Virus record (IMG/VR): IMGVR_UViG_2534681759_000007 | Reading direction: 5' to 3' (one strand) | From: a virus | Taxonomy: Duplodnaviria > Heunggongvirae > Uroviricota > Caudoviricetes | DNA: 20,997 nucleotides | Shown: positions 1 through 20,997 of the stretch, piece by piece | How positions within the stretch are numbered: the first letter of the stretch is position 1 | Layout of the letters: every line of letters begins with the position of its first letter | Translations under genes and position numbers: made by a program | The notes under the pieces: generated by a model | Database searches by the model: none | What the model saw: the letters and a program-made list of their open reading frames with translations, nothing else | What the model was told of the DNA's origin: nothing

Positions 1-1164
1 TTACGCCTTCTTTATATCCTCCATAATTCCAGAGTGGGACATATTTGGGACATTATCACCAAAAATGTCGTCTATTTTCCTCGCATGCTCTGTCAAATGA
101 TTAGGCGCAAGGTGAGCATACCTACGAACCATTTCTATGGACTCCCATCCGCCCATTTCCTGAAGCACTGATAATGGGACGCCTGACTGAATCAGCCAGC
201 TTGCCCAGGTGTGTCTGAGGTCATGGAAACGGAAATCTTCAATTCCTGCACGACGACAAGCTGATAGCCATGATGTCTTGCTGTCGATGCGCATCTTCCT
301 GACCGCAGGCGTTGATGTTCCATCTGCTCGCTTAGCCGCCTTGGTATGTACAAACACCCATTTGTGATGCTTGCCTATTTGATCACGCAACACTTTACAG
401 GCGGTATCGTTCAGCGCCACACCAATGGCGCGGTTTGATTTGCTCTCTTCTGGATTCACCCAGGCAACTCGTCGCTGCATGTCGATTTGTTGCCATTCCA
501 GATTTATGATGTTCGACTTTCTCAGACCAGTTGCCAGCGCAAACTTGACGACAGATTTCAGTGGTTCGGGGCACTCATCAATAAGGCGTTTTGCTTCCTC
601 CTTTTCCAGCCATCTGACTCGCTTGTTTCTGACCGCTGGTATCTTGATGACAGGCGCTTTTTCCAGCCACTTCCAGTCGCGTTCTGCAGCACGGAGAATG
701 GCCTTTATCATGGCAAGATGCTTTGCCTTTGTCTGAGTTGATACTGGCTTTGGTTCATAAACAGGCGGTTCTTTACCTTTCCTGATGGCGGCCTGAACTT
801 TCTGTTTCCATATTTCTTTCGTCTTTCTGTTATGCATTCTGCTTACAGCAGAGTAAATCTTTGCCTCCGAGATATCTTTAAGCCTTATACCCTCAAAATG
901 TTCAAGCCAGAACTCAATCCGGCTTTTATCTGAATCGAGAGATTTTTTATCAGCTTTTTCCTCAAGCCATCTTAGGCAGGCCTCTTCAAAAGTGACATCA
1001 GGTAAATCCCCTAGCTTTTCTACTCGCCAGAGTTCTGCTTTTCGCTTGTCGTGCAACTCCTGAGCTTGCCGCTTGTCCTTTGTGCCAAGAGATTCCTTAA
1101 TTCGTTTCCCGCCCGGGAGCGAATACGAGGCATACCATATTTCATTTCTGCGGAAGAGTGACAT
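1..1164 (-). CDS. int: Phage integrase, tyrosine recombinase family
   Basis: 387-aa ORF with ATG at 1164 and stop at 1-3. C-terminal region [15 protein letters not shown]...VRRYAHL fits the R..H-x-x-R..Y catalytic signature of tyrosine recombinases. First gene at the left edge, as expected at a prophage end. Confidence 0.9.
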
Positions 1165-1391
1165 TTTCTTTCCTCTGTTATGCCATCACCCGCGCTCACC
1201 TGGACAGTATGCAGCGGAGACTGAAGCGCCGCAATGCAGGCTTGCCGTGTTGTGAGGTAAGGAGATTTTGGCTTGGTTGGATCTTTACGTGTTGCCTGTA
1301 GGCGGCCTGTTCGTATCCAGTTGGTGGCGGTTGGTCTGGATATCTTAAGAAACTGACAGGCCTCATCGAGTGTGAGGCTGTATGATTCCAT
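1020..1391 (-). CDS. Excisionase-like DNA-binding protein (AlpA/Xis-type HTH); 3' extent uncertain
   Basis: ATG at 1391 preceded by a GAGGT Shine-Dalgarno-like sequence; N-terminus [31 protein letters not shown] resembles excisionase-type HTH proteins. The open frame overlaps the start of int by about 145 nt, which is unusually long. Confidence 0.55.
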
Positions 1392-1641
1392 GGTTACCTC
1401 TGCTTTTTGAACGCATGTCACGTAACTTCTTAATGTGTTCTGCCGTTTCGATCTCTTCTGCTATCCGATCTGCATCAGCTTTATTCACAGGTTCAAAGTC
1501 ATGATTAAAGCGGAACATGCTGGCGATACATGTTCTGCCTTTTCGGATGTAGTGAACTTTGTTGTGGGTAGAACGCAGGATTTTGCAGGGAGTGCCGTGG
1601 TGGTCGACGTACCAGGTGTTAGGAAAAATGATTCTGAACAT
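1363..1641 (-). CDS. Hypothetical small phage protein
   Basis: 92-aa ORF, ATG at 1641 with GAGGTG 8 nt upstream; co-oriented with int/xis; no family recognised. Confidence 0.45.
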   Translation of the reverse strand: MFRIIFPNTWYVDHHGTPCKILRSTHNKVHYIRKGRTCIASMFRFNHDFEPVNKADADRIAEEIETAEHIKKLRDMRSKSRGNHGIIQPHTR

Positions 1642-1688
1642 TTTTACACCTCAGTTGGACGATGTTGAAATTTGCTGCTTTGAGGCCA

Positions 1689-1907
1689 TCACAGTCCCCA
1701 TTGTTTGTTCTTAAGTTCGATCTCCTCCTGGCAACTTGCACAAGTCCGACAACCCTGAACAGCCAGGCGTCTTCGCTCATCTATCGGATCGCCACACTCA
1801 CAACAATGAGTTGCGGATACAGTCTGGTAGTTCAGACGACGCATTTTTATTGCTGTATTGCGCTGTAATTCTTCGATTTCTGATGCTGAATCAATGATGT
1901 CTGCCAT
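1689..1907 (-). CDS. TraR/DksA-family C4 zinc-finger protein
   Basis: 72-aa ORF with CCECGDPIDERRRLAVQGCRTCASC, i.e. two C-x2-C pairs typical of phage-encoded TraR/DksA-like zinc fingers. Confidence 0.75.
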   Translation of the reverse strand: MADIIDSASEIEELQRNTAIKMRRLNYQTVSATHCCECGDPIDERRRLAVQGCRTCASCQEEIELKNKQWGL

Positions 1908-2005
1908 CTTCCATTAATCCCTGAATTGTTGGTTAATACGCTTGAGGATGAATGCGAACAATAAAAAAGGAGCCTGTAGCTCCCTGATGATTTTGCTTTT
2001 CATGT

Positions 2006-2320
2006 TCACCGTTCCTTAAAGACGCCGTTTAACATGCCGATCGCCAGGCTTAAATGAGTCGGTGTGAATCCCATCAGCGTTACCGTTTCGCGGTGCTTCT
2101 TTAGTACGCTACGGCAAATGTCATCGACGTTTTTATCCGGAAACTGCTGTCTGGCTTTTTTGATTTCAGAATTAGCCTGACGGGCAATGCTGCGAAGGGC
2201 GTTTTCCTGCTGAGGTGTCATTGAACAAGTCCCATGTCGGCAAGCATAAGCACACAGAATATGAAGCCCGCTGCCAGAAAAATGCATTCCGTGGTTGTCA
2301 TGCAGCCTCCCGACGGGCAA
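2006..2320 (-). CDS. Hypothetical phage protein (start uncertain)
   Basis: 104-codon open frame beginning with TTG at 2320 (AAGGA upstream); in-frame ATGs at 2287 and 2221 are alternative starts. Co-directional with neighbours, no family recognised. Confidence 0.4.
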   Translation of the reverse strand: MPVGRLHDNHGMHFSGSGLHILCAYACRHGTCSMTPQQENALRSIARQANSEIKKARQQFPDKNVDDICRSVLKKHRETVTLMGFTPTHLSLAIGMLNGVFKER

Positions 2321-2855
2321 GAATCCTTGAGCCGAACGCCATCAACTCTCCACGATCAACAGTCGTAAAGTGGCAGTGTGTACGGGGGTATGGGTGCCAG
2401 ATAATGAGCATCGAGCCTTTATTATTTCCACTGACGGGTTTCTCAGTGAGTGGGTTAATAAATGCCAGTCGTCCTGCCGTGATGAATCTGACCTCACTGG
2501 CGGTTTGTATCGCTTCATGAAACCATCCGACAGATGTGTCAGCAGGCAATAACATTACACATCCCACACTACTGAATTTGTTTTCAGTGGCTGCCTTTTT
2601 CACAAAAGGGGAAATATTGCTGTATGGTGGATTCAACCAGACATAACCAGAGGCATATCCCATTGCTTCAGGCCATGAAGTGGTTAATGTGTTCTGCTCC
2701 TGTGAGATAAAAAGCCGACATAGTCGGTTTTTTTCGCTGGCGGCAGCATCAAGTTGAAAAACGAACTCTGCATTAAGCGCAGCAAAAATCTCTGGTGGTG
2801 TGCGCCAGCTGTCGCGATGTTCGGCAGGAGTATTGCTTCCGGTGAAATCAGTCAT
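2298..2855 (-). CDS. Phage DNA N6-adenine methyltransferase (Dam-like)
   Basis: 185-aa ORF containing the NPPY motif (YVWLNPPYSN) typical of amino-methyltransferase motif IV; ATG at 2855. Confidence 0.75.
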   Translation of the reverse strand: MTDFTGSNTPAEHRDSWRTPPEIFAALNAEFVFQLDAAASEKNRLCRLFISQEQNTLTTSWPEAMGYASGYVWLNPPYSNISPFVKKAATENKFSSVGCVMLLPADTSVGWFHEAIQTASEVRFITAGRLAFINPLTEKPVSGNNKGSMLIIWHPYPRTHCHFTTVDRGELMAFGSRILARREAA

Positions 2856-3009
2856 ACAGCCCCCGTTTATTATTTATCTCCTCAGCCAGCCGCTGTGCTT
2901 TCAGGGGATTTCGGATAACAGAAAGGCCGGGAAATACCCAGCCTCGCTTTGTAACGGAGTAGACGAAAGTGATCGTGCCTACCCGGATATTATCGTGAGG
3001 ATGCTTCAT
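2848..3009 (-). CDS. Small hypothetical protein (53 aa) coupled between exo and the methyltransferase
   Basis: My own translation of the minus strand: [53 protein letters not shown]. Its ATG overlaps the exo stop and its TGA overlaps the methyltransferase ATG (ATGACTGA arrangement). Too short to appear in the supplied ORF track. Confidence 0.3.
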
Positions 3010-3686
3010 CGCCATTGCTCCCCAAATGCAAAACCAATTTCAGCCAGTGCCTCGTCCATTTTTTCGATGAACTCCGGCACCATCTCGTCAAAACTCGCCA
3101 TGTACTTTTCATCCCGCTCAACCACGACATAATGCAGGCCTTCACGCTTCATACGCGGGTCATAGTTGGCAAAGTACCAGGCATCTTTTCGCGTCACCCA
3201 CATGCTGTACTGCACCTGGGCCATGTAAGCCGACTTTATGGCCTCGAAACCACCGAGCCGGAACTTCATGAAATCCCGGGAGGTAAACGGGCATTTCAGC
3301 TCAAGGCCATTGCCGTCACTGCATAAACCATCGGGAGAGCAGGCGGTGCGCATACTTTCGTCGCGATAGATGATCGGGGATTCAATAACATTTACGCCGG
3401 AAGTGAACTCAAACAGGGTTCTGGCGTCGTTCTCGTACTGTTTTCCCCAGGCCAGCGCTTTAGCGTTAACTTCCGGAGCCACACCGGTGCAAACCTCAGC
3501 CAGCAGGGTGTGGAAGTAGGACATTTTCATGTCAGGCCACTTCTTTCCTGATCGGGGCTTTGCTATCACGTTGTGAACTTCTGAAGCGGTGATGACGCCG
3601 AGCCGTAATTTGTGCCATGCATCATCCCCCTGTTCGACAGCTCTCACGTCGATCCCGGTACGCTGCAGGATAATGTCCGGTGTCAT
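3006..3686 (-). CDS. exo: Lambda exonuclease (Red alpha)
   Basis: 226-aa ORF that I recognise as near-identical to phage lambda Exo ([40 protein letters not shown]...); overlaps bet stop as in lambda. Confidence 0.95.
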
Positions 3687-4468
3687 GCTGCCACCTTCTG
3701 CTCAGTGGCTTTCTGTTTCAGGAATCCAAGAGCTTTCACTGCTTCGGCCTGTGTCAGTTCTGACGATGCGCGAATGTCGCGGCGAAATATCTGGGAACAG
3801 AGCGGCAATAAGTCGTCATCCCATGTTTTATCCAGGGCAATCAGCAGAGTGTTAATCTCCTGCATGGTTTCATCGTTAACCGGAGTGATGTCGCGTTCCG
3901 GCTGACGTTCTGCAGTGTATGCGGTATTTTCGACAATGCGCTCGGCTTCATCCTTGTCATAGATACCAGCAAATCCGAAGGCGAGACGGGCACACTGAAT
4001 CATGGCTTTATGCCGTAACATCCGTTTGGGATGCGACTGCCACGGCCCCGTGATTTCTCTGCCTTCGCGGGTTTTGAATGGTTCGCGGCGGCATTCATCC
4101 ATCCACTCGGTAACGCAGATCGGATGATTGCGGTCTTTGCGGTAAATCCGGCATGTGCAGGATTCGTTGTCCTGTTCAAAGTCCATGCCGTCAAACTGCT
4201 GGTTTTCGTTGATGATGCGGGACCAGCCATCAACGCCCACCACCGGAACGATGCCGTTCTGCTTATCGGGGAAGGCGTAAATTTCTTTCGTCCACGGATT
4301 AAGGCCGTACTGGTTGGCGACGATCAACAATGCGATGAACTGCGCATCGCTGGCATCACCTTTAAATGCCGTCTGGCGAAGAGTGGTGATCAGTTCCTGT
4401 GGGTCGACAGAATCCATGCCGACACGTTCAGCCAGCTTCCCAGCCAGCGTTGCGAGTGCAGTACTCAT
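3683..4468 (-). CDS. bet: Lambda Bet (Red beta single-strand annealing protein)
   Basis: 261-aa ORF recognised as near-identical to lambda Bet ([66 protein letters not shown]...). Confidence 0.95.
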
Positions 4469-4473
4469 TCGTT

Positions 4474-4770
4474 TTATACCTCTGAATCAATATCAACCTG
4501 GTGGTGAGCAATGGTTTCAACCATGTACTGGATGTGTTCTGCCATGCGCTCCTGAAACTCAACATCGTCATCAAACGCACGGGTAATGGCTTTTTTGCTG
4601 GCCCCGTGGCGTTGCAAATGATCGATGCATAGCGATTCAAACAGGTGCTGGGGCAGGCCTTTTTCCATGTCGTCTGCCAGTTCTGCCTCTTTCTCTTCAC
4701 GGGCGATCTGCTGGTAGTGACGCGCCCAGCTCTGAGCCTCAAGACGATCCTGAATGTAATAAGCGTTCAT
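4474..4770 (-). CDS. gam: Lambda Gam, short (98-aa) form, RecBCD inhibitor
   Basis: 98-aa ORF recognised as near-identical to lambda GamS ([21 protein letters not shown]...VDIDSEV). The upstream in-frame extension that gives GamL in lambda is not conserved here. Confidence 0.95.
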
Positions 4771-4845
4771 GGCTGAACTCCTGAAAATGGCTGTGAAAAA
4801 ATCGCCCGCGGAATGCCAGGCTGATTCGGAAAACAGGAAAGGGGA

Positions 4846-4911
4846 TTAGTGATTCAGACCGTTGCCGCGTCCGTCGAGAAAAACTTCCACGAGCAAGTCA
4901 CGGGTATAAGT
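4846..4911 (-). pseudogene. kil: 3' remnant of kil homologue, separated from its 5' part by the IS100 insertion
   Basis: Joining 6866-7095 to 4846-4911 across one copy of the TAAGT duplication restores a continuous frame ending ...IERTYTRDLLVEVFLDGRGNGLNH-stop. The stop (cac taa) sits at the position I remember for the lambda kil stop relative to gam, about 75 nt upstream of the gam ATG. Confidence 0.55.
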
Positions 4912-4918
4912 TGTCAAT

Positions 4919-6865
<1,947 letters not shown>

Positions 6866-7095
6866 TAAGTGCGCTCAATGCCGCGATGCAGATAAAGTCG
6901 TCCGCGTAAATTAGCTGATGCAGTCCAGGTACCATCTTTGCGTTTGACCAGCATTCCTGGCATGACCGCACCGCGATTAACGGTCTGCGTTCCGTAATGT
7001 TGATGAACCATAAAAACTCCTGCCCGTAAGCTGGGCTGCTGAACATATAAAGACTTCTGCGCGTATTCAGGCGGTGGATGGCCGCCGGTTGTCAT
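6866..7095 (-). pseudogene. kil: 5' part of kil homologue interrupted by IS100 (true start uncertain, possibly an internal Met)
   Basis: The open frame from 7095 runs into the IS100 right end at 6865, where the translation switches to IS-derived sequence. Internal Met codons at about 6963 and 6954 would give a reconstituted product of about 50 aa, similar in size to lambda Kil. Confidence 0.55.
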
Positions 7096-7264
7096 AACTA
7101 AGCCGCCTCGTTGAAGCGACTAAGGTATGAAATGTTGAGTTGATTTCAGCTGGTCACACCGACGTTCACGCGTCCGTTTCATCCCTCGCACTCCCCGAAG
7201 CCTGCTGAAATTCAAGCTGCGGATCTAAGCGGTCATCGCAACGGTGAATCAGGTAGTTGCCGTA

Positions 7265-7360
7265 TCGTTGTGTTGTTGCGATGAACTTATTTAAAACTAT
7301 AGTTGTTTTATCGTCAACAACAAAAGTTGTTTTATTGGTTGTTTTAGATATAACTGGTTG
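7265..7360. promoter_or_regulatory. Putative OL/pL operator-promoter region (GTTGTT/AACAAC dyads)
   Basis: Clustered dyad-symmetric sites, e.g. AACAACAAAAGTTGTT (7316-7331) and TTGTTTTATCGTCAACAA (7303-7320), sharing half-sites with the cI-cro intergenic region. Position between the rex-slot gene and the leftward early operon matches lambda OL. Confidence 0.5.
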
Positions 7361-7488
7361 TATTTAGGATGGATTTATTTTGTGACTTGCATCGCACAGC
7401 GATAACTGAAGCGAGGTCGTGGTGGTTTTTTGAACGGTTTGTGTGATGAGGGGAGGCAAAAGAAAACCCGGCACGACGGCCGGGGAAA

Positions 7489-8352
7489 TCATTTCGCATC
7501 TACAATAAATAACCTGTTTATCTGGCCTTTTTTAACAGTAGCCTTTGCGGTTATAGTGAATACTGCAGATGGATCACCTTTGGTTGATATATATGCACTA
7601 AGAGCTCTAATATACGGGTTATTCTTCTTTCCTGCAGCTGGATCGCTAATTTCAGCAGTGATTCTCTTTTTTGAGTCATCACCATCTAAAATTATTTTAG
7701 CTGTCATATTTTGTGCATCAAATTCTGTAAGAAAAGCACGATACTCACGAAGACCGAGAACTTCATCATCATCAAGCCTATCAATTTCAGCTTTATCTCT
7801 CTCGTTAACTTTTAGAAGGCAGCCGTCAACATTTGTTGCAACACTTATCTGATCGCAAGTATTACCAATAGGTGATACTGCCTGCCTTACAGAGGGGCGA
7901 AGCTCTACAGCCATTCGGTCAATCAAAGAGATCAACTTATCAATGGTTCCAGCATCCTTGTTTCCTAGTGCCTCTATGGCCTTTTCAAGTGACTGCTGCA
8001 AAGCTTTCATTTCATCTTTCTTGTTAGAATTTCTCGCAAAAATATATTGTAGTATTGCGCCAAGTATAGTTGCGGCGATCCCCGAGAACAACTGGTTCTG
8101 AGTGGCGAAGTTAAGAACTGCTTCAAGAGTAAAGCAGTTAGCTTTTGCTTCGCGTGCGTAAACCTTAACTTCCTGATAATTAATGTATTTACTATATTTT
8201 TGTGTAACAGAGAAAGAAGCTGCTGTTGAGAGAACTTTAGAAAAACCCTTTAGGGATTCTCCTAGGCAGTTCAAATCTATTTCATGATTTAAAGCATCTT
8301 TTCCGTCATACCTAAGAGAGATTTTTATATCCTGTAAAGCGTCACAATCCAT
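7489..8352 (-). CDS. Hypothetical protein in the rexAB-equivalent slot downstream of cI; candidate superinfection-exclusion/abortive-infection protein
   Basis: 287-aa ORF, ATG at 8352, 66 nt after the cI stop and co-oriented with it; visibly AT-rich relative to flanking phage genes; one central hydrophobic segment ([18 protein letters not shown]); no family recognised. Confidence 0.6.
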
Positions 8353-8418
8353 AAATCGCTCTCGTCTAATTCTAATTAAATTTACTATCCCCTAAACGAC
8401 TCATCAGCACAGTACTGA

Positions 8419-9108
8419 TTATCCATGTTTCCTGTACGTCTGGGGCATGCTCCCAATAACCTTACCGAAGATGAACACCCGGTTCATCTCGTCTTTCTCG
8501 ATCGGGTCCCACGGTGAGTAGCTCTTGTTATCAGAGATAACCAGCAGCTTATCCTTCATCATTTGCAGGCGCTTTACATGGGCTGTGTCGTCGTACAGAA
8601 ACGCATAGATACCATCACCGTCGAAAGATTTAACCGTGATATCAACGAACAGCAGATCACCTGGTTCGATCGTTCCTGACATGCTGTCACCACGCACGTT
8701 AATGATGCGGATATTTTCCGCCTTCCTACCATCGAACATGTGACGAGCATCGTCAAACGAGTACTCAACCGAGCGTAGAACTTCTACAAACTCACGGTTG
8801 ATGACTCCCGGCCCAGCACTGACTTCTATATCAAGAACGTCAATCTTGAAGTATTTGGAATGGCTGACAGTTGATTGTATTGGTTGCACTGTACTGTCTG
8901 ACATATTTCCAACGCCAGAAGATAACCATTCTGCGCGCACACCCAAAGCGTTCGCGATCTCCACGATTTTAGTTGTTTGATTAGCTTTCCCTGTTTCGAT
9001 TTTCTGAATAGCAGCCTGGCTAACCCCGACCAAATCCCCAAGCGCCTTTTGTGTAAGGCCTCGCGCTAATCTGGCTTCTTTAAGTCTTTCTGAGAGTGTT
9101 GTTTTCAT
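8419..9108 (-). CDS. cI: CI-like prophage repressor (N-terminal HTH plus C-terminal S24 LexA-like peptidase domain)
   Basis: Start taken at MKTTLSERLKEARLARGLTQKALGDLVGVSQAAIQKIE (ATG 9108), an XRE-type HTH. C-terminal GDSMSGTIEPGD and HVKRL supply the Ser/Lys dyad of autocleaving repressors. Divergent from cro across an operator-containing spacer. Confidence 0.85.
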   Translation of the reverse strand: MKTTLSERLKEARLARGLTQKALGDLVGVSQAAIQKIETGKANQTTKIVEIANALGVRAEWLSSGVGNMSDSTVQPIQSTVSHSKYFKIDVLDIEVSAGPGVINREFVEVLRSVEYSFDDARHMFDGRKAENIRIINVRGDSMSGTIEPGDLLFVDITVKSFDGDGIYAFLYDDTAHVKRLQMMKDKLLVISDNKSYSPWDPIEKDEMNRVFIFGKVIGSMPQTYRKHG

Positions 9109-9114
9109 AGTCCA

Positions 9115-9180
9115 AATGTACAACCAAGGTTTTATTCCATCAAACGAAAATGGTTGTTGACTAAAAACAACCATAGTTTT
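9115..9180. promoter_or_regulatory. Putative OR operator / pRM-pR region
   Basis: Perfect inverted repeat TGGTTGTT-N7-AACAACCA at 9151-9173 plus additional GGTTGT half-sites in the 104-bp cI-cro spacer. Confidence 0.55.
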
Positions 9181-9212
9181 AATCTTGATTCAAATTAACC
9201 ACGGAGGTTGTT

Positions 9213-9443
9213 ATGAACCCAGCTATCAAAACAGCGATCAATATCGTTGGTTCACAAAAGAAACTGGGCGCTGCTTGCGAAGTTTCACAGCAGGCCGTCT
9301 ATAAGTGGCTTCACAACAAAGCAAAGGTATCCCCTGAACATGTCGGCAGCATTGTTACGGCTACTGGTGGAGTAGTGAAGGCATACCAGATTCGCCCGGA
9401 TCTTCCGAAGTTGTTTCCACACACCGAAAAGAACGCAGCTTAA
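9213..9443 (+). CDS. cro: Cro-like repressor (YdaS-type HTH)
   Basis: 76-aa ORF with GGAGG Shine-Dalgarno sequence, divergent from cI; motif KKLGAACEVSQQAVYKWL is a Cro/YdaS-type HTH. Confidence 0.8.
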   Translation: MNPAIKTAINIVGSQKKLGAACEVSQQAVYKWLHNKAKVSPEHVGSIVTATGGVVKAYQIRPDLPKLFPHTEKNAA

Positions 9444-9512
9444 ATTTCCATTTCACGCTCTTTAACAATAAGCAATCAACTTAACAGTCAATTCAAACTA
9501 AAGGAGTCAATT

Positions 9513-10052
9513 ATGCAACCACTTACATACCAACAGACTAGCGGATTTAGCCCGACTGCGGTGATAAATCGTTCTCAAACAAAACAGGTGCCAGACCACG
9601 AAAAAATCCGTGATGCCGTCCGCGCCTGGTCGGCTGTAGATAATCAGGATGTCGTTGCCGCACTCATTGTGAATGAGTATCGGGAGCAGGGCGACGGCAC
9701 CATCGATTTCCCTGATGATGTCAGCCGTGCACGCCAGAAGCTGTTCCGCTTCCTCGATAACAAATTCGATTCTGAAAAATACCGAAATAACGTGCGTGAA
9801 CTGACCCCGGCAATTCTGGCGGTACTACCGCTGGAATATCGCGGTTACCTGGTTGAGCAGGATAGCTTCATGACTCGGCTGGCTGAAATGGAAAAGGAAC
9901 TCAGTGAGGCAAAACAGGCTGTCATTCTCAACGCACCACGCCACCAGAAACTGAAGGAAATTAGTGAAGGTATTGTGTCGATGTTTCGTGTGGACCCGGA
10001 TCTGGCTGGTCCATTGATGGCGATGGTTACCACCATGTTGGGGGCAATATGA
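9513..10052 (+). CDS. YdaT-family protein in the cII position
   Basis: 179-aa ORF with AAGGAG Shine-Dalgarno sequence. The segment RELTPAILAVLPLEYRGYL resembles the conserved core I remember from Rac-prophage YdaT proteins. It occupies the cII slot between cro and O. Confidence 0.55.
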   Translation: MQPLTYQQTSGFSPTAVINRSQTKQVPDHEKIRDAVRAWSAVDNQDVVAALIVNEYREQGDGTIDFPDDVSRARQKLFRFLDNKFDSEKYRNNVRELTPAILAVLPLEYRGYLVEQDSFMTRLAEMEKELSEAKQAVILNAPRHQKLKEISEGIVSMFRVDPDLAGPLMAMVTTMLGAI

Positions 10053-10138
10053 CAGGCTCAGAAATGGCGAAAGCCGGTCTGCGGGAACAGAGCCGACTTT
10101 CAGGCGCAAATCGTAACGCACTCATTGCGGGAGGAATT

Positions 10139-11068
10139 ATGGCAAACACTGCTGAGATATTCAATTTTCCAGTGCCGGATGTGGCACAAAAGGAGCCGCG
10201 CGTGGCAGATCTCGATGATGGTTATACGCGCATTGCAAATGAGTTGCTGGAAGCTGTGATGCTGGCCGGATTAACACAGCACCAGCTTCTGGTCTTCCTG
10301 GCTGTCATGCGCAAAACATATGGCTTTAATAAAAAACTGGATTGGGTGAGCAACGAGCAACTTTCCGAATTGACCGGGATATTGCCGCACAAGTGTTCTG
10401 CTGCAAAAAGCGTTCTGGTAAAGCGTGGGATTCTTATTCAGAGCGGGCGGAATACCGGCATTAATAATGTGGTCAGTGAATGGTCAACATTACCCGAATC
10501 AGGTAAGAAAAATAAAGTTTACCTGAAAGAGGTAAATTTACCTGAATCAGGTAAAAAAAGTTTACCCAAATCAGGTAAAGACGTTTACCCGAATCAGGTA
10601 AACACAAAAGACAAACTAACAAAAGACAATATAAAACCTTATTCGTCCGAGAATTCTGGCGAATCCTCTGACCAGCCAGAAAACGACCTTCCTGTGGTGA
10701 AACCGGATGCTGCGATTCAGAGCGGCAGCAAGTGGGGGACAGCAGAAGACCTGACCGCCGCAGAGTGGATGTTTGACATGGTGAAGACCATCGCGCCATC
10801 AGCCAGAAAACCGAATTTTGCAGGGTGGGCTAACGATATCCGCCTGATGCGTGAACGTGACGGACGTAACCACCGCGACATGTGCGTGCTGTTCCGCTGG
10901 GCATGCCAGGACAACTTCTGGTCCGGTAACGTGCTAAGTCCGGCCAAACTCCGCGACAAGTGGACCCAGCTCGAAATCAACCGTAACAAGCAACAGGCAG
11001 GCGTGACAGCCAGCAAACCAAAACTCGACCTGACAAACACAGACTGGATTTACGGGGTTGATCTATGA
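10139..11068 (+). CDS. O: Replication initiator O (lambda O family)
   Basis: Start chosen at MANTAEIFNFPV (ATG 10139, GGGAGG upstream), which aligns with the lambda O N-terminus MTNTAKILNF...VADLDDGY. An upstream in-frame ATG at 10049 overlaps the previous stop and is an alternative start. Contains iterons inside the coding sequence as in lambda O. Confidence 0.85.
   Translation: MANTAEIFNFPVPDVAQKEPRVADLDDGYTRIANELLEAVMLAGLTQHQLLVFLAVMRKTYGFNKKLDWVSNEQLSELTGILPHKCSAAKSVLVKRGILIQSGRNTGINNVVSEWSTLPESGKKNKVYLKEVNLPESGKKSLPKSGKDVYPNQVNTKDKLTKDNIKPYSSENSGESSDQPENDLPVVKPDAAIQSGSKWGTAEDLTAAEWMFDMVKTIAPSARKPNFAGWANDIRLMRERDGRNHRDMCVLFRWACQDNFWSGNVLSPAKLRDKWTQLEINRNKQQAGVTASKPKLDLTNTDWIYGVDL
10490..10602. 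repeat. Replication origin iterons (5 copies, one degenerate, about 23-bp spacing) inside the O gene
   Basis: Copies of TTTACC[C/T][G/A]AATCAGGTAAA at about 10490, 10518 (degenerate), 10538, 10560 and 10583, each internally palindromic (TACCTGA/TCAGGTA), followed by an A-rich stretch to about 10640. This is the lambda-type ori layout. Confidence 0.8.
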
Positions 11069-11787
11069 AAAACATCGCCGCACAGATGATTAACTTTGAC
11101 CGTGAGCAGATGCGTCGGATCGCCAACAACATGCCGGAACAGTACGACGAAAAGCCGCAGGTACAGCAGGTAGCGCAGATTATCAATGGTGTGTTCAGCC
11201 AGTTACTGGCAACTTTCCCGGCGAGCCTGGCTAACCGGGACCAGAACGAACTGAACGAAATCCGCCGCCAGTGGGTGCTGGCTTTCCGGGAAAACGGGAT
11301 CGCCACAATGGAACAGGTTAACGCAGGAATGCGCGTAGCCCGTCGGCAGAATCGACCATTTCTGCCATCACCCGGGCAGTTTGTTGCATGGTGCCGGGAA
11401 GAAGCATCCGTTACCGCCGGGCTGCCAAACGTCAGCGAGCTGGTTGATATGGTTTACGAGTATTGCCGGAAGCGTGGCCTGTATCCGGACGCAGAGTCTT
11501 ATCCATGGAAATCAAACGCGCACTACTGGTTGGTTACCAACCTGTACCAGAATATGCGGGCCAATGCGTTGACTGACTCGGAATTACGGCGCAAGGCTGC
11601 CGATGAACTTGCCCATATGACTGCGAGAATTAACCGTGGTGAAGCGATTCCCGAGCCAGTTAAACAGCTTCCGGTTATTGGTGGTAAGCCGCTATCCCGT
11701 ATACAAGGATTGGCAAAGTTGGCTGAGATTCGCGAGAAGCACGGACTGAGAAGACGTAAACAATTAACGGGAGTGAAGCTAACCTGA
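11065..11787 (+). CDS. P: Replication protein P (DnaB helicase loader, lambda P family)
   Basis: 240-aa ORF recognised as highly similar to lambda P (MKNIAAQM.NFDREQMRRIANNMPEQYDEKPQVQQVAQIINGVFSQLLATF...); the last ~20 residues differ from my recollection of lambda P. Start overlaps the O stop (ATGA). Confidence 0.92.
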   Translation: MKNIAAQMINFDREQMRRIANNMPEQYDEKPQVQQVAQIINGVFSQLLATFPASLANRDQNELNEIRRQWVLAFRENGIATMEQVNAGMRVARRQNRPFLPSPGQFVAWCREEASVTAGLPNVSELVDMVYEYCRKRGLYPDAESYPWKSNAHYWLVTNLYQNMRANALTDSELRRKAADELAHMTARINRGEAIPEPVKQLPVIGGKPLSRIQGLAKLAEIREKHGLRRRKQLTGVKLT

Positions 11788-12132
11788 ACTACCTTCAAGA
11801 CACATAAAACCTTTCCCCCAGAAAATATAGTTCATCCTGCGGCATCAACCAGACCGTAAACATTCTGACAAAGCAGGGCGATCTGGTCGATGTCAGCAAT
11901 ATCTAGCGAACGATTCACTACCGATTGGTAACCGAAGAGGAAATCTCTTGGCACAAAAGCACCAATCAGATTTTCGATGATGGCCCCCAAGCCCGGTGAT
12001 GACGCGAATTTTACTAGCCTACGAGAGGAACGGAGCATGAAGACAGCACCGAGCACAGTGTAACTATTCGATTTTTTTCTGTTTGATTTTTCGACATACT
12101 ACATTATATAGCTCGATATCCTTTCATTTTAC

Positions 12133-13326
12133 TTATTCAATTAACGGTACTTGTTTGTTGCAGAATACTAATATTGCATCTTGAGTAAGTTTTTTATGCA
12201 TATGCTTTAGCGGCTCAATGTTAGTCTCGTAACCGAAAGTAGCGAAAAGAGTTGGTTCTATAATGAAATTTTCTTCATAAGCTTTTAGATCAAATGCTCT
12301 CTTTGCAATTAATCTAACTGCTTTCTTTCTAATGCGTGAATTATATCTATTCTCTATGCTAAGTTTAGCCATGTTTTCATCGATGTTGTTTTTTTGTTTT
12401 TTTAGTATAATTTGAATGTGATCATCATCAATTTGGCCATCTCTATATATATAATCAATGTCATAATTAAAATCAAAAAGCTGAGTGTCATTTACACCTT
12501 CAAGAAAAGGATTTGAAAATGGGCTCATGATCGGATCGAGTGATTTTTTATAAGTACTATTGCATTTAGTGCAGCTAGGAATTAAGTTAAATAAACTAAA
12601 GGAGATCAACGGATATTTGTACTTAGGTATGAAATGATCAAATGCTGGCCTGTAGCTAGTACCTGTATGGTCTTCTACTTGTTCAATTTCTTCACTGTTG
12701 CAATATGGGCATATGCTAATGTCTAAAAAACTGTTCAATTGATACGCTGTTTCTCTATCAATAAGTGAGTATTTAAATATTTCAGAAATATTTTTAACCC
12801 ATGATGGAAATAACTTAATGGTATTTTCCTTTAAAGGACCACCATTCTTGATACTTATAAGATTAAGAATCTTATCTCTTAAACTAGATAATTTTTGTGG
12901 TGAGAAATGTGTATTTAATATATCCTCAAGTATTAGGCTTTGTGTAGTTTGAGAGAAAGATGTGATTATTTTGATGGCATGTGCTAGTTCATTATAAACT
13001 ATTTTTTTGTTTTCTTTTGTTTTTAAAGGTAATTGTAGGTTTGTTAATGGTTGTAAATTTAAGTGCCTTAAAAAATAATCAGGAGAATAGTACTCACACA
13101 CAATTGGGTGTTTGTTGTATATTTTGATGATTATATTTTTTAATCGTTTGGGTTTTGAAAAAACTAATTTTCTGATAGTTTTTTTGTTGATTGTATTTAG
13201 AAACTCTACTTCATCGGGAGTAATGTTCAGTAACTTCCTCTGCTTCACGCGTTTATTAACTTTGCTTACTATTTTAGAAAAGGATATTTTTACATCAACA
13301 TTGAAGTCTTTGTTTATTTTTATCAT
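12133..13326 (-). CDS. HNH-family nuclease (PtuB-like), 397 aa, second gene of the AT-rich two-gene island
   Basis: HNH/His-Me finger signature at residues ~206-256 (nt ~12559-12711): CPYC...EDH...FDHFIPK...NLIPSCTKCN. Protein is Lys/Asn/Ile-rich and the DNA is strongly AT-rich; start is 9 nt downstream of the ATPase stop. Confidence 0.8.
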   Translation of the reverse strand: MIKINKDFNVDVKISFSKIVSKVNKRVKQRKLLNITPDEVEFLNTINKKTIRKLVFSKPKRLKNIIIKIYNKHPIVCEYYSPDYFLRHLNLQPLTNLQLPLKTKENKKIVYNELAHAIKIITSFSQTTQSLILEDILNTHFSPQKLSSLRDKILNLISIKNGGPLKENTIKLFPSWVKNISEIFKYSLIDRETAYQLNSFLDISICPYCNSEEIEQVEDHTGTSYRPAFDHFIPKYKYPLISFSLFNLIPSCTKCNSTYKKSLDPIMSPFSNPFLEGVNDTQLFDFNYDIDYIYRDGQIDDDHIQIILKKQKNNIDENMAKLSIENRYNSRIRKKAVRLIAKRAFDLKAYEENFIIEPTLFATFGYETNIEPLKHMHKKLTQDAILVFCNKQVPLIE

Positions 13327-13335
13327 TTTTTTTAC

Positions 13336-15123
13336 TCATTTCTCAAAAGAATCTGTTTTATCATTGTTTTTGTTTAACTTCAGATCAATAAGATTTATGA
13401 GAAGTTTATTTTTAATTTGTGATAGTATGGTTTTTTGATGTTTATTTAAATTACCGTCATCTGAGTTTTTTATTATTGAGTTTAGATAATTATGTGCGTG
13501 CTGTCCTATTGTAGCATCAATAAAAAAACCATTTATATATAATTCTGATATGGTTGCTCCGAAACCAAACTCTACTTTCTTAGTATAGGTTCCTTGATTA
13601 TGATCTCTTTCAAGATATATTATATCTGATGGCAAAAAATCACTTGCGAGTATAGGGGAGTGAGTTGTAAATACTAATTGAATATTTTTACTTTGTTTAT
13701 ATCTTAATGTTAAATCTATAATTTCTGAAAAAATAACTCGTTGCCATTCAGGGTGTAGATATAAATCACACTCATCTAATAATATTATAATATTTTTGCT
13801 GTTGCTATGTTCTATAGAATCATAAAGTTGATTGAAAAGGTTTAATTTTGCAAACTCTCCTGAACTAAGTGAATCCCAACCATACTTAAATCGCGATGAT
13901 ACGCCATTTGGTAACCTATCAACTAATCTTATTAACTCCATAATCTGCTTTGGTTCTTCAACTGTGAAAGATAAACTATCAACTGGGTCTCTTGCTGTGT
14001 TTTCTAATATATCAGCTATATTACCTATAATGTCGGAGATATGTTCAGATAACATTTCTATTTTTGACTGAAATTTAACATTAACGTTAAATTCATCTAA
14101 AGTCTCTAATATAGTTTTTGCTGGATCTTTTTCTTCAAGATACGCGCGACACAAGCAAAATAAATAAACAGTCTCACATATGTCTTTAGGGATTTTTGAT
14201 GTCTTGAGTAAATGCCATGTTATTGCAGGCAAAAGCATCAAGTAAATTATTTTGTGATATGAAAAGGTTGCGAGGAAATTTAATGATCTTTCTTTGTTAA
14301 AAATAATGCTAATAATAAAATCTTCATCGTAATCTATCCCATGATTGAGTATATCCACAAGTGAAATACCTAAAGAATCTAAATCACGTTCAATATATCT
14401 AGGGAGTTTATTGTTTTTAATTCTATCATTCAACGTATCAAAAAAGTATTCAATAGCTCCAAAAAGTCCTTTGTCACCAATATCATTGTTTTTTATAATA
14501 GAATTTATTTTATATACTGGTGAGTTTTCTATTTCAAATTGAAATTTAGTATTAAGTCTTGATAAATTGTCTTTAGCCCATGAACTGTGGTCTGAAAATG
14601 AAATTAATTGCTTGAGTAATTTCTTATTGCGTGTTTTACTGCCTTGCAAAAAATATGACAGTGATAAATCTTTAGAAATCGAATCGTTTTTTTTCTTTTT
14701 TTGTCCAACTAACATACTTTTGAGGTCGATTGTGTTATTTATCTTTATTAGATTGATTTTGTTTCTTCTAAAAAAATGTTCATTATTATCAATTAGTTCC
14801 GTTTGCATTTTGGATAATATTACAGGAGGTTTGCAATTGCTTGTGATAATTATAAGTTTATCATTTTCATTCCAGATGCTATAACCGCTACCTTCAAAAT
14901 CGTAAATAAAGCTACTAATGAAATCTAAAATTGATGACTTTCCAACACCATTTTTCCCTAAAATTAATGTACAGGGAATATTGCTATAATAGTCACGACT
15001 TAAATCTTTCTTAGCAATTGTAAGGACGTTACCTTTATGGCTAAAGGTAAATTTACTTGAGGTGGGGAGGGACAGCTTATTTAAACCTTTATAATTGTGG
15101 ATATAAGTGTATATTAGTTCCAT
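13336..15123 (-). CDS. ABC/SMC-like ATPase (AAA_15/AAA_21-type, PtuA-like), 595 aa, first gene of the two-gene island
   Basis: Walker A GKNGVGKSS (nt ~14935-14961), signature-like LSSGE (13855-13869), Walker B IIILLDECD (~13765-13791) and H-loop FTTHSP (~13654-13671), with a ~350-aa helical insert between Walker A and the signature. Strongly AT-rich. Confidence 0.8.
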   Translation of the reverse strand: MELIYTYIHNYKGLNKLSLPTSSKFTFSHKGNVLTIAKKDLSRDYYSNIPCTLILGKNGVGKSSILDFISSFIYDFEGSGYSIWNENDKLIIITSNCKPPVILSKMQTELIDNNEHFFRRNKINLIKINNTIDLKSMLVGQKKKKNDSISKDLSLSYFLQGSKTRNKKLLKQLISFSDHSSWAKDNLSRLNTKFQFEIENSPVYKINSIIKNNDIGDKGLFGAIEYFFDTLNDRIKNNKLPRYIERDLDSLGISLVDILNHGIDYDEDFIISIIFNKERSLNFLATFSYHKIIYLMLLPAITWHLLKTSKIPKDICETVYLFCLCRAYLEEKDPAKTILETLDEFNVNVKFQSKIEMLSEHISDIIGNIADILENTARDPVDSLSFTVEEPKQIMELIRLVDRLPNGVSSRFKYGWDSLSSGEFAKLNLFNQLYDSIEHSNSKNIIILLDECDLYLHPEWQRVIFSEIIDLTLRYKQSKNIQLVFTTHSPILASDFLPSDIIYLERDHNQGTYTKKVEFGFGATISELYINGFFIDATIGQHAHNYLNSIIKNSDDGNLNKHQKTILSQIKNKLLINLIDLKLNKNNDKTDSFEK

Positions 15124-15547
15124 TATATAACCAATCTCTTAAATATGAAAAAACATAATGGGGTGATAGGCGTATTTGAAAAATACACGCTACCGCCACC
15201 TAGCGTTAAGCTGGGAGTGTTATTTTTATATTTTACCCCAAGTATTTGTTTTATGCAATTGTATCATCACATCTTTTGAAAGTTTGCTTTCTAAATGTAA
15301 TTGTAATTTTAAACGGGTTTAATTGTTTTAAAGTGTTTGGGTGATTTGTTTTTCGAGGTTGCCTTCATAAATTAAGAGATAAAAACGTTGTAATGTATTT
15401 TTATATGAGTGAGCTAATAAATGAAATCTTGATTGAAAATTATAGGTTGGCGGTTACTTAAATTTGATTTTCCAAAATCAGATCGTCATAATTATCGCAT
15501 CGGAGCCTGAACACCTCCGGTGACTTCTGCGCTAAACGGGGACGTTT

Positions 15548-15649
15548 ATGCGCACATACAATCTAAACTCTCTTCTCCCTTCACAGATGCAGAAATGCAC
15601 CTGCGATTCTTTGCATCCAACGTTTGACCTCTGCGGAGGTGAAGCGTGA
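15548..15649 (+). CDS. ylcH: Small DLP12-type protein YlcH-like (33 aa)
   Basis: My own translation: [33 protein letters not shown]; its stop overlaps the GTG start of the next gene. Assigned from memory of the DLP12 gene order, so moderate confidence. Confidence 0.45.
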
Positions 15650-16101
15650 ACCTCCCACAAGACGGCATCAAATTACATCGCGGTAACTTCACCACTATCG
15701 GTCAGCAGATCCAGCCTTATCTGGAGGACGGAAAATGCTTTCGCATGGTGCTTAAACCGTGGCGCGAGAGACGCAGTCTTTCCCAGAATGCACTCAGCCA
15801 CATGTGGTACAGCGAAATCAGCGAGTACCTCATCAGCAGGGGGAAAACGTTCGCTACTGCAGTATGGGTAAAAGATGCACTCAAACACACATACCTCGGT
15901 TATGAAACCAAGGACTTGGTTGATGTCGTAACCGGCGAAATCACTACTATCCAGTCGTTACGCCATACCTCCGATCTTGATACCGGAGAGATGTATGTCT
16001 TCCTGTGTAAGGTTGAAGCCTGGGCGATGAATATTGGCTGCCACCTGACTATTCCGCAGAGCTGCGAGTTCCAGCTGCTGCGCGACAAGCAGGAGGAGTA
16101 A
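15646..16101 (+). CDS. ybcN: YbcN/NinB-like nin-region DNA-binding protein
   Basis: 151-aa ORF, GTG start with GGAGG 9 nt upstream; sequence [15 protein letters not shown]...[12 protein letters not shown] recognised as DLP12 YbcN-like, with the S-x-x-QN-x-x-x-W motif shared with NinB. Confidence 0.8.
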
Positions 16102-16271
16102 TGGCTACACCGCTTATTCGTGTCATGAACGGGCACATTTACAGAGTACCAAATCGTCGTAAGCGTAAACCTGAGCTGAAGCCTTCCGAAATACCAACAC
16201 TGCTCGGATATACCGCCAGCTTGGTTGATAAAAAATGGTTGCGACTGGCAGCAAGGAGGAGTCATGGCTGA
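16101..16271 (+). CDS. ninE: NinE-family protein (56 aa)
   Basis: My own translation: [62 protein letters not shown] Shine-Dalgarno sequence; start overlaps the ybcN stop (TAATG) and its stop overlaps the ybcO start. Confidence 0.75.
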   Translation: MATPLIRVMNGHIYRVPNRRKRKPELKPSEIPTLLGYTASLVDKKWLRLAARRSHG

Positions 16272-16554
16272 TTTGAGAAAAGCAGCGCGTGGTCGGGAAT
16301 GCCAGGTAAGAATCCCTGGCGTATGTAATGGCAACCCTGAAACGTCTGTACTGGCACATATCCGGCTGGCTGGATTGTGCGGTACCGGTATCAAACCGCC
16401 AGACCTGATTGCCACCATTGCATGTTCTGCCTGCCACGACGAAATCGACCGCCGCACACATTTTGTCGATGCTGCATATGCAAAAGAATGCGCGCTGGAA
16501 GGTATGGCGAGAACACAGGTTATCTGGCTGAAAGAGGGGGTTATTAAGGCGTGA
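16264..16554 (+). CDS. ybcO: YbcO-like nin-region protein with a Cys/His metal-binding motif
   Basis: Start at [23 protein letters not shown]...[11 protein letters not shown] (96 aa); recognised as the DLP12 YbcO family. Confidence 0.8.
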
Positions 16555-16913
16555 ATACCTACAGCATCACATTACCCTGGCCTCCGAGCAATAACCGCTA
16601 CTACCGGCATAATCGCGGGCGCACGCACATCAGCGCAGAAGGGCAGGCATACCGCGATAACGTCGCCCGAATCATTAAAAACGCAATGCTGGATATCGGC
16701 CTGGCTATGCCTGTGAAAATCCGCATTGAGTGCCACATGCCGGATCGCCGTCGCCGTGACCTGGATAATCTGCAAAAAGCCGCTTTTGACGCACTCACTA
16801 AAGCAGGTTTCTGGCTGGATGATGCTCAGGTCGTTGATTACCGCGTTGTGAAGATGCCTGTTACCAAAGGTGGGAGGCTGGAACTGACCATCACCGAACT
16901 GGGAGATGAATGA
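16551..16913 (+). CDS. rusA: Holliday-junction resolvase RusA
   Basis: 120-aa ORF recognised as near-identical to E. coli RusA ([26 protein letters not shown]...[25 protein letters not shown]). Confidence 0.95.
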
Positions 16914-17050
16914 TGTTTGAGTCTTATATGGCAGAGCGTCTTCGCCGCCGCTGGGTGCGCCTGCGCTTATATCGTTTCCCCGGTTCTGTTTTGACCGATT
17001 ACCGAATACTGAAGAATTACGCCAAAACACTGACAGGAGCAGGAGTATGA
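16913..17050 (+). CDS. ylcG: YlcG-like small protein (45 aa)
   Basis: My own translation: [45 protein letters not shown]; its ATG overlaps the rusA stop (TGATG). Confidence 0.7.
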   Translation: MFESYMAERLRRRWVRLRLYRFPGSVLTDYRILKNYAKTLTGAGV

Positions 17051-17135
17051 AGTCAGAGATAACAATCAACTAATACTGTTTTGTTGATTTTTGCTTGTAA
17101 TTGGCGTTCTGGTCTGATTTTTGTGGAGTAAGTTG

Positions 17136-17519
17136 ATGCGTGATATTCAGATGGTTCTTGAGCGTTGGGGAGCGTGGGCGGCTAATAATCATGAAGATGT
17201 GACCTGGTCGTCCATTGCCGCCGGTTTTAAGGGATTAATTACTTCAAAAGTAAAATCTCGCCCGCAATGTTGTGACGATGACGCGATGATTATTTGCGGG
17301 TGCATGGCCCGTCTGAAAAAGAACAACAGCGATTTGCACGATTTATTAGTAGATTATTATGTAGTCGGTATGACATTCATGTCACTGGCAGGTAAGCATT
17401 GCTGCTCTGATGGTTATATCGGGAAAAGGTTACAGAAGGCTGAGGGCATAATTGAAGGGATGTTAATGGCATTAGATATCCGGTTAGAGATGGATATCGT
17501 TGTTAATAACTCTAATTAA
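17136..17519 (+). CDS. quuD: Late-gene antiterminator Q (DLP12 QuuD-like)
   Basis: 127 aa from the ATG at 17136 ([22 protein letters not shown]...), with Cys-rich segments ([18 protein letters not shown]). Lies downstream of rusA/ylcG and upstream of the lysis genes. Confidence 0.8.
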
Positions 17520-17708
17520 TATGCCAATTGTTTACTAAAAATTATTAAAAATGGGGCGTTGAGACGCCCCCAAAAATAAAGGGTAATATATAACAGAAGG
17601 TTTATATAGTTAGAAGCAAGGTTGTGCTCCTAAAGGAAGTGGCTTGAGGGAGCCACTTATATGTTGGGGAGGCAAAGCCTCCCGCAACATATCTTTTTCG
17701 TAATCAGA

Positions 17709-18806
17709 TTAGAACTGGTAAACCAGACCTACAGCAACGATGTCATCAGTGCTTACACCGAGTGCTTTAGTGAAGTCATTTTTGTCAAGCAGGTTGATTT
17801 TGTAATCAACGAAAGTTGACATATTTTTGTTGAAGTAATAGGTGGCACCTACATCAACATATTTGACTAAGTCCTGATCGCCCCATACTCCAAGATCCTT
17901 ACCTTTAGATTGCAGGTAAGCAACGGACGGACGCAGACCGAAATCGAACTGATATTGTGCAACAGCTTCGAAGTTTTGAGCTTTATTAGCAACGAAGTGA
18001 TCAGCAAATACAGTCATATTCTGGGTTTCAGAATAGGTAGTGGCCAGGTAAATGTTGTTAGCGTCATATTTCAGACCTGCGGCCCAAACTTCTGCATTTT
18101 TACCGGAAGCAAATACTTCAGGAAGAACTTTCCCTGCATTAACTTGAGTGTCGGTACGATCAGATTTCGCATAAGTTGCACCGATACCGAATCCTTCGTA
18201 TTCATAGGTAGCAGAGAAACCGAAGCCATCACCGTTACCTTCGGTGTAGTTATCGAAATCGCTACGATCGTTTTTGCCTTGGTACTGAGCAGCAAAGTTC
18301 AGACCATCAACCAGGCCAAAGAAGTCGTTGTTACGATAGGTTGCAACACCAGTGGTGCGACCAGTCATGAACACATCTGTTTGGGTCCAGGTATCGCCAC
18401 CGAATTCTGGCAGAACGTCAGTCCACGCACCGATGTCGTATGCTACACCGTAGTTACGGCCGTAATCGATGGAGCCGTAGTCACCGAATTTCAGGCCAGC
18501 GAAGGCAAGACGGGTTTTATCTTTGGAGGAACCTTGAGATTCAGCGCGGTTGCCTTTGAATTCATATTCCCACTGACCGAAACCAGTCAGTTGATCGTTG
18601 ATTTGGGTTTCACCTTTGAAGCCAAGACGGGCATAAGTAGTATCACCATCATCTGCATCATTAGAGGAGAAGTAGTGCTTAGCATTAACTTTCCCGTACA
18701 GATCCAGCTTGTTACTGTCTTTATTATAAATTTCAGCTGCCTGAGCAGACATCGCCATCAGTACTGATGCAGCTACAGCAGAAATTGCCACTGTTAATTT
18801 TTTCAT
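17709..18806 (-). CDS. nmpC: Outer-membrane general porin NmpC/OmpD-like, apparently intact
   Basis: Start at [23 protein letters not shown] (signal peptide) followed by [17 protein letters not shown]... and C-terminal ...VGLVYQF, i.e. hallmark porin N- and C-termini. Encoded antisense between Q and the lysis cassette. Confidence 0.9.
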
Positions 18807-19233
18807 CGTGAGCCCTTTTTTTGAACTATTATTAAAAAATGATGTCACTGCGCGATAAATATTCATCTAATCAATATGATTATTTCAAGATGTAAGTTTT
18901 GGTTTCTCGTTTGATTTGTGAAGTAGATCTCTATTTTTATCTGAACTTTTTTCTATCGAATCCTATTCATGGCTCTTGGCTGAATAAAAATAAATCTATT
19001 AGCCAATTTATATTAACGGTTGTTATTTATAAGTGCTCTATGATTTGAAGGTTCAATTTAAATCGGCTAAAAATAACACTGGAAATTATTTGTTGGTTAT
19101 TTGTTGAGATTTGCTTATGTATTTGTAGTGGTGTTTTCAATACTCGGTAGCATTCTCGCAAATATCATTTAGTGGTTTACGTACGTAAAAAATTGGTTAT
19201 GCTGTTAAGAGTGGTTACTTCGTCACACAGCTT

Positions 19234-19267
19234 AAACCCGCCGTCGAGCGGGTTTTTCCATTTTTTG
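19234..19267 (+). terminator. Intrinsic terminator upstream of the lysis cassette (tR'-like)
   Basis: GC-rich hairpin AAACCCGC-CGTCGA-GCGGGTTT followed immediately by a T-run (TTTTCCATTTTTT) on the plus strand, about 110 nt before the holin start. Confidence 0.6.
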
Positions 19268-19378
19268 AGTCTCGATATTAGCTGATAACCCAATACCTGA
19301 GTTATTCACTGACTCCGAGTCTGTTACGTTTCGTAGTATTCCCTCAATTTACACCCGCTTTGTCTGCGAGGTGGGGTT

Positions 19379-19594
19379 ATGAAATCCATGGATAAGTTAA
19401 CAACGGGTGTCGCCTATGGCACCTCAGCAGGTAGTGCCGGTTACTGGTTTTTACAGCTGCTCGATAAAGTCACGCCCTCACAGTGGGCAGCAATAGGTGT
19501 GCTGGGTAGCCTGGTATTTGGCCTGCTGACGTACCTGACAAACCTTTATTTCAAGATTAAAGAAGATAAGCGCAAGGCTGCGAGAGGTGAATAA
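19379..19594 (+). CDS. essD: Phage-21-type pinholin (S21-like) with dual-start motif
   Basis: 71-aa [29 protein letters not shown]... with two hydrophobic segments and a charged C-terminal tail; Met1/Met4 give the antiholin/holin dual start described for S21-type pinholins. Confidence 0.85.
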
Positions 19595-20091
19595 TGCCTC
19601 CATTATTACGAAAAGCCGTTGCTGCTGCTATTGGTGGCGGAGCAATTGCTATAGCATCAGTGTTAATCACTGGCCCAAGTGGTAACGATGGTCTGGAAGG
19701 TGTCAGCTACATACCATACAAAGATATTGTTGGTGTATGGACTGTATGTCACGGGCATACAGGAAAAGACATCATGCTCGGTAAAACGTATACCAAAGCA
19801 GAATGCAAAGCACTCTTGAATAAAGACCTTGCCACTGTCGCCAGACAAATTAACCCGTACATCGAAGTCGATATACCGGAAACAACGCGCGGCGCTCTTT
19901 ACTCATTCGTTTACAACGTGGGTGCTGGCAATTTCAGAACATCGACGCTTCTTCGCAAAATAAACCAGGGCGATATCAAAGGCGCATGTGATCAGCTACG
20001 TCGCTGGACATATGCTGGCGGTAAGCAATGGAAAGGTCTCATGACTCGTCGTGAGATTGAGCGTGAAATCTGTTTGTGGGGTCAGCAATGA
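19594..20091 (+). CDS. rrrD: SAR endolysin (lysozyme, T4-lysozyme-like fold, phage 21 R-like)
   Basis: 165-aa ORF with a Gly/Ala-rich N-terminal signal-anchor-release segment ([20 protein letters not shown]) followed by a lysozyme domain; start overlaps the holin stop (TAATG). Confidence 0.88.
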
Positions 20092-20186
20092 ACAGAGTAA
20101 CCGCGATTATCTCCGCTCTGGTTATCTGCATCATCGTCGGCCTGTCATGGGCTGTTAATCATTACCGTGATAACGCCATTACCTAC
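20088..20186 (+). pseudogene. Rz spanin gene truncated after ~33 codons by IS66-family insertion
   Basis: ATG overlapping the endolysin stop (ATGA); N-terminus [33 protein letters not shown] is a typical Rz signal-anchor. The frame then enters the IS end at 20187 and stops after 17 non-native codons. Confidence 0.65.
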
Positions 20187-20271
20187 GTAAGCGCATCATT
20201 TAAACCGTCTTTCGCCTCCCTTTCCTGTTTCCGATACTAATGTCCATTTTCGCAGTAAAAGGACATTTAAG

Positions 20272-20868
20272 ATGAATGCACGAAAGGCGGTACTGGCAGA
20301 TAACCCGGAATTGATCCTGCGTGTGCTACAGCTGAGATTTGACGAGTCACTGTCGTACCCGCGCATTTCTGCGCAGACCGGTGTCAGCAAAACCGCCATT
20401 TTTTCTCTGGTGAGGCGATTTCACCAGATATTCGCTGACTGGCCTCTTTCCGGTGAATATTCCTGCATGCAACTGGCCCGGGCTCTTTTCCCTGGGCGAT
20501 ATCCTTCAGCCCCGACAGTGACTCAGCCTGTGAAAACAGAGAAAATCCGCCGGAACCGATTTTCACCGGAGTTTAAATGGAGGCTTGTTCAGCAAACTCT
20601 TTTACCCGGTGCCTGTGTCGCACAAATAGCTCGCGAGAACGGAATCAACGATAACCTGCTCTTTAACTGGCGGCATCTCTGGCGTAACGGCGGCCTGCAG
20701 CCGCCCGGCGAACATGAAACATCGCTACTTCCCGTGACGTTAACGCCGGAGCCGGATAATAAAATCCCGGCACCAGTGCAAGACTACCTAGAACAGAATA
20801 AATACACTGCCAGACAGTCTGTGCTGCGAGCTGGTTCTGCCGGCCGGAACTCTCAGGCTGAAAGGTGA
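20272..20868 (+). CDS. IS66-family accessory protein (orf1/TnpA-like) with an N-terminal extension; 3' end possibly frameshifted
   Basis: 198-aa ORF; segment RRNRFSPEFKWRLVQQTLLPGACVAQIARENGINDNLLFNWRHLWRNG is the HTH typical of IS66 orf1 proteins. A different frame (20792-20926) encodes an ...LVLPAGTLRLKGELTPALLQTLIREMKGSSH tail that ends in the TGATG junction. Confidence 0.6.
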   Translation: MNARKAVLADNPELILRVLQLRFDESLSYPRISAQTGVSKTAIFSLVRRFHQIFADWPLSGEYSCMQLARALFPGRYPSAPTVTQPVKTEKIRRNRFSPEFKWRLVQQTLLPGACVAQIARENGINDNLLFNWRHLWRNGGLQPPGEHETSLLPVTLTPEPDNKIPAPVQDYLEQNKYTARQSVLRAGSAGRNSQAER

Positions 20869-20925
20869 ACTGACACCGGCGTTATTACAGACACTTATCC
20901 GCGAAATGAAAGGGAGCAGCCACTG

Positions 20926-20997
20926 ATGATATATCTCTCCCTGCCGGTTCGCGTATCTGGCTGGTTGCCGGTATCACCGATATGCGAAATGGCTTTA
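20926..20997 (+). CDS. Start of IS66-family orf2 (TnpB-like), partial and possibly frameshifted at codons 3-4
   Basis: ATG at 20926 in the TGATG overlap typical of IS66 orf1/orf2 junctions. A TnpB-like peptide ISLPAGSRIWLVAGITDMRNGF is encoded in a frame offset from this ATG. Confidence 0.35.
   Translation, partial: MIYLSLPVRVSGWLPVSPICEMAL

Follow-up and report, generated by a model that had tools for sequence, protein, structure and literature searches.

A probable OL/pL operator cassette of a lambdoid prophage, exchanged together with the repressor type

Here, we analyzed 20,997 bp of DNA (the window) that cover the early genes of a lambdoid prophage, and found that a 96-bp block at 7282-7377 most probably represents its OL/pL cassette. 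The block contains sites that follow the consensus of the OR region, it lies where lambda carries OL/pL, and its sequence changes with the specificity of the repressor in 111 of 111 loci. This covariation with the cI type is the comparative test that decides for the OL/pL reading. The original prediction had placed an OL-like operator cluster here, and its position, the motif found again at OR, the promoter context and the covariation with the repressor all agree with it.

About 390 bp between kil and the DUF7946/DUF7947 gene contain no long open reading frame (Table 1). The cluster had been described as lying between the gene 3′ of cI and the leftward early genes; indeed, a terminator is found on one side, and kil followed by gam, bet and exo on the other. 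The nearest phage records with the same cI as the window are PhiR5_1, PhiR34_1, IdasGreatGrand and Turner, while phages 4A7, 3W and PhiR68_2 have the OL flanks in common with the window but a different immunity.

Of 5426 complete E. coli genomes, 1509 (~28%) carried a 93-bp block of OL and 1521 the cI-OR block, each usually in one copy; the OL stretch bears no annotated feature in those genomes. A search of the full-text literature (operator strings, PhiR phages, Bievrevirus) did not retrieve a description of these operators. Very probably, the cassette is an ordinary kind of switch element belonging to an uncharacterized but very common immunity type. These operators leave the concept of lambdoid switch function unchanged; what they provide is a set of testable operator coordinates and a consensus, ACAAC-N4-GTTGT, for a common E. 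coli immunity type, a corrected cI start in some phage records, and a variable OL-cI slot bounded by conserved recombination flanks. This can be used for prophage annotation, for predicting superinfection immunity groups and for induction or reporter design.

Table 1. Features of the early region, with positions in the window; fractions are matches to the ten half-site positions of ACAAC-N4-GTTGT unless stated otherwise
Feature	Position	Strand	Remarks
int	1-1164	minus	exo, bet and gam next
istB	4978-5760	minus	IS21-family element
istA	5757-6779	minus	IS21-family element
kil (cell-division inhibitor)	6793-7095	minus	phrog_294, E 1e-28, and annotation in relatives
pL leader	7096-7281	minus	common to both immunity types; without N gene
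OL/pL cassette (probable)	7282-7377	minus	immunity-specific, 96 bp, from about the pL start to upstream of the operators
pL -10 TTAAAT (predicted)	7289-7294	minus	17-bp spacer; placement ±1-2 bp
OL1 ACAACTATAGTTTT	7293-7306	minus	9/10; 13/14 bases identical to OR1
pL -35 TTGACG (predicted)	7312-7317	minus	by sequence; aligns with TTGACT of pR
OL2 ACAACAAAAGTTGT	7317-7330	minus	perfect 10/10 dyad; core of the predicted 16-mer AACAACAAAAGTTGTT
Lone half-site GGTTGT	7337-7342		part of TGGTTGTTTT
Doubtful third OL site ATATAACTGGTTGT	7348-7361	minus	7/10; GGTTGT half alone good
Intrinsic terminator of the cI-cargo transcript	7467-7484	minus	six G-C pairs, then TTTTCTTTTG
DUF7946/DUF7947 gene	7489-8352	minus	287 aa
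cI repressor	8419-9108	minus	229 aa; Pfam HTH_3 and Peptidase_S24 (autocleavage domain)
OR3 ACAACCAAGGTTTT	9120-9133	plus	9/10; inside the putative pRM spacer
OR2 ACGAAAATGGTTGT	9144-9157	plus	8/10; adjoins pR -35 TTGACT (9157-9162)
OR1 ACAACCATAGTTTT	9167-9180	plus	9/10; between pR -35 and -10
Fourth operator-like site ACCACGGAGGTTGT	9198-9211	plus	9/10; over the cro ribosome-binding site
cro (YdaS/Cro family)	9213-9443	plus	Pfam YdaS_toxin, P22_Cro; then YdaT-type cII, O and P

Exchange of the cassette together with the repressor

Alignment of 7090-7500 with five phages revealed that both flanks are 95-100% identical in all of them, and that the block 7282-7377 is kept only in the phages carrying the cI of the window. 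In 4A7 and PhiR68_2 it is replaced by a block with TTGCTAT/ATAGCAA repeats, which recur in the cI-cro spacer of those phages and are absent from OL and OR of the window. Scanning IMG/VR for the two conserved flanks, with the gap between them left free, gave 120 loci and, together with the earlier loci, 126 cassettes. Only two forms were found, A (that of the window) and B, and the cassette length was 96 bp in all but one, a type-A copy of 97 bp.

Where cI was present on the locus, form A occurred with a window-type cI DNA-binding domain in 56 of 56 cases and form B with the other type in 55 of 55, leaving no discordant locus among 111 (Fisher P = 5e-33, a value that overstates independence since many of the 126 loci are close relatives). 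The better argument comes from the cargo. The interval between OL and cI holds 22 cargo classes, and 10 of these, including the cargo of the window itself, were found with both cassette types, which implies that exchange between OL and cI is frequent. Despite this exchange, mismatched pairs of cassette and cI were never seen.

The type-B cassettes (4A7, 3W, PhiR68_2) resemble those of type A in their flanks and promoter geometry, and from residue ~85 onward, a stretch that includes the C-terminal domain, their cI proteins show 100% identity. In contrast, the operator motif is different and helices 1-3 of cI differ, as do the recognition helices of both cI and Cro. Within a type, these helices start alike in the two proteins, with SQAA in cI and SQQA in Cro for type A and the window (SQAAIQK and SQQAVYK), and with AQPT in both for type B (AQPTIWR and AQPTVWR). 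Repressors related to type B occur in Salmonella phage S149 and phage Fraca; those of S149 (75% identical) and Fraca (67%) were considered as an independent footprint of the type-A motif and discarded, being type-B-like. A residual homology between the A and B cassettes was likewise rejected: their identity is 43% in register and reaches 44% upon circular shifting, so that divergence in situ is indistinguishable from replacement.

The Cro type matched the cassette in all 108 loci carrying cro. It is thus conceivable that Cro, or another phage factor such as a cargo product, is the main protein acting on these sites rather than cI, given that Cro covaries with the cassette as strictly as cI does and covariation cannot separate the two. 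We consider this improbable. Cargo varies independently of the cassette type, which excludes cargo products, and cI and Cro have the same first recognition-helix residues, which argues against Cro alone; to our knowledge, the operators are common to cI and Cro in every characterized lambdoid switch.

For the broader reading of this exchange, we would put the chances at about even: immunity specificity may reside in two separate pieces, namely the 96-bp OL/pL cassette, cut at the transcription start, and a segment with cI helices 1-3, OR and cro, which are matched by selection alone and form a natural two-allele system of repressor-operator co-evolution. The two pieces lie 0.7-2.4 kb apart across a freely recombining cargo hot spot, and selection would maintain the match, as kil would escape repression in a mismatched prophage. 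If true, the A/B pair would make a co-evolution system available in about one quarter of E. coli genomes, or more. The switch would also depart from that of lambda, in that it lacks N, has only two sites at OL and carries a fourth OR-region site on top of the ribosome-binding site of cro.

Predicted operator sites in OL and OR

The operator unit common to OL and OR is a 14-bp dyad, ACAAC-N4-GTTGT, with a 5+4+5 layout. Two OL sites and four OR sites fit it at 8-10 of the ten half-site positions, most of them with one good and one degenerate half. All five sites matching at least nine positions in the 20,997 bp fall in the OL cassette or the cI-cro region (one perfect site, OL2, and four at 9/10; Table 1), compared with 0.64 ± 0.78 and a maximum of 3 in dinucleotide shuffles of the window. 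OL2 is the sole 10/10 site in the window, versus 0.023 expected in shuffles, and when each region was shuffled locally, the observed site counts were not attained in 2000 trials. The hexamer GTTGTT/AACAAC, on which the original prediction was based, occurs 21 times in the window; five copies lie within 72 bp at OL (7272, 7302, 7316, 7326 and 7338) and three in or beside the cI-cro spacer (9153, 9166 and 9207). In 1000 first-order Markov simulations, the highest hexamer count per 100 bp averaged 1.7 and never attained five. The claim that the likeness to the cI-cro spacer exceeds chance is therefore borne out.

Comparison with OR supports the assignment of the individual sites. The dyad recurs there at 9120-9133, 9167-9180 and 9198-9211, and OL1 and OR1 are nearly the same sequence. 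The 8/10 site at 9144-9157 completes an OR1-OR2-OR3 series with centers 23-24 bp apart, and the centers of OL1 and OL2 are 24 bp apart. OL1 lies over the pL spacer and the edge of the -10 element, and OL2 adjoins the pL -35 element with a 1-bp overlap. Read along the minus strand, OL has the order ...ACAACTTTTGTTGT TGACG ATAAA ACAACTATAGTTTT AAAT..., and the plus strand at pR has the order ...ACGAAAATGGTTGT TGACT AAAA ACAACCATAGTTTT AATCT.... The fourth site of the OR region is located downstream of the predicted pR start and shows no variation among 54 type-A loci; it might contribute to the repression of cro or serve the autoregulation of Cro.

Natural variation was evaluated across 26 type-A cassettes and 13 OR variants, all of them distinct. 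Taken over OL and OR, 2 of 60 half-site positions varied compared with 35 of 157 other positions (P = 0.0005); on OL alone the test is weak (2/20 versus 24/76, P = 0.09). The half-site positions of OL1 are nearly invariant among the 26 cassettes, and none of those of OR1 varies in 54 loci. Substitutions within sites are confined to the central 4 bp.

The cluster contains just two strong sites, OL1 and OL2, and a third one is doubtful. Both AACAACAAAAGTTGTT at 7316-7331 and TTGTTTTATCGTCAACAA at 7303-7320 are present where predicted, and TGGTTGTTTT is present as well, one base away from its predicted position (at 7336-7345 instead of 7337-7346). The half-site of TGGTTGTTTT at 7337-7342 is poorly conserved: cassette positions 57-61 are among the most variable, with GGCTGT, GGTTTT, GGTTAT and GGTTGC as natural forms, and this half-site is probably not a functional operator. 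For the doubtful third site at 7348-7361, the left half varies among natural variants, and type B has a copy of its own motif at the matching cassette position. The GTTGTT at 7272-7277 lies outside the immunity-specific cluster; phages of the other immunity type have the same leader sequence there, and it is therefore not an operator of this repressor.

TTGTTTTATCGTCAACAA had been regarded as an overlapping dyad site, but it combines two neighboring half-sites, the right one of OL1 and the left one of OL2, with the inter-operator spacer and its -35 element. A variant of the OL assignment gives this composite a function, with the repressor reading the outward dyad GTTGT(T)-N9/10-(A)ACAAC (TTGTTTTATCGTCAACAA at OL, GGTTGTTGACTAAAAACAACC at OR). 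A longer dyad indeed surrounds the -35 element in both OL (7302-7321) and OR (9153-9171), and a terminator scan took the OR copy as a 9-bp inverted repeat. Its spacing is unequal, however (10 bp at OL, 9 bp at OR), and natural variants accumulate at its center (cassette positions 29-34). Moreover, the outward dyad accounts for only a single site in each region, compared with six sites of uniform spacing for the 14-mer, and domains of the 434 type bind 14-bp sites with the 5+4+5 layout. We attach only a small probability to the outward dyad and retain the 14-mer as the operator unit.

One further operator-like site, ACGATTTTAGTTGT, matches 8/10 at 8963-8976 within the cI coding region and is kept in all three type-A phages that were compared. 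Since about ten 8/10 sites per window are expected by chance, it probably has no significance.

Promoters and proposed regulation

A leftward transcript start had been predicted near 7260-7300. The sequence points to TTGACG-17-TTAAAT with a predicted start at ~7282 ± 2, but a consensus promoter scan of the window called none of pL, pR and pRM. The -10 element TTAAAT is weak (4/6, without A at position 2). An alignment of pL with pR extends over ~35 bp and takes in both the -35 hexamer and the operator proximal to the promoter, and the minus strand of pL (GTTGTTGACGATAAAACAACTATAGTTTTAA) and the plus strand of pR (GTTGTTGACTAAAAACAACCATAGTTTTAA) have the -35 element and the O1 site in common. 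In type B, the equivalent cassette positions carry TTGATA-17-TATTAT, which the scan does call (minus strand, 10/12). The promoter geometry of both types is alike, with the -35 element at cassette positions 31-36 and the -10 element at 8-13. On the other side of cI, a pRM candidate consists of TTGATG (9143-9138) and TACATT (9120-9115) with a 17-bp spacer over OR3. Judged from this placement, pRM would start at or near the ATG at 9108, so that the cI mRNA would have no leader, as is the case in lambda.

The sole promoter-like scan match within the cluster is a rightward one, TTGCGA-16-TATAGT (7276-7303, plus strand), and the sites might regulate this promoter and an antisense or cargo transcript instead of pL. 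This is highly improbable, as the scan gave 4 matches in the region versus 5.2 expected, which is not significant, the -10 element is absent from type B, where the scan calls the leftward promoter instead, and nothing readable lies downstream on the plus strand, whereas the leftward reading matches pR. That the cluster is a chance accumulation of T/A-rich hexamers with no function would be in line with the 70% A+T of the region and the frequency of short two-copy repeats in such DNA, but we consider its probability negligible, with the site counts unmatched in any shuffle or simulation and the cluster swapped as a unit with the DNA-binding domain of the repressor.

Taking the block as OL/pL, we propose the following regulation. 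A leftward sigma-70 promoter starting at ~7282 would drive an N-less operon consisting of the leader, kil, gam, bet, exo, xis and int. The 229-aa cI, with its 434-like HTH domain and LexA-type S24 domain, would occupy OL1 (spacer and -10) and OL2 (-35) as dimers in the lysogen and exclude RNA polymerase, so that pL would be blocked and kil as well as the recombination and excision genes would be silent. The same cI would bind OR1-OR3 (9120-9180), with Cro presumably acting on the same sites, and the terminator at 7467-7484 would insulate pL from the cI-cargo transcript. Upon SOS induction, self-cleavage of cI, presumably stimulated by RecA, would free both pL and pR; this cleavage is presumed because cI carries an S24 domain. 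The motif statistics, the likeness of pL and pR, the location, the covariation with cI and Cro specificity and the pattern of conservation are observed here; binding of cI, cooperativity, the start point of pL and SOS inducibility are what we infer from this arrangement.

The cI gene most likely begins at the ATG at 9108, the start given by PGAP and by the IdasGreatGrand record (229 aa). A 251-aa form starting at 9174 appears in the list of open reading frames and in some phage records (PhiR5_1, PhiR34_1), and the extension (9109-9174) would cover OR2, OR3, the pR -35 element and part of OR1. This longer form is probably an over-extension, since its start lies inside OR1 and the alignment with the 434 repressor begins only at residue 27. 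With cI starting at 9108, the true cI-cro spacer is 9109-9212.

Known switches, leader and flanking DNA

Among solved structures, the N-terminal domain of cI is closest to the 434 repressor (E 4.9e-9; phmmer, residues 27-90 of the long open reading frame against 1per/2or1), followed by 434 Cro (E 2.9e-7). The operators of 434 are 14 bp long, and contacts are made to the outer 5+5 bases but not to the four in the middle (PMC1636474). The sites described here resemble those of 434 (ACAA-N6-TTGT) in length, in the 5+4+5 layout, in the outer bases ACAA...TTGT and in the variable central 4 bp, and cI has kept the Gln that opens the recognition helix. In contrast to 434, the sites carry a conserved C at position 5 and either C or T at position 6, and the identity of the repressors is ~37% over 64 residues (hand count). 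Since the contact residues Gln28, Gln29 and Gln33 of 434 align to Gln, Ala and Lys, the cI system is, as judged from its sequence, 434-like in design but of a different immunity group, and homoimmunity with 434 is not expected.

Compared with OL/pL of lambda, the region has the same place after the terminator of the cI unit (the position of lambda tIMM) and before the early-left genes, with accessory cargo where lambda has rexAB. Also as in lambda, the operators overlap the -35 and -10 elements of the leftward promoter and have their motif in common with OR, the site proximal to the promoter almost equals OR1 in sequence, and the repressor has an S24 autocleavage domain. In contrast, the sites are 14 bp long instead of the 17 bp in lambda and unrelated in sequence, only two of them are strong compared with three in lambda, and kil comes first, with neither N nor a recognizable nutL. 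HK022 is likewise lambdoid without N and has a cI of the same HTH+S24 type, and its cI-cro spacer contains repeats of similar design (TGAACCATAAGTTCA). It was rejected as the same immunity, its cI being only 41% identical; furthermore, the leader has no similarity to the pL leader of HK022, and there is no put-like paralogue downstream of pR.

No N gene is annotated in any relative examined, and the leader contains no convincing boxA/boxB. This lowers the case for a lambda-type early-left operon, not that for OL/pL. Rfam gave nothing meaningful, either at the gathering threshold over the whole window or at E ≤ 5 over 6950-7520, and the leader does not fold better than shuffles (z = -1.06). An HK022-type put RNA or a nutL in the leader was rejected as improbable on this z score, on the lack of a paralogue elsewhere in the window and on the missing similarity to the HK022 leader. 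An Arg-rich 20-aa open reading frame (7120-7182, minus) was dismissed as a mini-N, since its ATG is GTG in 97 of 121 relatives and its stop is lost in many. Its peptide, MKRTRERRCDQLKSTQHFIP, recalls the RNA-binding motifs of N proteins; in many relatives the frame runs into kil, and it is probably not a conserved separate gene. Directly 3′ of cro, at the place of lambda nutR, a near-perfect boxA of the rrn/nut type (CGCTCTTTAACAA) is located at 9456-9468, with no clear boxB hairpin after it and no N gene after pL.

A 9-bp stem can form where the pL transcript is predicted to begin, between 7283-7275 (CAUCGCAAC) and 7242-7234 (GUUGCGAUG). It begins at the cassette boundary, with 8 of 9 pairs in sequence common to both immunity types, and may be a stabilizing 5′ hairpin. 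Downstream, the pL operon opens with kil, for which the PGAP-type start is at 7011, and the 3′ part of this gene has been replaced by an insertion, with the break in homology at 6865. The inserted IS21-family element (4912-6864) interrupts the homology to the E. coli 55989 prophage at 4911/6865, where a 6-bp overlap is probably the target duplication. This copy of the prophage may be defective for early-left expression, because the insertion parts kil from gam, bet and exo in the pL operon.

The terminator at 7467-7484 is directly upstream of OL and kept in both immunity types. Between it and the cassette, ~90 bp (7378-7466) are nearly identical in both types and contain a hairpin, ATCGC-ACA-GCGAT, with a T-run; neither an open reading frame nor an Rfam match nor a promoter call was obtained for this stretch, which may be a mere homology arm for the exchange of cassette and cargo. 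The cargo gene of the window, at the position of rexAB, encodes DUF7946 and DUF7947 (phrog_5147) and gave a weak PADLOC match to PDC-S42 (E 1.5e-4). In the relatives, the slot holds 22 different inserts, including genes annotated as HipA/HipD and GevT/GevA, or nothing; the OL-cI slot is a cargo hot spot, presumably for defense genes by analogy with rexAB of lambda.

What the first reader, a model, noticed from the sequence alone, without database searches (positions are those of the whole stretch)
7489..8352. Orphan AT-rich gene in the rexAB-equivalent slot directly downstream of cI
In lambda the slot immediately downstream of cI, between cI and OL/pL, holds rexA/rexB, the prototype prophage exclusion system expressed in the lysogen. 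Here that slot holds a single 287-aa ORF of lower GC than its neighbours, co-oriented with cI and 66 nt downstream, with one central hydrophobic segment and no family I recognise. Position plus composition make it a candidate single-gene superinfection-exclusion or abortive-infection determinant.
Basis: inference. Interest (0 to 1): 0.65.

Follow-up and report, generated by a model that had tools for sequence, protein, structure and literature searches.

The report
Repressor-linked prophage gene, probable phage defence
A real, well-conserved but uncharacterised gene (the phage phi80 "40A" family, Pfam DUF7946+DUF7947) sits inside the repressor operon of an E. coli lambda-like prophage, in the slot where lambda keeps rexAB, and comparative evidence makes it a good but untested candidate for a one-protein anti-phage defence.

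Summary
A 287-aa ORF (7489-8352, minus strand) lies 66 nt after the cI repressor, before a terminator and the OL operator. It has low GC (38%; GC3 30%) and one central hydrophobic helix. It is not an orphan: it matches Pfam DUF7946+DUF7947 and PHROG 5147, and is 62% identical to phage phi80 protein 40A, which occupies the same cI-OL slot. The family has about 500 clusters at 50% identity, all with the same ~280-aa architecture. No function is published. In 15 of 22 distinct genomic contexts (Enterobacterales, Pasteurellaceae, Neisseriales) the gene is co-oriented downstream of an otherwise different prophage repressor. Fossil 3' ends of foreign cI genes sit just upstream of it, so it has travelled with cI tails. 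Sibling phages with the same immunity carry nothing, a toxin-antitoxin pair or a lipoprotein in the same slot. The N-terminal domain is homologous to the untested PADLOC candidate PDC-S42. Predicted structure: N-domain, hydrophobic helix in a helical bundle, C-terminal OB fold, no enzymatic domain, no relation to RexA/RexB or BstA. Best reading: a lysogen-expressed single-protein exclusion or abortive-infection factor acting at the inner membrane. An anti-phage role has probability about 0.65; the specific mechanism about 0.35. This would be a new protein family in a known kind of locus.

The parts
7489..8352 (-). 287-aa ORF, DUF7946 + DUF7947 protein (phi80 gp40A family, PHROG 5147)
8092..8328 (-). 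N-terminal conserved region, aa 9-87. It carries the motif RYDGxDAxxHxxxLxxLGESLxGF...ANCF and is the part homologous to PADLOC PDC-S42, phrog_3243 and the NCBIfam LAPAL family. The model is low-confidence for aa 56-88.
8029..8091 (-). [not shown]
7879..8019 (-). Amphipathic helices, aa 112-158 (helical bundle with invariant E114-M115-K116 and L151-x-P153)
7492..7764 (-). C-terminal beta-barrel, aa 197-287 (DUF7947), OB-fold-like, pLDDT about 90
8385..8411 (-). Degenerate fossil of a foreign cI 3' end inside the 66-nt spacer. It reads CADESFRG*, compared with QWPDDTF* at the end of the real Morganella cI.
8419..9108 (-). cI-type repressor (HTH_3 + Peptidase_S24), 229 aa from MKTTL. The mechanical ORF extends to 9174 but would then overlap the OR operator.
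7457..7484 (-). Intrinsic terminator (CCCGGCCGTCGTGCCGGG + TTTTCTTTTG) shared by all cargo variants of this slot. It is the right boundary of the cargo cassette.
7293..7309 (.). OL-type operator copy (AAAACTATAGTTGTTTT)
9164..9180 (.). OR-type operator copy (AAAACTATGGTTGTTTT) between cI and cro
9213..9443 (+). cro-like regulator (YdaS/P22_Cro), divergent from cI

Best explanation
The ORF is a horizontally acquired cargo ('moron') gene placed inside the cI transcription unit of a lambdoid prophage, so it is made in the lysogen together with the repressor. Its most likely job is to protect the lysogen against other phages as a single-protein system. Proposed mechanism, all inferred: the protein rests in the cytoplasm or at the inner face of the membrane, with its hydrophobic Gly/Ala-rich helix (aa 88-108) packed against two amphipathic helices. 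The conserved N-terminal domain and/or the C-terminal OB-fold recognises a phage-derived ligand, either nucleic acid or a protein. This releases the hydrophobic helix to oligomerise in the inner membrane and collapse membrane function, giving abortive infection. Functionally this would be a one-polypeptide analogue of the RexA sensor plus RexB membrane effector. What is shown: gene reality, family membership, operon placement, the swappable slot, conserved linkage to repressors, and the domain layout. What is inferred: expression from PRM, anti-phage activity, ligand sensing, and membrane action.
Confidence: 0.35

Rival explanations
1. It is a superinfection-exclusion protein anchored in the inner membrane. 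The helix aa 88-108 would be a constitutive single-pass anchor, with N-out/C-in topology as the positive-inside rule suggests. The ~87-aa N-domain would face the periplasm, and the helical bundle plus OB fold would sit at the cytoplasmic face. The protein would then block or trap incoming phage DNA or the tape-measure complex during injection. This resembles P22 SieA, HK97 gp15 or the recently described SNIPE, but without a nuclease.
For: The hydrophobic segment is conserved and has a basic cluster (RNSNKK) on its C-side only. The OB fold could bind DNA. The alternative cargo in the same slot of PhiR26_1 is a putative lipoprotein, a typical exclusion-type product. SNIPE shows that a single-TM protein with a cytoplasmic DNA-binding domain can act at injection.
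Against: There is no signal peptide. Exporting an 87-residue N-tail carrying 10 Lys/Arg is unusual. The helix has marginal insertion energy and is inferred to pack into a soluble-looking three-helix bundle. Known Sie proteins have N-terminal or multiple transmembrane segments (established knowledge, not tested here).
Confidence: 0.2
2. It is an anti-phage protein that works without the membrane. The OB fold and N-domain would bind phage replication or recombination intermediates, or a phage protein, in the cytoplasm and stall development. The hydrophobic helix would serve only as an oligomerisation core. BstA is the analogy, since it localises to phage replication sites.
For: The C-terminal OB fold has invariant Lys/Arg/Tyr residues K219, R230, Y247 and K270. 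The helix is inferred to lie inside a helical bundle. BstA shares the synteny and is a non-membrane abortive-infection protein.
Against: A uniformly hydrophobic 19-residue helix with hydrophobic moment 0.05 is unusual for a small soluble bundle. No DNA-binding motif or similarity to KilA-N or RexA was found.
Confidence: 0.15
3. It is an accessory factor of the prophage's own lysis-lysogeny switch or induction. From established knowledge, not tested here, RexA has been reported to modulate the lambda switch. In this reading it is not a defence.
For: Physical linkage to cI genes is tight and ancient, including the fossil cI tails. Placement is conserved in unrelated immunity regions.
Against: Sibling phages with identical cI/cro/operators lack the gene and were isolated as viable temperate phages. 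The same 100%-identical gene serves two different immunity specificities. Homologues also occur away from any repressor: in an AlpA island next to Abi_2, after lysis genes, and beside IS elements.
Confidence: 0.1
4. It is a lysogenic-conversion gene that benefits the host for reasons unrelated to phages, such as envelope stress or colonisation, or else near-neutral selfish cargo.
For: Lysogen-expressed slots also hold non-defence morons. bstA itself was first linked to virulence phenotypes. No effector domain is recognisable.
Against: Purifying selection is strong, dN/dS 0.06. The N-domain is homologous to a family found embedded in BREX/DISARM/RM loci. Neighbours are repeatedly defence or toxin-antitoxin genes.
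Confidence: 0.15

Closest known systems
Phage phi80 protein 40A (PHI80_46, AFV29182; Pfam DUF7946/DUF7947; PHROG 5147)
   Same: Full-length homologue with 62% identity and the same two-domain architecture and length. It occupies the same slot between cI and OL/pL and is co-oriented with cI.
   Different: It belongs to a different phage with a different cI and operators. In phi80 the spacer is 136 nt and holds two fossil cI ends and a tiny hydrophobic ORF. The GenBank note 'acetate kinase superfamily domain' is not reproduced by Pfam. No function is published in the literature I could search.
Lambda RexA/RexB abortive-infection system
   Same: Same slot (between cI and OL), same orientation, terminator after the cargo, and presumably PRM-driven expression in the lysogen. 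The proposed logic of an intracellular sensor plus a membrane-active part is analogous.
   Different: There is no sequence or profile similarity to RexA or RexB (hhalign probability 0.2% for each). This is one gene rather than two, with one marginal hydrophobic helix rather than the multi-pass membrane protein RexB (RexB topology from established knowledge), and an OB-fold C-terminal domain.
BstA (Salmonella prophage BTP1 and relatives)
   Same: It is a single-gene family that is strikingly conserved directly downstream of diverse prophage repressors and has its own terminator. It is a proven abortive-infection protein.
   Different: BstA is an unrelated protein; no KilA-N or other BstA-type Pfam domain was detected here. 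BstA is not membrane-associated. BstA has a DNA self-immunity element (aba) at its 5' end. The conserved element upstream of the present gene turned out to be a fossil cI coding end, not a demonstrable aba analogue.
PADLOC phage-defence candidate PDC-S42
   Same: The N-terminal ~115 residues are homologous: 36 of 47 family members hit it, best E 3e-8, and the overall length is similar (~300 aa).
   Different: The match covers only the first third. PDC-S42 was nominated because it is embedded in BREX/DISARM/type I RM loci, and it is untested.
933W Stk kinase and other cI-adjacent exclusion genes (from established knowledge, not tested here)
   Same: A gene next to cI, expressed in the lysogen, that excludes a heterologous phage.
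   Different: Stk is a protein kinase. No kinase domain is present here.

Membership tests
Pfam DUF7946/DUF7947 family (phi80 gp40A; PHROG 5147) | Matches to both Pfam models above their gathering scores, in N-to-C order | tested here: met
   DUF7946 scores 187.2 bits (cut-off 27) over aa 11-191. DUF7947 scores 67.1 bits (cut-off 27) over aa 201-287. phrog_5147 matches full length, E 1.5e-178.
Pfam DUF7946/DUF7947 family (phi80 gp40A; PHROG 5147) | Collinear full-length alignment with the founding member phi80 40A | tested here: met
   62% identity over residues 1-285. The alignment A1 shows 36 invariant columns across 28 sequences.
Lambda Rex (RexA + RexB) | Homology to RexA or RexB | tested here: not met
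   hhalign of the family profile against lambda RexA and RexB gives probability 0.2% for each.
Lambda Rex (RexA + RexB) | Two-gene architecture: a cytoplasmic sensor plus a polytopic membrane protein | tested here: not met
   The slot 7485-8418 holds a single ORF, and no partner gene is conserved across the loci examined.
Lambda Rex (RexA + RexB) | Location between cI and OL, co-oriented with cI, followed by a terminator | tested here: met
Lambda Rex (RexA + RexB) | Exclusion of T4 rII-type phages with membrane depolarisation | not testable with these tools
   This needs infection experiments.
BstA | BstA-type domain content (KilA-N-like N-terminal domain) | tested here: not met
   There are no KilA-N or related Pfam/PADLOC hits. 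The only hits are DUF7946, DUF7947 and a weak PDC-S42 match.
BstA | Conserved placement downstream of the prophage repressor | tested here: met
   15 of 22 contexts.
PADLOC PDC-S42 | Full-length match to the PDC-S42 HMM | tested here: inconclusive
   Only profile positions 4-113 of 302 match. E is 1.5e-4 for the window protein, and 36 of 47 relatives hit it with best E 3e-8.
Membrane superinfection-exclusion proteins (SieA, HK97 gp15, T4 Imm type) | N-terminal signal/anchor or multiple clear transmembrane segments | tested here: not met
   There is one central, marginal hydrophobic segment (aa 88-106) and no N-terminal hydrophobic region.
OB-fold proteins | Five-stranded beta-barrel that superposes on OB folds | tested here: inconclusive
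   [not shown]

The most novel reading that the evidence does not exclude
DUF7946/DUF7947 proteins, including gene 40A of the classical phage phi80, are a widespread and so far unrecognised single-polypeptide abortive-infection family. They would be hard-wired to prophage repressor operons, with an OB-fold/N-domain sensor releasing a latent membrane-inserting helix. That would make them a mechanistically new, self-contained functional analogue of the two-protein Rex system.
Probability: 0.25. Interest if true: 0.7.

Novelty: new variant of a known kind. Interest (0 to 1): 0.5.

Why it matters
Repressor-linked cargo genes such as rexAB, bstA and stk are how prophages pay rent to their hosts, and each one characterised so far has revealed a different mechanism. 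This family is catalogued only as two DUFs, yet it is present in about 1.4% of complete E. coli genomes and in prophages of at least two proteobacterial classes. It is also present in phi80, a standard laboratory phage, so a knock-out and plaquing test is immediately feasible. If active, it would add a compact single-gene defence with no recognisable enzymatic effector. It would also give a clean example of a defence gene that spreads by recombination through cI gene tails.

Tried and rejected
- **Rex relationship:** profile comparison with lambda RexA and RexB showed no relationship.
- **Upstream motif:** the conserved motif CTGATGAGNCGTTT looked like a possible RNA element or hammerhead-like core. 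Rfam found nothing, and translation showed it is the fossil C-terminus (WPDETF*) of a cI gene, so the RNA idea was dropped.
- **phi80 annotation:** the 'acetate kinase superfamily' note is not reproduced by Pfam.
- **NCBIfam hit:** 'LAPAL motif putative phage structural protein' scores 26 bits against a cut-off of 60, over the N-terminal part only. It was rejected as membership.
- **Literature:** searches for DUF7946, phi80 40A, PDC-S42, WP_000340376 and phi80 prophage defence found no characterisation. The phi80 genome paper (PMC3510586) is not held. The GevT/GevA and PhiR-phage searches were uninformative.
- **Genome scan:** the genome-contig scan returned only 8 loci, so the context tally rests on 22 contexts, not a census.
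- **Antisense ORF:** the 140-aa ORF on the plus strand (7430..7852) is treated as a shadow of the conserved minus-strand gene.

Full report
**1. What is there**

The window is part of an E. coli lambdoid prophage. Its gene order is:
- integrase (1-1164, minus strand)
- Dam methylase
- exo, bet and gam
- an IS21-family insertion
- the OL region
- the ORF in question
- cI
- cro, cII-like, O and P on the plus strand
- further cargo

The ORF 7489..8352 (minus) encodes 287 aa and starts 66 nt after the stop codon of a repressor with HTH_3 + Peptidase_S24 domains. A 17-bp operator-like sequence, AAAACTATRGTTGTTTT, occurs exactly twice in the window. One copy lies between cI and cro (9164-9180) and the other at 7293-7309. 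Only 1 of 100 shuffles gave two matches. The ORF therefore lies between cI and OL.

Directly after the ORF stop codon comes a GC-rich hairpin with a T-run (7484-7467). The scan reports no terminator-like site and no consensus promoter in the 66-nt spacer.

GC content is 0.384 for the ORF (GC3 0.295). It is 0.47-0.53 for cI, cro, cII, O and P. The single hydrophobic segment is aa 88-106.

**2. It is not an orphan**

The protein matches three catalogued families:
- Pfam DUF7946, aa 11-191, E 3.8e-55
- Pfam DUF7947, aa 201-287, E 1.4e-18
- PHROG 5147, full length, E 1.5e-178, function unknown

A tblastn search of phage genomes finds phi80 protein 40A at 62% identity over the whole length, and a Helicobacter prophage protein at 50%.

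The large protein collection gives 65 close cluster representatives in Klebsiella, Enterobacter, Serratia, Raoultella, Citrobacter, Proteus, Providencia, Morganella, Neisseria and Vitreoscilla. An exhaustive profile search of 1.84 billion representatives gives 497 clusters at 50% identity with E ≤ 1e-3. Nearly all full-length members among the 150 best listed are 265-320 aa with the same two-domain layout (shorter entries look like fragments), and none shows a fusion to another domain.

In complete E. coli genomes the gene is present in 77 of 5,426, always as a single chromosomal copy at ≥99% identity. Two copies are interrupted by IS1. The dN/dS ratio against the 90%-identical Klebsiella gene is 0.06. 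It is a real gene under purifying selection.

**3. The slot is a swappable cargo position inside the cI transcription unit**

Phages with the same cI, cro and operators share 96-99% identical DNA on both sides but differ in between. These phages are Turner, PhiR34_1, PhiR47_2, IdasGreatGrand and PhiR26_1.
- Homology to PhiR34_1 and PhiR47_2 breaks at window position 8420, the cI stop codon.
- On the other side it breaks at 7475/7484, the terminator hairpin.

The slot contents differ between siblings:
- PhiR34_1 has 131 bp of non-coding DNA.
- PhiR47_2 has genes annotated as GevT toxin and GevA antitoxin.
- PhiR26_1 has a putative lipoprotein gene.

All variants end at the same hairpin, CCCGGCC..CGTGCCGGGTTTTCTTTTG (alignment A4). 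The cassette is therefore 7485-8418. It is bracketed by the repressor's stop codon and the backbone terminator, which is the geometry of rexAB in lambda.

In other E. coli genomes the identical ORF, with the identical 66-nt spacer, follows a second repressor allele. That allele has a different HTH domain and an identical C-terminal domain (82% identity overall). Recombination within the conserved cI 3' half evidently moves the cargo between immunity types.

**4. The linkage to repressors is conserved and ancient**

I examined 22 distinct contexts. In 15 the gene is co-oriented downstream of a prophage repressor, either directly or after one to three small ORFs:

| Context |
|---|
| Two E. coli immunity types |
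| phi80 |
| Two Morganella prophages with different cI and replication modules |
| Vitreoscilla |
| Neisseria |
| Klebsiella, after a Rac-type 131-aa CI |
| Erwinia, Enterobacter and three Mannheimia loci, with repressor identity checked by Pfam |
| Two further metagenomic or uncultured prophages |

The other seven contexts are not repressor-linked in that way:

| Context |
|---|
| Serratia AlpA island next to an Abi_2 gene |
| IS/integrase island |
| Rahnella, after two DinI genes |
| A Burkholderiaceae MAG |
| Chromobacterium prophage, near the immunity region but in opposite orientation |
| Chromobacterium prophage end, after the lysis genes |
| Helicobacter prophage |

The strongest single piece of evidence is a set of fossils. 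The real Morganella cI ends in ...KSQWPDDTF*. The following remnants lie directly upstream of the DUF7946 ORF, after unrelated repressors:
- Morganella L007: QWPDDTF*
- phi80: WPEETFG* and WPDETFW*
- Erwinia: AQWPEEKFG*
- E. coli: the degenerate CADESFRG*

The Klebsiella copy, which follows a Rac-type CI, carries a fossil of the E. coli-type cI end, MPQTYRKHG*. The gene has therefore repeatedly moved together with the tail of a cI gene. Being read through from cI looks like part of its long-term biology.

**5. Links to defence**

Four lines connect the gene to phage defence:
- **Hotspot.** The cI-N region is a known mosaic hotspot that holds rexAB and bstA. BstA shows the same conserved synteny with repressors.
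- **Neighbours.**
  - SIR2_2 in Vitreoscilla
  - HigBA in Neisseria, and a HigBA-like pair in Mannheimia L026 judged from ORF translations only
  - Abi_2 in Serratia
  - a Tlde1-domain protein in Erwinia
- **PADLOC.** The window protein hits PDC-S42 weakly (E 1.5e-4, aa 9-127). Across the family, 36 of 47 members hit it, best E 3e-8. PDC systems are 145 untested candidates nominated because they are embedded in BREX, DISARM or type I RM loci.
- **Second cargo cassette.** The same prophage carries another low-GC, defence-like cassette matching PDC-M62A/B, which is Septu-like.

This is all guilt by association. No member of the family has a published phenotype in the searchable literature.

**6. 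Anatomy of the protein**

Two AlphaFold2 models, built from 26- and 47-sequence alignments, have mean pLDDT 74.5 and 77.2 and agree with each other. The layout is:
- a beta strand at aa 11-16 carrying the invariant motif R-Y-D-G-x-D-A-x-x-H
- a long helix at aa 27-50
- a poorly modelled stretch at aa 56-88 that includes the invariant A-N-C-F
- a helix at aa 91-108, which is the hydrophobic segment
- helices at aa 112-128, 134-150 and 152-158
- a beta hairpin
- a confident C-terminal beta-barrel at aa 197-286, pLDDT about 90

There is no sequence relative in the PDB and no profile similarity to RexA or RexB.

The hydrophobic helix has these properties:
- Kyte-Doolittle 19-residue mean of 1.85
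- Eisenberg <H> of 0.49 with hydrophobic moment 0.05
- summed Hessa energy of +1 to +3.5 kcal/mol across family members

**7. Interpretation**

What is shown:
- The gene is a conserved single-gene cargo placed within repressor operons.
- It is dispensable for the phage.
- It is under selection.
- It has no recognisable enzyme domain.

What I infer:
- It is produced in the lysogen.
- It acts against superinfecting phages (my estimate about 0.65).

For mechanism I commit to a latent membrane effector model, with confidence about 0.35. In this model the N-domain or OB fold senses a phage ligand. Sensing releases the hydrophobic helix, which oligomerises in the inner membrane and aborts the infection. 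This would work like RexA+RexB in one chain, without being a member of that family.

The rivals are:

| Rival | Confidence |
|---|---|
| A constitutive N-out/C-in membrane anchor acting at DNA injection, compare SNIPE | 0.2 |
| A cytoplasmic binder of phage replication intermediates, compare BstA | 0.15 |
| A switch accessory factor | 0.1 |
| A non-phage conversion gene or neutral cargo | 0.15 |

**8. Novelty and score**

The kind of locus is well known: a repressor-linked, lysogen-expressed cargo gene. The protein family is catalogued but uncharacterised, and it is unrelated to Rex, BstA or any PADLOC system with a demonstrated function. I therefore call it a new variant of a known kind.

A specialist would not be astonished that a cI-adjacent moron is a defence candidate. 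The notable points are the conserved repressor linkage with fossil cI tails, the absence of an enzymatic effector, and the presence of a homologue in phi80. Together they make it a clean, cheap experimental target. Interest is 0.5.

Noticed in passing
window 12133-15123 (minus strand): A two-gene, very low-GC (0.29) cassette lies downstream of replication gene P. It encodes a 595-aa AAA_15/AAA_21 ATPase and a 397-aa partner. These match PADLOC PDC-M62A (4e-44) and PDC-M62B (1.5e-33), with weaker PtuA/PtuB (Septu-like) hits. It is a second candidate defence cargo in the same prophage.
   Followed up: partly
window 4912-6864: An IS21-family element (istA 5757-6779, istB 4978-5760) is inserted with a 6-bp overlap of the flanks, consistent with a target duplication. 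The insertion is in the first gene of the pL operon, the kil-like 'cell division inhibitor' gene. The ORF 6793-7095 is the resulting truncated or hybrid gene. The leftward early operon (gam, bet, exo, int) is probably polar-blocked, so the prophage may be defective.
   Followed up: partly
window 8385-8411; L001 3865-4000; L007 4943-5000; L020 4934-5000; L011 4554-5000: Fossil 3' ends of foreign cI genes (QWPDDTF*-like, or MPQTYRKHG* in Klebsiella) lie immediately upstream of DUF7946 genes in several genera. They are footprints of recombination that moved the gene together with cI tails.
   Followed up: yes
L001 (phi80) about 3893-3964: A tiny ORF encoding a 23-aa hydrophobic peptide (MREYLIVGVVTLLSVVAIVLMVA) lies between phi80 cI and gene 40A and overlaps a cI-tail fossil. 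It could be chance or a small membrane peptide.
   Followed up: no
window 9108-9174: The mechanical cI ORF starts at 9174, but that ATG lies inside the OR operator copy (9164-9180). The MKTTL start at 9108 (229 aa) matches the annotation of one sibling phage and is more plausible. Public records disagree, giving 690 or 756 bp.
   Followed up: partly
window 17709-18866 (minus strand): A prophage-borne Porin_1 gene (385 aa, E 1e-156), of the Lc/NmpC type of lysogenic-conversion porin.
   Followed up: no
L009 6661-8274; L016 4019-4564; L026 6002-6593; L020 4188-4933: Other cargo in the same repressor-downstream region of other prophages: a SIR2_2 protein (Vitreoscilla), HigB/HigA (Neisseria), a HigBA-like pair judged from ORF translations only (Mannheimia L026), and a Tlde1-domain protein plus a 71-aa membrane protein (Erwinia). 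The slot accumulates defence and toxin cargo across genera.
   Followed up: partly
E. coli genomes NZ_CP128594.1 and NZ_CP080146.1: In two of the 77 E. coli genomes carrying the gene, it is split by an IS1 insertion. This is occasional inactivation in nature.
   Followed up: no
window about 7046-7293: No N-like antiterminator gene is evident between OL and the first pL gene, in this prophage or its siblings. The first pL gene is annotated as Kil or hypothetical. These phages may not use a lambda-type N system.
   Followed up: no

Follow-up and report, generated by a model that had tools for sequence, protein, structure and literature searches.

A 104-bp spacer (positions 9109 to 9212) separates divergent cI-type repressor and cro genes in a 20,997-nucleotide stretch of caudoviricete DNA (IMG/VR record IMGVR_UViG_2534681759_000007), the whole of which was analyzed and is called the window below. 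The spacer contains a perfect palindrome, and a sequence-only reading had proposed that it is an operator in a region (OR) with several sites for the CI-like repressor. Here, we ask which unit of sequence the repressor would read at this locus. The spacer is very probably the OR of a lambdoid prophage, at which CI dimers would sit on three 14-mers of the form ACAAC-N4-GTTGT by means of a 434-like HTH domain, and the palindrome is most likely the junction of the back-to-back halves of two of them (OR2 and OR1), not an operator unit. The earlier proposal of a CI/Cro-type OR with several GGTTGT/ACAACC sites, shared with a second region (OL), is retained; the palindrome as the operator unit is not.

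In lambda, OR has three sites about 23 to 24 bp apart, the middle one near −42 of PRM, and the cI mRNA from PRM is leaderless; OL, with like sites, is about 2 kb off, accessory genes lie between it and cI, and the repressor is a self-cleaving S24 protein. The operator consensus of phage 434 is ACAATATATATTGT, i.e., ACAA-N6-TTGT, and in 434 co-crystals Gln28, Gln29, and Gln33 of the recognition helix read ACAA. The sites of the 434 repressor are 14 bp long; the protein contacts the outer 5 + 5 bp, and the inner 4 bp lack conservation (PMC1636474). In CP-933P of Escherichia coli O157:H7, YdaS and YdaT were shown experimentally to serve as Cro and CII, respectively, the repressor PaaR2 and YdaS footprint one divergent intergenic region with four repeats, not three, and the sites recur at the PL promoter (PMC8630535).

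Sequence analysis

Genome and viral collections were scanned with the repressor, which gave loci from many genera, including 30 enterobacterial-type loci (Klebsiella, Kosakonia, Providencia, Morganella, Photorhabdus, Xenorhabdus, Izhakiella, Enterobacter, Pectobacterium, Brenneria, Erwinia, Serratia, and Pantoea), all 30 with the recognition helix SQAAIQKIE. A PWM was built from the OR sites of the relatives only and was tested on about 21,000 window positions; the window was also scanned for ACAA-N6-TTGT (one mismatch or fewer). Half-sites were counted in OR (104 bp) and an OL block (92 bp) and evaluated with binomial P values. Inverted repeats were compared with dinucleotide shuffles of the 104-bp spacer. 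Conservation was read from an 18-sequence spacer alignment (A2), from an alignment with the heteroimmune phage PhiR68_2 (A1), and from 80 copies of the same allele.

Genes of the immunity region

The earlier placement of the spacer was correct, since it is bounded by the cI start codon, which ends at 9108 (minus strand), and by the cro ATG at 9213. Divergent genes for a repressor (HTH plus S24) and Cro around so short a spacer are what a lambdoid switch has. The recognition helix of the repressor (S30-Q-A-A-I-Q-K-I-E38) lies in an N-terminal 434-like HTH_3 domain, and its C-terminal S24 self-cleavage domain has Ala98-Gly99, Ser142, and Lys179 all present. The best PDB match of the N terminus was the DNA-binding domain of 434 repressor (1per/2or1; E value, 4.5e-9; phmmer), with query residues 5 to 68 on chain residues 2 to 65 and 24 of the 64 identical. 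The cro product, with the HTH helix S-Q-Q-A-V-Y-K, matched the Cro structure 3bd1 in the PDB (7e-4) and PHROG 35 (transcriptional repressor). A YdaT-family protein (PF06254, 2.8e-30) occupies the cII position after cro and is followed by the O and P replication proteins. To the left of cI are a DUF7946/DUF7947 accessory gene, OL/PL, a Kil-like gene, an IS21 element, and gam/bet/exo; no N homologue was recognized here, and the first PL gene is the Kil-like one. A longer cI open reading frame, annotated in phage PhiR34_1 from an ATG at 9172-9174 inside the palindrome, was rejected, with in-frame stops found in most relatives. Coordinates of the features are given in Table 1.

TABLE 1 Coordinates of genes and of putative promoters and operator sites of the immunity region in the window
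Feature	Position	Strand	Remarks
Immunity-specific OL block	7283-7376		From alignment A1 with PhiR68_2 and sequence listing
PL promoter	7288-7317	−	−35 TTGACG (7312-7317), −10 TTAAAT/TAAATA (7288-7294); putative
OL1, AAAACTATAGTTGT (ACAACTATAGTTTT in PL direction)	7293-7306		Between PL −35 and −10; PWM, 18.8 bits
OL2, ACAACAAAAGTTGT	7317-7330		Sole perfect ACAA-N6-TTGT in the window; 24 bp from OL1
Candidate OL3, ATATAACTGGTTGT	7348-7361		One good half-site; 31 bp from OL2; weaker
cI-type repressor gene (229 aa)	8419-9108	−	Pfam Peptidase_S24, 1.2e-18; HTH_3, 5.4e-13
PRM −10, TACATT	9115-9120	−	TAnnTT invariant in 18 divergent relatives; predicted function
OR3, ACAACCAAGGTTTT	9120-9133		−25 to −12 of PRM; PWM, 18.0 bits, third in the 21-kb window
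PRM −35, TTGATG	9138-9143	−	17 bp from −10, abuts OR2; putative
OR2, ACGAAAATGGTTGT	9144-9157		Weak left half, consensus right half; PWM, 12.8 bits
Palindrome noted earlier, ATGGTTGTT-N7-AACAACCAT	9150-9174		OR2 right half plus OR1 left half, enclosing PR −35
PR −35, TTGACT	9157-9162	+	Read in sequence; TTGAC/TTGAT conserved in relatives; 17 bp to −10
OR1, ACAACCATAGTTTT	9167-9180		−25 to −12 of PR; PWM, 19.2 bits, top of window
PR −10, TAATCT	9180-9185	+	TAnnnT invariant; putative; predicted +1 near 9192
Candidate fourth operator-like site, ACCACGGAGGTTGT	9198-9211		Over cro Shine-Dalgarno (GGAGG, 9203-9207)
cro analogue gene, YdaS family (76 aa)	9213-9443	+	Pfam YdaS_toxin (PF15943), 4.1e-17; P22_Cro, 8e-5

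Palindrome and half-sites

Positions 9146 to 9176 read AAAATGGTTGTTGACTAAAAACAACCATAG and contain the inverted repeat. As the sequence-only reading had stated, TGGTTGTT (9151-9158) and AACAACCA (9166-9173) are perfect reverse complements with a 7-nucleotide spacer; the perfect arms in fact reach 9 bp, one base more on each side. The half-site that had been cited as a further example at 9121-9126 was misplaced, since those bases are CAACCA and GGTTGT is found at 9120-9125 on the minus strand (ACAACC). Taken alone, the palindrome is only modestly unusual against the shuffled spacer, in which a perfect inverted repeat with a loop of at most 12 nucleotides arose in 5.5% (8-bp arms) or 1.6% (9-bp arms) of shuffles.

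Counted across the whole window, neither TGGTTGTT nor GGTTGT was in overall excess (GGTTGT, 12 copies versus 9.6 expected), and only the positional concentration of the half-site is informative. OR and OL together (196 bp) hold 6 of the 12 GGTTGT copies (P, about 6e-10), 9 of the 46 GTTGT copies, and 5 of the 7 TGGTTGT copies of the window (binomial P, 4e-10 to 1.5e-9 over the three motifs), so the half-site is concentrated in these two regions and coding sequence does not carry it at a similar density. The recurrence in OL that had been claimed earlier was likewise borne out, with GTTGT/ACAAC at 7302, 7317, 7326, 7338, and 7357.

Predicted operators and promoters

The spacer holds three partly symmetric sites about two helical turns apart across two divergent promoters, as is typical of lambdoid phages; the centers of OR3 and OR2 are 24 bp apart, and those of OR2 and OR1 are 23 bp apart. 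The four best PWM positions in the window were, in order, OR1, OL1, OR3, and OL2, and OL1 came second although the matrix contained no OL site. OR2 was seventh, and its score is no better than that of three sites elsewhere in the window, so it was assigned on position and conservation: its right half is invariant and its position is fixed at −49 in relatives. It has one mismatch to ACAA-N6-TTGT, is centered at −42.5 from the PRM +1, and shares one base, the first, with the PR −35. The scan for ACAA-N6-TTGT gave 15 matches in 21 kb, 7 of which lie in OR and OL (one an overlapping match at 7320), where the matches stand at 23- to 24-bp spacing. The candidate site at 9198-9211 also has one mismatch to this pattern but scores just 7.1 bits; a perfect left half, ACAAC, is present there in several relatives, and in PhiR68_2 the equivalent place is taken by the half-site type of that phage. 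A further candidate site, at 8963-8976, is intragenic.

OL lies about 1.85 kb to the left of OR. With flanks included, OL1 and OR1 are identical at 18 of 19 bases, and OL1 is conserved in relatives. At candidate OL3, which is inside the immunity-specific block, several relatives have an ACAACCA half-site at equal distance. PL is homologous to PR over about 35 bp and copies its cassette (GTTGTTGACG, then ACAACTATAGTTTT, then AAAT), and GTTGTTGAC...ACAACnnnnGTTTTAAAT is conserved in 16 relatives. An operator sequence that is repeated at a distant OL at PL, with paired sites beyond cI in 16 relatives, is again a lambdoid trait. The string GTTGTGTTGTT at 7267-7277 was considered as an operator and is probably not one; it falls beyond the immunity-specific block, and the heteroimmune phage has it too.

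A simple promoter scan (9-of-12 threshold) listed none of PR, PRM, and PL, and promoters were therefore assigned by conserved hexamers. In alignment A2, CAA (TTG) at 9141-9143 in the putative PRM −35 is invariant, as are T9180, A9181, and T9185 in the putative PR −10, where relatives show TATTAT or TAATAT. The PRM −10 is separated from the cI ATG by 6 nucleotides here and is always 6 to 7 nucleotides before it in relatives, and a Shine-Dalgarno sequence is absent. The PRM +1 appears to be the A of the cI ATG (9108), which would make the cI mRNA leaderless as in lambda, because the TAnnTT-ATG distance is conserved, there is no Shine-Dalgarno sequence, and the upstream extension of the reading frame is mostly closed.

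Conservation among relatives

A strong 14-mer stands at −25 from the cI ATG in 30 of 30 enterobacterial-type SQAAIQKIE loci. In most of these loci, further sites lie at −49 and −72 and two more, separated by 24 bp, lie beyond cI; 14-mer matches are otherwise nearly absent within 8.7 kb. The central 4 bp differ in nearly every locus (CAAG, TGTG, TTCA, CTCG, CATG, TGTA, CCTG, CTAG, and others). Inside the 14-mers the spacing is always four; between sites it differs, at 23 bp for OR and 24 bp for OL. Invariant in the 18-sequence alignment are T-ACAAC and GTTnT of OR3, GTTnT of OR2, and AnAAC and GTTnT of OR1, together with the start codon, the TTG and TAnnTT of PRM, and the TAnnnT of PR; central and inter-site columns are variable. 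A Rhizobiaceae MAG with an identical helix has perfect ACAACTAATGTTGT and ACAACTTTTGTTGT sites, with a lone perfect ACAACTAATGTTGT upstream at −67 and two more sites beyond the gene, so that the 14-mer occurs without an outward-facing partner. Dichelobacter loci with an identical helix have no clear ACAAC-N4-GTTGT upstream.

A comparison with operators of phages carrying the same allele, which had been suggested earlier as a check, was made with 80 copies, and the outer operator positions rarely vary (1 of 30, versus 17 of 74 other positions; Fisher P = 0.02). Among the variable positions are 9127, 9174, and 9175, all central, as well as positions in the inter-site spacers, and OR1 varies at the central positions 9174 and 9175 only.

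PhiR68_2 and a Raoultella prophage match the window in the C-terminal domain of cI and in flanking DNA but have a different helix, AQPTIWR, and their operators are ATAsC-N4-GsTAT 14-mers at corresponding offsets. In the heteroimmune OR, ATACGCTTGCGTAT, ACACGTTTTGCTAT, and ATACGCATTGCTAT lie 15, 40, and 65 from the start codon, compared with 14, 38, and 61 here. The OL block (about 94 bp) is replaced in PhiR68_2 by ATAGCTATTGCTAT-type (ATAGC/GCTAT) sites between near-identical flanks. The helix of the heteroimmune Cro shifts in parallel (AQPTVWR versus SQQAVYK here). The group of PhiR68_2, PhiR30_1, and 4A7 is like the phage of the window in genome backbone, cI C-terminal domain, operator geometry, and offsets and unlike it in the cI N-terminal domain, OR, cro, and OL block, which are exchanged as one cassette. 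As OR and OL are swapped with the cI and Cro helices, helix and half-site co-vary within a constant 14-bp geometry. The anatomy of the sites, their enrichment, their conservation, and their co-variation with immunity type are thus shown by the sequence analysis as a whole.

The 14-mer is favored as the operator unit because the 30 related loci keep the sites at fixed offsets and leave the central 4 bp free, because stand-alone 14-mers (OR3 and the Rhizobiaceae −67 site) lack an outward-facing partner, because the spacing within sites is constant whereas that between sites is 23 bp in OR and 24 bp in OL, and because the nearest solved structure is that of 434 repressor, whose DNA-binding domain recognizes 14-bp sites of the form ACAA-N6-TTGT. 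The palindrome would then exist because the TGGTTGT of OR2 and the ACAACCA of OR1 face apart across the PR −35.

Alternative readings

A switch with more parts, in which 9198-9211 serves as a fourth site (a four-site OR) and the back-to-back OR2/OR1 palindrome is itself selected, is unlikely, though it keeps a small share of our expectation. Across the 18 relatives, the outward-facing palindrome is 91% complementary, and in three related loci (Brenneria and Symbiopectobacterium) both arms are altered together, from GTTGT...ACAAC to GTTTT...AAAAC. Since these three loci are close relatives, the two-sided change is probably one evolutionary event, tied to a 1-nucleotide shift of the PR −35. The internal symmetry of OR1 at positions 2 and 13 is absent in every case. 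The arm co-variation and the OR1 asymmetry leave some room for the palindrome as a selected unit, and it might, for example, be what the YdaS-type Cro or a repressor tetramer binds preferentially. The joint arm change in three relatives is a hint of selection on the palindrome, and the possible four-site OR recalls the four repeats footprinted in CP-933P.

It is quite improbable that TGGTTGTT-N7-AACAACCA (23 to 25 bp) is one operator, with its outward-facing arms read by a dimer or tetramer of repressor or Cro and the other GGTTGT copies as extra half-sites. The repeat is perfect, with 9-bp arms, its complementarity holds in 91% of cells among the 18 relatives, the two arms co-change in the three loci above, and in the YdaS-type switch of CP-933P overlapping inverted and direct repeats were both regarded as possible units of binding (PMC8630535). 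This arrangement nevertheless leaves unexplained the invariant GTTnT at 9176-9180, the ACAAC...GTTTT at 9120-9133, and the stand-alone 14-mers, and the matching outward pair at OL has a spacer longer by one base. The arm centers are 14 bp apart, whereas a 434-type domain reads half-sites that are about 10 bp apart and oppositely oriented. Natural copies carry indels and substitutions in the loop; among the same-allele copies, L057 and L072 have −1 and +1 A there, and substitutions occur at 9159 and 9161. The three co-varying loci, being closely related, probably count as a single event.

That the palindrome acts as a nucleic-acid hairpin, either a weak bidirectional intrinsic terminator or attenuator (e.g., of leftward establishment transcripts that read through OR) or a cruciform, is very improbable. 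A terminator-like scan flags both strands with a T-rich tail, the RNA folds have energies of −10.8 and −9.0 kcal/mol (z-scores, −3.9 and −2.5), and G-U-tolerant pairing is retained in relatives. The element lies, however, upstream of the predicted starts of both PR (about 9192) and PRM (9108) and is thus absent from both main transcripts, only 3 of 9 pairs are G-C and the stem is not G+C rich as in a Rho-independent terminator, a terminator at this position would prevent cI from being transcribed during establishment, and the conserved columns track the protein half-sites and not the stem positions. A chance feature of an A/T-rich promoter spacer, with no regulatory meaning, is extremely improbable: about 5% of shuffled spacers do hold some perfect 8-bp inverted repeat and the window has 21 such repeats versus 5.5 expected, but the half-site is concentrated in OR and OL (P, about 1e-9), conserved across genera, and, in heteroimmune relatives, exchanged along with the repressor helix.

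Proposed switch

From the three-site OR and its counterpart at OL, we infer repressor binding, the order of occupancy, activation, and looping as follows. Repressor on OR1 and OR2 would shut off PR, and with it cro and the early-right operon, because OR1 covers −25 to −12 of PR and OR2 touches the PR −35. Repressor on OR2 would stimulate PRM from −42.5, the activating position of lambda CI, and OR3, over −25 to −12 of PRM, would silence cI when repressor is abundant or Cro is bound; the YdaS-type Cro presumably binds these same sites. Control of PL would fall to OL1, OL2, and the weaker OL3, with repressor on OL1 and OL2 repressing the promoter and looping between OL and OR possible. RecA-stimulated (SOS) self-cleavage at Ala98-Gly99 would inactivate the repressor and lift repression.

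The locus resembles lambda in its divergent cI and cro, three-site spacing, OR2 near −42, predicted leaderless cI mRNA, OL with like sites at about 2 kb and accessory genes between it and cI, and S24 repressor and differs from it in its 14-bp sites (17 bp in lambda), an unrelated half-site sequence, an HTH of 434/HTH_3 type, YdaS and YdaT at the Cro and cII positions, and a Kil-like first PL gene. With 434 it shares 14-bp sites, three per operator region, with conserved and symmetric outer bases and a free inner 4 bp, the outer four bases ACAA...TTGT, and a homologous N-terminal domain of the repressor; it differs in that positions 5 and 10 are invariably C and G here (ACAAC/GTTGT) and in that Cro is of the YdaS family and not, like 434 Cro, a paralogue of the repressor. 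In the recognition helix, Gln28 of 434 is kept (Q31), Gln29 is replaced by Ala32, Ser30 by Ala, and Gln33 by Lys36. On the sequence of the helix, this is not a 434-immunity allele, because the equivalents of both Gln29 and Gln33 are replaced; it has the 434 architecture with a different read-out, and its DNA contacts and immunity specificity probably differ from those of 434.

The order of YdaS at the Cro position and YdaT at the cII position is that of CP-933P. The repressor is an S24 CI, unlike the PaaR2/RacR-type repressor of CP-933P, and the 18-bp palindromes GTTTAGTAA there are unrelated to ACAAC-N4-GTTGT here, so the operators are not homologous. To find a PRE-like promoter, the window was scanned for TTGATT-N6-AATCAA, which is the YdaT site of CP-933P; the best nearby matches had 2 to 3 mismatches and were unconvincing.

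Significance and distribution

A literature search for the operator strings and the carrier phages found no description of these operators. The locus is most likely the ordinary genetic switch of a very common E. coli lambdoid prophage, and it leaves the lambda/434 paradigm conceptually unchanged; the allele is uncharacterized but very widespread. With a correct operator map, homo-immune prophages can be predicted and primers and targets chosen for EMSA, ChIP, and reporter work, and the mis-annotated long cI open reading frame is exposed. The pairs of helix and half-site (SQAAIQK with ACAAC and AQPTIWR with ATAsC) form a natural series for the change of specificity in 434-type domains. Of 5,426 complete E. 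coli genomes, 1,524 carry the cassette. It also occurred in at least 589 IMG/VR contigs, and a cassette of at least 99% identity is carried by six recently deposited E. coli phages (PhiR34_1, PhiR26_1, PhiR5_1, PhiR47_2, Turner, and IdasGreatGrand).

Besides the predicted operators OR1 to OR3 in the spacer between cI and cro, two operator-like 14-mers were found (table). The first, over the cro Shine-Dalgarno sequence, corresponds to a perfect ACAAC left half in several relatives, and the heteroimmune sister phage PhiR68_2 has a site of its own half-site type, ATACCAATAGGAAT, at the equivalent place. By analogy with the CP-933P switch of Escherichia coli O157:H7, with its four footprinted repeats (PMC8630535), this 14-mer could be a fourth operator. 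The second, at the +132 position of cI, has a better-matching counterpart, ACAACCAAAATTGT, in Pectobacterium relatives; the site in the window may simply reflect the codons that it overlaps, or it may be an intragenic site.

Additional features of the window
Feature	Position	Strand	Details
IS21-family istA (rve integrase) and istB (IstB_IS21, 7.7e-112)	4978-6779	(-)	Between Kil-like gene and gam
Inverted repeat	6782-6802		Accompanies istA/istB
CGCAGCTTrAATTTC, copy 1	7207-7221	(-)	3' of PL, in direction of transcription
Terminator-like G+C-rich hairpin	7467-7484	(-)	CCCGGCCGTCGTGCCGGG, then Ts; after DUF7946/DUF7947 gene
DUF7946/DUF7947 protein, 287 aa	7489-8352	(-)	Between cI and OL, rexAB position
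Operator-like site	8963-8976		ACGATTTTAGTTGT; 13 bits; within cI coding sequence, codons T-T-K-I-V
Operator-like 14-mer	9198-9211		ACCACGGAGGTTGT; over cro Shine-Dalgarno sequence
CGCAGCTTrAATTTC, copy 2	9434-9448	(+)	3' of cro, in direction of transcription
boxA-like sequence	9455-9467		CGCTCTTTAACAA; after cro-side 15-mer
Perfect inverted repeats	10499-10555		TCAGGTAA/TTACCTGA; within O gene
Two genes, 595 aa and 397 aa	12133-15123	(-)	Downstream of replication gene P

The cI gene deposited for PhiR34_1 (2008-2763), a phage with the same cassette, is a long 251-aa open reading frame whose start ATG lies inside the palindrome of the spacer (8419-9174 in the window). Because stop codons close its N-terminal extension in most relatives, the comparison of sequences makes a 229-aa cI starting at 9108 more likely than the 251-aa form. 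Two IMG/VR copies of the same allele, L057 and L072 (each a single natural copy), have one A fewer and one A more, respectively, within the run of As at 9163-9167 in the palindrome loop, which alters both the OR2-OR1 spacing and the spacing of the PR -35 and -10 elements; these differences may be genuine variants or homopolymer sequencing errors.

The rexAB position is occupied here by the DUF7946/DUF7947 gene, for which PADLOC gave only a weak match (PDC-S42, 1.5e-4); in related phages it is empty (PhiR34_1), holds a GevT/GevA pair (PhiR47_2, also with this cassette), or holds other genes. The hairpin that follows is kept in related phages irrespective of the gene between cI and OL and probably marks where the cI operon ends.

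Farther along the early-left operon, the istA/istB pair looks like an insertion, judging from gene order, since in related phages gam lies no more than a few hundred bases further on. The two 15-mer copies, together with the boxA-like sequence, are possible nut-like sites; counting against this, no N homologue was recognized, the first PL gene being Kil-like.

The inverted repeats within O may be origin iterons. The gene pair downstream of P matched the candidate defense system PDC-M62 A/B and, less strongly, Septu PtuA/PtuB (4e-44 and 1.5e-33).

Follow-up and report, generated by a model that had tools for sequence, protein, structure and literature searches.

YdaS and YdaT are argued, in a passage of Jobling 2018 (PMC5917428) that cites Casjens 2003, to be the equivalents of Cro and CII. 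In case of the prophage CP-933P, YdaT was found to be non-toxic and to activate a PRE-like promoter, PRE933P, and its homology to phi80 CII was pointed out in the same study (Jurenas 2021, PMC8630535). The structure of CP-933P YdaT consists of a POU-like helix-turn-helix (HTH) domain and forms a tetramer with 222 symmetry, and its operator TTGATT-N6-AATCAA was defined by footprinting (Prolic-Kalinsek 2023, PMC9986795). YdaT binds inverted repeats in keeping with this 222 symmetry, whereas lambda CII, a dimer of dimers, binds the direct repeats TTGC-N6-TTGC; the YdaT tetramer has room for two operators, and a single strong site was known in CP-933P (PMC9986795). Rac YdaT binds ATGATTCATGAAAATCAA, a site overlapping the start codon of ydaT, and thereby raises racR expression about 29-fold through a reverse promoter; the output of the rightward promoter PydaST is unchanged by this binding (Wons 2025, PMC11879457). 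With an identity of 30%, the proteins of Rac and CP-933P nevertheless each recognise the box of the other (PMC11879457). Ectopic expression of Rac YdaS/YdaT is toxic (PMC5700377, PMC5700373, PMC11879457), as is lambda CII if overproduced (PMC5917428), and the toxin-antitoxin model of YdaS/YdaT has been rejected (PMC8630535, PMC5917428).

Here, we analyze a locus of this type in a 20,997-nucleotide stretch of viral DNA (the whole stretch is referred to as the window). Our preferred reading, to which we assign a probability of roughly 0.8, is that it represents the immunity and decision module of a DLP12/phi80-like lambdoid prophage, with a CII-type regulator and two candidate boxes for it. The CII-like reading and annotation are already known and routine, both in PHROGs and in phage records. 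The only potentially new elements are the conserved dyads, chiefly a box on the promoter preceding ylcH-ybcN.

Layout of the locus and comparison with known systems

The features relevant to the module are as follows, in order of position.

8419 to 9174, minus strand: open reading frame (ORF) of a CI-type repressor (HTH_3 plus Peptidase_S24)
9120 to 9212: divergent regulatory region with operator-like repeats, a putative operator region
9213 to 9443, plus strand: cro-slot gene, encoding a YdaS-family HTH protein of 76 aa (PF15943)
9456 to 9467, plus strand: boxA-like CGCTCTTTAACA at the nutR position, just 3' of the cro-like gene
9513 to 10052, plus strand: cII-slot gene, encoding a phi80-type CII of the YdaT family, 179 aa (PF06254, PHROG 163)
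9561 to 9578: degenerate YdaT-box-like dyad GTGATAAATCGTTCTCAA (site 1), +49 to +66 of the cII-like gene, codons 17 to 22
10139 to 11068, plus strand: O-type replication initiator (Phage_rep_O, E=2.2e-34; ORF 10049 to 11068)
11065 to 11787, plus strand: lambda-type P helicase loader (Phage_lambda_P, E=7.3e-62; 93.5% to lambda P)
15464 to 15492, plus strand: rightward promoter 5' of ylcH-ybcN-ninE-rusA-Q (-35 TTGATT, 17-bp spacer, -10 CATAAT), carrying site 2

A first-pass annotation of the sequence had reported the two central genes, and both were recovered at its coordinates, the shorter at 9213 to 9443 with the sequence VSQQAVYKWL and the longer at 9513 to 10052 with LTPAILAVLPLEYRGYL. Its view that exo, bet, gam and P are nearly identical to lambda is in good agreement with amino acid identities of 93 to 99.6% (Exo 97.8%, Bet 99.6%, Gam 96.9%, P 93.5%). 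O shows an overall identity of 68.7% to lambda O and combines a non-lambda N-terminal half with a lambda-like C-terminal half. Lambda-like DNA ends at 4852 and restarts at 10602 inside O, so everything between the pL-proximal genes and the N-terminal half of O, both included, forms a non-lambda mosaic block, which bears out the module exchange that had been suggested. PHROG and lambda alignments to O both begin at residue 31, and Met31 of the ORF is the probable start. The remainder of the window aligns colinearly with the DLP12-like phage PhiR34_1, which integrates by means of a DLP12-type integrase. An Rfam scan of the window returned no match, and neither did PADLOC.

The repressor matches Peptidase_S24 (E=1.5e-18) and HTH_3 (E=6.5e-13) in Pfam and is 23% identical to lambda CI. 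Alignments to PHROG 4/6201 start at residue 23, and the true start is probably Met23 (ATG 9108 to 9106, minus strand), giving a protein of 229 aa. A repeat search of the divergent region, 104 bp in length, identified four operator-like copies of ACAACC-N2-(G/T-rich hexamer), located at 9120 to 9133 and 9167 to 9180 on the plus strand and at 9156 to 9143 and 9211 to 9198 on the minus strand. The region further contains the palindrome ATGGTTGTT-N7-AACAACCAT (9150 to 9174) and a -35-like TTGACT at 9157 to 9162. Downstream of the cro-like gene, the exact 12-mer CGCTCTTTAACA, which we take to be a boxA from the nut/rrn boxA consensus sequences, has a single exact copy in the window; the motif likewise lies 3' of cro in two other loci (L091 and L093). 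A minus-strand promoter-like site (10164 to 10136) and a hairpin (10069 to 10101) are found at the position of the lambda oop and phi80 M3 RNAs. They are tentatively regarded as an oop/M3 counterpart, their sequence being unlike either.

Several features of the locus are shared with phi80. As in the window, phi80 CII (PHI80_49, 180 aa) carries an MxSLxYQ N-terminal extension and occupies the cII slot between cro-like and O-like genes, and a DUF7946/7947 gene (40A, 62% identical) lies between pL and cI. Further, cII of phi80 is followed by an oop-like M3 RNA, and a TTGATAAAACACTATCAA palindrome lies 5' of its ybcN-like gene. The phage differs in its cro (gp30), which is of another type, unrelated to the YdaS-like protein of the window and without a significant match to it, in its cI (24% identical to that of the window) and in its replication genes (42 to 48% identical), whereas Red and P of the window are lambda-type.

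The Rac prophage of K-12 shares both Pfam families with the window as well as the gene order repressor, ydaS, ydaT and replication genes, and its YdaT box overlaps the ydaT start, near the position of site 1. However, RacR has no S24 domain and the replication genes ydaU/ydaV are not of the O/P type. CP-933P has, like the window, box-like dyads beside the gene start but is a defective prophage with a toxin-antitoxin module in its immunity region. Lambda CII occupies the same slot, and the window protein would do the same job as lambda CII, namely increasing repressor synthesis and restraining late functions; judged from the YdaT family, it would also be a tetrameric HTH protein. [quoted passage not shown] Compared with lambda, neither a cIII homologue nor a pI-type box was found in the window: lambda homology ends at 4852, and no box within 2 mismatches is present near int (1 to 1700).

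The cro-slot and cII-slot proteins

The 76-aa protein matches Pfam YdaS_toxin (PF15943, E=4.1e-17) with 62.2 bits against a curated cut-off of 30, and P22_Cro more weakly (E=8e-5). It also matches PHROG 35, annotated as transcriptional repressor (E=1.5e-27), and a phmmer search of the PDB gave a weak match to the Cro protein 3bd1 (E=7e-4). It has the hallmarks of the YdaS family, being a small single-HTH protein that scores above the family threshold and is encoded divergently from the repressor; 38 bp separate the start of its gene from the repressor ORF, which lies on the other strand. Identity to Rac YdaS is 30%.

The cII-like gene is preceded by a good Shine-Dalgarno sequence (AAGGAG, 9500 to 9505), located 7 nt 5' of the ATG. 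An HMM search, proposed in the first-pass annotation as a check on YdaT-family similarity, gave a clear match of the 179-aa protein to Pfam YdaT_toxin (PF06254, E=2.8e-30, 105 bits against a curated cut-off of 21). Residues 17 to 179 match PHROG 163 (E=4.8e-67), a family annotated as 'CII-like transcriptional activator'. The gene order agrees with the proposed cII slot between the cro-like gene and O/P. No NCBIfam model matched. Pfam returned YdaT_toxin alone and not the lambda CII family (Phage_CII), and a BLASTP comparison with lambda CII was not significant (E=4.2); from its sequence, the protein would be a functional analogue of lambda CII only. Its closest characterized relative is phi80 CII with 65.6% identity over the full length, and identities to the cII proteins of mEp237 and HK225/HK639 are 66.5% and 52%, respectively. 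The gene is annotated as cII in these cultured phages (phi80, mEp237, HK225 and HK639), and genes 94 to 98% identical to it carry the same annotation in PhiR34_1, PhiR26_1, 4A7, Lambda_4C10, Perceval, 1W, 3W and D2. In comparison, identity to Rac YdaT is 34% over 96 aa. The first-pass annotation had likened the two genes to the Rac ydaS/ydaT pair; the family assignments (PF15943 and PF06254) hold, but at 30% and 34% identity the Rac pair itself is not the right counterpart, and 'YdaS-type Cro plus phi80-type CII (YdaT family)' is a better name. The proposed CII-like role of YdaT to which it had alluded is indeed published (PMC5917428, PMC8630535, PMC9986795, PMC11879457).

A profile of the subfamily matched CP-933P YdaT (PDB 8bt1) across the DNA-binding domain (E=6.9e-9), and the recognition-helix motif QK(I/L)FR(W/F)LD is common to both. 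Arg79 of the window protein (in QKLFRFLD) aligns with the arginine of CP-933P QKIFRWLD, is nearly invariant in an alignment of 55 sequences and corresponds to the conserved alpha3 arginine of the YdaT family (CP-933P Arg60, Rac Arg57). The homologous residue is needed for DNA binding in Rac YdaT (R57; PMC11879457) and was described as the sole fully conserved residue of alpha3 (PMC9986795).

An AF2 monomer model based on the 55-sequence alignment had a mean pLDDT of 80.4, with residues 29 to 179 being confident. The model is all-helical (helices at 29 to 43, 45 to 59, 70 to 82, 88 to 104, 107 to 113 and 119 to 138), with a POU-like HTH domain at residues ~29 to 113, followed by one long helix (119 to 138) as in the YdaT family, where it serves oligomerization, and by a C-terminal helical hairpin (143 to 178). 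Residues 1 to 25 are predicted to form a disordered extension. A Foldseek search against the PDB yielded only the CP-933P YdaT structure and its close homologue (8bt1 and 3c4r) as significant matches (probability 1.00, TMt 0.70, rmsd 3.4 A, 119 columns), a result partly dependent on sequence homology because Rac-type YdaT sequences were included in the alignment. These homologues restored confidence in the DNA-binding domain; a model from the close subfamily alone (31 sequences) had a pLDDT below 50 across this domain and was set aside. The superposition (TMt 0.70) covers the DNA-binding domain and the long helix, and the two proteins, about 28% identical, belong to the same Pfam family and have homologous DNA-binding domains. 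Compared with CP-933P YdaT, the window protein has an additional disordered N-terminal extension of ~25 residues, whose DNA carries the box of site 1, and an additional C-terminal helical hairpin of ~40 residues.

A conserved dyad in the 5' coding region

Site 1, GTGATAAATCGTTCTCAA, has 4 mismatches to TTGATT-N6-AATCAA. It is located just 5' of the point where the alignment with the Rac protein starts, a position comparable to that of the Rac box. In the subfamily the ORF reads through the site, and the encoded peptide is predicted to be disordered. A scan for the published box in 700 bp around the gene start of 43 non-redundant loci gave 11 matches with at most 2 mismatches, compared with 1.4 expected, and 8 of them were located at +45/+48 inside the coding sequence. 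In the aligned sites, TGAT (box positions 2 to 5) and TCA (positions 15 to 17) were invariant in 41/41 distinct loci. The encoded residues vary at the same time, with M, V or L at codon 17, A, S, N, F or D at codon 21 and Q or H at codon 22. Despite this variation the third base of codon 21 is always T, and in 95% of sequences Ile18 is encoded by ATA, a rare codon. Outside the site, matches with at most 4 mismatches were rare in the coding sequence (6/1148 sampled sequence windows), and synonymous conservation was raised in codons 2 to 22 (0.85 vs 0.56 to 0.74). Based on these sequence features, we propose that GTGATAAATCGTTCTCAA may act as an autogenous or PRE-type operator.

A promoter scan of 9213 to 9600 did not identify a leftward sigma-70 PRE-like promoter. 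Minus-strand TTGACT, TTGAAT and TTGATT hexamers between 9510 and 9474 were considered as parts of PRE and rejected, lacking credible -10 elements. With no convincing leftward promoter, activation of a PRE analogue would follow from the homologues only. The first-pass annotation had expected CII-type direct repeats near pRE or pI. This expectation was not confirmed, as YdaT binds inverted repeats and the direct repeats AGTCAATT in the cro-cII spacer (9486 and 9505), a candidate for CII-type sites, are not kept in other loci.

A YdaT-type box on the ylcH-ybcN...Q promoter

Within the window, the published box is matched best by the palindrome TTGATTTTCCAAAATCAG (site 2, 15464 to 15481), which departs from the experimental YdaT box at 1 position. 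It overlaps the -35 element (15464 to 15469) and the spacer of the rightward promoter, whose -10 element lies at 15487 to 15492, and spans roughly -36 to -19; at the homologous promoter of phage 82, -35 and -10 elements are annotated in record X92588. The number of matches is uninformative alone, with 31 matches to the canonical box at up to 3 mismatches in the whole window compared with ~19 expected; the information came from their position and from comparison across loci. A match at 4473 is also found in lambda itself and was taken as chance, and matches at 12123, 13627 and 17906 were discarded as falling within unrelated genes.

To characterize the conservation of site 2, 119 viral contigs were gathered via a conserved coding segment of ylcH. 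The box was complete (12/12) in 80 contigs, while 20 had 1 mismatch and 18 had 2 mismatches. Among 77 distinct sequences, the half-sites carried 1.5 to 2.0 bits per position, compared with 0.1 to 0.9 bits for the centre (35 distinct hexamers) and ~0.1 bit for the upstream flank, although the left half is the -35 hexamer itself, so that promoter function explains part of this conservation. The -10 element was present at 17 bp in 70/77 sequences. The right half, AATCA, lies within the promoter spacer and carries ~2 bits per position. RNA polymerase (sigma-70) sets no sequence in the promoter spacer. Since the right half is free of this constraint, its conservation is most naturally explained by a dimeric DNA-binding protein.

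Related sites occur in other phages and prophages. TTGATAAAACACTATCAA is found at the same relative position in phi80 and HK225, ~180 bp 5' of a ybcN-family gene, and similar dyads are present at the start of the nin region in mEp237 and ENT1. K-12 DLP12 carries a perfect box at 572,284 and has no cII gene of its own. In Rac, a site with the sequence CTGATTCGCGTAAATCAG lies inside ydaW but lacks this promoter context. For box contigs with at least 7 kb of upstream sequence, a YdaT-family cII was present in 26, a lambda-type cII in 3 and none was found in 8, an association that is confounded by physical linkage of the two elements, which are 3 to 7 kb apart. It also has exceptions, as the box is retained in three or four contigs with a lambda-type cII. 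In contrast to these contigs as a whole, lambda-type CII is ~7 times commoner than the YdaT family in the phage database (348 vs 47 records). Site 2 is not mentioned in the Rac regulon paper, and no description of it turned up in a literature search.

Both dyads could in principle be conserved for reasons other than binding of the 179-aa protein: site 1 might reflect coding or translational constraint, and site 2 might be a -35 element combined with the operator of another factor, either a host protein or another prophage regulator. Reduced synonymous change is frequent in 5' coding regions, yet an invariant T in the variable codon 21 and ATA in 95% of sequences are hard to explain by protein or translation. 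Likewise, TTGATT of site 2 is a -35 element, but this does not account for ~2 bits per position of AATCA in the spacer next to a free centre. The box without its own cII gene in DLP12 and the few lambda-type-cII contigs that keep site 2 fit such an explanation, whereas the match of both sites to an operator footprinted for two YdaT proteins does not. We consider it doubtful, though not far-fetched.

Proposed mechanism

In our preferred reading, the locus would be a decision module built from an SOS-cleavable CI-type repressor, a divergent Cro-like repressor of the YdaS family and a phi80-type CII, with O and P downstream. Upon infection or induction, transcription from pR would proceed through the ydaS-like and cII-like genes into O-P. 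By homology, the 179-aa protein should possess a POU-like HTH domain and an oligomerizing helix like the solved YdaT, and should bind inverted repeats of the form TTGAT(T/A)-N6-(A/T)ATCAA. When bound at 9561 to 9578, it may activate a leftward PRE-like promoter and thereby increase repressor levels, in analogy to Rac and CP-933P. At the stronger site, 15464 to 15481, binding would be expected to repress the ylcH-ybcN...Q promoter, since the box covers about -36 to -19, with an outcome for Q-proximal transcription functionally like that of lambda CII via paQ. The analysis shows family and fold membership, the gene order, the mosaic joints and the conservation of both dyads; from these we infer that this particular protein binds DNA, in which direction it regulates at either site and that it affects lysogenization.

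In addition, site 2 could provide the YdaT tetramer with its second DNA, a question that the structural paper did not settle (PMC9986795). We give even odds to the more specific proposal that, in lambdoid phages of the DLP12/phi80/phage-82 type, it is an undescribed second high-affinity YdaT-CII operator which shuts off Q-proximal transcription and serves as the tetramer's second DNA, possibly looping to site 1. If this were true, cross-talk from Rac YdaT to DLP12 would be predicted in K-12.

The 179-aa protein might instead be a pure repressor or roadblock, acting through autoregulation at the 5' box or through looping between the boxes by means of two DNA-binding faces, and not a PRE-type activator. 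The location of site 1 inside the transcribed coding sequence and of site 2 inside a core promoter are typical repressor geometries, a PRE-like promoter was not detected, and a tetramer able to hold two operators, with a single strong site known in CP-933P (PMC9986795), would be suited to looping. Still, this seems quite unlikely to us given that both characterized homologues use the equivalent box to switch on a leftward promoter (PMC8630535, PMC11879457) and that box binding in Rac left rightward PydaST output unchanged (PMC11879457).

Distribution and gene context

We surveyed the context of the cII-like gene across 45 enterobacterial genomes. The gene was on the same strand in 43/44 diverse loci, with a small cro-slot ORF on its 5' side and an O-like gene on its 3' side in most. 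Several unrelated types of cro-slot and repressor genes are found among loci with this cII type, many of which have non-YdaS HTH proteins in the cro slot. The varying cro-slot partner indicates that the YdaS-like and cII-like genes are not an obligate pair, and the variety of cro-slot and repressor genes indicates that the cII-type gene assorts independently of the genes for immunity specificity. This independent assortment is as expected of an accessory regulator of the CII type and speaks against toxin and antitoxin as cognate partners. Type II toxin-antitoxin systems have co-inherited cognate partners, the antitoxin neutralizing the toxin; here, the partner differs among loci. The block of cI, ydaS and ydaT genes was present in 2,226 of 5,426 complete E. 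coli genomes (41%) and in at least 356 IMG/VR contigs.

The toxin annotation noted in the first pass is real, with Pfam naming the families 'Bacterial toxin YdaS/YdaT' and RefSeq naming the 179-aa gene 'toxin YdaT domain-containing protein', and ectopic Rac YdaS/YdaT are toxic (PMC5700377, PMC5700373, PMC11879457), but a toxin-antitoxin or toxin-repressor pair in which the 179-aa protein is mainly a toxin is highly improbable and already largely refuted by the inconstant cro-slot partner (phi80 gp30 is unrelated to the YdaS-like protein), the position of the gene in the cII slot of an immunity region, a monomer model with the fold of a DNA-binding tetramer type (Foldseek), zero PADLOC matches, the non-toxic, transcription-activating YdaT of CP-933P (PMC8630535) and the toxicity of overproduced lambda CII (PMC5917428).

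Conclusions

In conclusion, the finding as first stated matters little, the equivalence to Cro and CII having been published and the module being common in E. coli, while the misleading name 'toxin' is still spread by RefSeq and Pfam. The by-products of our analysis are of more use, as they predict candidate operators for the YdaT-type CII that is commonest among E. coli prophages. Site 2 suggests how a YdaT-type CII could restrain late genes without a paQ, and is proposed as a partner for the tetramer's second DNA-binding face, a question left open by the structural work (PMC9986795).

The promoter and leader of ylcH-ybcN

A conserved promoter upstream of ylcH-ybcN...Q carries, within 15464-15492 of the window, a palindrome that corresponds to the experimentally determined YdaT box (TTGATT-N6-AATCAA) and spans the -35 element and the spacer. 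Counterparts of this palindrome were located in three further genomes.

E. coli K-12 (NC_000913), 572,284-572,301
phi80, 38718-38735
HK225, 39798-39815

The palindrome was a perfect YdaT box in 80 of 119 viral contigs. It is also perfect in the DLP12 prophage of K-12, which lacks a cII of its own and resides in a host that has Rac YdaT. The paper on the Rac YdaT regulon makes no mention of the box at the ylcH promoter.

The ylcH-ybcN leader contains two hairpins.

15498-15522, first leader hairpin
15529-15553, second leader hairpin

Compensatory base changes were seen in both hairpins when 51 distinct sequences were compared. The loop of the first, CUGAACA, is conserved; the second includes the ylcH Shine-Dalgarno sequence and the ATG at 15548. 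No matching Rfam family was found for the leader hairpins. The annotators of phage 82 labelled the first hairpin a 'possible regulator-binding site'.

Accessory genes

Compared with PhiR34_1, a DLP12-like phage, the ren-to-ybcM segment is replaced in the window by a low-GC cassette of two genes at 11695-15462 (12133-13326 and 13336-15123, both on the minus strand). One product is an AAA_15/AAA_21 ATPase matching the PADLOC profile PDC-M62A (E=4e-44) and also PtuA-like, and its partner matches PDC-M62B (E=1.5e-33) and is weakly PtuB/HNH-like. We regard the cassette as a moron that may encode a Septu-like anti-phage system.

The window has three further accessory features.

2298-2855, minus strand, orphan N6-adenine methyltransferase of the Dam type (E=2e-56 to Pfam Dam)
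4912-6864, IS21-family insertion sequence whose istA (5757-6779) and istB (4978-5760) genes lie on the minus strand
7489-8352, minus strand, DUF7946+DUF7947 protein occupying the rex slot, with pL on one side and the repressor gene on the other

The methyltransferase gene is part of an insertion relative to both lambda and PhiR34_1, located between the orf61-like genes and exo. The IS21-family element, which interrupts a small leftward open reading frame, is absent from the otherwise colinear PhiR34_1. Its placement between pL and gam-bet-exo-int probably gives it a polar effect on the left operon. The DUF7946+DUF7947 gene is likewise missing from PhiR34_1; its product shares 62% identity with phi80 protein 40A, and its sole PADLOC match was a weak one to PDC-S42.

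A possible antitermination signal and probable gene starts

The nutR position, immediately 3' of the cro-like gene, is occupied by a short motif.

9456-9467, boxA-like CGCTCTTTAACA

We take this motif to be a probable boxA by comparison with nut and rrn boxA consensus sequences. The left operon yielded neither a second copy (nutL) nor an intact N-like open reading frame; PhiR34_1 has a 31-residue arginine-rich remnant at its positions 4815-4910.

The longest open reading frames of the repressor (8419-9174) and O (10049-11068) probably overcall both genes, as profile alignments place the starts at Met23 (9108) and Met31 (10139), respectively. With O starting at Met31, the apparent ATGA overlap between the cII-like gene and O would be an artefact. 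Between the cII-like stop codon and this probable O start (ATG 10139), the minus strand carries a promoter-like element, TTGAAT-17-CATAAT, that has a TG upstream; a hairpin and then a short T-run come after it (10069-10164). In lambda and phi80 the equivalent position encodes oop and M3 RNA, respectively, but these show no sequence similarity to the window's element.

Reach of the YdaT family

A very divergent cII-slot protein was found in Enterobacter phage ENT1.

PV358077, 2443-3009, cII-slot gene of ENT1

The protein is 26% identical to the window's cII-like protein and has no Pfam match, yet it retains the N-terminus MHSLAYQQ and its gene holds a YdaT box with one mismatch at 2491-2508, exactly at +48. 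This combination suggests that the YdaT family reaches beyond what PF06254 detects.

Follow-up and report, generated by a model that had tools for sequence, protein, structure and literature searches.

Which replication origin does a prophage carry when the repeats inside its O gene are laid out as in phage lambda, while their sequence is not that of lambda? The question is raised by a stretch of 20,997 nucleotides (the window, i.e., all the DNA that was analysed), which is part of a lambdoid E. coli prophage at an intD/DLP12-like locus. This prophage is present in ETEC-2264, strain 90-9280 and TW10828. A first reading, made from the letters alone (the sequence-only reading), had proposed palindromic iterons and an A-rich stretch within O, an iteron sequence different from that of lambda and a lambda-like P, together forming a hybrid replication module. 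In lambda, the N-terminus of the O protein is described as binding ori and the C-terminus as binding P (Furth and Yates, 1978; Wickner and Zahn, 1986, both as cited in PMC6022878). As the same line of work is summarized, it is as a dimer that the N-terminus binds the iterons, and the two domains are connected by a flexible linker (including Tsurimoto and Matsubara, 1981; PMC6022878; PMC8022706). The comparisons below make it highly probable that the region from 10490 to 10645 is a lambda-type bidirectional replication origin embedded in O and part of a natural recombinant module. With equally high confidence, the whole can be explained by an origin-recognition half, consisting of the N-domain and the iterons, that would represent an Enterobacterales-wide specificity class other than that of lambda, joined to a P-recruiting half and a P that are lambda's. 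The features of the module are listed in Table 1.

Table 1. Features of the O/ori/P module, with positions in the window.
Feature	Position	Strand	Sequence	Remarks
Gene O, replication initiator, 309 aa	10139..11068	+		Pfam PF04492 Phage_rep_O, E 2e-34
Putative antisense promoter of the pO kind (accessory), which overlaps the O start; analogue of lambda oop	10136..10164	-	TTGAAT-17-CATAAT	upstream TG
O N-terminal (origin-recognition) domain coding region, non-lambda type	10139..10489	+
Iteron 1	10490..10506	+	TTACCCGAATCAGGTAA	extra copy without lambda counterpart; 30-bp insertion relative to lambda
Iteron 2	10519..10535	+	TTACCTGAAAGAGGTAA	centre degenerate; positional equivalent of lambda iteron 1
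Iteron 3	10538..10554	+	TTACCTGAATCAGGTAA	perfect palindrome; equivalent of lambda iteron 2
Iteron 4	10562..10578	+	TTACCCAAATCAGGTAA	equivalent of lambda iteron 3
Iteron 5	10585..10601	+	TTACCCGAATCAGGTAA	equivalent of lambda iteron 4
AT-rich region	10602..10645		two ACAAAAGACAA repeats	presumed unwinding element and mosaic junction
O linker and C-terminal (P-interacting) domain, lambda type	10646..11068	+		DNA identity to lambda 94-100%
Gene P, helicase loader, lambda type	11065..11787	+		PF06992 Phage_lambda_P, E 7e-62

The iterons are copies of the palindrome TTACCYGAATCAGGTAA, 17-19 bp in length, which occurs five times on the plus strand. A degenerate pattern of this palindrome, TTACCYRAAWSAGGTAA, was run with at most one mismatch over the 21-kb window and over 100 dinucleotide-preserving shuffles. 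It matched the five plus-strand sites and, read in reverse, the perfect palindrome at 10538, nothing elsewhere in the 21-kb window, and nothing in the 100 shuffles (0 matches). The five iterons are thus non-random, and all of them fall, together with the A-rich stretch, within the O reading frame, so that this part of the sequence-only reading is confirmed. Its count of four good copies and one degenerate copy stands as to the number of sites, but the core TACC[C/T]GAATCAGGTA is carried by three of the five, the iteron at 10562 having a G>A change in the core and that at 10519 a degenerate centre, GAAAGAGG. The uniform spacing of about 23 bp that had been proposed does not hold, as the start-to-start distances are 29, 19, 24 and 23 bp. 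The repeats had also been said to be translated as LPESGKK-like segments. This is correct for iterons 1, 3 and 4, which read LP(E/K)SGK, and incorrect for the copies at 10519 and 10585, which are read in the other frame and yield the peptides VYLKEVN and VYPNQVN.

The reading frames bear on the question whether the repeats are DNA sites at all. They could be a feature of the protein only, i.e., a flexible linker (LPESGKK) that has been duplicated between the two O domains and does not function at the level of the DNA, the origin being elsewhere. The region is indeed coding, a structural model predicts O residues 102-174 to be unstructured, and changes in copy number in multiples of 24 or 48 bp keep the frame. 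A linker alone does not account for an identical 17-mer that is read in two frames to give unrelated peptides, nor for the fact that every copy is a palindrome, in the register and with the spacing of the footprinted lambda iterons. Furthermore, the iterons conserve their third codon positions to a degree far beyond the background. Compared with Klebsiella phage GZ7, 65 of the 117 third codon positions in the N-domain are identical, against 15 of 16 inside iterons 3-5 (Fisher p=0.0025), and iterons 3-5 are identical at 49 of 51 positions, against 16 of 28 in the spacers (p=3e-5). Nine further loci were selected by an iteron pattern, which makes two iterons in each conserved by construction; this touches both the comparison with Xenorhabdus, Providencia and Pantoea, in which 35-49% of the N-domain third positions and 94-98% of iterons 3-5 are identical, and the number of core positions that do not vary, which is 15 out of 17 in a set of 51 AT-proximal iterons drawn from 17 genes. 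No such selection bias affects the loci of GZ7, E. coli and Salmonella. Over the relatives as a whole, third codon positions are 35-56% identical and the repeats nearly invariant. The iterons are conserved at the DNA level, and the comparisons clearly point to a constraint acting on the DNA itself. A linker without a role as DNA sites is therefore hardly credible as an explanation.

As DNA sites, the iterons have the arrangement of those of lambda (NC_001416). In lambda, 19-bp palindromes at 39034-39118 lie inside O at the boundary of the two domains, as they do in the window, and are followed by an A-rich region with the motif CACAAAAGACA, again as in the window. In the alignment, iterons 2-5 of the window are in exact register with lambda iterons 1-4, with a spacing of 19/24/23 compared to 20/24/23 bp in lambda. 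The sequence elements of a lambda-type module are present: at least four palindromes of about 19 bp at about 20/24/23, of which the last four are in the lambda register, an AT-rich candidate unwinding region to the right of the iterons, and a lambda-type O C-terminal domain with a P loader. The differences lie in the number of iterons, which is five in the window and four in lambda, and in their sequence, as lambda's ATCCCTCAAAACGAGGGA and the window's TTACCYGAATCAGGTAA are unrelated. The proposal that the layout is lambda-type and the iterons are not lambda's is hereby supported. The module falls outside the lambda ori specificity group, which is defined by ATCCCTCAAAACGAGGGA iterons and a lambda-like N-domain, its iterons differing at most positions; phages 21 and 434 have lambda-type iterons. 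A binding specificity distinct from that of lambda is suggested by these sequences.

The mosaic structure of O itself is evident from its alignment to lambda O, which extends over the full length with very uneven identity. Membership of the Phage_rep_O family is unequivocal (PF04492, 118 bits against a cutoff of 28.7). The N-domain (residues 1-117) is 49% identical to lambda O, 61% to P22 gp18 and 40% to phi80 gp15, while it is 84-98% identical to the O proteins of phages 4C10 and GZ7 and of E. coli and Salmonella prophages with the same iteron. The last 135 amino acids of O are 99% identical to lambda O, and P is 93% identical to lambda P. These values bear out both the lambda-like nature of P and the hybrid nature of the module; identity of the iterons and the N-domain to those of lambda, on which the proposal of a hybrid would have foundered, was looked for and is not the case. 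At the DNA level, identity to lambda is 25-60% to the left of 10600, locally up to about 70% in the N-domain, then 70-80% in the AT-rich region (10600-10640) and 94-100% from 10640 to about 11500, with two segments at 90-92%, and it falls again from about 11640 in the 3′ end of P.

The AT-rich region, directly to the right of the iterons, consists of 73% A+T and 57% A, with the A's biased to one strand. Its ACAAAAGACAA repeats form a direct repeat, and the motif is common to lambda, P22, SEN34 and GZ7. In every comparison made, the change of similarity partner falls within the CACAAAAGACA motif or directly behind it, between 10600 and 10640. Judging from these alignments, the junction of the two O halves is this shared motif of the AT-rich region. 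The 3′ end of P was observed to differ as well: its last ~50 codons (11640-11787) diverge from both lambda and phage 4C10, and P counts 240 amino acids compared to 233 in lambda. This divergence is a second mosaic junction, just before a low-GC island.

O probably starts at the ATG at 10139, although the mechanically predicted open reading frame begins at 10049. The assignment is based on a GGAGG located 5 nt upstream, on the alignment with Met1 of lambda O and the annotated starts in GZ7 and SEN34, and on the RefSeq annotation of 10139-11068 (WP_001387574.1). A protein of 339 amino acids starting at 10049 was rejected, as the extension spans the oop-like region, has no counterpart in lambda, GZ7 or SEN34 and disagrees with the RefSeq start at 10139. 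An antisense open reading frame at 10473-10799 is likewise regarded as mechanical and has no support. An AlphaFold2 model of O residues 1-174, built on a 15-sequence alignment, is poor (pLDDT 52.5), and it is from this model that residues 102-174 are predicted to be unstructured. Sequence and profile searches of the PDB gave no solved relative of O. Because of the poor N-terminal model and the lack of a solved relative, the mode of recognition has no structural support here.

Another likeness to lambda is found at the O start, where both have a pO/oop-like antisense promoter. In the window, this candidate promoter is of the sigma-70-like type and overlaps the O start codon, as in lambda, and the ATTATG/…TCAA arrangement is also found in lambda, SEN34 and Ec284. 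In the 90 bases from 10049 to 10139, a hairpin at 10062-10098 is predicted to be stable (fold z = -3.1). SEN34 and one E. coli relative have this hairpin with compensating changes, and it is not followed by a clean U-tract. The antisense unit as a whole (10055-10164, minus strand) would seem to be an analogue of oop. No RNA family reached the gathering threshold when the entire window was scanned with Rfam.

If the origin-recognition half is not lambda's, the question arises where else it occurs. The same iteron, together with an N-domain that is 71-98% identical, was found in GZ7, in several E. coli and Salmonella prophage O genes and in nine Enterobacterales genomes; the former loci were found by protein similarity and the nine genomes by a two-iteron pattern. 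The co-occurrence of iteron and N-domain is thus observed throughout this set. Across the unit, the number of iterons varies from 4 to 9. Xenorhabdus, Providencia and Pantoea have four, with 19/24/23 spacing and without a counterpart of iteron 1 of the window. Most Enterobacteriaceae have five, and expanded arrays of 7, 8 or 9 copies occur in Kluyvera sichuanensis, Salmonella and E. coli O genes, with seven or eight in some E. coli and Salmonella and nine in Kluyvera. The extra iterons arise by tandem duplication of 24 or 48 bp, in frame, at the end of the array that is remote from the AT-rich region, and each such step adds 8 or 16 residues to the O linker.

What stands behind the unit is far less constant. 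In the window and in 4C10, it is followed by a lambda-type C-terminus and lambda P, in Salmonella by an unrelated C-terminus and a 231-aa protein of the PF06992 P family, and in GZ7 and E. coli by an unrelated C-terminus and a loader of the DnaC/IstB type, while other genera have still other partners. The lambda-type C-terminus, in its turn, is combined with N-domains and iterons of at least three kinds, i.e., those of lambda, SEN34 and the window. From these comparisons, the N-domain and the iteron appear to travel together, whereas the C-terminus and the partner vary freely. The two closest examples illustrate both situations. Escherichia phages 4C10, 4A7, Perceval, 1W, 3W and PhiR34_1 carry the O/ori/P of the window at about 96% DNA identity, and 4C10, the one relative for which this is listed, has five iterons in a layout identical to that of the window. 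Phage GZ7 has the same five-iteron layout and an N-domain that is 84% identical, but combines this unit with an unrelated C-terminus and a DnaC-type loader. No iterons are annotated in the records of 4C10 and GZ7, nor do they occur among the feature names listed under the other matches, and a full-text literature search with the iteron string returned unrelated human primer matches only.

Origins of the same build were also read from P22, Providencia phage PSTNGR2lys, phi80, SEN34 and GZ7. In all of these, ACAAAAGACAA-type repeats follow the iterons. Lambda, P22 and PSTNGR2lys have four iterons each at 20/24/23 spacing, the sequences of which are all different. The closest characterised iteron is that of the P22 gene 18 origin, TTTACC-AGATC-GGTAAA, to be compared with TTTACC-GAAAC-GGTAAA in PSTNGR2lys. 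The outer half-sites TTTACC/GGTAAA and the ACAAAAGACAAT repeats are the same in P22 and in the window. This raises the possibility that the origin is real but does not form a class of its own, in which case O proteins acting on TTTACC...GGTAAA would recognise each other's sites and the module would functionally be a P22-type origin with lambda P. Besides the shared half-sites, the N-domain, which is nearer to P22 gp18 than to lambda O, fits this possibility. However, the half-sites are separated by 7 bp in the window and by 5 bp in P22 and PSTNGR2lys, a difference that displaces every half-site by 1 bp with respect to the dyad. Moreover, the central GAATC does not vary within the iteron class of the window, and 61% identity in the N-domain leaves ample room for altered recognition. 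P22 further differs in having four iterons, an O C-terminus unrelated to that of the window and a DnaB-type helicase, gp12, as partner instead of P. Neither the N5 spacer nor the DnaB-type partner of the P22 gene 18 specificity group is found in the window, which has N7 and lambda P. A P22-type specificity is therefore considered unlikely, and a class separate from both P22 and lambda is preferred.

A parallel for the extra copy is provided by the Stx phages 933W and P27, which have six lambda-type iterons, of which only the four AT-proximal ones are bound strongly, yet the additional ones matter in vivo (PMC7466680). There too, iterons have been added away from the AT-rich side, as iteron 1 of the window. 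By analogy with these distal Stx iterons, iteron 1 may be weakly bound yet relevant. The iterons and N-domain of 933W and P27 are themselves lambda-type; if the linker encoded by the iterons is counted in, their N-terminal part shows about 45% identity to that of the window. A classical example of a specificity other than that of lambda is phage 82, for which lambda-82 hybrid O proteins have been described (Furth and Yates, 1978, as cited in PMC6022878).

The prophage around the module contains several other elements. Within the leftward early region, gam and kil are separated by an IS100 element (IS21 family, istA and istB; 4978-6779, minus strand). The prophage of ETEC-2264 is identical apart from the position of this IS, which in that strain sits in the integrase gene. 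The S24-family repressor has as its neighbour, in the position of lambda rexAB, a protein of 287 aa with the domains DUF7946 and DUF7947 (7489-8352, minus strand), which has a weak PADLOC match only (PDC-S42, E 1.5e-4). In the cro/cII positions (9213-10052), a YdaS-family protein of 76 aa and a YdaT-family protein of 179 aa are found, which are not lambda Cro and CII and the placement of which resembles Rac-type immunity regions. The place of lambda ren is occupied by the low-GC island (12133-15123, minus strand, 25-32% GC), which encodes a 595-aa AAA_15/AAA_21 ATPase and a 397-aa protein. This pair matches the PADLOC candidate PDC-M62 A/B (E 4e-44 and 1.5e-33) and, more weakly, Septu PtuA/PtuB, and is on these grounds probably a two-gene anti-phage system. 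The nin-Q-lysis arm (rusA, quuD, porin) is presumably of the DLP12/82 kind. Phage 82 has an O/ori type specificity of its own, yet recombines with lambda inside O.

Given these surroundings, the origin in this prophage might be an inactive relic of a decaying element that is kept through recent insertion only. The IS100 between gam and kil, the intD/DLP12-like locus as named in the annotation, the K-12 counterpart of which is defective, and the low-GC foreign cassette in place of ren would all fit such decay, and because of the IS100 in the leftward early region the copy in the window may never fire. O and P are nevertheless intact, full-length open reading frames, all five iterons match those of sequenced phage genomes, the IS is located in the leftward operon, outside the pR-O-P unit, and the exact O protein occurs on about 300 contigs. 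A relic is improbable on this evidence, if somewhat less so than a P22-type specificity.

If the origin works as its homology to lambda leads one to expect, O would be made from the rightward early transcript, by analogy with lambda, and would bind its own iterons to form an O-some, as homologous O proteins do. This complex would bend and stress the DNA, upon which the adjacent A-rich stretch at 10602-10645 would unwind. The lambda-type C-terminal domain of O would then recruit the P-DnaB complex, from which host chaperones would release DnaB. Iteron binding, its specificity, unwinding and origin activity are thus all expected by analogy.

Modular O/ori specificity has been textbook knowledge since 1978, and the module is an ordinary, very common mosaic of this textbook system. 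The novelty implied by the sequence-only reading was therefore overstated: the module occurs widely and had been annotated as O and P before. With a threshold of 95% identity, the N-domain and iteron segment is present in 2297 of 5426 complete E. coli genomes (42%), in up to three places per genome. The whole O/P unit occurs at about 96% in at least 16 phage records, where it is annotated as O and P, and the 90% cluster of the O protein has 7825 members. The combination of O with lambda-type, DnaC-type or DnaB-type partners in E. coli prophages has been documented before (PMC2669165; PMC12315714).

The value of the locus for discovery is small. It shows, in a clean natural case, the two-domain logic of lambda O that has long been known: the recognition half and the loader-recruiting half have been swapped at the origin itself. 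Its practical value lies in annotation, as the correct start of O can be marked, along with iterons and AT-rich region, in thousands of prophages of E. coli, Salmonella and other Enterobacterales. A more speculative suggestion, open to considerable doubt, is that the N-domain/iteron unit constitutes an experimentally uncharacterised specificity group, possibly that of phage 82, which would be the commonest in E. coli prophages. Because the class is common (some genomes carrying two or three copies), it is a reasonable object for the study of cross-talk between the origins of co-resident prophages. If the suggestion is true, the initiator of one prophage could fire, or be titrated by, the origins of other prophages and of incoming phages with the same unit, resulting in helper effects at the level of replication or in decoy-type exclusion, as reported for ectopic ori-lambda copies, and the variation in iteron number from 4 to 9 would tune this cross-talk.

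Follow-up and report, generated by a model that had tools for sequence, protein, structure and literature searches.

A candidate Septu-family anti-phage cassette of the PDC-M62 subtype in a DLP12-like lambdoid prophage

An AT-rich island within the 20,997-nucleotide window (the whole stretch of DNA that was analysed) carries two adjacent genes that probably form a self-contained two-gene anti-phage system of the Septu family, belonging to the long-nuclease subtype PDC-M62. They are carried by a DLP12-like lambdoid prophage, where they occupy the ren/nin slot as cargo. The original prediction of a horizontally acquired gene pair of Septu-type architecture in a variable prophage slot, in which an ATPase and an HNH nuclease make up a candidate anti-phage system, was supported by profile matches, fold comparison, conserved gene pairing and purifying selection. 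Its further suggestion of an undescribed variant was not borne out, as both proteins are full-length members of the catalogued PDC-M62 family, and standard defence-finding tools would already flag the cassette.

The island and its two genes

A GC scan of the window gave values of 0.25-0.32 over positions ~12000-15500, compared with 0.48-0.55 on either side. Calculated over its exact limits, the GC content of the island (Table 1) is set against 0.48 and 0.46 in the two flanks, with the step completed within ~40 nt at each edge, confirming the AT-rich block that had been placed at ~12060-15500. The right junction lies at ~15461, where homology with ~3,000 other E. coli prophages restarts. Of 5,426 complete E. 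coli genomes searched, only 6 contain the whole island. On one side the island is bordered by a degraded ren remnant following gene P, which contains stop codons in all three plus-strand frames, and on the other by ybcN. The RefSeq annotation of an identical copy gives the order replication protein P, island, small ORF, ybcN, ninE, ybcO, rusA, ylcG and quuD, in agreement with the predicted DLP12-type slot running from the replication genes to ybcN. The host prophage is a DLP12-like lambdoid; it may be partly decayed, and another copy of the prophage has IS insertions in int and in the terminase gene.

Table 1. Positions of the island, its genes and their conserved elements in the window
Feature	Position	Strand	Remarks
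AT-rich cargo island	12061..15460	not applicable	3.4 kb, GC 0.289; contains both genes and the promoter-leader region
Degraded ren remnant	11842..12006	+	Marks the left edge of the slot; 73% identical to annotated 'protein ren' genes
ptuA-like ABC/OLD-type ATPase gene, PDC-M62A	13336..15123	-	595 aa
Walker A codons, G56-K57-N58-G59-V60-G61-K62-S63	14935..14958	-	G56, N58, G59, G61 and K62 invariant in 34 homologues
Walker B codons, ILLDE 447-451	13771..13785	-	D450 and catalytic E451 invariant
Long ptuB-like HNH nuclease gene, PDC-M62B	12133..13326	-	397 aa
Family-specific N-terminal helical domain, residues 1 to ~160	12847..13326	-	Missing from characterised PtuB
HNH / beta-beta-alpha-metal core with Cys4 zinc knuckle, residues 204-260	12547..12717	-	Conserved residues
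Sigma-70-like promoter	15230..15258	-	-35 TTGCAT 15258-15253, 17-nt spacer, -10 TAAAAT 15235-15230
Leader element, hairpin CCCAGC / GCTAGG followed by invariant GTGGCGGTAGCGT (15199-15187)	15187..15215	-	11-nt core invariant in seven genera

The ATPase gene is followed by the nuclease gene on the same strand after a gap of 9 nt, and both ORFs are intact. These two minus-strand ORFs, with their lengths and spacing, had been predicted at exactly the coordinates found here. At 29% GC a random codon is calculated to be a stop about 8% of the time, so that ORFs of 595 and 397 codons cannot have arisen by chance, and all opposite-strand ORFs within the island are of 108 aa or less. With dN/dS values of 0.04-0.20 for both genes, the pair is judged from sequence comparison to be under purifying selection.

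Family assignment and relation to Septu

The ATPase matched the PADLOC model PDLC04734 with an E-value of 4e-44 (residues 1-570 aligned to profile positions 1-548 of 597), and eight PDC-M62A models matched it in all. The nuclease matched the PDC-M62B models PDLC04743 (1.5e-33) and PDLC04741 (8.8e-26, residues 1-347 aligned to profile positions 1-323 of 401). The assignment to PDC-M62 was made from hmmscan E-values and gene adjacency rather than from PADLOC per-model thresholds. Both proteins are full or near-full length on the A and B models, gene order and adjacency are the same, and no structural difference from the family was seen, so the cassette is a member of it. The same models recognise relatives from Enterovibrio and from B. 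cereus, and the PDC-M62 pairs of Bacillus carry the label Septu in DefenseFinder. Between the Bacillus members and the E. coli/Enterobacterales clade, nuclease identity is ~23% and ATPase similarity is confined to the C-terminal ~150 residues. PDC-M62 was described as one of 145 computational 'guilt-by-embedding' candidates, explicitly untested (Payne et al., bioRxiv 10.1101/2024.01.29.577857), and no published phenotype for PDC-M62 or the long-PtuB subtype was found in the literature.

Septu depends on the Walker motifs as well as the HNH motif and cuts tRNA-Tyr (PMC13096335), and its PtuAB complex has been described as a DNA-nicking hexamer that ATP inhibits (PMC12819146). The PtuB C-terminal domain binds the PtuA C-terminal domains, and in PtuB of Retron-Eco7 both a Cys4 zinc finger (C43/C46/C78/C90) and the catalytic histidine H57 are required for defence (PMC12673091). 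The cassette shares with Septu a two-gene operon of an ABC-type ATPase followed by an HNH nuclease, with no third gene conserved. As in PtuA, the ATPase has intact Walker A and B, signature and H-loop motifs. Besides the Walker residues listed in Table 1, S420, G422 and E423 of the signature and H488 of the H-loop (T487-H488-S489-P490) are invariant or nearly so among 34 homologues. All four motifs had been predicted and are conserved in the family alignments; the Walker A lysine, originally numbered K61, is K62. The closest solved relatives of the ATPase by sequence are all PtuA proteins, which were also the best matches in structural comparison. Weaker profile matches were obtained to PtuA, AriA, AbiLi, GajA and OLD models, and the best profile matches were to defence families throughout.

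The nuclease shares with PtuB the HNH histidine and asparagine, the Cys4 zinc finger, and the fold of an HNH domain with a helical C-terminal domain. C206, C209, D230, H231, N247, C255 and N256 do not vary across the family alignment, and conservation of C252 is at least 90%. The Pfam HNH match scored 18.8 bits, under the gathering score of 21.4, so the protein is identified as HNH from its matches to the PADLOC models together with its invariant residues and its fold. A phmmer search of PDB sequences with the nuclease returned nothing relevant, and its family profile matched solved PtuB marginally (E 0.027). Fold comparison showed that residues ~160-397 make up a full PtuB fold, comprising a zinc-knuckle HNH domain and a three-helix C-terminal domain. 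The nuclease is indeed longer than PtuB as predicted, but only its N-terminal ~160 residues are additional, rather than ~200 on the N-terminal side of the core and ~140 on the C-terminal side; the latter are part of the normal PtuB fold. A search of 1.84 billion proteins detected no relatives of the N-terminal domain, and fold comparison gave no structural match for it.

Several known systems differ from the cassette. In stand-alone E. coli Septu (PDB 8EE4/8EE7; Septu Ec-B88), PtuB is ~230 aa, compared with 397 aa and an extra N-terminal helical domain of ~160 residues here, and PtuA is 465 aa, compared with 595 aa and a larger helical insert. Only the C-terminal lobe of the ATPase and the HNH core resemble it in sequence, and the second cysteine pair of the cassette nuclease is a CxxC (C252/C255). 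The NCBIfam models NF041760 (PtuA) and NF041761 (PtuB) scored 48.5 bits against a cut-off of 500 and 13.9 bits against 150, and TIGR02646 scored 14.8 bits against 52.15. As these are equivalog or subfamily models of the retron-associated branch, the scores exclude that branch and not Septu broadly. Unlike loci of retron type I-A PtuA/PtuB (Retron-Eco7/Ec78, Ec83), the island has no reverse transcriptase: the coding strand from the conserved promoter to the ATPase start is free of ORFs of 40 aa or longer, and the island contains no further long ORF. No msr/msd RNA was detected (there was no Rfam match in 11700-15700), and this ATPase would not be expected to have the N-terminal extension that is specific to retron PtuA. 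PDC-M01, which pairs an ATPase with an HNH protein of ~280 aa and is co-called with Septu by PADLOC in Bacillus, follows the same logic, and PDC-M01B matches the HNH core and its flanks (3e-12). These matches are far weaker than those to PDC-M62; the B models are 216-366 long and leave the N-terminal ~100 residues of the nuclease unmatched. PARIS AriA/AriB, Gabija GajA, class 1/2 OLD and AbiL have a TOPRIM nuclease, fused or separate, rather than HNH, and scored lower by both sequence and fold.

Distribution, promoter and leader

The order of ATPase then nuclease is the same at nine loci, in Serratia, Morganella, Enterobacter, Pantoea, Citrobacter, Atlantibacter, Ewingella, Enterovibrio and B. 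cereus, and no third conserved gene is common to the loci compared. The E. coli arrangement, with the cassette between gene P and the nin/Q genes and antiparallel to them, is shared by Pantoea and Enterobacter. In Citrobacter it is found at the start of the nin genes, in a prophage with replication genes of a different type, and in Morganella at the tail-fibre end of a prophage. The Enterovibrio cassette is chromosomal, outside mobile elements, between speAB and rlmA, and the cassette also occurs adjacent to IS elements. The pair recurs as cargo in prophage slots of several genera. Among 50,697 phage records, a DNA search gave no match to the cassette and a protein search gave one weak match, while plasmids gave only distant protein matches around the HNH core, each covering less than 40% of the protein. 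From these searches, the close family is known only from chromosomes and prophages.

The sigma-70-like promoter is directed against the phage early operon. Its TTGCAT and TAAAAT columns are invariant in an alignment of upstream regions from five genera, and both hexamers are found in Citrobacter too. Their consensus score is 8/12, under the 9/12 required by a generic scan, and the promoter was called because of conservation rather than consensus match. The generic scan itself returned 23 sites compared with 21.7 in shuffled sequence, which is no excess; the two minus-strand sites that it placed where the ATPase gene begins were rejected in favour of the conserved TTGCAT/TAAAAT pair, since their -10 hexamer overlaps the start codon.

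Within the 13-nt leader sequence GTGGCGGTAGCGT, an 11-nt core is invariant in seven genera despite saturated synonymous divergence, and the element is present in one copy per cassette locus. A genome-wide scan for the leader motif CTRRGTGGCGGTAGCGT gave at least 80 matches in unrelated taxa, with ~140 expected by chance, and none of the matches listed carries the cassette. ViennaRNA z-scores of the leader were significant in 2 of 7 species, leaving the fold statistics mixed, and a possible pairing of leader with coding sequence (~-13 kcal/mol) falls inside the 1-5% background tail; for these reasons neither a structured-RNA leader nor leader-CDS pairing is claimed. The hairpin at 15206-15187 was considered as a terminator and rejected, being part of the conserved leader with a T-run that is not conserved in other genera. 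The sole Rfam hit, to snoRNA sR39 (E 0.045, 20.7 bits against 50), lies outside the leader and was discarded as spurious. The GTGGCGGTAGCGT leader could control expression, for example through an RNA- or DNA-binding factor or through autoregulation by the complex.

Proposed mechanism and competing explanations

By analogy with Septu and with the PtuAB of retron I-A, the ATPase would oligomerise in the lysogen and keep the nuclease inactive, the two proteins touching each other through their C-terminal helices. Release or activation of the nuclease would then follow from a phage-derived cue combined with hydrolysis or depletion of ATP. Once freed, it may cut nucleic acid, the reported targets of its relatives being tRNA-Tyr and supercoiled DNA, and the outcome would be that phage replication is stopped and the growth of the infected cell sacrificed. 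The N-terminal helical domain and the larger ATPase insert probably alter complex assembly, restraint or triggering, which is speculation on our part. A stronger proposal is that PDC-M62 is not merely a bigger Septu, but that the N-terminal nuclease domain and the ATPase insert form a different restraint or sensing module with a trigger or target unlike that of canonical Septu, and, separately, that expression is controlled by the leader; we regard this as tentative and rather unlikely.

The pair might instead act as a toxin-antitoxin-like addiction module, in which a nuclease toxin is restrained by the ATPase and the main role is stabilisation of the prophage or island. PtuAB displaced from its retron restricts the host and arrests growth (PMC12819146), the cassette persists in a prophage of which a second copy is defective, and it has been seen beside IS elements. 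Such a module is not exclusive with abortive-infection defence. Many abortive-infection systems act like toxin-antitoxin modules. Defence has been demonstrated for the closest characterised relatives, and the chromosomal site in Enterovibrio offers no obvious object for stabilisation; addiction as the main role is considered improbable. An accessory DNA repair or recombination function serving the prophage, with a Rad50/SbcC-like ATPase and a nuclease, is very improbable given that the cassette is antiparallel to the early operon with its own conserved promoter, has a foreign base composition, is missing from nearly all related prophages while also occurring outside prophages, encodes a nuclease that matches PtuB specifically and not Mre11/SbcD, and has its best profile matches exclusively among defence families.

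A restriction-like nuclease system, either type IV or ATPase-coupled, that needs a modification partner would draw on a match of the ATPase to TIGR04435 'restriction system-associated AAA ATPase' (1.6e-14), on the discovery of PDC families inside loci of BREX, DISARM and type I RM systems, and on a Dam-like methyltransferase gene elsewhere in the prophage. The TIGR04435 match is weak, at 53.5 bits against a cut-off of 300, and the Dam gene is 9 kb from the cassette and common among lambdoid phages. The original prediction had named an adjacent methyltransferase as evidence that would speak against it, and none adjoins the pair at any of the nine loci or at the E. coli locus; this explanation is extremely improbable. 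Equally remote in our estimate is a selfish homing-type HNH endonuclease cassette spreading among phage genomes, for which the different slots and hosts of the cassette and the frequency of HNH homing endonucleases in phages could be cited.

As a candidate Septu-family defence system, the cassette would extend and help to dissect a known class of systems and opens no new class. It is small (3.4 kb) and has a conserved native promoter, which makes for easy cloning. If active, it would give the long-PtuB (PDC-M62) branch of Septu, which is abundant in the Bacillus cereus group, its first E. coli example open to experiment, and would reveal how an HNH nuclease restrained by an ATPase is affected by an additional N-terminal domain. 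Among the known defence-cargo slots of lambdoid phages there would then also be the ren/nin junction of DLP12-type prophages.

Family assignment of the gene pair

ORF listing placed an ATPase gene and an HNH nuclease gene, 9 nt apart, exactly where the original prediction had them, and on the opposite strand of the island no ORF longer than 108 aa was listed. Chance would not produce ORFs as long as 595 and 397 codons, because approximately 8% of random codons would be stops in DNA so AT-rich.

Coordinates of features in the window
Feature	Position	Strand	Remarks
Integrase gene	1-1164		looks intact
Dam-like methyltransferase gene	2298-2855	-	orphan, N6-adenine
IS21-family element	4978-6779	-	istB 260 aa, istA 340 aa
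DUF7946 + DUF7947 protein gene	7489-8352	-	287 aa
ren remnant	11842-12006	+	73% identical to annotated ren; stops in all frames
AT-rich island	12061-15460		GC 0.289
Nuclease gene	12133..13326	-	ORF, 397 aa
ATPase gene	13336..15123	-	ORF, 595 aa
Promoter and leader region	15187-15258	-	conserved in 7 Enterobacterales cassettes
Leader 13-mer, GTGGCGGTAGC(G/A)T	15199-15187	-	invariant; GTGGCGGTAGCGT in the window
Sigma-70-like promoter	15258-15253, 15235-15230	-	TTGCAT, 17-nt spacer, TAAAAT
Porin gene	17709-18866	-	385 aa

In PADLOC-DB, the top matches by a wide margin were to the two components of the phage defence candidate PDC-M62: PDC-M62A for the ATPase (4e-44, residues 1-570) and PDC-M62B for the nuclease (1.5e-33, and 8.8e-26 over residues 1-347). 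The canonical Septu models were far weaker and matched best over local stretches, the PtuA model in the C-terminal lobe of the ATPase (best E-value 4.7e-19) and the PtuB model in the HNH core (best E-value 2.8e-8). Models for AriA, AbiLi, GajA and the retron I-A ATPase ranked below these, and NCBIfam retron-branch equivalogs scored far under cut-off. The PDC systems are 145 computational candidates drawn by 'guilt-by-embedding' from BREX, DISARM and type I RM loci. In the Bacillus cereus group, 203 loci are called both Septu and PDC-M62 by PADLOC, and the same protein pairs carry the label 'Septu' from DefenseFinder (supplementary table of the Bacillus cereus group paper); PDC-M62 is therefore most sensibly regarded as a Septu (PtuA/PtuB) branch in the broad sense. 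The pair, itself rare in E. coli, is a full member of this catalogued candidate subtype. The proposal of a divergent or undescribed variant stands as to divergence from the canonical models, but not as to being undescribed. Together with the PtuB fold of the nuclease, the profiles bear out a Septu-like ATPase-HNH pair, and this is a real, intact Septu-family candidate system.

Every motif originally quoted is present and invariant across homologues: G56/N58/G59/G61/K62, S420/G422/E423, D450/E451 and T487-P490 in the ATPase, and C206, C209, D230, H231, N247, C255 and N256 in the nuclease. The Walker A lysine had been numbered K61 and is K62. The proposed Pfam check succeeded for the ATPase, which is above threshold for AAA_21 and AAA_15, but not for the nuclease, where the HNH model stayed below its gathering threshold (18.8 versus 21.4 bits). 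Both proteins have near-identical counterparts among PHROGs families of unknown function.

The N-terminal domain of the nuclease

The nuclease fold matched four PtuB structures: 8ee7_C from Septu (10.5; 187/234), 9kjx_F from retron-Eco7 (10.2; 181/210), 9n6b_F from retron I-A (10.1; 188/224) and 9e8z_E from Ec83 (7.4; 163/210). The C-terminal part, which had been counted as an extension, is therefore ordinary PtuB. That the nuclease exceeds PtuB in length was correct for the N-terminal side only, where approximately 160 all-helical residues are additional to PtuB. A structure search returned no match for this domain, and only five relatives were found among 1.84 billion representative proteins searched; three of them are full-length (391-400 aa) and match at their own N-termini, and two are short N-terminal fragments. 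The domain is constrained, yet evolves faster than the PtuB-like part. PHROGs divides the nuclease between two families, phrog_9626 (residues 1-108) and phrog_8644 (residues 76-397), which suggests that some prophage genomes have it split or mis-called near this domain. A 487-aa predicted protein from a 2.1-kb ENA metagenome contig has 89% identity over 57% of the nuclease length and also carries the replication-protein domains PF07261 (DnaB_2) and PF25888; it is probably a chimera, produced by gene calling or assembly, where a replication gene meets the cassette.

The prophage slot

The carrier is a DLP12-like lambdoid prophage. An identical, annotated copy of the island in E. coli TW10828 lies in the order tRNA-Arg, int, lambda-type exo/bet/gam, S24 repressor, cro-like regulator, ydaT, O, P, island, small ORF, ybcN, ninE, ybcO, rusA, ylcG, quuD, porin and lysis genes. 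The TW10828 prophage is defective, with IS elements within the integrase (an IS100 copy) and terminase genes. GC content drops from about 0.50 to 0.25-0.32 at the island, confirming the predicted AT-rich block between lambda-like sequences; over exact segments it is 0.289 in the island and 0.48 and 0.46 in the flanks, and both steps are complete within about 40 nt. Homology to common P genes stops near 11690, roughly 100 nt short of the P stop codon, indicating a mosaic junction inside the 3' end of P. A degraded ren remnant follows, and the sequence resuming at about 15461 is common to about 3,000 of 5,426 complete E. coli genomes, so that the AT-rich cargo extends from just past the broken ren to immediately ahead of the ybcN region. 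The island thus fills the slot between the replication genes and ybcN, as had been proposed; the whole block occurs in only 6 of the 5,426 genomes.

Other features of the window were also recorded. The DUF7946 + DUF7947 gene, in a lower-GC stretch (0.38-0.40) directly beside the S24 repressor gene, encodes a protein with a weak PADLOC match to PDC-S42 (1.5e-4) and a match to phrog_5147 (unknown function). In lambda, rexAB occupies this same position, and the gene may represent a second cargo or exclusion function. The IS21-family element lies between exo/bet/gam and the immunity region. As the integrase gene looks intact here but carries the IS100 copy in TW10828, the window derives from another of the six carrier strains. 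The general porin (Porin_1, 1.2e-156) is antiparallel between the Q antiterminator and lysis genes, in the slot where DLP12-like prophages carry nmpC-type cargo, and an AT-rich stretch (GC 0.33-0.37, about 18500-19250) lies just downstream in window coordinates. The phage Dam-like methyltransferase gene (Pfam Dam 2.3e-56, PADLOC orphan MTase 8e-32) is not linked to the ATPase-HNH pair.

Relatives, leader element and proposed mechanism

Full-length nuclease homologues (43-84% identity) were found in Serratia, Morganella, Enterobacter, Citrobacter, Pantoea, Atlantibacter and Ewingella, and more distant ones in Enterovibrio (31%), Pseudoalteromonas and the B. cereus group; the ATPase family is distributed in parallel. 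The ATPase gene lies immediately ahead of the nuclease gene in all loci examined, and a third gene conserved across them was not found. As in E. coli, the Pantoea and Enterobacter cassettes are antiparallel between lambda P and DUF1367/RusA/Q genes. That of Citrobacter is antiparallel at the start of the nin genes (DUF1367/NinG/Q), in a prophage with replication genes of another type; that of Morganella adjoins tail-fibre genes at a prophage end, and that of Ewingella lies in a prophage remnant near ybcO. The Serratia cassette adjoins an IS3-family transposase with housekeeping genes around it, those of Enterovibrio and Atlantibacter stand alone amid housekeeping genes, and in B. cereus the pair is clustered with other ATPase/nuclease genes. 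Besides the distant PDC-M62 pair, this B. cereus cluster (4862-14435 of its locus) includes another AAA_15/AAA_21 ATPase (619 aa), then a 411-aa protein for which no Pfam match is recorded, and also a PIN_8 protein and a 350-aa protein with a faint HNH_4 match; the layout resembles a defence island made of tandem ATPase-effector pairs. Neither 50,697 sequenced phages nor the PLSDB plasmids yielded a close relative. Purifying selection acts on both genes, with dN/dS of 0.04-0.20 against six orthologues.

Upstream regions of Enterobacterales cassettes from five genera, later widened to seven, were aligned, revealing two conserved islands within otherwise diverged AT-rich DNA. One is the sigma-70-like promoter of the cassette. 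The other is the 13-mer, in the predicted leader and preceded by a short hairpin; it occurs once per cassette locus and is conserved despite saturated synonymous sites. In Pantoea, Citrobacter and Atlantibacter the two hairpin arms have other sequences yet remain complementary. The leader element matched no Rfam family, and thermodynamic support for a leader RNA structure was mixed.

Four other roles are disfavoured: a restriction-like system, a homing endonuclease, a phage repair/recombination accessory and a pure addiction module. Against them as a group count the specific PtuB fold of the nuclease, the composition of the cassette and its orientation against the rightward early operon, its rarity among related prophages and its presence outside them; nor does any methyltransferase adjoin the pair in the loci examined, an arrangement that would have spoken against the original prediction.

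For the Septu-family reading, the gene pair, catalytic residues, folds, conservation and autonomous promoter come from the present analysis, and we infer the rest of the mechanism from characterised relatives. Septu Ec-B88 needs the PtuA Walker A/B motifs and PtuB H/N residues (PMC13096335). Stand-alone Septu PtuAB assembles as a hexamer whose DNA nicking is inhibited by ATP, and a phage tail-fibre protein is reported to sensitise it (PMC12819146); the PtuA CTDs clamp the PtuB CTD, and the zinc finger is indispensable (PMC12673091). By analogy, an ATPase oligomer would keep the nuclease in check, infection would lift this restraint through a phage cue and altered ATP turnover or level, and the freed nuclease would damage tRNA or DNA and abort the infection. 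Speculatively, the N-terminal domain may provide an additional level of restraint or recognition. The pair would be picked up by standard defence-finding tools; what is worth following is the family-specific N-terminal domain of the nuclease and the invariant leader element.

Follow-up and report, generated by a model that had tools for sequence, protein, structure and literature searches.

The locus studied here raises the question of what a complete porin gene does between the Q antiterminator gene and the lysis genes of a lambdoid prophage: whether it is intact, which signals read it, and whether it belongs to the late transcript. It lies in a 20,997-nt stretch of viral DNA (IMG/VR record IMGVR_UViG_2534681759_000007), which was analysed as a whole and is called the window in what follows. 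The first-pass annotation of this DNA had described the gene as an intact nmpC-type porin, encoded antisense and carried as a lysogenic-conversion moron in the slot where other lambdoid phages have genes such as stx.

Prophage context and gene order

The window is part of a DLP12-type lambdoid prophage, whose integrase gene occupies positions 1-1164 on the - strand. In three ETEC genomes, which cover 87-100% of the window with an identity of 99.8-100%, the prophage adjoins a tRNA-Arg gene, which in K-12 is argU. The right-hand part shows the gene order ybcN, ninE, ybcO, rusA (16551-16913), ylcG, quuD, porin, essD, rrrD and rzpD (Table 1), and rzpD, which codes for a spanin, is interrupted by an IS66-family element. 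The segment comprising Q, porin and holin is 100% identical to the three ETEC genomes and to one further E. coli genome; in the identical RefSeq DNA the porin gene carries the annotation "porin". The order and orientation that had been proposed, with a signal-peptide porin placed antisense between Q (PF06530) and the holin gene (PF04971), both on the + strand, are thus borne out. A tRNA scan gave no match in the window, which in this respect differs from the Q-S region of Stx phages.

Table 1. Positions of the features of the porin locus in the window
Feature	Positions	Strand	Basis or remarks
quuD, Q antiterminator, 127 aa	17136-17519	+	PF06530
Porin-bearing segment with respect to a 933W-like Q-pR' layout, ~1.68 kb	17496-19174		Homology limits
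nmpC 3'UTR, the 167-nt ipeX region of the literature	17542-17708	-	K-12 homology; exact 3' end inferred from length and terminator
Intrinsic terminator, stem-loop 17553-17570, then T tract	17543-17570	-	Terminator scan and fold
Hairpin and U run, reverse complement of 3'UTR hairpin 1	17659-17698	+	Fold
nmpC CDS, 1098 nt, 365 codons	17709-18806	-	Uninterrupted ORF; TAA stop within the coordinates
Signal peptide, residues 1-23, AQA/AE cleavage site (predicted)	18738-18806	-	Mature OmpC chains start at query residue 24
nmpC regulatory region, -199 to -1	18807-19005	-	K-12 homology
Ribosome-binding site AAGGG	18813-18817	-	
Candidate transcription start G	~18851-18853	-	Sequence scan
Candidate -10, AATATT	18858-18863	-	Sequence scan
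Candidate -35, TTGAAA	18883-18888	-	Sequence scan
Candidate CRP-like site, would centre near -72.5	18917-18932	-	Sequence scan
pR' homolog, -35 TTTACG 19176-19181, -10 TATGCT 19198-19203	19176-19218	+	Alignment with annotated pR'
Initial transcribed 13-mer TAAGAGTGGTTAC	19206-19218	+	Invariant in four aligned sequences
tR' homolog, hairpin 19234-19255 and T run	19234-19265	+	Terminator scan; aligns to annotated tR' (933W, SC370)
essD, P21-type holin	19379-19594	+	PF04971; RefSeq name in identical DNA
rrrD, lysozyme	19594-20091	+	PF00959; RefSeq name in identical DNA

The porin gene is an intact copy of nmpC

The interval 17709-18806 given in the first-pass annotation coincides exactly with the porin coding sequence and its TAA stop codon on the - strand. 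The gene was compared with K-12 nmpC, which was reconstructed by excising IS5 together with the duplicated 4-bp target and then translated (365 aa). The split of the K-12 gene by IS5, which the first-pass annotation had mentioned, is visible in the K-12 sequence: in MG1655 the element lies after codon 346, whereas the copy in the window is without IS5. Both the reading of the ORF and the alignment with IS5-excised NmpC gave zero frameshifts and zero internal stops, so that the gene is full-length and intact, as had been supposed. The two proteins share 363 of 365 residues, with G149 and T151 here in place of Q149 and A151 in K-12, in agreement with the nmpC-type identity assigned at first. The coding sequences are 98.3% identical; among their 19 nucleotide differences only three are non-synonymous, changing two residues, and the differences around residues 149 and 151 cluster at 18335-18394. 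Identity to K-12 amounts to 99.7% for quuD, 98.9% for both intergenic regions flanking nmpC, and 98.6% for essD. On sequence grounds, the gene is nmpC, an intact copy of the porin of DLP12/PA-2-type lambdoid prophages.

The mechanically called ORF reaches 18866, 20 codons beyond the ATG at 18806. The predicted true start is the ATG at 18806, because it is preceded by a ribosome-binding site, because the same start is annotated in K-12 and RefSeq, and because transcription is thought likely to begin only downstream of the other ATG.

NmpC is predicted to fold like OmpC

The protein matches the Pfam family PF00267 (Porin_1) over model positions 1-337 of 337 (E=1e-156, 522 bits versus a cut-off of 23.7) and the OmpC subfamily NF007841 of NCBIfam (526.5 bits versus a cut-off of 484). 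Residues 24-365 align with residues 1-343 of the mature OmpC chain 2xe2_A (E=1e-135). Since mature OmpC aligns from residue 24, residues 1-23 would represent a signal peptide that is cleaved after AQA. The mature N-terminus, AEIYNKD, fits the AE(I/V)YNKD of enterobacterial general porins, and the C-terminus is VYQF, with the aromatic Phe as final residue. With respect to OmpC, the PEFGGD of loop L3 is conserved (LPEFGGDT is the same in both proteins in the alignment), together with YARLGFKGE, TRxAFAGLKF and one further block. From the full-length alignment with the solved OmpC structure, an OmpC-like fold is predicted for NmpC; in general porins this is a trimeric 16-stranded beta-barrel with a diffusion pore. 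Alignments of the kind that had been suggested as a check of the assignment gave 363/365 residues against K-12 NmpC, an end-to-end match with mature OmpC, and 77-79% identity against OmpD-type porins. No NmpC or OmpD chain was present among the PDB matches of the protein, and a PADLOC scan of the porin returned no defence-system match.

Promoter region and 3'UTR

The 199 bp that precede the ATG are identical to K-12 at 198 positions. In K-12, deletion of exactly this 199-bp segment and 5'RACE place the promoter PnmpC there, with a G as transcription start (PMC11677980). This promoter drives detectable mRNA; CRP is reported as its activator, and OmpR, IHF and MprA as its repressors (PMC11677980). 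Because of the 198/199 identity, the same regulation is probable for the gene studied here, and the sequence scan located candidate -35 and -10 elements, a candidate start and a CRP-like site in the segment (Table 1). The DNA upstream of nmpC has a G+C content of 29-35%. The AT-rich stretch 18870-19230, in which the first-pass annotation had suggested promoter mapping, holds the homolog of the late promoter pR' as well as the nmpC regulatory region.

On the other side of the gene, the region between quuD and nmpC (17520-17708, 189 bp) is identical to K-12 at 187 of 189 positions. A fold of the 182-nt - strand sequence that begins with the stop codon and includes the terminator (17530-17711) gave five hairpins, with z = -8.98 with respect to shuffles, and the last of these hairpins is the intrinsic terminator. 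The 7 stem pairs of the terminator are all invariant in 15 distinct sequences. The region is the one that the literature assigns to ipeX, which two papers describe as an RNA from the nmpC/lc 3'UTR that lowers OmpC and OmpF (PMC12197685, PMC5069750), and by this assignment the 3'UTR is a putative regulatory RNA in the window as well. Neither the ipeX-assigned 3'UTR (17542-17708) nor the late promoter in the AT-rich stretch had been mentioned in the first-pass annotation.

The covariation analysis of the 3'UTR found one compensatory pair and, as 65 of 500 shuffles reached the observed score, gave no support beyond conservation. With G-U pairs taken into account, pairing is almost equal for the two strands, at 679 of 690 cells for RNA of the - strand and 676 of 690 for RNA of the + strand, and does not single out either RNA as the selected one. 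Rfam gave no match at the gathering threshold in the whole window, and none for the 3'UTR; within 17000-19500 it returned only two chance-level matches (E values of 0.48 and 0.88). The hairpin that forms on the + strand at 17659-17698 may, as a speculation, stop rightward transcription leaving quuD.

The porin lies between Q and the late promoter

QuuD is 100% identical to K-12 QuuD at the protein level. When compared to the 144-aa Q proteins of 933W and Ss-VASD, it is 77-80% identical over the first ~120 residues; beyond these it diverges, and its C-terminus is shortened relative to 933W Q. The late promoter and its terminator are found on the other side of the porin. In fact, positions 19175-19262 align with the annotated pR'/tR' segment of the Stx phages 933W, SC370 and Ss-VASD, where this segment overlaps the 3' end of Q and directly follows it, and the tR' hairpin was found independently by the + strand terminator scan. 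The 13-mer TAAGAGTGGTTAC, which stands directly after Q in the Stx phages, has one occurrence in the window (0 expected by chance); in the fetched Q-porin-holin loci it is present once, on the holin side, except in two that are cut at the porin start codon. Homology to phages without a porin after Q stops at 17468-17495 and resumes at 19175. Relative to a 933W-like layout, the porin-bearing segment sits between Q and pR' and has replaced the C-terminus of Q.

A candidate pR' beside quuD (TTGAGA-19 bp-TAATAT, 17559-17589, with the 17659-17698 hairpin as tR') was also considered, and it was rejected since the homology to annotated pR'/tR' sits at 19175-19265. This quuD-side promoter would have given a leader RNA antisense to ipeX.

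These positions modify the earlier proposal that the porin occupies the slot of the Shiga toxin genes. As far as gene order is concerned the proposal holds, since porin and stx are both found between Q and S, but the transcriptional slot is different: stx is downstream of pR'-tR' in 933W-type phages, while in the window pR'-tR' (19175-19265) is on the holin side of the porin. Instead of belonging to a late operon of the stx type, the porin was found on the - strand, with the pR'/tR' homologs past it in the + sense. By this layout the porin, which pR' only follows and which is encoded on the other strand, is outside the Q-dependent late transcript. Its description as a moron agrees with the data, since the unit has its own promoter and terminator, as judged from K-12-like sequence and from the scan, and is present or absent between otherwise related phages.

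Distribution, alleles and relics

Intact copies of nmpC are common. Some match to the coding sequence was found in 3196 of 5426 complete E. coli genomes, and in 2465 genomes a single place covers at least 80% of it, a number that is an upper bound for intact copies, given that IS5-bearing K-12 derivatives still cover 95%. In at least 36 sequenced lambdoid phages, 80% or more of the 2.5-kb segment from Q through the porin to the holin is found at a single place. The version in phage 434B is that of K-12, disrupted by IS5.

All of the best 80 IMG/VR loci have an intact gene of 365 codons, in 25 distinct DNA sequences. These 25 alleles show 34 synonymous versus 4 non-synonymous codon variants, a ratio that indicates purifying selection on the NmpC protein. 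Other Escherichia alleles of 360 aa have a protein identity of about 90-91%, and a 365-aa allele of E. albertii has 95.9%. Differences between alleles cluster at about residues 180-190, 218-232, 266-270 and 338-348, while the first ~178 residues are almost invariant. The divergent patches are the places of OmpC insertions and deletions, and, from general porin topology, we take them to be the surface loops L4, L5, L6 and L8. In the loci with divergent porins, identity remains mostly at 92-100% for quuD, the 3'UTR and essD; it varies more between nmpC and essD, where it drops to 70-80% in a few 60-nt windows.

The unit is also found in relics of prophages. In EcN and APEC O18 both Q and the lysis genes are lost, and the equivalent of positions 17421-19143 is kept between ybcM and yedK. 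A relic in E. albertii keeps 17544-18957, adjoining a Bor-like lipoprotein gene and the minCDE region. The 3'UTR region is thus retained in relics without Q, and the boundaries agree with a single unit that would extend from promoter to terminator.

Proposed function and alternative explanations

Taken together, we consider it very likely that the locus is an autonomous, leftward-transcribed unit, placed between Q and pR', that provides the general-diffusion porin NmpC. In a lysogen, transcription of nmpC would start from a sigma-70 promoter of the unit itself, located about 45-85 bp before the ATG, and would be most active under carbon limitation. The 365-aa precursor would be exported through Sec, cut after AQA (residue 23) and assembled into an OmpC-like beta-barrel, as its homology suggests. 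The transcript would continue for about 165 nt beyond the stop codon, as far as the intrinsic terminator, and its structured 3'UTR (ipeX) would lower OmpC and OmpF post-transcriptionally, so that the unit would swap the phage porin for the host porins rather than merely add to them. Given the location of the unit ahead of pR' and its opposite orientation, its expression should be independent of Q and of induction, and late transcription should not cross the porin.

Published data from K-12 are in line with this scheme. In strain NCM3722, where nmpC is intact, NmpC accounts for ~2% of the proteome and is the porin specialised for carbon limitation, and in MG1655 nmpC::IS5 the level of OmpC is more than 10-fold higher (PMC8144880). 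The high OmpC level of the IS5 mutant and the induction by carbon limitation fit the activation by CRP and the reported effect of ipeX. Likely benefits for the lysogen would be the uptake of nutrients when carbon is limiting and an altered cell surface, with less OmpC and with the variable loops L4-L8 of the phage porin.

OmpC serves some phages and colicins as a receptor. The main selected function might consequently be superinfection exclusion, with the 3'UTR lowering this receptor and the porin compensating for permeability. The more than 10-fold lower OmpC in the presence of an intact nmpC (PMC8144880) and the concentration of allele divergence at the positions of loops L4-L8, the OmpC indel patches, would be expected in that case; however, the unit persists in relics without any phage function, which favours a benefit for the host, and the tail genes are outside the window. 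We regard exclusion as the main function as possible but rather unlikely; it is compatible with, and not exclusive of, the porin-swap account given above.

It is unlikely that the intact gene is silent in this host and adds nothing to the outer membrane under ordinary conditions, for example owing to H-NS acting on the AT-rich upstream DNA or to repression by OmpR. H-NS silences DNA of G+C content as low as the 29-35% found upstream of nmpC. Moreover, OmpR, IHF and MprA are the reported repressors of PnmpC (PMC11677980), and the title of a cited paper calls nmpC "quiescent" in E. coli BE, so that intactness alone does not guarantee that the gene is expressed. On the other hand, the promoter region differs in only 1 of 199 bp from that of K-12, where PnmpC gives detectable mRNA, an intact allele reaches the proteome share mentioned above in NCM3722 (PMC8144880), and the excess of synonymous variants argues against a gene that is not expressed. 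A probably expressed porin unit is the reading we retain. That instead the + strand is coding (through a 285-codon ORF at 17910-18767, the + strand having a stop-free stretch of 298 codons, or through a small ORF at 17661-17819 whose IS5-split counterpart figures as a pseudogene in the annotation of phage 434B), and the porin frame incidental, can be dismissed with near certainty, because the long frame has 33 non-synonymous versus 1 synonymous variants and internal stops in 16 of 25 close alleles, the longest antisense stop-free stretch ranges from 99 to 345 codons in divergent alleles, and the porin frame has the opposite pattern of variants.

The nmpC gene, its prophage origin, its disruption by IS5 in K-12, its expression when intact and the ipeX 3'UTR are already known from the literature. 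With respect to annotation, the near-identical K-12 allele suggests that nmpC in the window is probably functional, and it should be treated as a probable carbon-limitation-induced major porin that also depresses OmpC and OmpF, which bears on antibiotic permeability, sensitivity to phages and colicins, and surface antigenicity. The refinement that comes from the present analysis is that the porin unit lies upstream of pR' and not in the late transcript, and that its regulation should not be modelled on that of stx.

Comparison with known systems

The closest system is nmpC (b0553) of the DLP12 (qsr') prophage of K-12, with which the window has in common the order ybcN-ninE-ybcO-rusA-ylcG-quuD / nmpC / essD-rrrD-rzpD and the site at argU. 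By description, the locus also resembles the Lc porin and ipeX of the lambdoid phage PA-2, an NmpC-type phage porin with ipeX in its transcript and with loss of OmpC, reportedly the subject of work by Blasband et al. in 1986 and Castillo-Keller et al. in 2006.

Among the species aligned, the nearest relatives outside Escherichia are the chromosomal OmpD-type porins of Salmonella, Citrobacter and Enterobacter, which belong to the same length class and family as NmpC and carry another signal peptide (MKLKLVAVAV...). Of the 80 loci fetched, those from outside Escherichia all lack a neighbouring gene for Q, holin or RusA. An assignment of the gene as the orthologue of Salmonella OmpD was rejected, since identity is only 77-79%, the signal peptide is another one and the context here is a prophage. 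OmpC and OmpK36 (2xe2, 2j1n, 1osm) have the fold family, the conserved PEFGGD and the barrel segments in common with NmpC. Unlike nmpC, they are encoded by core-genome genes, and they have indels with respect to NmpC at residues ~183, 226-231 and 306.

As to the position in the phage genome, phage Lambda_2E9 has a related Q that is followed by another reverse-strand gene, coding for the lipocalin Blc. We tentatively propose, as a reading somewhat short of even probability, that the junction after about codon 120 of the 82/933W-type Q, upstream of pR', is a slot for reverse-strand cargo that is distinct from the stx slot. Insertion there would have replaced the C-terminus of Q and moved Q 1.7 kb from its loading site. 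The cargo would vary, with porin and ipeX here and Blc in Lambda_2E9, and the former would amount to a complete porin-swap cassette, made of a CRP-controlled porin with variable loops L4-L8 and a 3'UTR RNA silencing OmpC and OmpF, that hosts (EcN, APEC O18, E. albertii) would have kept repeatedly after decay of the prophage.

In the stx operon of 933W-type phages, the cargo is likewise placed between a related Q (77-80% amino acid identity) and the lysis genes. The stx genes are read by the Q-modified RNA polymerase. They lie downstream of pR'-tR' on the late strand, whereas the porin gene precedes pR', has the reverse orientation and would be served by its own promoter and terminator.

Disruption, relics and possible recombination of the porin gene

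The nmpC gene, intact in the window, is interrupted near its 5' end by the IS4-like element ISVsa5 in E. coli O111:H11 88.0502 (locus L167, 2501-4921). Together with IS5 in K-12, this makes two types of IS that have inactivated the gene independently. In E. coli EcN and APEC O18 and in E. albertii, the porin unit is found isolated, complete with its 3'UTR and promoter, and is accompanied by neither Q nor lysis genes. A gene annotated nmpC/porin OmpC is also present in P7 (P1-like plasmid prophage, NC_050152.1, 25399-25698) and shows 71% DNA identity to part of the nmpC of the window.

Most of the nucleotide differences from K-12 nmpC are held in a 60-nt patch (18335-18394), which is 82% identical to K-12 and in which both amino-acid changes with respect to K-12 NmpC (L3 region) fall. 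Since this patch is 95-97% identical to alleles that are more divergent elsewhere, the sequence comparison suggests that it is a short recombination tract.

Features of the window and isolated porin units (relic coordinates are those of the fetched loci)
Feature	Coordinates	Strand	Remarks
IS21-family element (IS100-like)	4978-6779	-	inserted in early-left region
istA	5757-6779	-	
istB	4978-5760	-	
DUF7946 + DUF7947 domain protein	7489-8352	-	287 aa
Partner protein of ATPase	12133-13326	-	397 aa
ATPase, AAA/ABC-type	13336-15123	-	595 aa
TnpA accessory ORF of IS66-family element	20272-20868		element lies beyond the rzpD break
Porin relic, E. coli EcN / APEC O18 (L164/L165)	2216-3920		flanks: ybcM and yedK
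Porin relic, E. albertii (L007)	1255-2667		flanks: Bor-like lipoprotein gene and ycgN/minCDE

Insertion elements and the lysis cassette

The IS21-family element of the early-left region is found at another place, inside the integrase gene, in those complete genomes that are closest to the window; the integrase of the window (1-1164), by contrast, is a full ORF of 387 aa. At the other end, the spanin gene rzpD (20088-20997 region) is broken off after about 33 codons, and the homology of intact relatives to the window stops at 20186. As the embedded o-spanin gene would also be truncated by the break, the prophage probably has a defective lysis cassette.

A candidate defence gene pair and a possible cargo position after Q

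The ATPase and its partner protein are encoded by adjoining genes in a low-G+C stretch flanked by replication genes and ybcN. With E=4e-44 and 1.5e-33, the pair matches proteins A and B of PDC-M62, a PADLOC candidate defence system; its match to PtuA/PtuB of Septu is weaker. The pair is probably an anti-phage system carried by the prophage. The DUF7946/DUF7947 gene adjoins that of the CI-like S24 repressor (8419-9174), and the sole PADLOC match of its product is a weak one, to PDC-S42 (E=1.5e-4).

The position of the porin gene has a counterpart in phage Lambda_2E9 (locus L175, 1537-2595), whose quuD-like Q gene shows 88% DNA identity to that of the window, the homology stopping at the same point, near the 3' end of Q. 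After Q, Lambda_2E9 carries a reverse-strand gene for the lipocalin Blc, whereas the window carries the porin there, and this suggests that the position after Q is a recurrent cargo slot.

Follow-up and report, generated by a model that had tools for sequence, protein, structure and literature searches.

Among the closest described systems, the late control region of phage 21 is a compact promoter-terminator unit in which the T-run ends ~50 nt past the transcription start, and its Q-binding element (QBE) consists of two direct TGAGCA repeats, 8 bp apart and spanning -25 to -12, which are bound by two Q protomers on different faces of the DNA (PMC6606751). The phage 21 unit adjoins Q, carries a TAAG-containing element (TAAGCT) by the start and has its pause element at +2 to +7; we recovered this pR'-tR' unit from IMG/VR loci using a 14-mer QBE search with filtering of noise. 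The pR'/6S RNA/tR' system of lambda follows a logic of constitutive promoter, short terminated RNA and loading of Q at a promoter-proximal pause, with the promoter directly 3' of Q, a pause element at +1 to +6 and a leader of 194 nt. For DLP12, Q-dependent expression was reportedly assigned by Rueggeberg et al. (2013, 2015) to an RpoE-type promoter, essDp. A regulatory region '-121 to +650' of essDp is cited from Rueggeberg 2015 in another publication (PMC7918800), and the primers in Table S1 of that publication map to 18734 and ~19504 of the DNA analysed here, which puts the +1 of essDp near 18855. In Stx phages of the 933W/Sakai type, the PR'-StxS-tR' region gives a short terminated PR' transcript in lysogens, with toxin and lysis genes downstream (PMC7547250), and Stx phages with other Q types, which may not be of the QuuD type, are said to 'lack the late promoter PR'' (PMC6266700, PMC10562709).

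The DNA analysed herein, a stretch of 20,997 nucleotides from IMG/VR virus record IMGVR_UViG_2534681759_000007 (hereafter the window), contains a lambdoid late-control region of the DLP12/PA-2/434 type, as identified from the ORF listing and Pfam scans. The genes around the locus, together with the transcription start site (TSS) that lies among them, are as follows:

16225-16554: ybcO (ORF listing and Pfam)
16551-16913: rusA (ORF listing and Pfam)
17121-17519, + strand: Q antiterminator of the QuuD type (Pfam PF06530, E 4e-53)
17520-19175, - strand: reverse cargo cassette, comprising the nmpC/lc CDS, its 3' hairpins and an AT-rich upstream region (Pfam; in nmpC/lc phages alone)
17709-18806, - strand: nmpC/lc porin CDS, intact (Pfam PF00267, Porin_1, E 1e-156)
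18839, + strand: strong constitutive TSS directed toward the lysis genes (Cappable-seq, U00096.2 576081, score 90; -10 TATTAT at 18827-18832)
19379-19594, + strand: S21-type pinholin (Pfam PF04971, E 2e-35)
19594-20091, + strand: SAR endolysin (Pfam PF00959, E 3e-45)

The same 2.5 kb is found in phage 434, PA-2 and many temperate coliphages at 90-99% identity, with an antiholin/holin and SAR endolysin annotated at the homologous positions of the phage 434 record, and the nmpC-essD interval (18807-19378) differs at few positions from E. coli K-12 DLP12 (within this interval the K-12 coordinate is the window position + 558019). In the K-12 annotation the Q gene starts at the ATG at 17136. The Q protein of the window shares PF06530 with Q of phage 21 and can be aligned with the Q21 structures 6jnx and 6p18 (phmmer E 7e-7), the match covering residues 13-92 and thus the N-terminal ~80 only; it is 30 residues shorter than Q21 and apparently without the long loop between the two helix-turn-helix (HTH) helices, and an alignment of Q proteins predicts a C-terminal HTH of 26 residues. 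Lambda Q, in contrast, belongs to an unrelated protein family. Of the elements of a lambdoid pR'-qut-tR' region, Q lies upstream and a putative terminator followed by the lysis genes lies downstream, all on the same strand. An earlier reading of the window from its letters alone (the sequence-only reading) had described a hairpin with T-run ~110 nt upstream of the holin, oriented with the lysis genes, and a Q gene ending 1.7 kb upstream with nmpC in between; both descriptions are borne out, the hairpin and T-run (19234-19266, + strand) ending 112 nt before the pinholin start, and Q stopping at 17519, ~1.7 kb 5' of the hairpin, with nmpC on the opposite strand between them and a gap of 189 nt between Q and nmpC.

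We consider it likely that 19176-19267 is the late-gene control unit (pR', Q-loading site and tR') of the QuuD-type Q at 17121-17519. From the anatomy and conservation of this stretch, its linkage to Q, its transcription start and its covariation with Q, we infer a sequence of Q binding, pausing, termination and read-through. Sigma-70 RNA polymerase would start at A19210 from TTTACG-16 nt-TATGCT and, without Q, would make a leader of ~47 nt and stop at the hairpin and U-run (19234-19257), so that holin and endolysin would stay silent in the lysogen; the hairpin would also stop the strong cargo-borne transcript from 18839. Once made, Q would bind the palindrome TTTACGTACGTAAA that overlaps the -35 and engage the polymerase within the first part of the conserved leader, probably near +12/+13 at a sigma-dependent pause set by AAGAGT, after which the Q-modified polymerase would pass the hairpin into the lysis genes. 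The parts of the unit are:

19176-19189, + strand: 14-bp perfect palindrome TTTACGTACGTAAA, candidate Q-binding element (overlaps the -35; covaries with Q class)
19176-19181, + strand: -35-like hexamer TTTACG, the left half of the palindrome
19198-19203, + strand: -10 hexamer TATGCT, at a spacer of 16 nt from TTTACG (TAnnnT in every family member)
19206-19235, + strand: conserved core TAAGAGTG-N-CAC-N-AGCTTA, covering the TSS region and the first ~25 nt of the leader
19207-19212 (-3 to +3), + strand: AAGAGT, candidate sigma-dependent pause element
19210, + strand: late-operon TSS, the A in TAAG-A-GTG, 7 nt past TATGCT (Cappable-seq, K-12)
19219-19222, + strand: predicted pause at TTCG
19234-19266, + strand: putative intrinsic terminator equivalent to tR', with stem AAACCCGC/GCGGGTTT, loop CGTCGA and then TTTTT-CCA-TTTTTT

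The hairpin itself (19234-19255, AAACCCGCCGTCGAGCGGGTTT) has a stem of 8 bp, five of them G-C pairs, and a loop of 6 nt, and is followed by TTCCATTTTTT; its predicted fold reaches ~-12 kcal/mol (centroid; -11.6 for the hairpin alone). It faces the + strand, with just three T after the stem on the - strand, and the GC-rich stem, short loop and adjoining U-tract on the transcribed strand that mark an intrinsic terminator are all present at 19234-19266. Without comparison, the bare hairpin pattern is not beyond chance: six terminator-like sites were found in our scan versus 3.9 +/- 1.9 in shuffles, and the fold z-score of the 61-nt segment is -1.6. What raises the hairpin above chance is its conservation across other genomes. 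Among close relatives, 40 distinct leader variants were compared from IMG/VR, of which 38 retain a hairpin and T-run, at +43/+44 or +55. In Xenorhabdus, Yersinia, Proteus, Morganella and others, unrelated GC hairpins with T-runs stand in its place, and between genera the hairpin sequence is wholly different (for example CCTCGCCTCGGCGGGG, CCTTGCCCCGTGCAAGG and CCCCGTTTTTACGGGG). Throughout, the structure lies 30-60 nt past the start in sequences that are unrelated between genera, a signature that suggests selection for the presence of a terminator and not for a particular sequence. A natural GCTGG variant, found at 21 IMG/VR loci, weakens the stem to ~-6.7 kcal/mol. The published Term-seq tables (PMC7815308) list no 3' end at K-12 positions 57726x-57728x, for which a weak promoter or low expression could account. 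The proposal of the sequence-only reading that the hairpin is the tR' terminator of the late operon is supported by the conserved hairpin and T-run, at which termination would be expected.

Compared across genomes, the hairpin closes a module of ~90 bp, 19176-19267 (41% G+C versus 45% for the whole window). In all of the ~165 loci examined, which come from IMG/VR and GTDB Enterobacterales, this module lies 3' of the QuuD-type Q gene and on its strand. Its parts follow one another from the palindrome TTTACGTACGTAAA through an A-tract, a TAnnnT -10 (TATGCT), the invariant TAAGAGTG and a ~25-nt leader to the GC hairpin and T-run. Order and spacing are fixed in all loci, with G(T/A) after TAnnnT, then TAAGAGTG, a GTG..CAC dyad, AGCTTA and 5-25 variable bases ahead of the hairpin. 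A sensitive blastn search of 18867-19378 against phage records returned 36 full-length matches, all of them nmpC/lc carriers, and ~320 other phage records that match 19175-19257 alone; the latter include ~200 Stx-converting phages, which have a late-promoter candidate in the module. For example, in Stx2a_1447 and PhiR40_1 the module is found 3' of Q and of one or two reverse genes, and 5' of forward late genes (methylase, tRNAs, stx2 or holin). Phages such as Stx2a_1447, in which the module sits 5' of stx2, resemble the 933W/Sakai type in this layout and differ from it in Q family and in sequence.

The linkage of module and Q holds from both directions of search. At least 120 IMG/VR contigs contain the exact 19-mer core GTTAAGAGTGGTTACTTCG, and a PF06530-type Q lies upstream on the same strand in every one of the 100 core-bearing contigs with enough upstream DNA, at 39-2921 nt (39-45 nt in five loci, 621-2921 nt in the remainder). 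When starting from Q in the GTDB species representatives, an nhmmer profile of the module matches 67 of 80 loci, in each case 3' of Q and on its strand; most of the 13 misses have a diverged copy that is recognizable by eye (Proteus, Pantoea, Xenorhabdus) and the others are incomplete contigs. The genera that carry the module include Escherichia, Shigella, Citrobacter, Trabulsiella, Pantoea, Xenorhabdus, Photorhabdus, Morganella, Yersinia, Serratia, Kosakonia and Buttiauxella, and about half of the complete E. coli genomes (2656 of 5426) have a near-identical copy. Because the module always accompanies Q, and abuts or overlaps the Q stop codon in ~35 genomes, it is best read as the cis-element of Q itself, and adjacency to Q would be the basic arrangement. 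In natural recombinants, a class-B palindrome is joined to a terminator and holin of the window type with the junction inside the invariant core, which argues that the upstream half of the module moves together with Q, and the downstream half together with the late genes.

The promoter within the module was missed by our consensus promoter scan, as it matches at 8 of 12 positions where the scan required 9, and conservation and TSS data were therefore needed to recognize it. The TAnnnT pattern of the -10 is invariant while its inner letters are free (TATGCT, TATCGT, TAATCT, TACTGT, TAGTGT, TATTGT and others). In the Cappable-seq TSS list for MG1655 (PMC4782308, supplementary file 1), a + strand TSS is found at U00096.2 576452, equivalent to U00096.3 577229 and to window position 19210; the offset of +777 between the two versions was checked on twelve neighbouring TSSs (12 of 12 purine starts, versus 5-7 for other offsets). 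The TSS is weak, with a relative read score of 1.7, and comes from a single dataset. A sigma-70 promoter with its TSS just 5' of the terminator is thus present (TTTACG-16 nt-TATGCT, TSS 19210), and counting from this start the hairpin covers +25 to +46, the U-run ends at +48, and the hairpin with the full T-run spans +25 to +57, from which the terminated leader RNA would be ~47 nt, on a compact scale like that of the phage 21 unit and unlike the 194-nt leader of lambda. Of the two options given by the sequence-only reading, the first, with the late promoter within 18870-19230 and far from Q, is the one supported: TTTACG (19176-19181), TATGCT (19198-19203) and the TSS lie in that interval. It had expected an extended -10 promoter with a Q-binding element; the extended -10 is absent from the module promoter, whereas a promoter and a candidate palindrome do occur at 19176-19203, the latter differing from the direct repeat of phage 21. 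We also considered a model in which the A-tract is the -10, transcription starts near 19198 and TATGCT is the pause element. This fits the Q21 geometry better, and was rejected for the main start because the Cappable-seq start is at 19210 and none is near 19198.

Like phage 21, the locus has a candidate protein-binding element in the -35/spacer region; however, this is a palindrome at -34 to -21 in place of direct repeats, and TGAGCA does not occur in 19150-19210, so that a QBE of the phage 21 type is absent there. The palindrome TTTACGTACGTAAA occurs once in the window and its distance to the -10 is fixed in all loci. Over ~165 loci, the class of the palindrome tracks the class of the predicted Q recognition helix with one exception (L258), as follows:

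Helix SDG[HYT]IGK: palindrome TTTACGTACGTAAA (GTAC), in 26 of 27 unique pairs
Helix SDT[HY]IGK: palindrome TTTACGATCGTAAA (GATC), in 14 of 14
Helix SDCWVGR: palindrome TTTACAATCGTAAA, in both unique pairs
Helix SDG[TS][IV]RK: palindrome GCGTACGC, in all pairs
Helix (D/C/S)E(K/R)x(I/V)RI: palindrome GCGG(T/G)CCGC, in all except one GCGTTCCGC variant and Yersinia L325, a locus in which the module is not cleanly anchored
Helix GIS(H/L)N(Q/E)V: palindrome TGTTATAACA or GTAATTAC, in 8 of 8
Helix SEGKIRQ: palindrome TTTTCGTAACGAAA, a single case

The pairing holds over at least 24 unrelated cargo inserts as well as in genomes without an insert, and in Xenorhabdus, loci whose leaders are near-identical are set apart by exactly this pairing (SDG/GTAC versus SDT/GATC). 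Since the palindrome covaries with the recognition helix of Q, we read it as a probable Q-binding element specific to the cognate Q, and the covariation could in part reflect tight physical linkage, the palindrome abutting Q in many genomes.

Downstream of the promoter, an alignment of 35 diverse leaders shows little or no variation in TAAGAGTG and CTTA, and the conservation of +1 to +25 goes far beyond the needs of a mere spacer. Between +1 and +20 there is no TAnnnT pause element. AAGAGT, at -3 to +3, retains the A and T required by sigma region 2, and together with the sequence past it (AAGAGT-GGTTACTTCG) resembles AACGAT-GGGTTAATTCG of lambda pR'; by analogy with the lambda pause at the C/G of TTCG, the pause would here fall at +12/+13. 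The TAAG-containing element by the start recalls phage 21 (TAAGCT there, TAAGAG here), while the candidate pause element lies further upstream than in phage 21 or lambda, and we know of no description of a pause element at -3 to +3 for lambda, 21 or 82. The leader also holds a dyad with outer arms TAAG/CTTA and inner arms GUGGU/GUCAC, which pairs in 92.7% of cells compared with 24-47% in slid controls, with one pair that covaries. One outer arm lies 5' of the start, so this part cannot be RNA, and nearly all pairs are invariant, so RNA structure and DNA dyad cannot be told apart.

Phage 21 and lambda have the unit next to Q, whereas in the window it lies 1.7 kb away because the nmpC porin cassette is inserted backwards between Q and the promoter. 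In related phages the interval between Q and the module holds at least 24 different unrelated cassettes, all but one of reverse-strand genes. Besides the nmpC porin, these include a KAP-NTPase that matches the PADLOC model PDC-S20, an OLD-like ATPase beside a probable cytosine methyltransferase (assigned from sequence motifs), and many pairs of a soluble protein and a small membrane protein. In many related phages, the site between Q and promoter thus appears to serve as a cargo slot, where a reverse gene 5' of pR' can escape terminator-resistant late transcription and have its own promoter usable in the lysogen. The sequence-only reading had labelled the region upstream of the holin an 'AT-rich late control region', a label that does not hold for 18807-19175, given that ~320 other records match 19175-19257 alone. 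This AT-rich stretch (29% G+C for 18807-19175 and likewise for 18867-19175, versus 45% for the window) is found solely in nmpC/lc phages and is therefore assigned to the nmpC/lc cassette, as the control region of nmpC itself and not of the late genes. The PA-2 record J02580 has lc and CRP sites annotated in the AT-rich region. A CRP site is also annotated over the conserved core in that record; we rejected it, as the fit is limited to a TCACA half-site and phages that lack lc/nmpC conserve the core as well.

The strong start at 18839, which is divergent from nmpC and lies inside the nmpC upstream region, is central to two other accounts of the locus. One would have the Q-responsive promoter be essDp (RpoE-type, +1 ~18855) or the sigma-70 start at 18839, with the hairpin overcome by Q and the 19210 start incidental. 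The essDp model concerns the same locus, has QuuD activate essD-rrrD-rzpD and, as we do, puts the promoter far from Q in the nmpC-essD interval; the primer positions (PMC7918800) support its +1 near 18855, an RpoE-like TGAACT-N16-TGTCA is found at 18822-18847, and the 18839 start is far stronger than that at 19210 in Cappable-seq. However, this +1 falls within the nmpC cargo, 355 nt 5' of the 19210 start. The surrounding 18807-19175 is absent from many phages that have the same Q classes and other or no cargo, whereas the module is in all of them, and no Q-class-specific element is evident near 18839-18855. The essDp site thus does not travel with Q across related phages, and since the DNA at ~18855 is cargo-specific it cannot be a general Q-utilisation site. 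Comparison across phages instead singles out 19176-19267 as the element linked to Q, and we regard an essDp or 18839 promoter as improbable. The other account takes the hairpin mainly as an insulator of the lysis genes from 18839 read-through, with no dedicated link to Q, and draws on the strength of this TSS and on our scan, in which no + strand terminator-like site other than the 19234 hairpin lies between the 18839 start and the holin. Yet cargo-free phages, and phages with at least 24 further types of cargo, have the hairpin at an unchanged distance from the conserved start; insulation is probably a secondary benefit and not the main function, which leaves this account very unlikely.

By the canonical arrangement of lambda, 21 and 82, pR' would be expected directly after Q (17520-17708), where the 189-nt gap could hold a promoter; Q-modified polymerase would then cross nmpC antisense, as in the second option of the sequence-only reading, and the 19234 hairpin would be one more terminator. 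Several results tell against this placement, for which we see hardly any chance: for K-12, Cappable-seq lists no + strand TSS between quuD and nmpC, our scan detected nothing promoter-like in this gap, and the window has no second palindrome or copy of the module. The gap furthermore carries a + strand hairpin with T-run at 17659-17700 (-22.7 kcal/mol) flanked by the - strand terminators of nmpC, and in Stx2a_1447 the gap from Q to the reverse cargo is just 21 nt. A further proposal adds to antitermination control without replacing it, namely that the ~47-nt promoter-to-terminator transcript is a functional small RNA comparable to StxS or lambda 6S. Such a role would account for the near-invariant leader from +1 to +25, the small 5' stem at +2 to +17 is mostly maintained, and StxS arises in exactly this manner in Stx phages (PMC7547250). 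Against it, there is almost no covariation, and a Rfam scan of 16800-19800 found no family above threshold and no IpeX or StxS match, the sole hit being a sub-threshold Trp-leader (20.8 bits versus a gathering score of 41) that is caused by the terminator. As signals for pausing and Q loading could be the reason for the conservation instead, we hold a small-RNA function to be rather unlikely.

The reading that we favour, of 19176-19267 as the control unit of the QuuD-type Q, describes an element of a well-known kind, the particulars of which come from comparative inference and one TSS dataset. To our knowledge, a palindromic Q site overlapping the -35, a pause-like element at the start and a cargo slot between Q and pR' have apparently not been described. 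More tentatively, and with somewhat less than even confidence, we suggest that QuuD-type Q may represent a loading architecture distinct from those of lambda, 21 and 82. A symmetric (dimeric) Q would act on a -35-overlapping palindrome, and single changes in the recognition helix (SDG/SDT) would re-specify the central dinucleotide (GTAC/GATC). The pause element would straddle the start, with Q engaging at ~+12/+13, and the Q-pR' junction would be a dedicated slot in which reverse cargo (porins, candidate defence systems) is expressed in the lysogen and shielded from late transcription.

For prophages of the DLP12, PA-2 and 434 types, these results place the late transcription start and separate the probable late-control unit from the regulatory DNA of nmpC, and they call into question the published placement of the Q-responsive promoter of DLP12. 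The pairs of helix and palindrome make up a natural specificity series for studies of Q-DNA recognition, and for Stx phages that bear the module, knowledge of the promoter, Q site and terminator should improve the prediction of toxin inducibility.

The junction between Q, the QuuD-type antiterminator gene, and the late promoter pR' is a hotspot for cargo. Among the related Q loci from IMG/VR (L003-L124), at least 24 unrelated kinds of cassette lie between Q and the module of palindrome, promoter, leader and terminator hairpin, and these are reverse-oriented in all but one. One cassette is a KAP NTPase matching the PADLOC model PDC-S20 (E 2e-176), another pairs an OLD/Gabija-like ATPase with an adjoining candidate methyltransferase, which from its sequence is probably a C5 methyltransferase, and several consist of a 250-350-aa protein together with a multi-pass membrane protein of ~150 aa, these pairs being without a match in any library searched. 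The features of the window around this junction and the lysis genes are as follows.

17553-17570, - strand: terminator GGGGCGTCTCAACGCCCC followed by ATTTTT, in the Q-nmpC gap
17659-17700, + strand: long hairpin ATGTTGGGGAGGC-AAA-GCCTCCCGCAACAT followed by ATCTTTTT, fold -22.7 kcal/mol
18827-18839, + strand: -10 TATTAT and transcription start site (TSS), Cappable-seq TSS at 18839
19206-19235: dyad TAAG/CTTA plus GTGGT/GTCAC, taking in the start site along with the leader's first 25 nt
19340-19385: GC-rich inverted repeat CACCCGC...GCGAGGTGGGG, overlapping the pinholin ribosome-binding region
20272-20868: transposase-type HTH protein, PF01527

Two hairpins separate Q from the nmpC porin gene. 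The long one on the + strand would stop transcription coming out of Q, while the terminator on the - strand is placed for nmpC and also for the reported IpeX RNA region, for which the Rfam scan of 16800-19800 returned no match. On the upstream side of nmpC, 33 nt from its start codon on the opposite strand, position 18839 is a strong + strand TSS (Cappable-seq, K-12 U00096.2 576081, relative read score 90), directed towards the lysis genes and 16 nt from the inferred +1 of the published DLP12 Q-responsive promoter essDp (about 18855). Its transcript would be ~400 nt long, stopping at the 19234 hairpin.

The dyad at 19206-19235 is strongly conserved with almost no covariation; it may act as a pause signal, form a 5' stem in the RNA or serve as a site for a protein, and part of it is annotated as a CRP site in the PA-2 record J02580. 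Further downstream, the inverted repeat covers the ribosome-binding region of both pinholin start codons (S71/S68), a location expected of a dual-start control structure. In the spanin gene rzpD, the K-12 homology ends at 20186 (about codon 33), and the DNA beyond (20187-20997) opens with GTAAGCGC, presumably akin to an IS66-family terminal repeat. This loss of homology is followed by the transposase-type gene, and therefore the spanin genes of the prophage are broken by an insertion sequence.

In Serratia montpellierensis (L306, 4965-5819), the complete promoter-leader-terminator unit occurs 3' of Q in ~8 head-to-tail copies with a period of 109-112 nt and 85-88% matches, and it is likewise repeated in L308. 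These repeats form an array of candidate Q sites and terminators, for which we know of no parallel. The sole exception to the pairing of Q recognition-helix and palindrome classes was found in Photorhabdus cinerea (L258), where an SDGH helix accompanies a GATC-centred palindrome. A common natural variant affects the terminator itself, its 3' arm GCGGG (window 19249-19253) being GCTGG in 21 IMG/VR loci (e.g., L005 and L055), so that the stem, at about -12 kcal/mol with GCGGG, is weakened to about -6.7 kcal/mol. Prophages with the GCTGG terminator may have more leaky lysis-gene expression.

Follow-up and report, generated by a model that had tools for sequence, protein, structure and literature searches.

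The Rz lysis gene of a prophage was found to be interrupted by an IS679-type element of the IS66 family near the right end of the window, i.e., the whole 20,997-nt stretch of DNA analyzed here. The window reaches to within 2 nt of the terminus of draft contig AQFA01000027.1 (GCA_000355255.2, 57,924 bp). The Rz gene is native up to position 20186 and is joined at 20187 to the left end of the element, of which the reading frames of tnpA and tnpB are broken by six extra bases. We consider it quite probable that this situation arose by transposition of an IS679-type element into codon 34 of Rz, with the six extra bases being most likely errors in the contig consensus. The evidence for the truncation, for the identity of the element, and for the nature of the extra bases is given below, together with the other origins that were considered for the junction.

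Truncation of the Rz gene

The lysis cassette opens with an essD-type holin gene (19379-19594, plus strand, 71 aa), followed by an rrrD-type endolysin gene (19594-20091, plus strand, 165 aa), which overlaps the start of Rz by 4 nt. Both genes are complete ORFs; they are annotated as essD and rrrD, respectively, in the matching region of related prophages, with Pfam matches PF04971 and PF00959 on record, and they also match the upstream genes of the DLP12-type cassette.

The Rz ATG is located at 20088, and translation showed that the native part of the gene comprises exactly 33 codons (99 nt; 20088-20186, plus strand), encoding an N-terminal hydrophobic segment. These codons are followed by 17 IS-encoded codons and by a stop codon at 20238-20240, resulting in a fusion ORF, Rz' (20088-20240, plus strand), with a product of 50 aa, versus 153 aa for the intact protein. 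When the window was compared with 5,426 complete E. coli genomes by BLAST, its prophage part could be aligned only up to 20186, and phage Rz genes ceased to match at the same base. Likewise, pairwise alignment with intact rzpD showed identity through ...CATTACCTAC and no similarity beyond. The first 33 codons are those of intact rzpD (WP_001348166.1) of the DLP12 rzpD/rzoD pair, the counterpart of Rz-Rz1 in phage 21 and lambda, from which the gene in the window differs in being cut at codon 34. The first-pass annotation had described an Rz frame that is native for about 33 codons and then truncated; comparison with intact rzpD and with phage Rz genes bears this out and places the break between 20186 and 20187.

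Intact RzpD (153 aa) matched Pfam PF03245 over residues 29-153 (183 bits), and no Pfam match was found for the 50-aa Rz' product. Members of the Rz i-spanin family combine the PF03245 (Phage_lysis) domain, a membrane anchor, a periplasmic coiled-coil and an embedded Rz1 gene; residues 1-33 alone remain here, and the truncated Rz is a disrupted member of this family. In intact rzpD, Rz1 is encoded in the +1 frame by nt 221-403 of Rz. As Rz1 starts at nt 221, it would be located past the inserted element.

The junction was found in the source contig alone. The exact 50-aa Rz' protein and the exact 198-aa tnpA ORF described below are each on record on one contig only, AQFA01000027.1. None of the 5,426 complete E. 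coli genomes spanned the Rz-IS junction, and no independent assembly was found with either the same junction or the frameshifted tnpA ORF. The IS insertion in Rz is private to this strain.

Identity of the inserted element

The IS matches begin at 20187. In two reference copies, the flanking 8-bp target duplications mark the corresponding position as the first one of the element. The 811 nt starting at this position (20187-20997, plus strand) matched IS66-family elements in 2,141 of the 5,426 complete E. coli genomes, the best matches being annotated as tnpA, tnpB, and tnpC. The copy from E. coli 90-9280, which was used as a reference, splits the Ag43 adhesin gene (ag43) and extends from GTAAGCGCATC... 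to ...GAGCCGCTTAC over 2,704 bp, with an 8-bp duplication, ACAGGAAC. Alignment to this copy (L001:3001-3805) showed that the window contains the left 805 reference nt, represented here by 811 nt.

The left end at 20187 reads GTAAGCGCATC..., as in the complete reference copies. The motif GTAAGCG at this position had been taken for an IS66-family terminus, and it is indeed identical to the left end of complete, duplication-bounded copies. In the left terminal inverted repeat, GTAAGCGCATCATTTAAACCGTCTT (20187-20211, plus strand), 17 of the 25 positions, including the first seven (GTAAGCG), are identical to the reverse complement of the reference right end. The inverted repeats of the reference copies are themselves imperfect, with 17 matching positions out of 25 and the first 7 identical.

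In the intact reference organization, tnpA (216 aa) ends in a TGA that overlaps the ATG of tnpB (115 aa), forming the sequence TGATG, and tnpB is separated by a 19-nt spacer from tnpC (523 aa). All three genes are intact in the 90-9280 copy, with tnpA at 3086-3736 and tnpB at 3736-4083. The tnpA ORF of the window scored 260.9 bits against the NCBIfam model NF038385 (IS66 accessory TnpA), versus 284.7 bits for the intact protein and a cut-off of 150. The family models for the other two proteins were run on the reference copy only. In this copy, TnpB matched NF033819 and PF05717, and TnpC matched NF033517, PF03050, PF13005, PF13007, and PF13817, with scores clearly exceeding the cut-offs of the IS66 models; in the window's copy, tnpC is located outside the contig.

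Copies of the element with 100% identity were found in the chromosomes and plasmids of ETEC-2264, 90-9280, TW10828, and LR882978/9, and copies with 98.5% identity are annotated by RefSeq as 'IS66-like element IS679 family transposase'. The reference copies that are identical to the part present in the window share a length of 2,704 bp, 25-bp imperfect inverted repeats starting with GTAAGCG, 8-bp duplications, and the TGATG overlap. The length, the 8-bp duplication, and the TGATG coupling presumably correspond to those of IS679, an element that was reportedly described from plasmid pB171 of EPEC. Judged by its sequence, the element belongs to the IS66 family and to the IS679 type, and is already known. 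The window differs from the IS679-type reference organization in that it contains the first 805 nt only and in that tnpA and tnpB are broken by +4 and +2 bases, respectively.

A further IS679-like copy, bounded by an 8-bp duplication (GATGCTAA), was observed in TW10828 (NZ_CP127262.1; L004:3692-6395). In that copy, the tnpA stop codon is TAA (TAATG) instead of TGA (TGATG).

Prophage context and IS activity

The window is a DLP12/phage-21-type lambdoid prophage at a tRNA-Arg site in an ETEC-lineage E. coli. The prophage backbone was 99.98% identical to that of ETEC-2264 over 18.2 kb, and the prophages of 90-9280 and LR882978 matched equally well by BLAST. Full-length ORFs were observed here for int (387 aa), an S24-type repressor, O/P-type replication genes, rusA, a Q-type antiterminator, and the holin and endolysin genes.

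A second IS, IS100 (IS21 family, with istA and istB; 1,954 bp), is located in kil near codon 47 (4912-6865, minus strand). This insertion had been proposed earlier and is confirmed; it is flanked by a 5-bp target duplication, TAAGT, at 4907-4911 and 6866-6870. In ETEC-2264, IS100 is located within int (L006:1773-3726), and in TW10828 it is also located within int, but at another site in the gene and with its orientation reversed (L011:1390-3320). A single IS100 copy of the same prophage was therefore observed at three sites in three strains, in kil here and in int twice.

Moreover, rzpD is annotated as intact in ETEC-2264, 90-9280, and TW10828, and kil likewise in ETEC-2264 and TW10828. In the first-pass annotation, the two IS hits had been considered consistent with a domesticated or decaying prophage. 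This view was unsupported or overstated: key genes are full-length, and rzpD, as well as kil in two strains, is intact in near-identical relatives, in which the IS are found elsewhere. As the IS sites differ between near-identical strains, they point to recent IS activity in one lineage, and not to long-term decay of the prophage. The IS hits are recent and strain-private, in a lineage in which IS100 and IS679-type elements are active.

Other features of the window were also observed. Two minus-strand genes (12133-15123) form an inserted block that separates the replication genes from the nin region. One of them encodes an AAA_15/AAA_21 ATPase of 595 aa, and the other a 397-aa protein, for which no Pfam match is on record; the layout of this block resembles that of an accessory cargo module, which may be of the defense type. 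The 397-aa protein is encoded by the ORF at 12133-13326, beside the AAA-family ATPase gene (13336-15123), and corresponds to a 322-aa protein annotated in ETEC-2264. This ORF contains a T-run at 13179 with seven T here versus six in ETEC-2264, a difference which may reflect a homopolymer error in one of the assemblies or a phase-variable gene. In addition, a gene annotated 'porin' (17709-18866, minus strand; 365-385 aa, Porin_1) was found between the Q-type antiterminator and holin genes, at the moron position held by nmpC in DLP12-type prophages.

Frame breaks in tnpA and tnpB

When the IS part of the window was aligned with the 90-9280 copy, all of the 805 aligned bases were identical (805/805), and the window contained six extra bases. 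Four of these are single-base insertions located within 17 positions of tnpA (A 20781, C 20784, A 20790, and A 20797; 20781-20797, plus strand), with a net frame shift of +1. They shift tnpA after residue 170, resulting in a 198-aa ORF (20272-20868, plus strand) in which 170 native residues are followed by an out-of-frame stretch. The true C-terminus of tnpA (INTLPDSLCC...MKGSSH*; 20798-20926, plus strand), with its TGA at 20924-20926, and the TGATG overlap (20924-20928) are left in the +1 frame.

The two other bases, AT, are located at 20929-20930, their placement being ambiguous within the ATATAT run at 20929-20934. The start of tnpB (20926-20997, plus strand), whose ATG overlaps the TGA of tnpA in TGATG, reads ATGATATAT here versus ATGATATCT in the intact copy, and the frame is shifted after codon 2. 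The two extra bases after the ATG of tnpB therefore leave the peptide ISLPAGSRIW... offset by two bases from its start codon. Read with these frame breaks, TnpA would be missing 46 residues at its C-terminus, and TnpB could not be read past codon 2.

These breaks had been anticipated by the first-pass annotation, which had noticed that an orf1-like ORF ended in one frame with its C-terminus and the TGATG junction in another, and that the tnpB-like peptide was offset as if two extra bases were present. Alignment with the intact copy traced the former to the four insertions at 20781-20797, and the latter proved exact, with AT at 20929-20930. The arrangement of orf1 and orf2 in the window therefore deviates by +4 and +2, at the places proposed, from the intact organization, in which reference copies exhibit the TGA/ATG overlap.

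Origin of the six extra bases

Contig AQFA01000027.1 ends 813 nt into a multicopy repeat, and the six extra bases are all located in its last 218 nt, where they represent five indel events at 69-218 nt from the contig end. Between the window and the ETEC-2264 prophage, IS100 excluded, only two substitutions and one change in T-run length were found in 18,232 nt. From the divergence of the window elsewhere, 0.036 events were expected in 217 nt, versus five indel events observed (Poisson P about 5e-10). The indel cluster is not due to chance.

The extra bases were found in none of the sequences to which the window was compared. They were absent, by alignment, from five reference variants sharing 91-100% identity. 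For the last 298 nt of the window, no full-length match exceeded 98.0% identity, the value obtained for copies lacking all six bases, at any of 14,749 places in the 5,426 complete E. coli genomes or of 2,426 places on plasmids. Moreover, a 30-mer spanning the cluster at 20781-20797 and a 30-mer containing the extra AT of tnpB each had no exact match in genome_contigs or in metagenome_contigs, the BLAST of E. coli genomes and plasmids serving as a control for these scans.

On this circumstantial evidence, the six extra bases are probably consensus errors at the low-support end of a draft contig terminated by a repeat, which is the likeliest of the explanations considered. An error in the consensus is favored over decay because the extra bases are confined to the contig end within a repeat, the rest of the IS part is identical at 805 of 805 bases, and the changes were absent from all other copies in the collections searched. 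In addition, there has been hardly any time for divergence in a strain-private copy that shows no other difference from its siblings, and five insertions with zero substitutions in 150 nt are not what would be expected from mutation. A single error model does not account for all of the changes, however: C 20784 and A 20790 are not homopolymer-length changes, and one simple error model is therefore insufficient. The mixing of reads from paralogues was also considered and was rejected as a full explanation, since the variants at 96%, 95%, 94%, and 91% identity all lack the extra bases and all variants agree at the second indel. If the extra bases are artefacts, the real Rz-linked copy would read GTGCAGATACCTGAACAGAT and ATGATATCTC, and it would probably be intact and autonomous, like its identical siblings.

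The opposite possibility is that the six bases are real, in which case the Rz-linked copy would be a pseudogenized, non-autonomous IS679-type element, movable only with proteins supplied by intact copies. The deposited sequence does read in this way, the closest genomes carry several intact copies able to act in trans, by which a truly mutated copy could still be mobilized, and mutated ORFs are said to occur in many members of the IS66 family. We nevertheless consider this possibility unlikely, given that it would require five independent insertions without any substitution in 150 nt of an otherwise identical, apparently recent copy (P about 5e-10), that these insertions all fall in the terminal 218 nt of a repeat-terminated contig, and that the extra bases were found nowhere else in the collections searched. 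In a more specific form, real extra bases could represent a burst of insertions in a freshly transposed IS679-type copy, caused for example by error-prone repair synthesis during or after transposition, which would also leave the copy non-autonomous and dependent on its siblings; this seems quite unlikely. The earlier suggestion that the IS66 copy itself may be non-autonomous thus loses its footing, as the breaks on which it was based lie within 218 nt of a contig end in a repeat, in a copy that is otherwise identical, at 805 of 805 bases, to the intact element of the lineage.

Probable course of the insertion

According to the explanation that we favor, a 2,704-bp IS679-type element carrying tnpA, tnpB, and tnpC would have transposed into codon 34 of Rz (rzpD), the gene of the inner-membrane spanin. 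The left terminus of the IS is joined exactly to Rz codon 34 (20186/20187), and the IS reads in the direction of the late operon. Based on the 8-bp duplications of the reference copies, the 8 bp TTACCTAC (20179-20186) would be expected to be duplicated at the right junction. The right end of the IS (...GGCGAGCCGCTTAC) would be located on another contig, where a simple insertion would continue as TTACCTACAAAGCCCAGCGC, carrying the TTACCTAC duplication. With the right junction located beyond the contig, a simple insertion is what we infer.

Rz' retains only the N-terminal 33 residues and has lost the periplasmic domain. The spanin step, i.e., disruption of the outer membrane, would consequently be lost, with the holin and endolysin steps left intact. 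Loss of spanin function is suggested by the absence of the periplasmic domain from Rz' and by the displacement of Rz1, which would be separated from the upstream genes by 2.7 kb. In lambda, lysis without spanins fails at its final step, chiefly when shear is low or the concentration of divalent cations is high.

The junction could also have been formed by an IS-mediated adjacent deletion or rearrangement, for example if an IS had been inserted downstream and the intervening DNA up to Rz had then been deleted. A precedent for the position of such a copy is found in TW10828, in which the same prophage carries the IS679-like copy mentioned above in the same orientation and with the same gene organization, at a distance of 2.26 kb downstream, where it interrupts the gene of the terminase large subunit (terL); moreover, with the right end of the window's copy outside the contig, no target duplication can be demonstrated. 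However, the TW10828 copy is of a different subtype, with a left end reading GTAACCGTCTC... versus GTAAGCGCATC... and 26 mismatches in 815 nt, so that an adjacent deletion starting from a terminase copy like that of TW10828 was excluded as the source of this junction. Furthermore, the subtype present elsewhere in the closest genomes is the one to which the copy in the window is identical, and rzpD is intact in ETEC-2264. In 90-9280, which is among the three genomes matching the prophage most closely, neither rzpD nor the terminase large-subunit gene is interrupted, and the 9 kb past the lysis genes contain no IS. An adjacent deletion thus appears very improbable. It is scarcely credible that the junction is a chimeric misassembly and that Rz is in fact free of IS: the contig is indeed terminated by a repeat, with a consensus that looks poor toward the end, but unique prophage sequence continues up to 20186 and the very first base of the IS follows at 20187, a precision that would not be expected of a chance chimera.

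Significance

The finding is an ordinary one: the element is known, and its new insertion site is trivial. Such members of the IS66 family are common in E. coli and insertions into prophage genes are routine, so that its biological weight is small. Frame breaks in the last 200 nt or so of a repeat-terminated draft contig should not be taken as pseudogenization. Since copies of IS100 and of IS679-type elements are found at differing sites of the same prophage across strains of this ETEC lineage, these insertions could be used to distinguish strains on a fine scale. Provided that the insertion is real, which appears to be the case, the strain would carry a prophage without spanin function.
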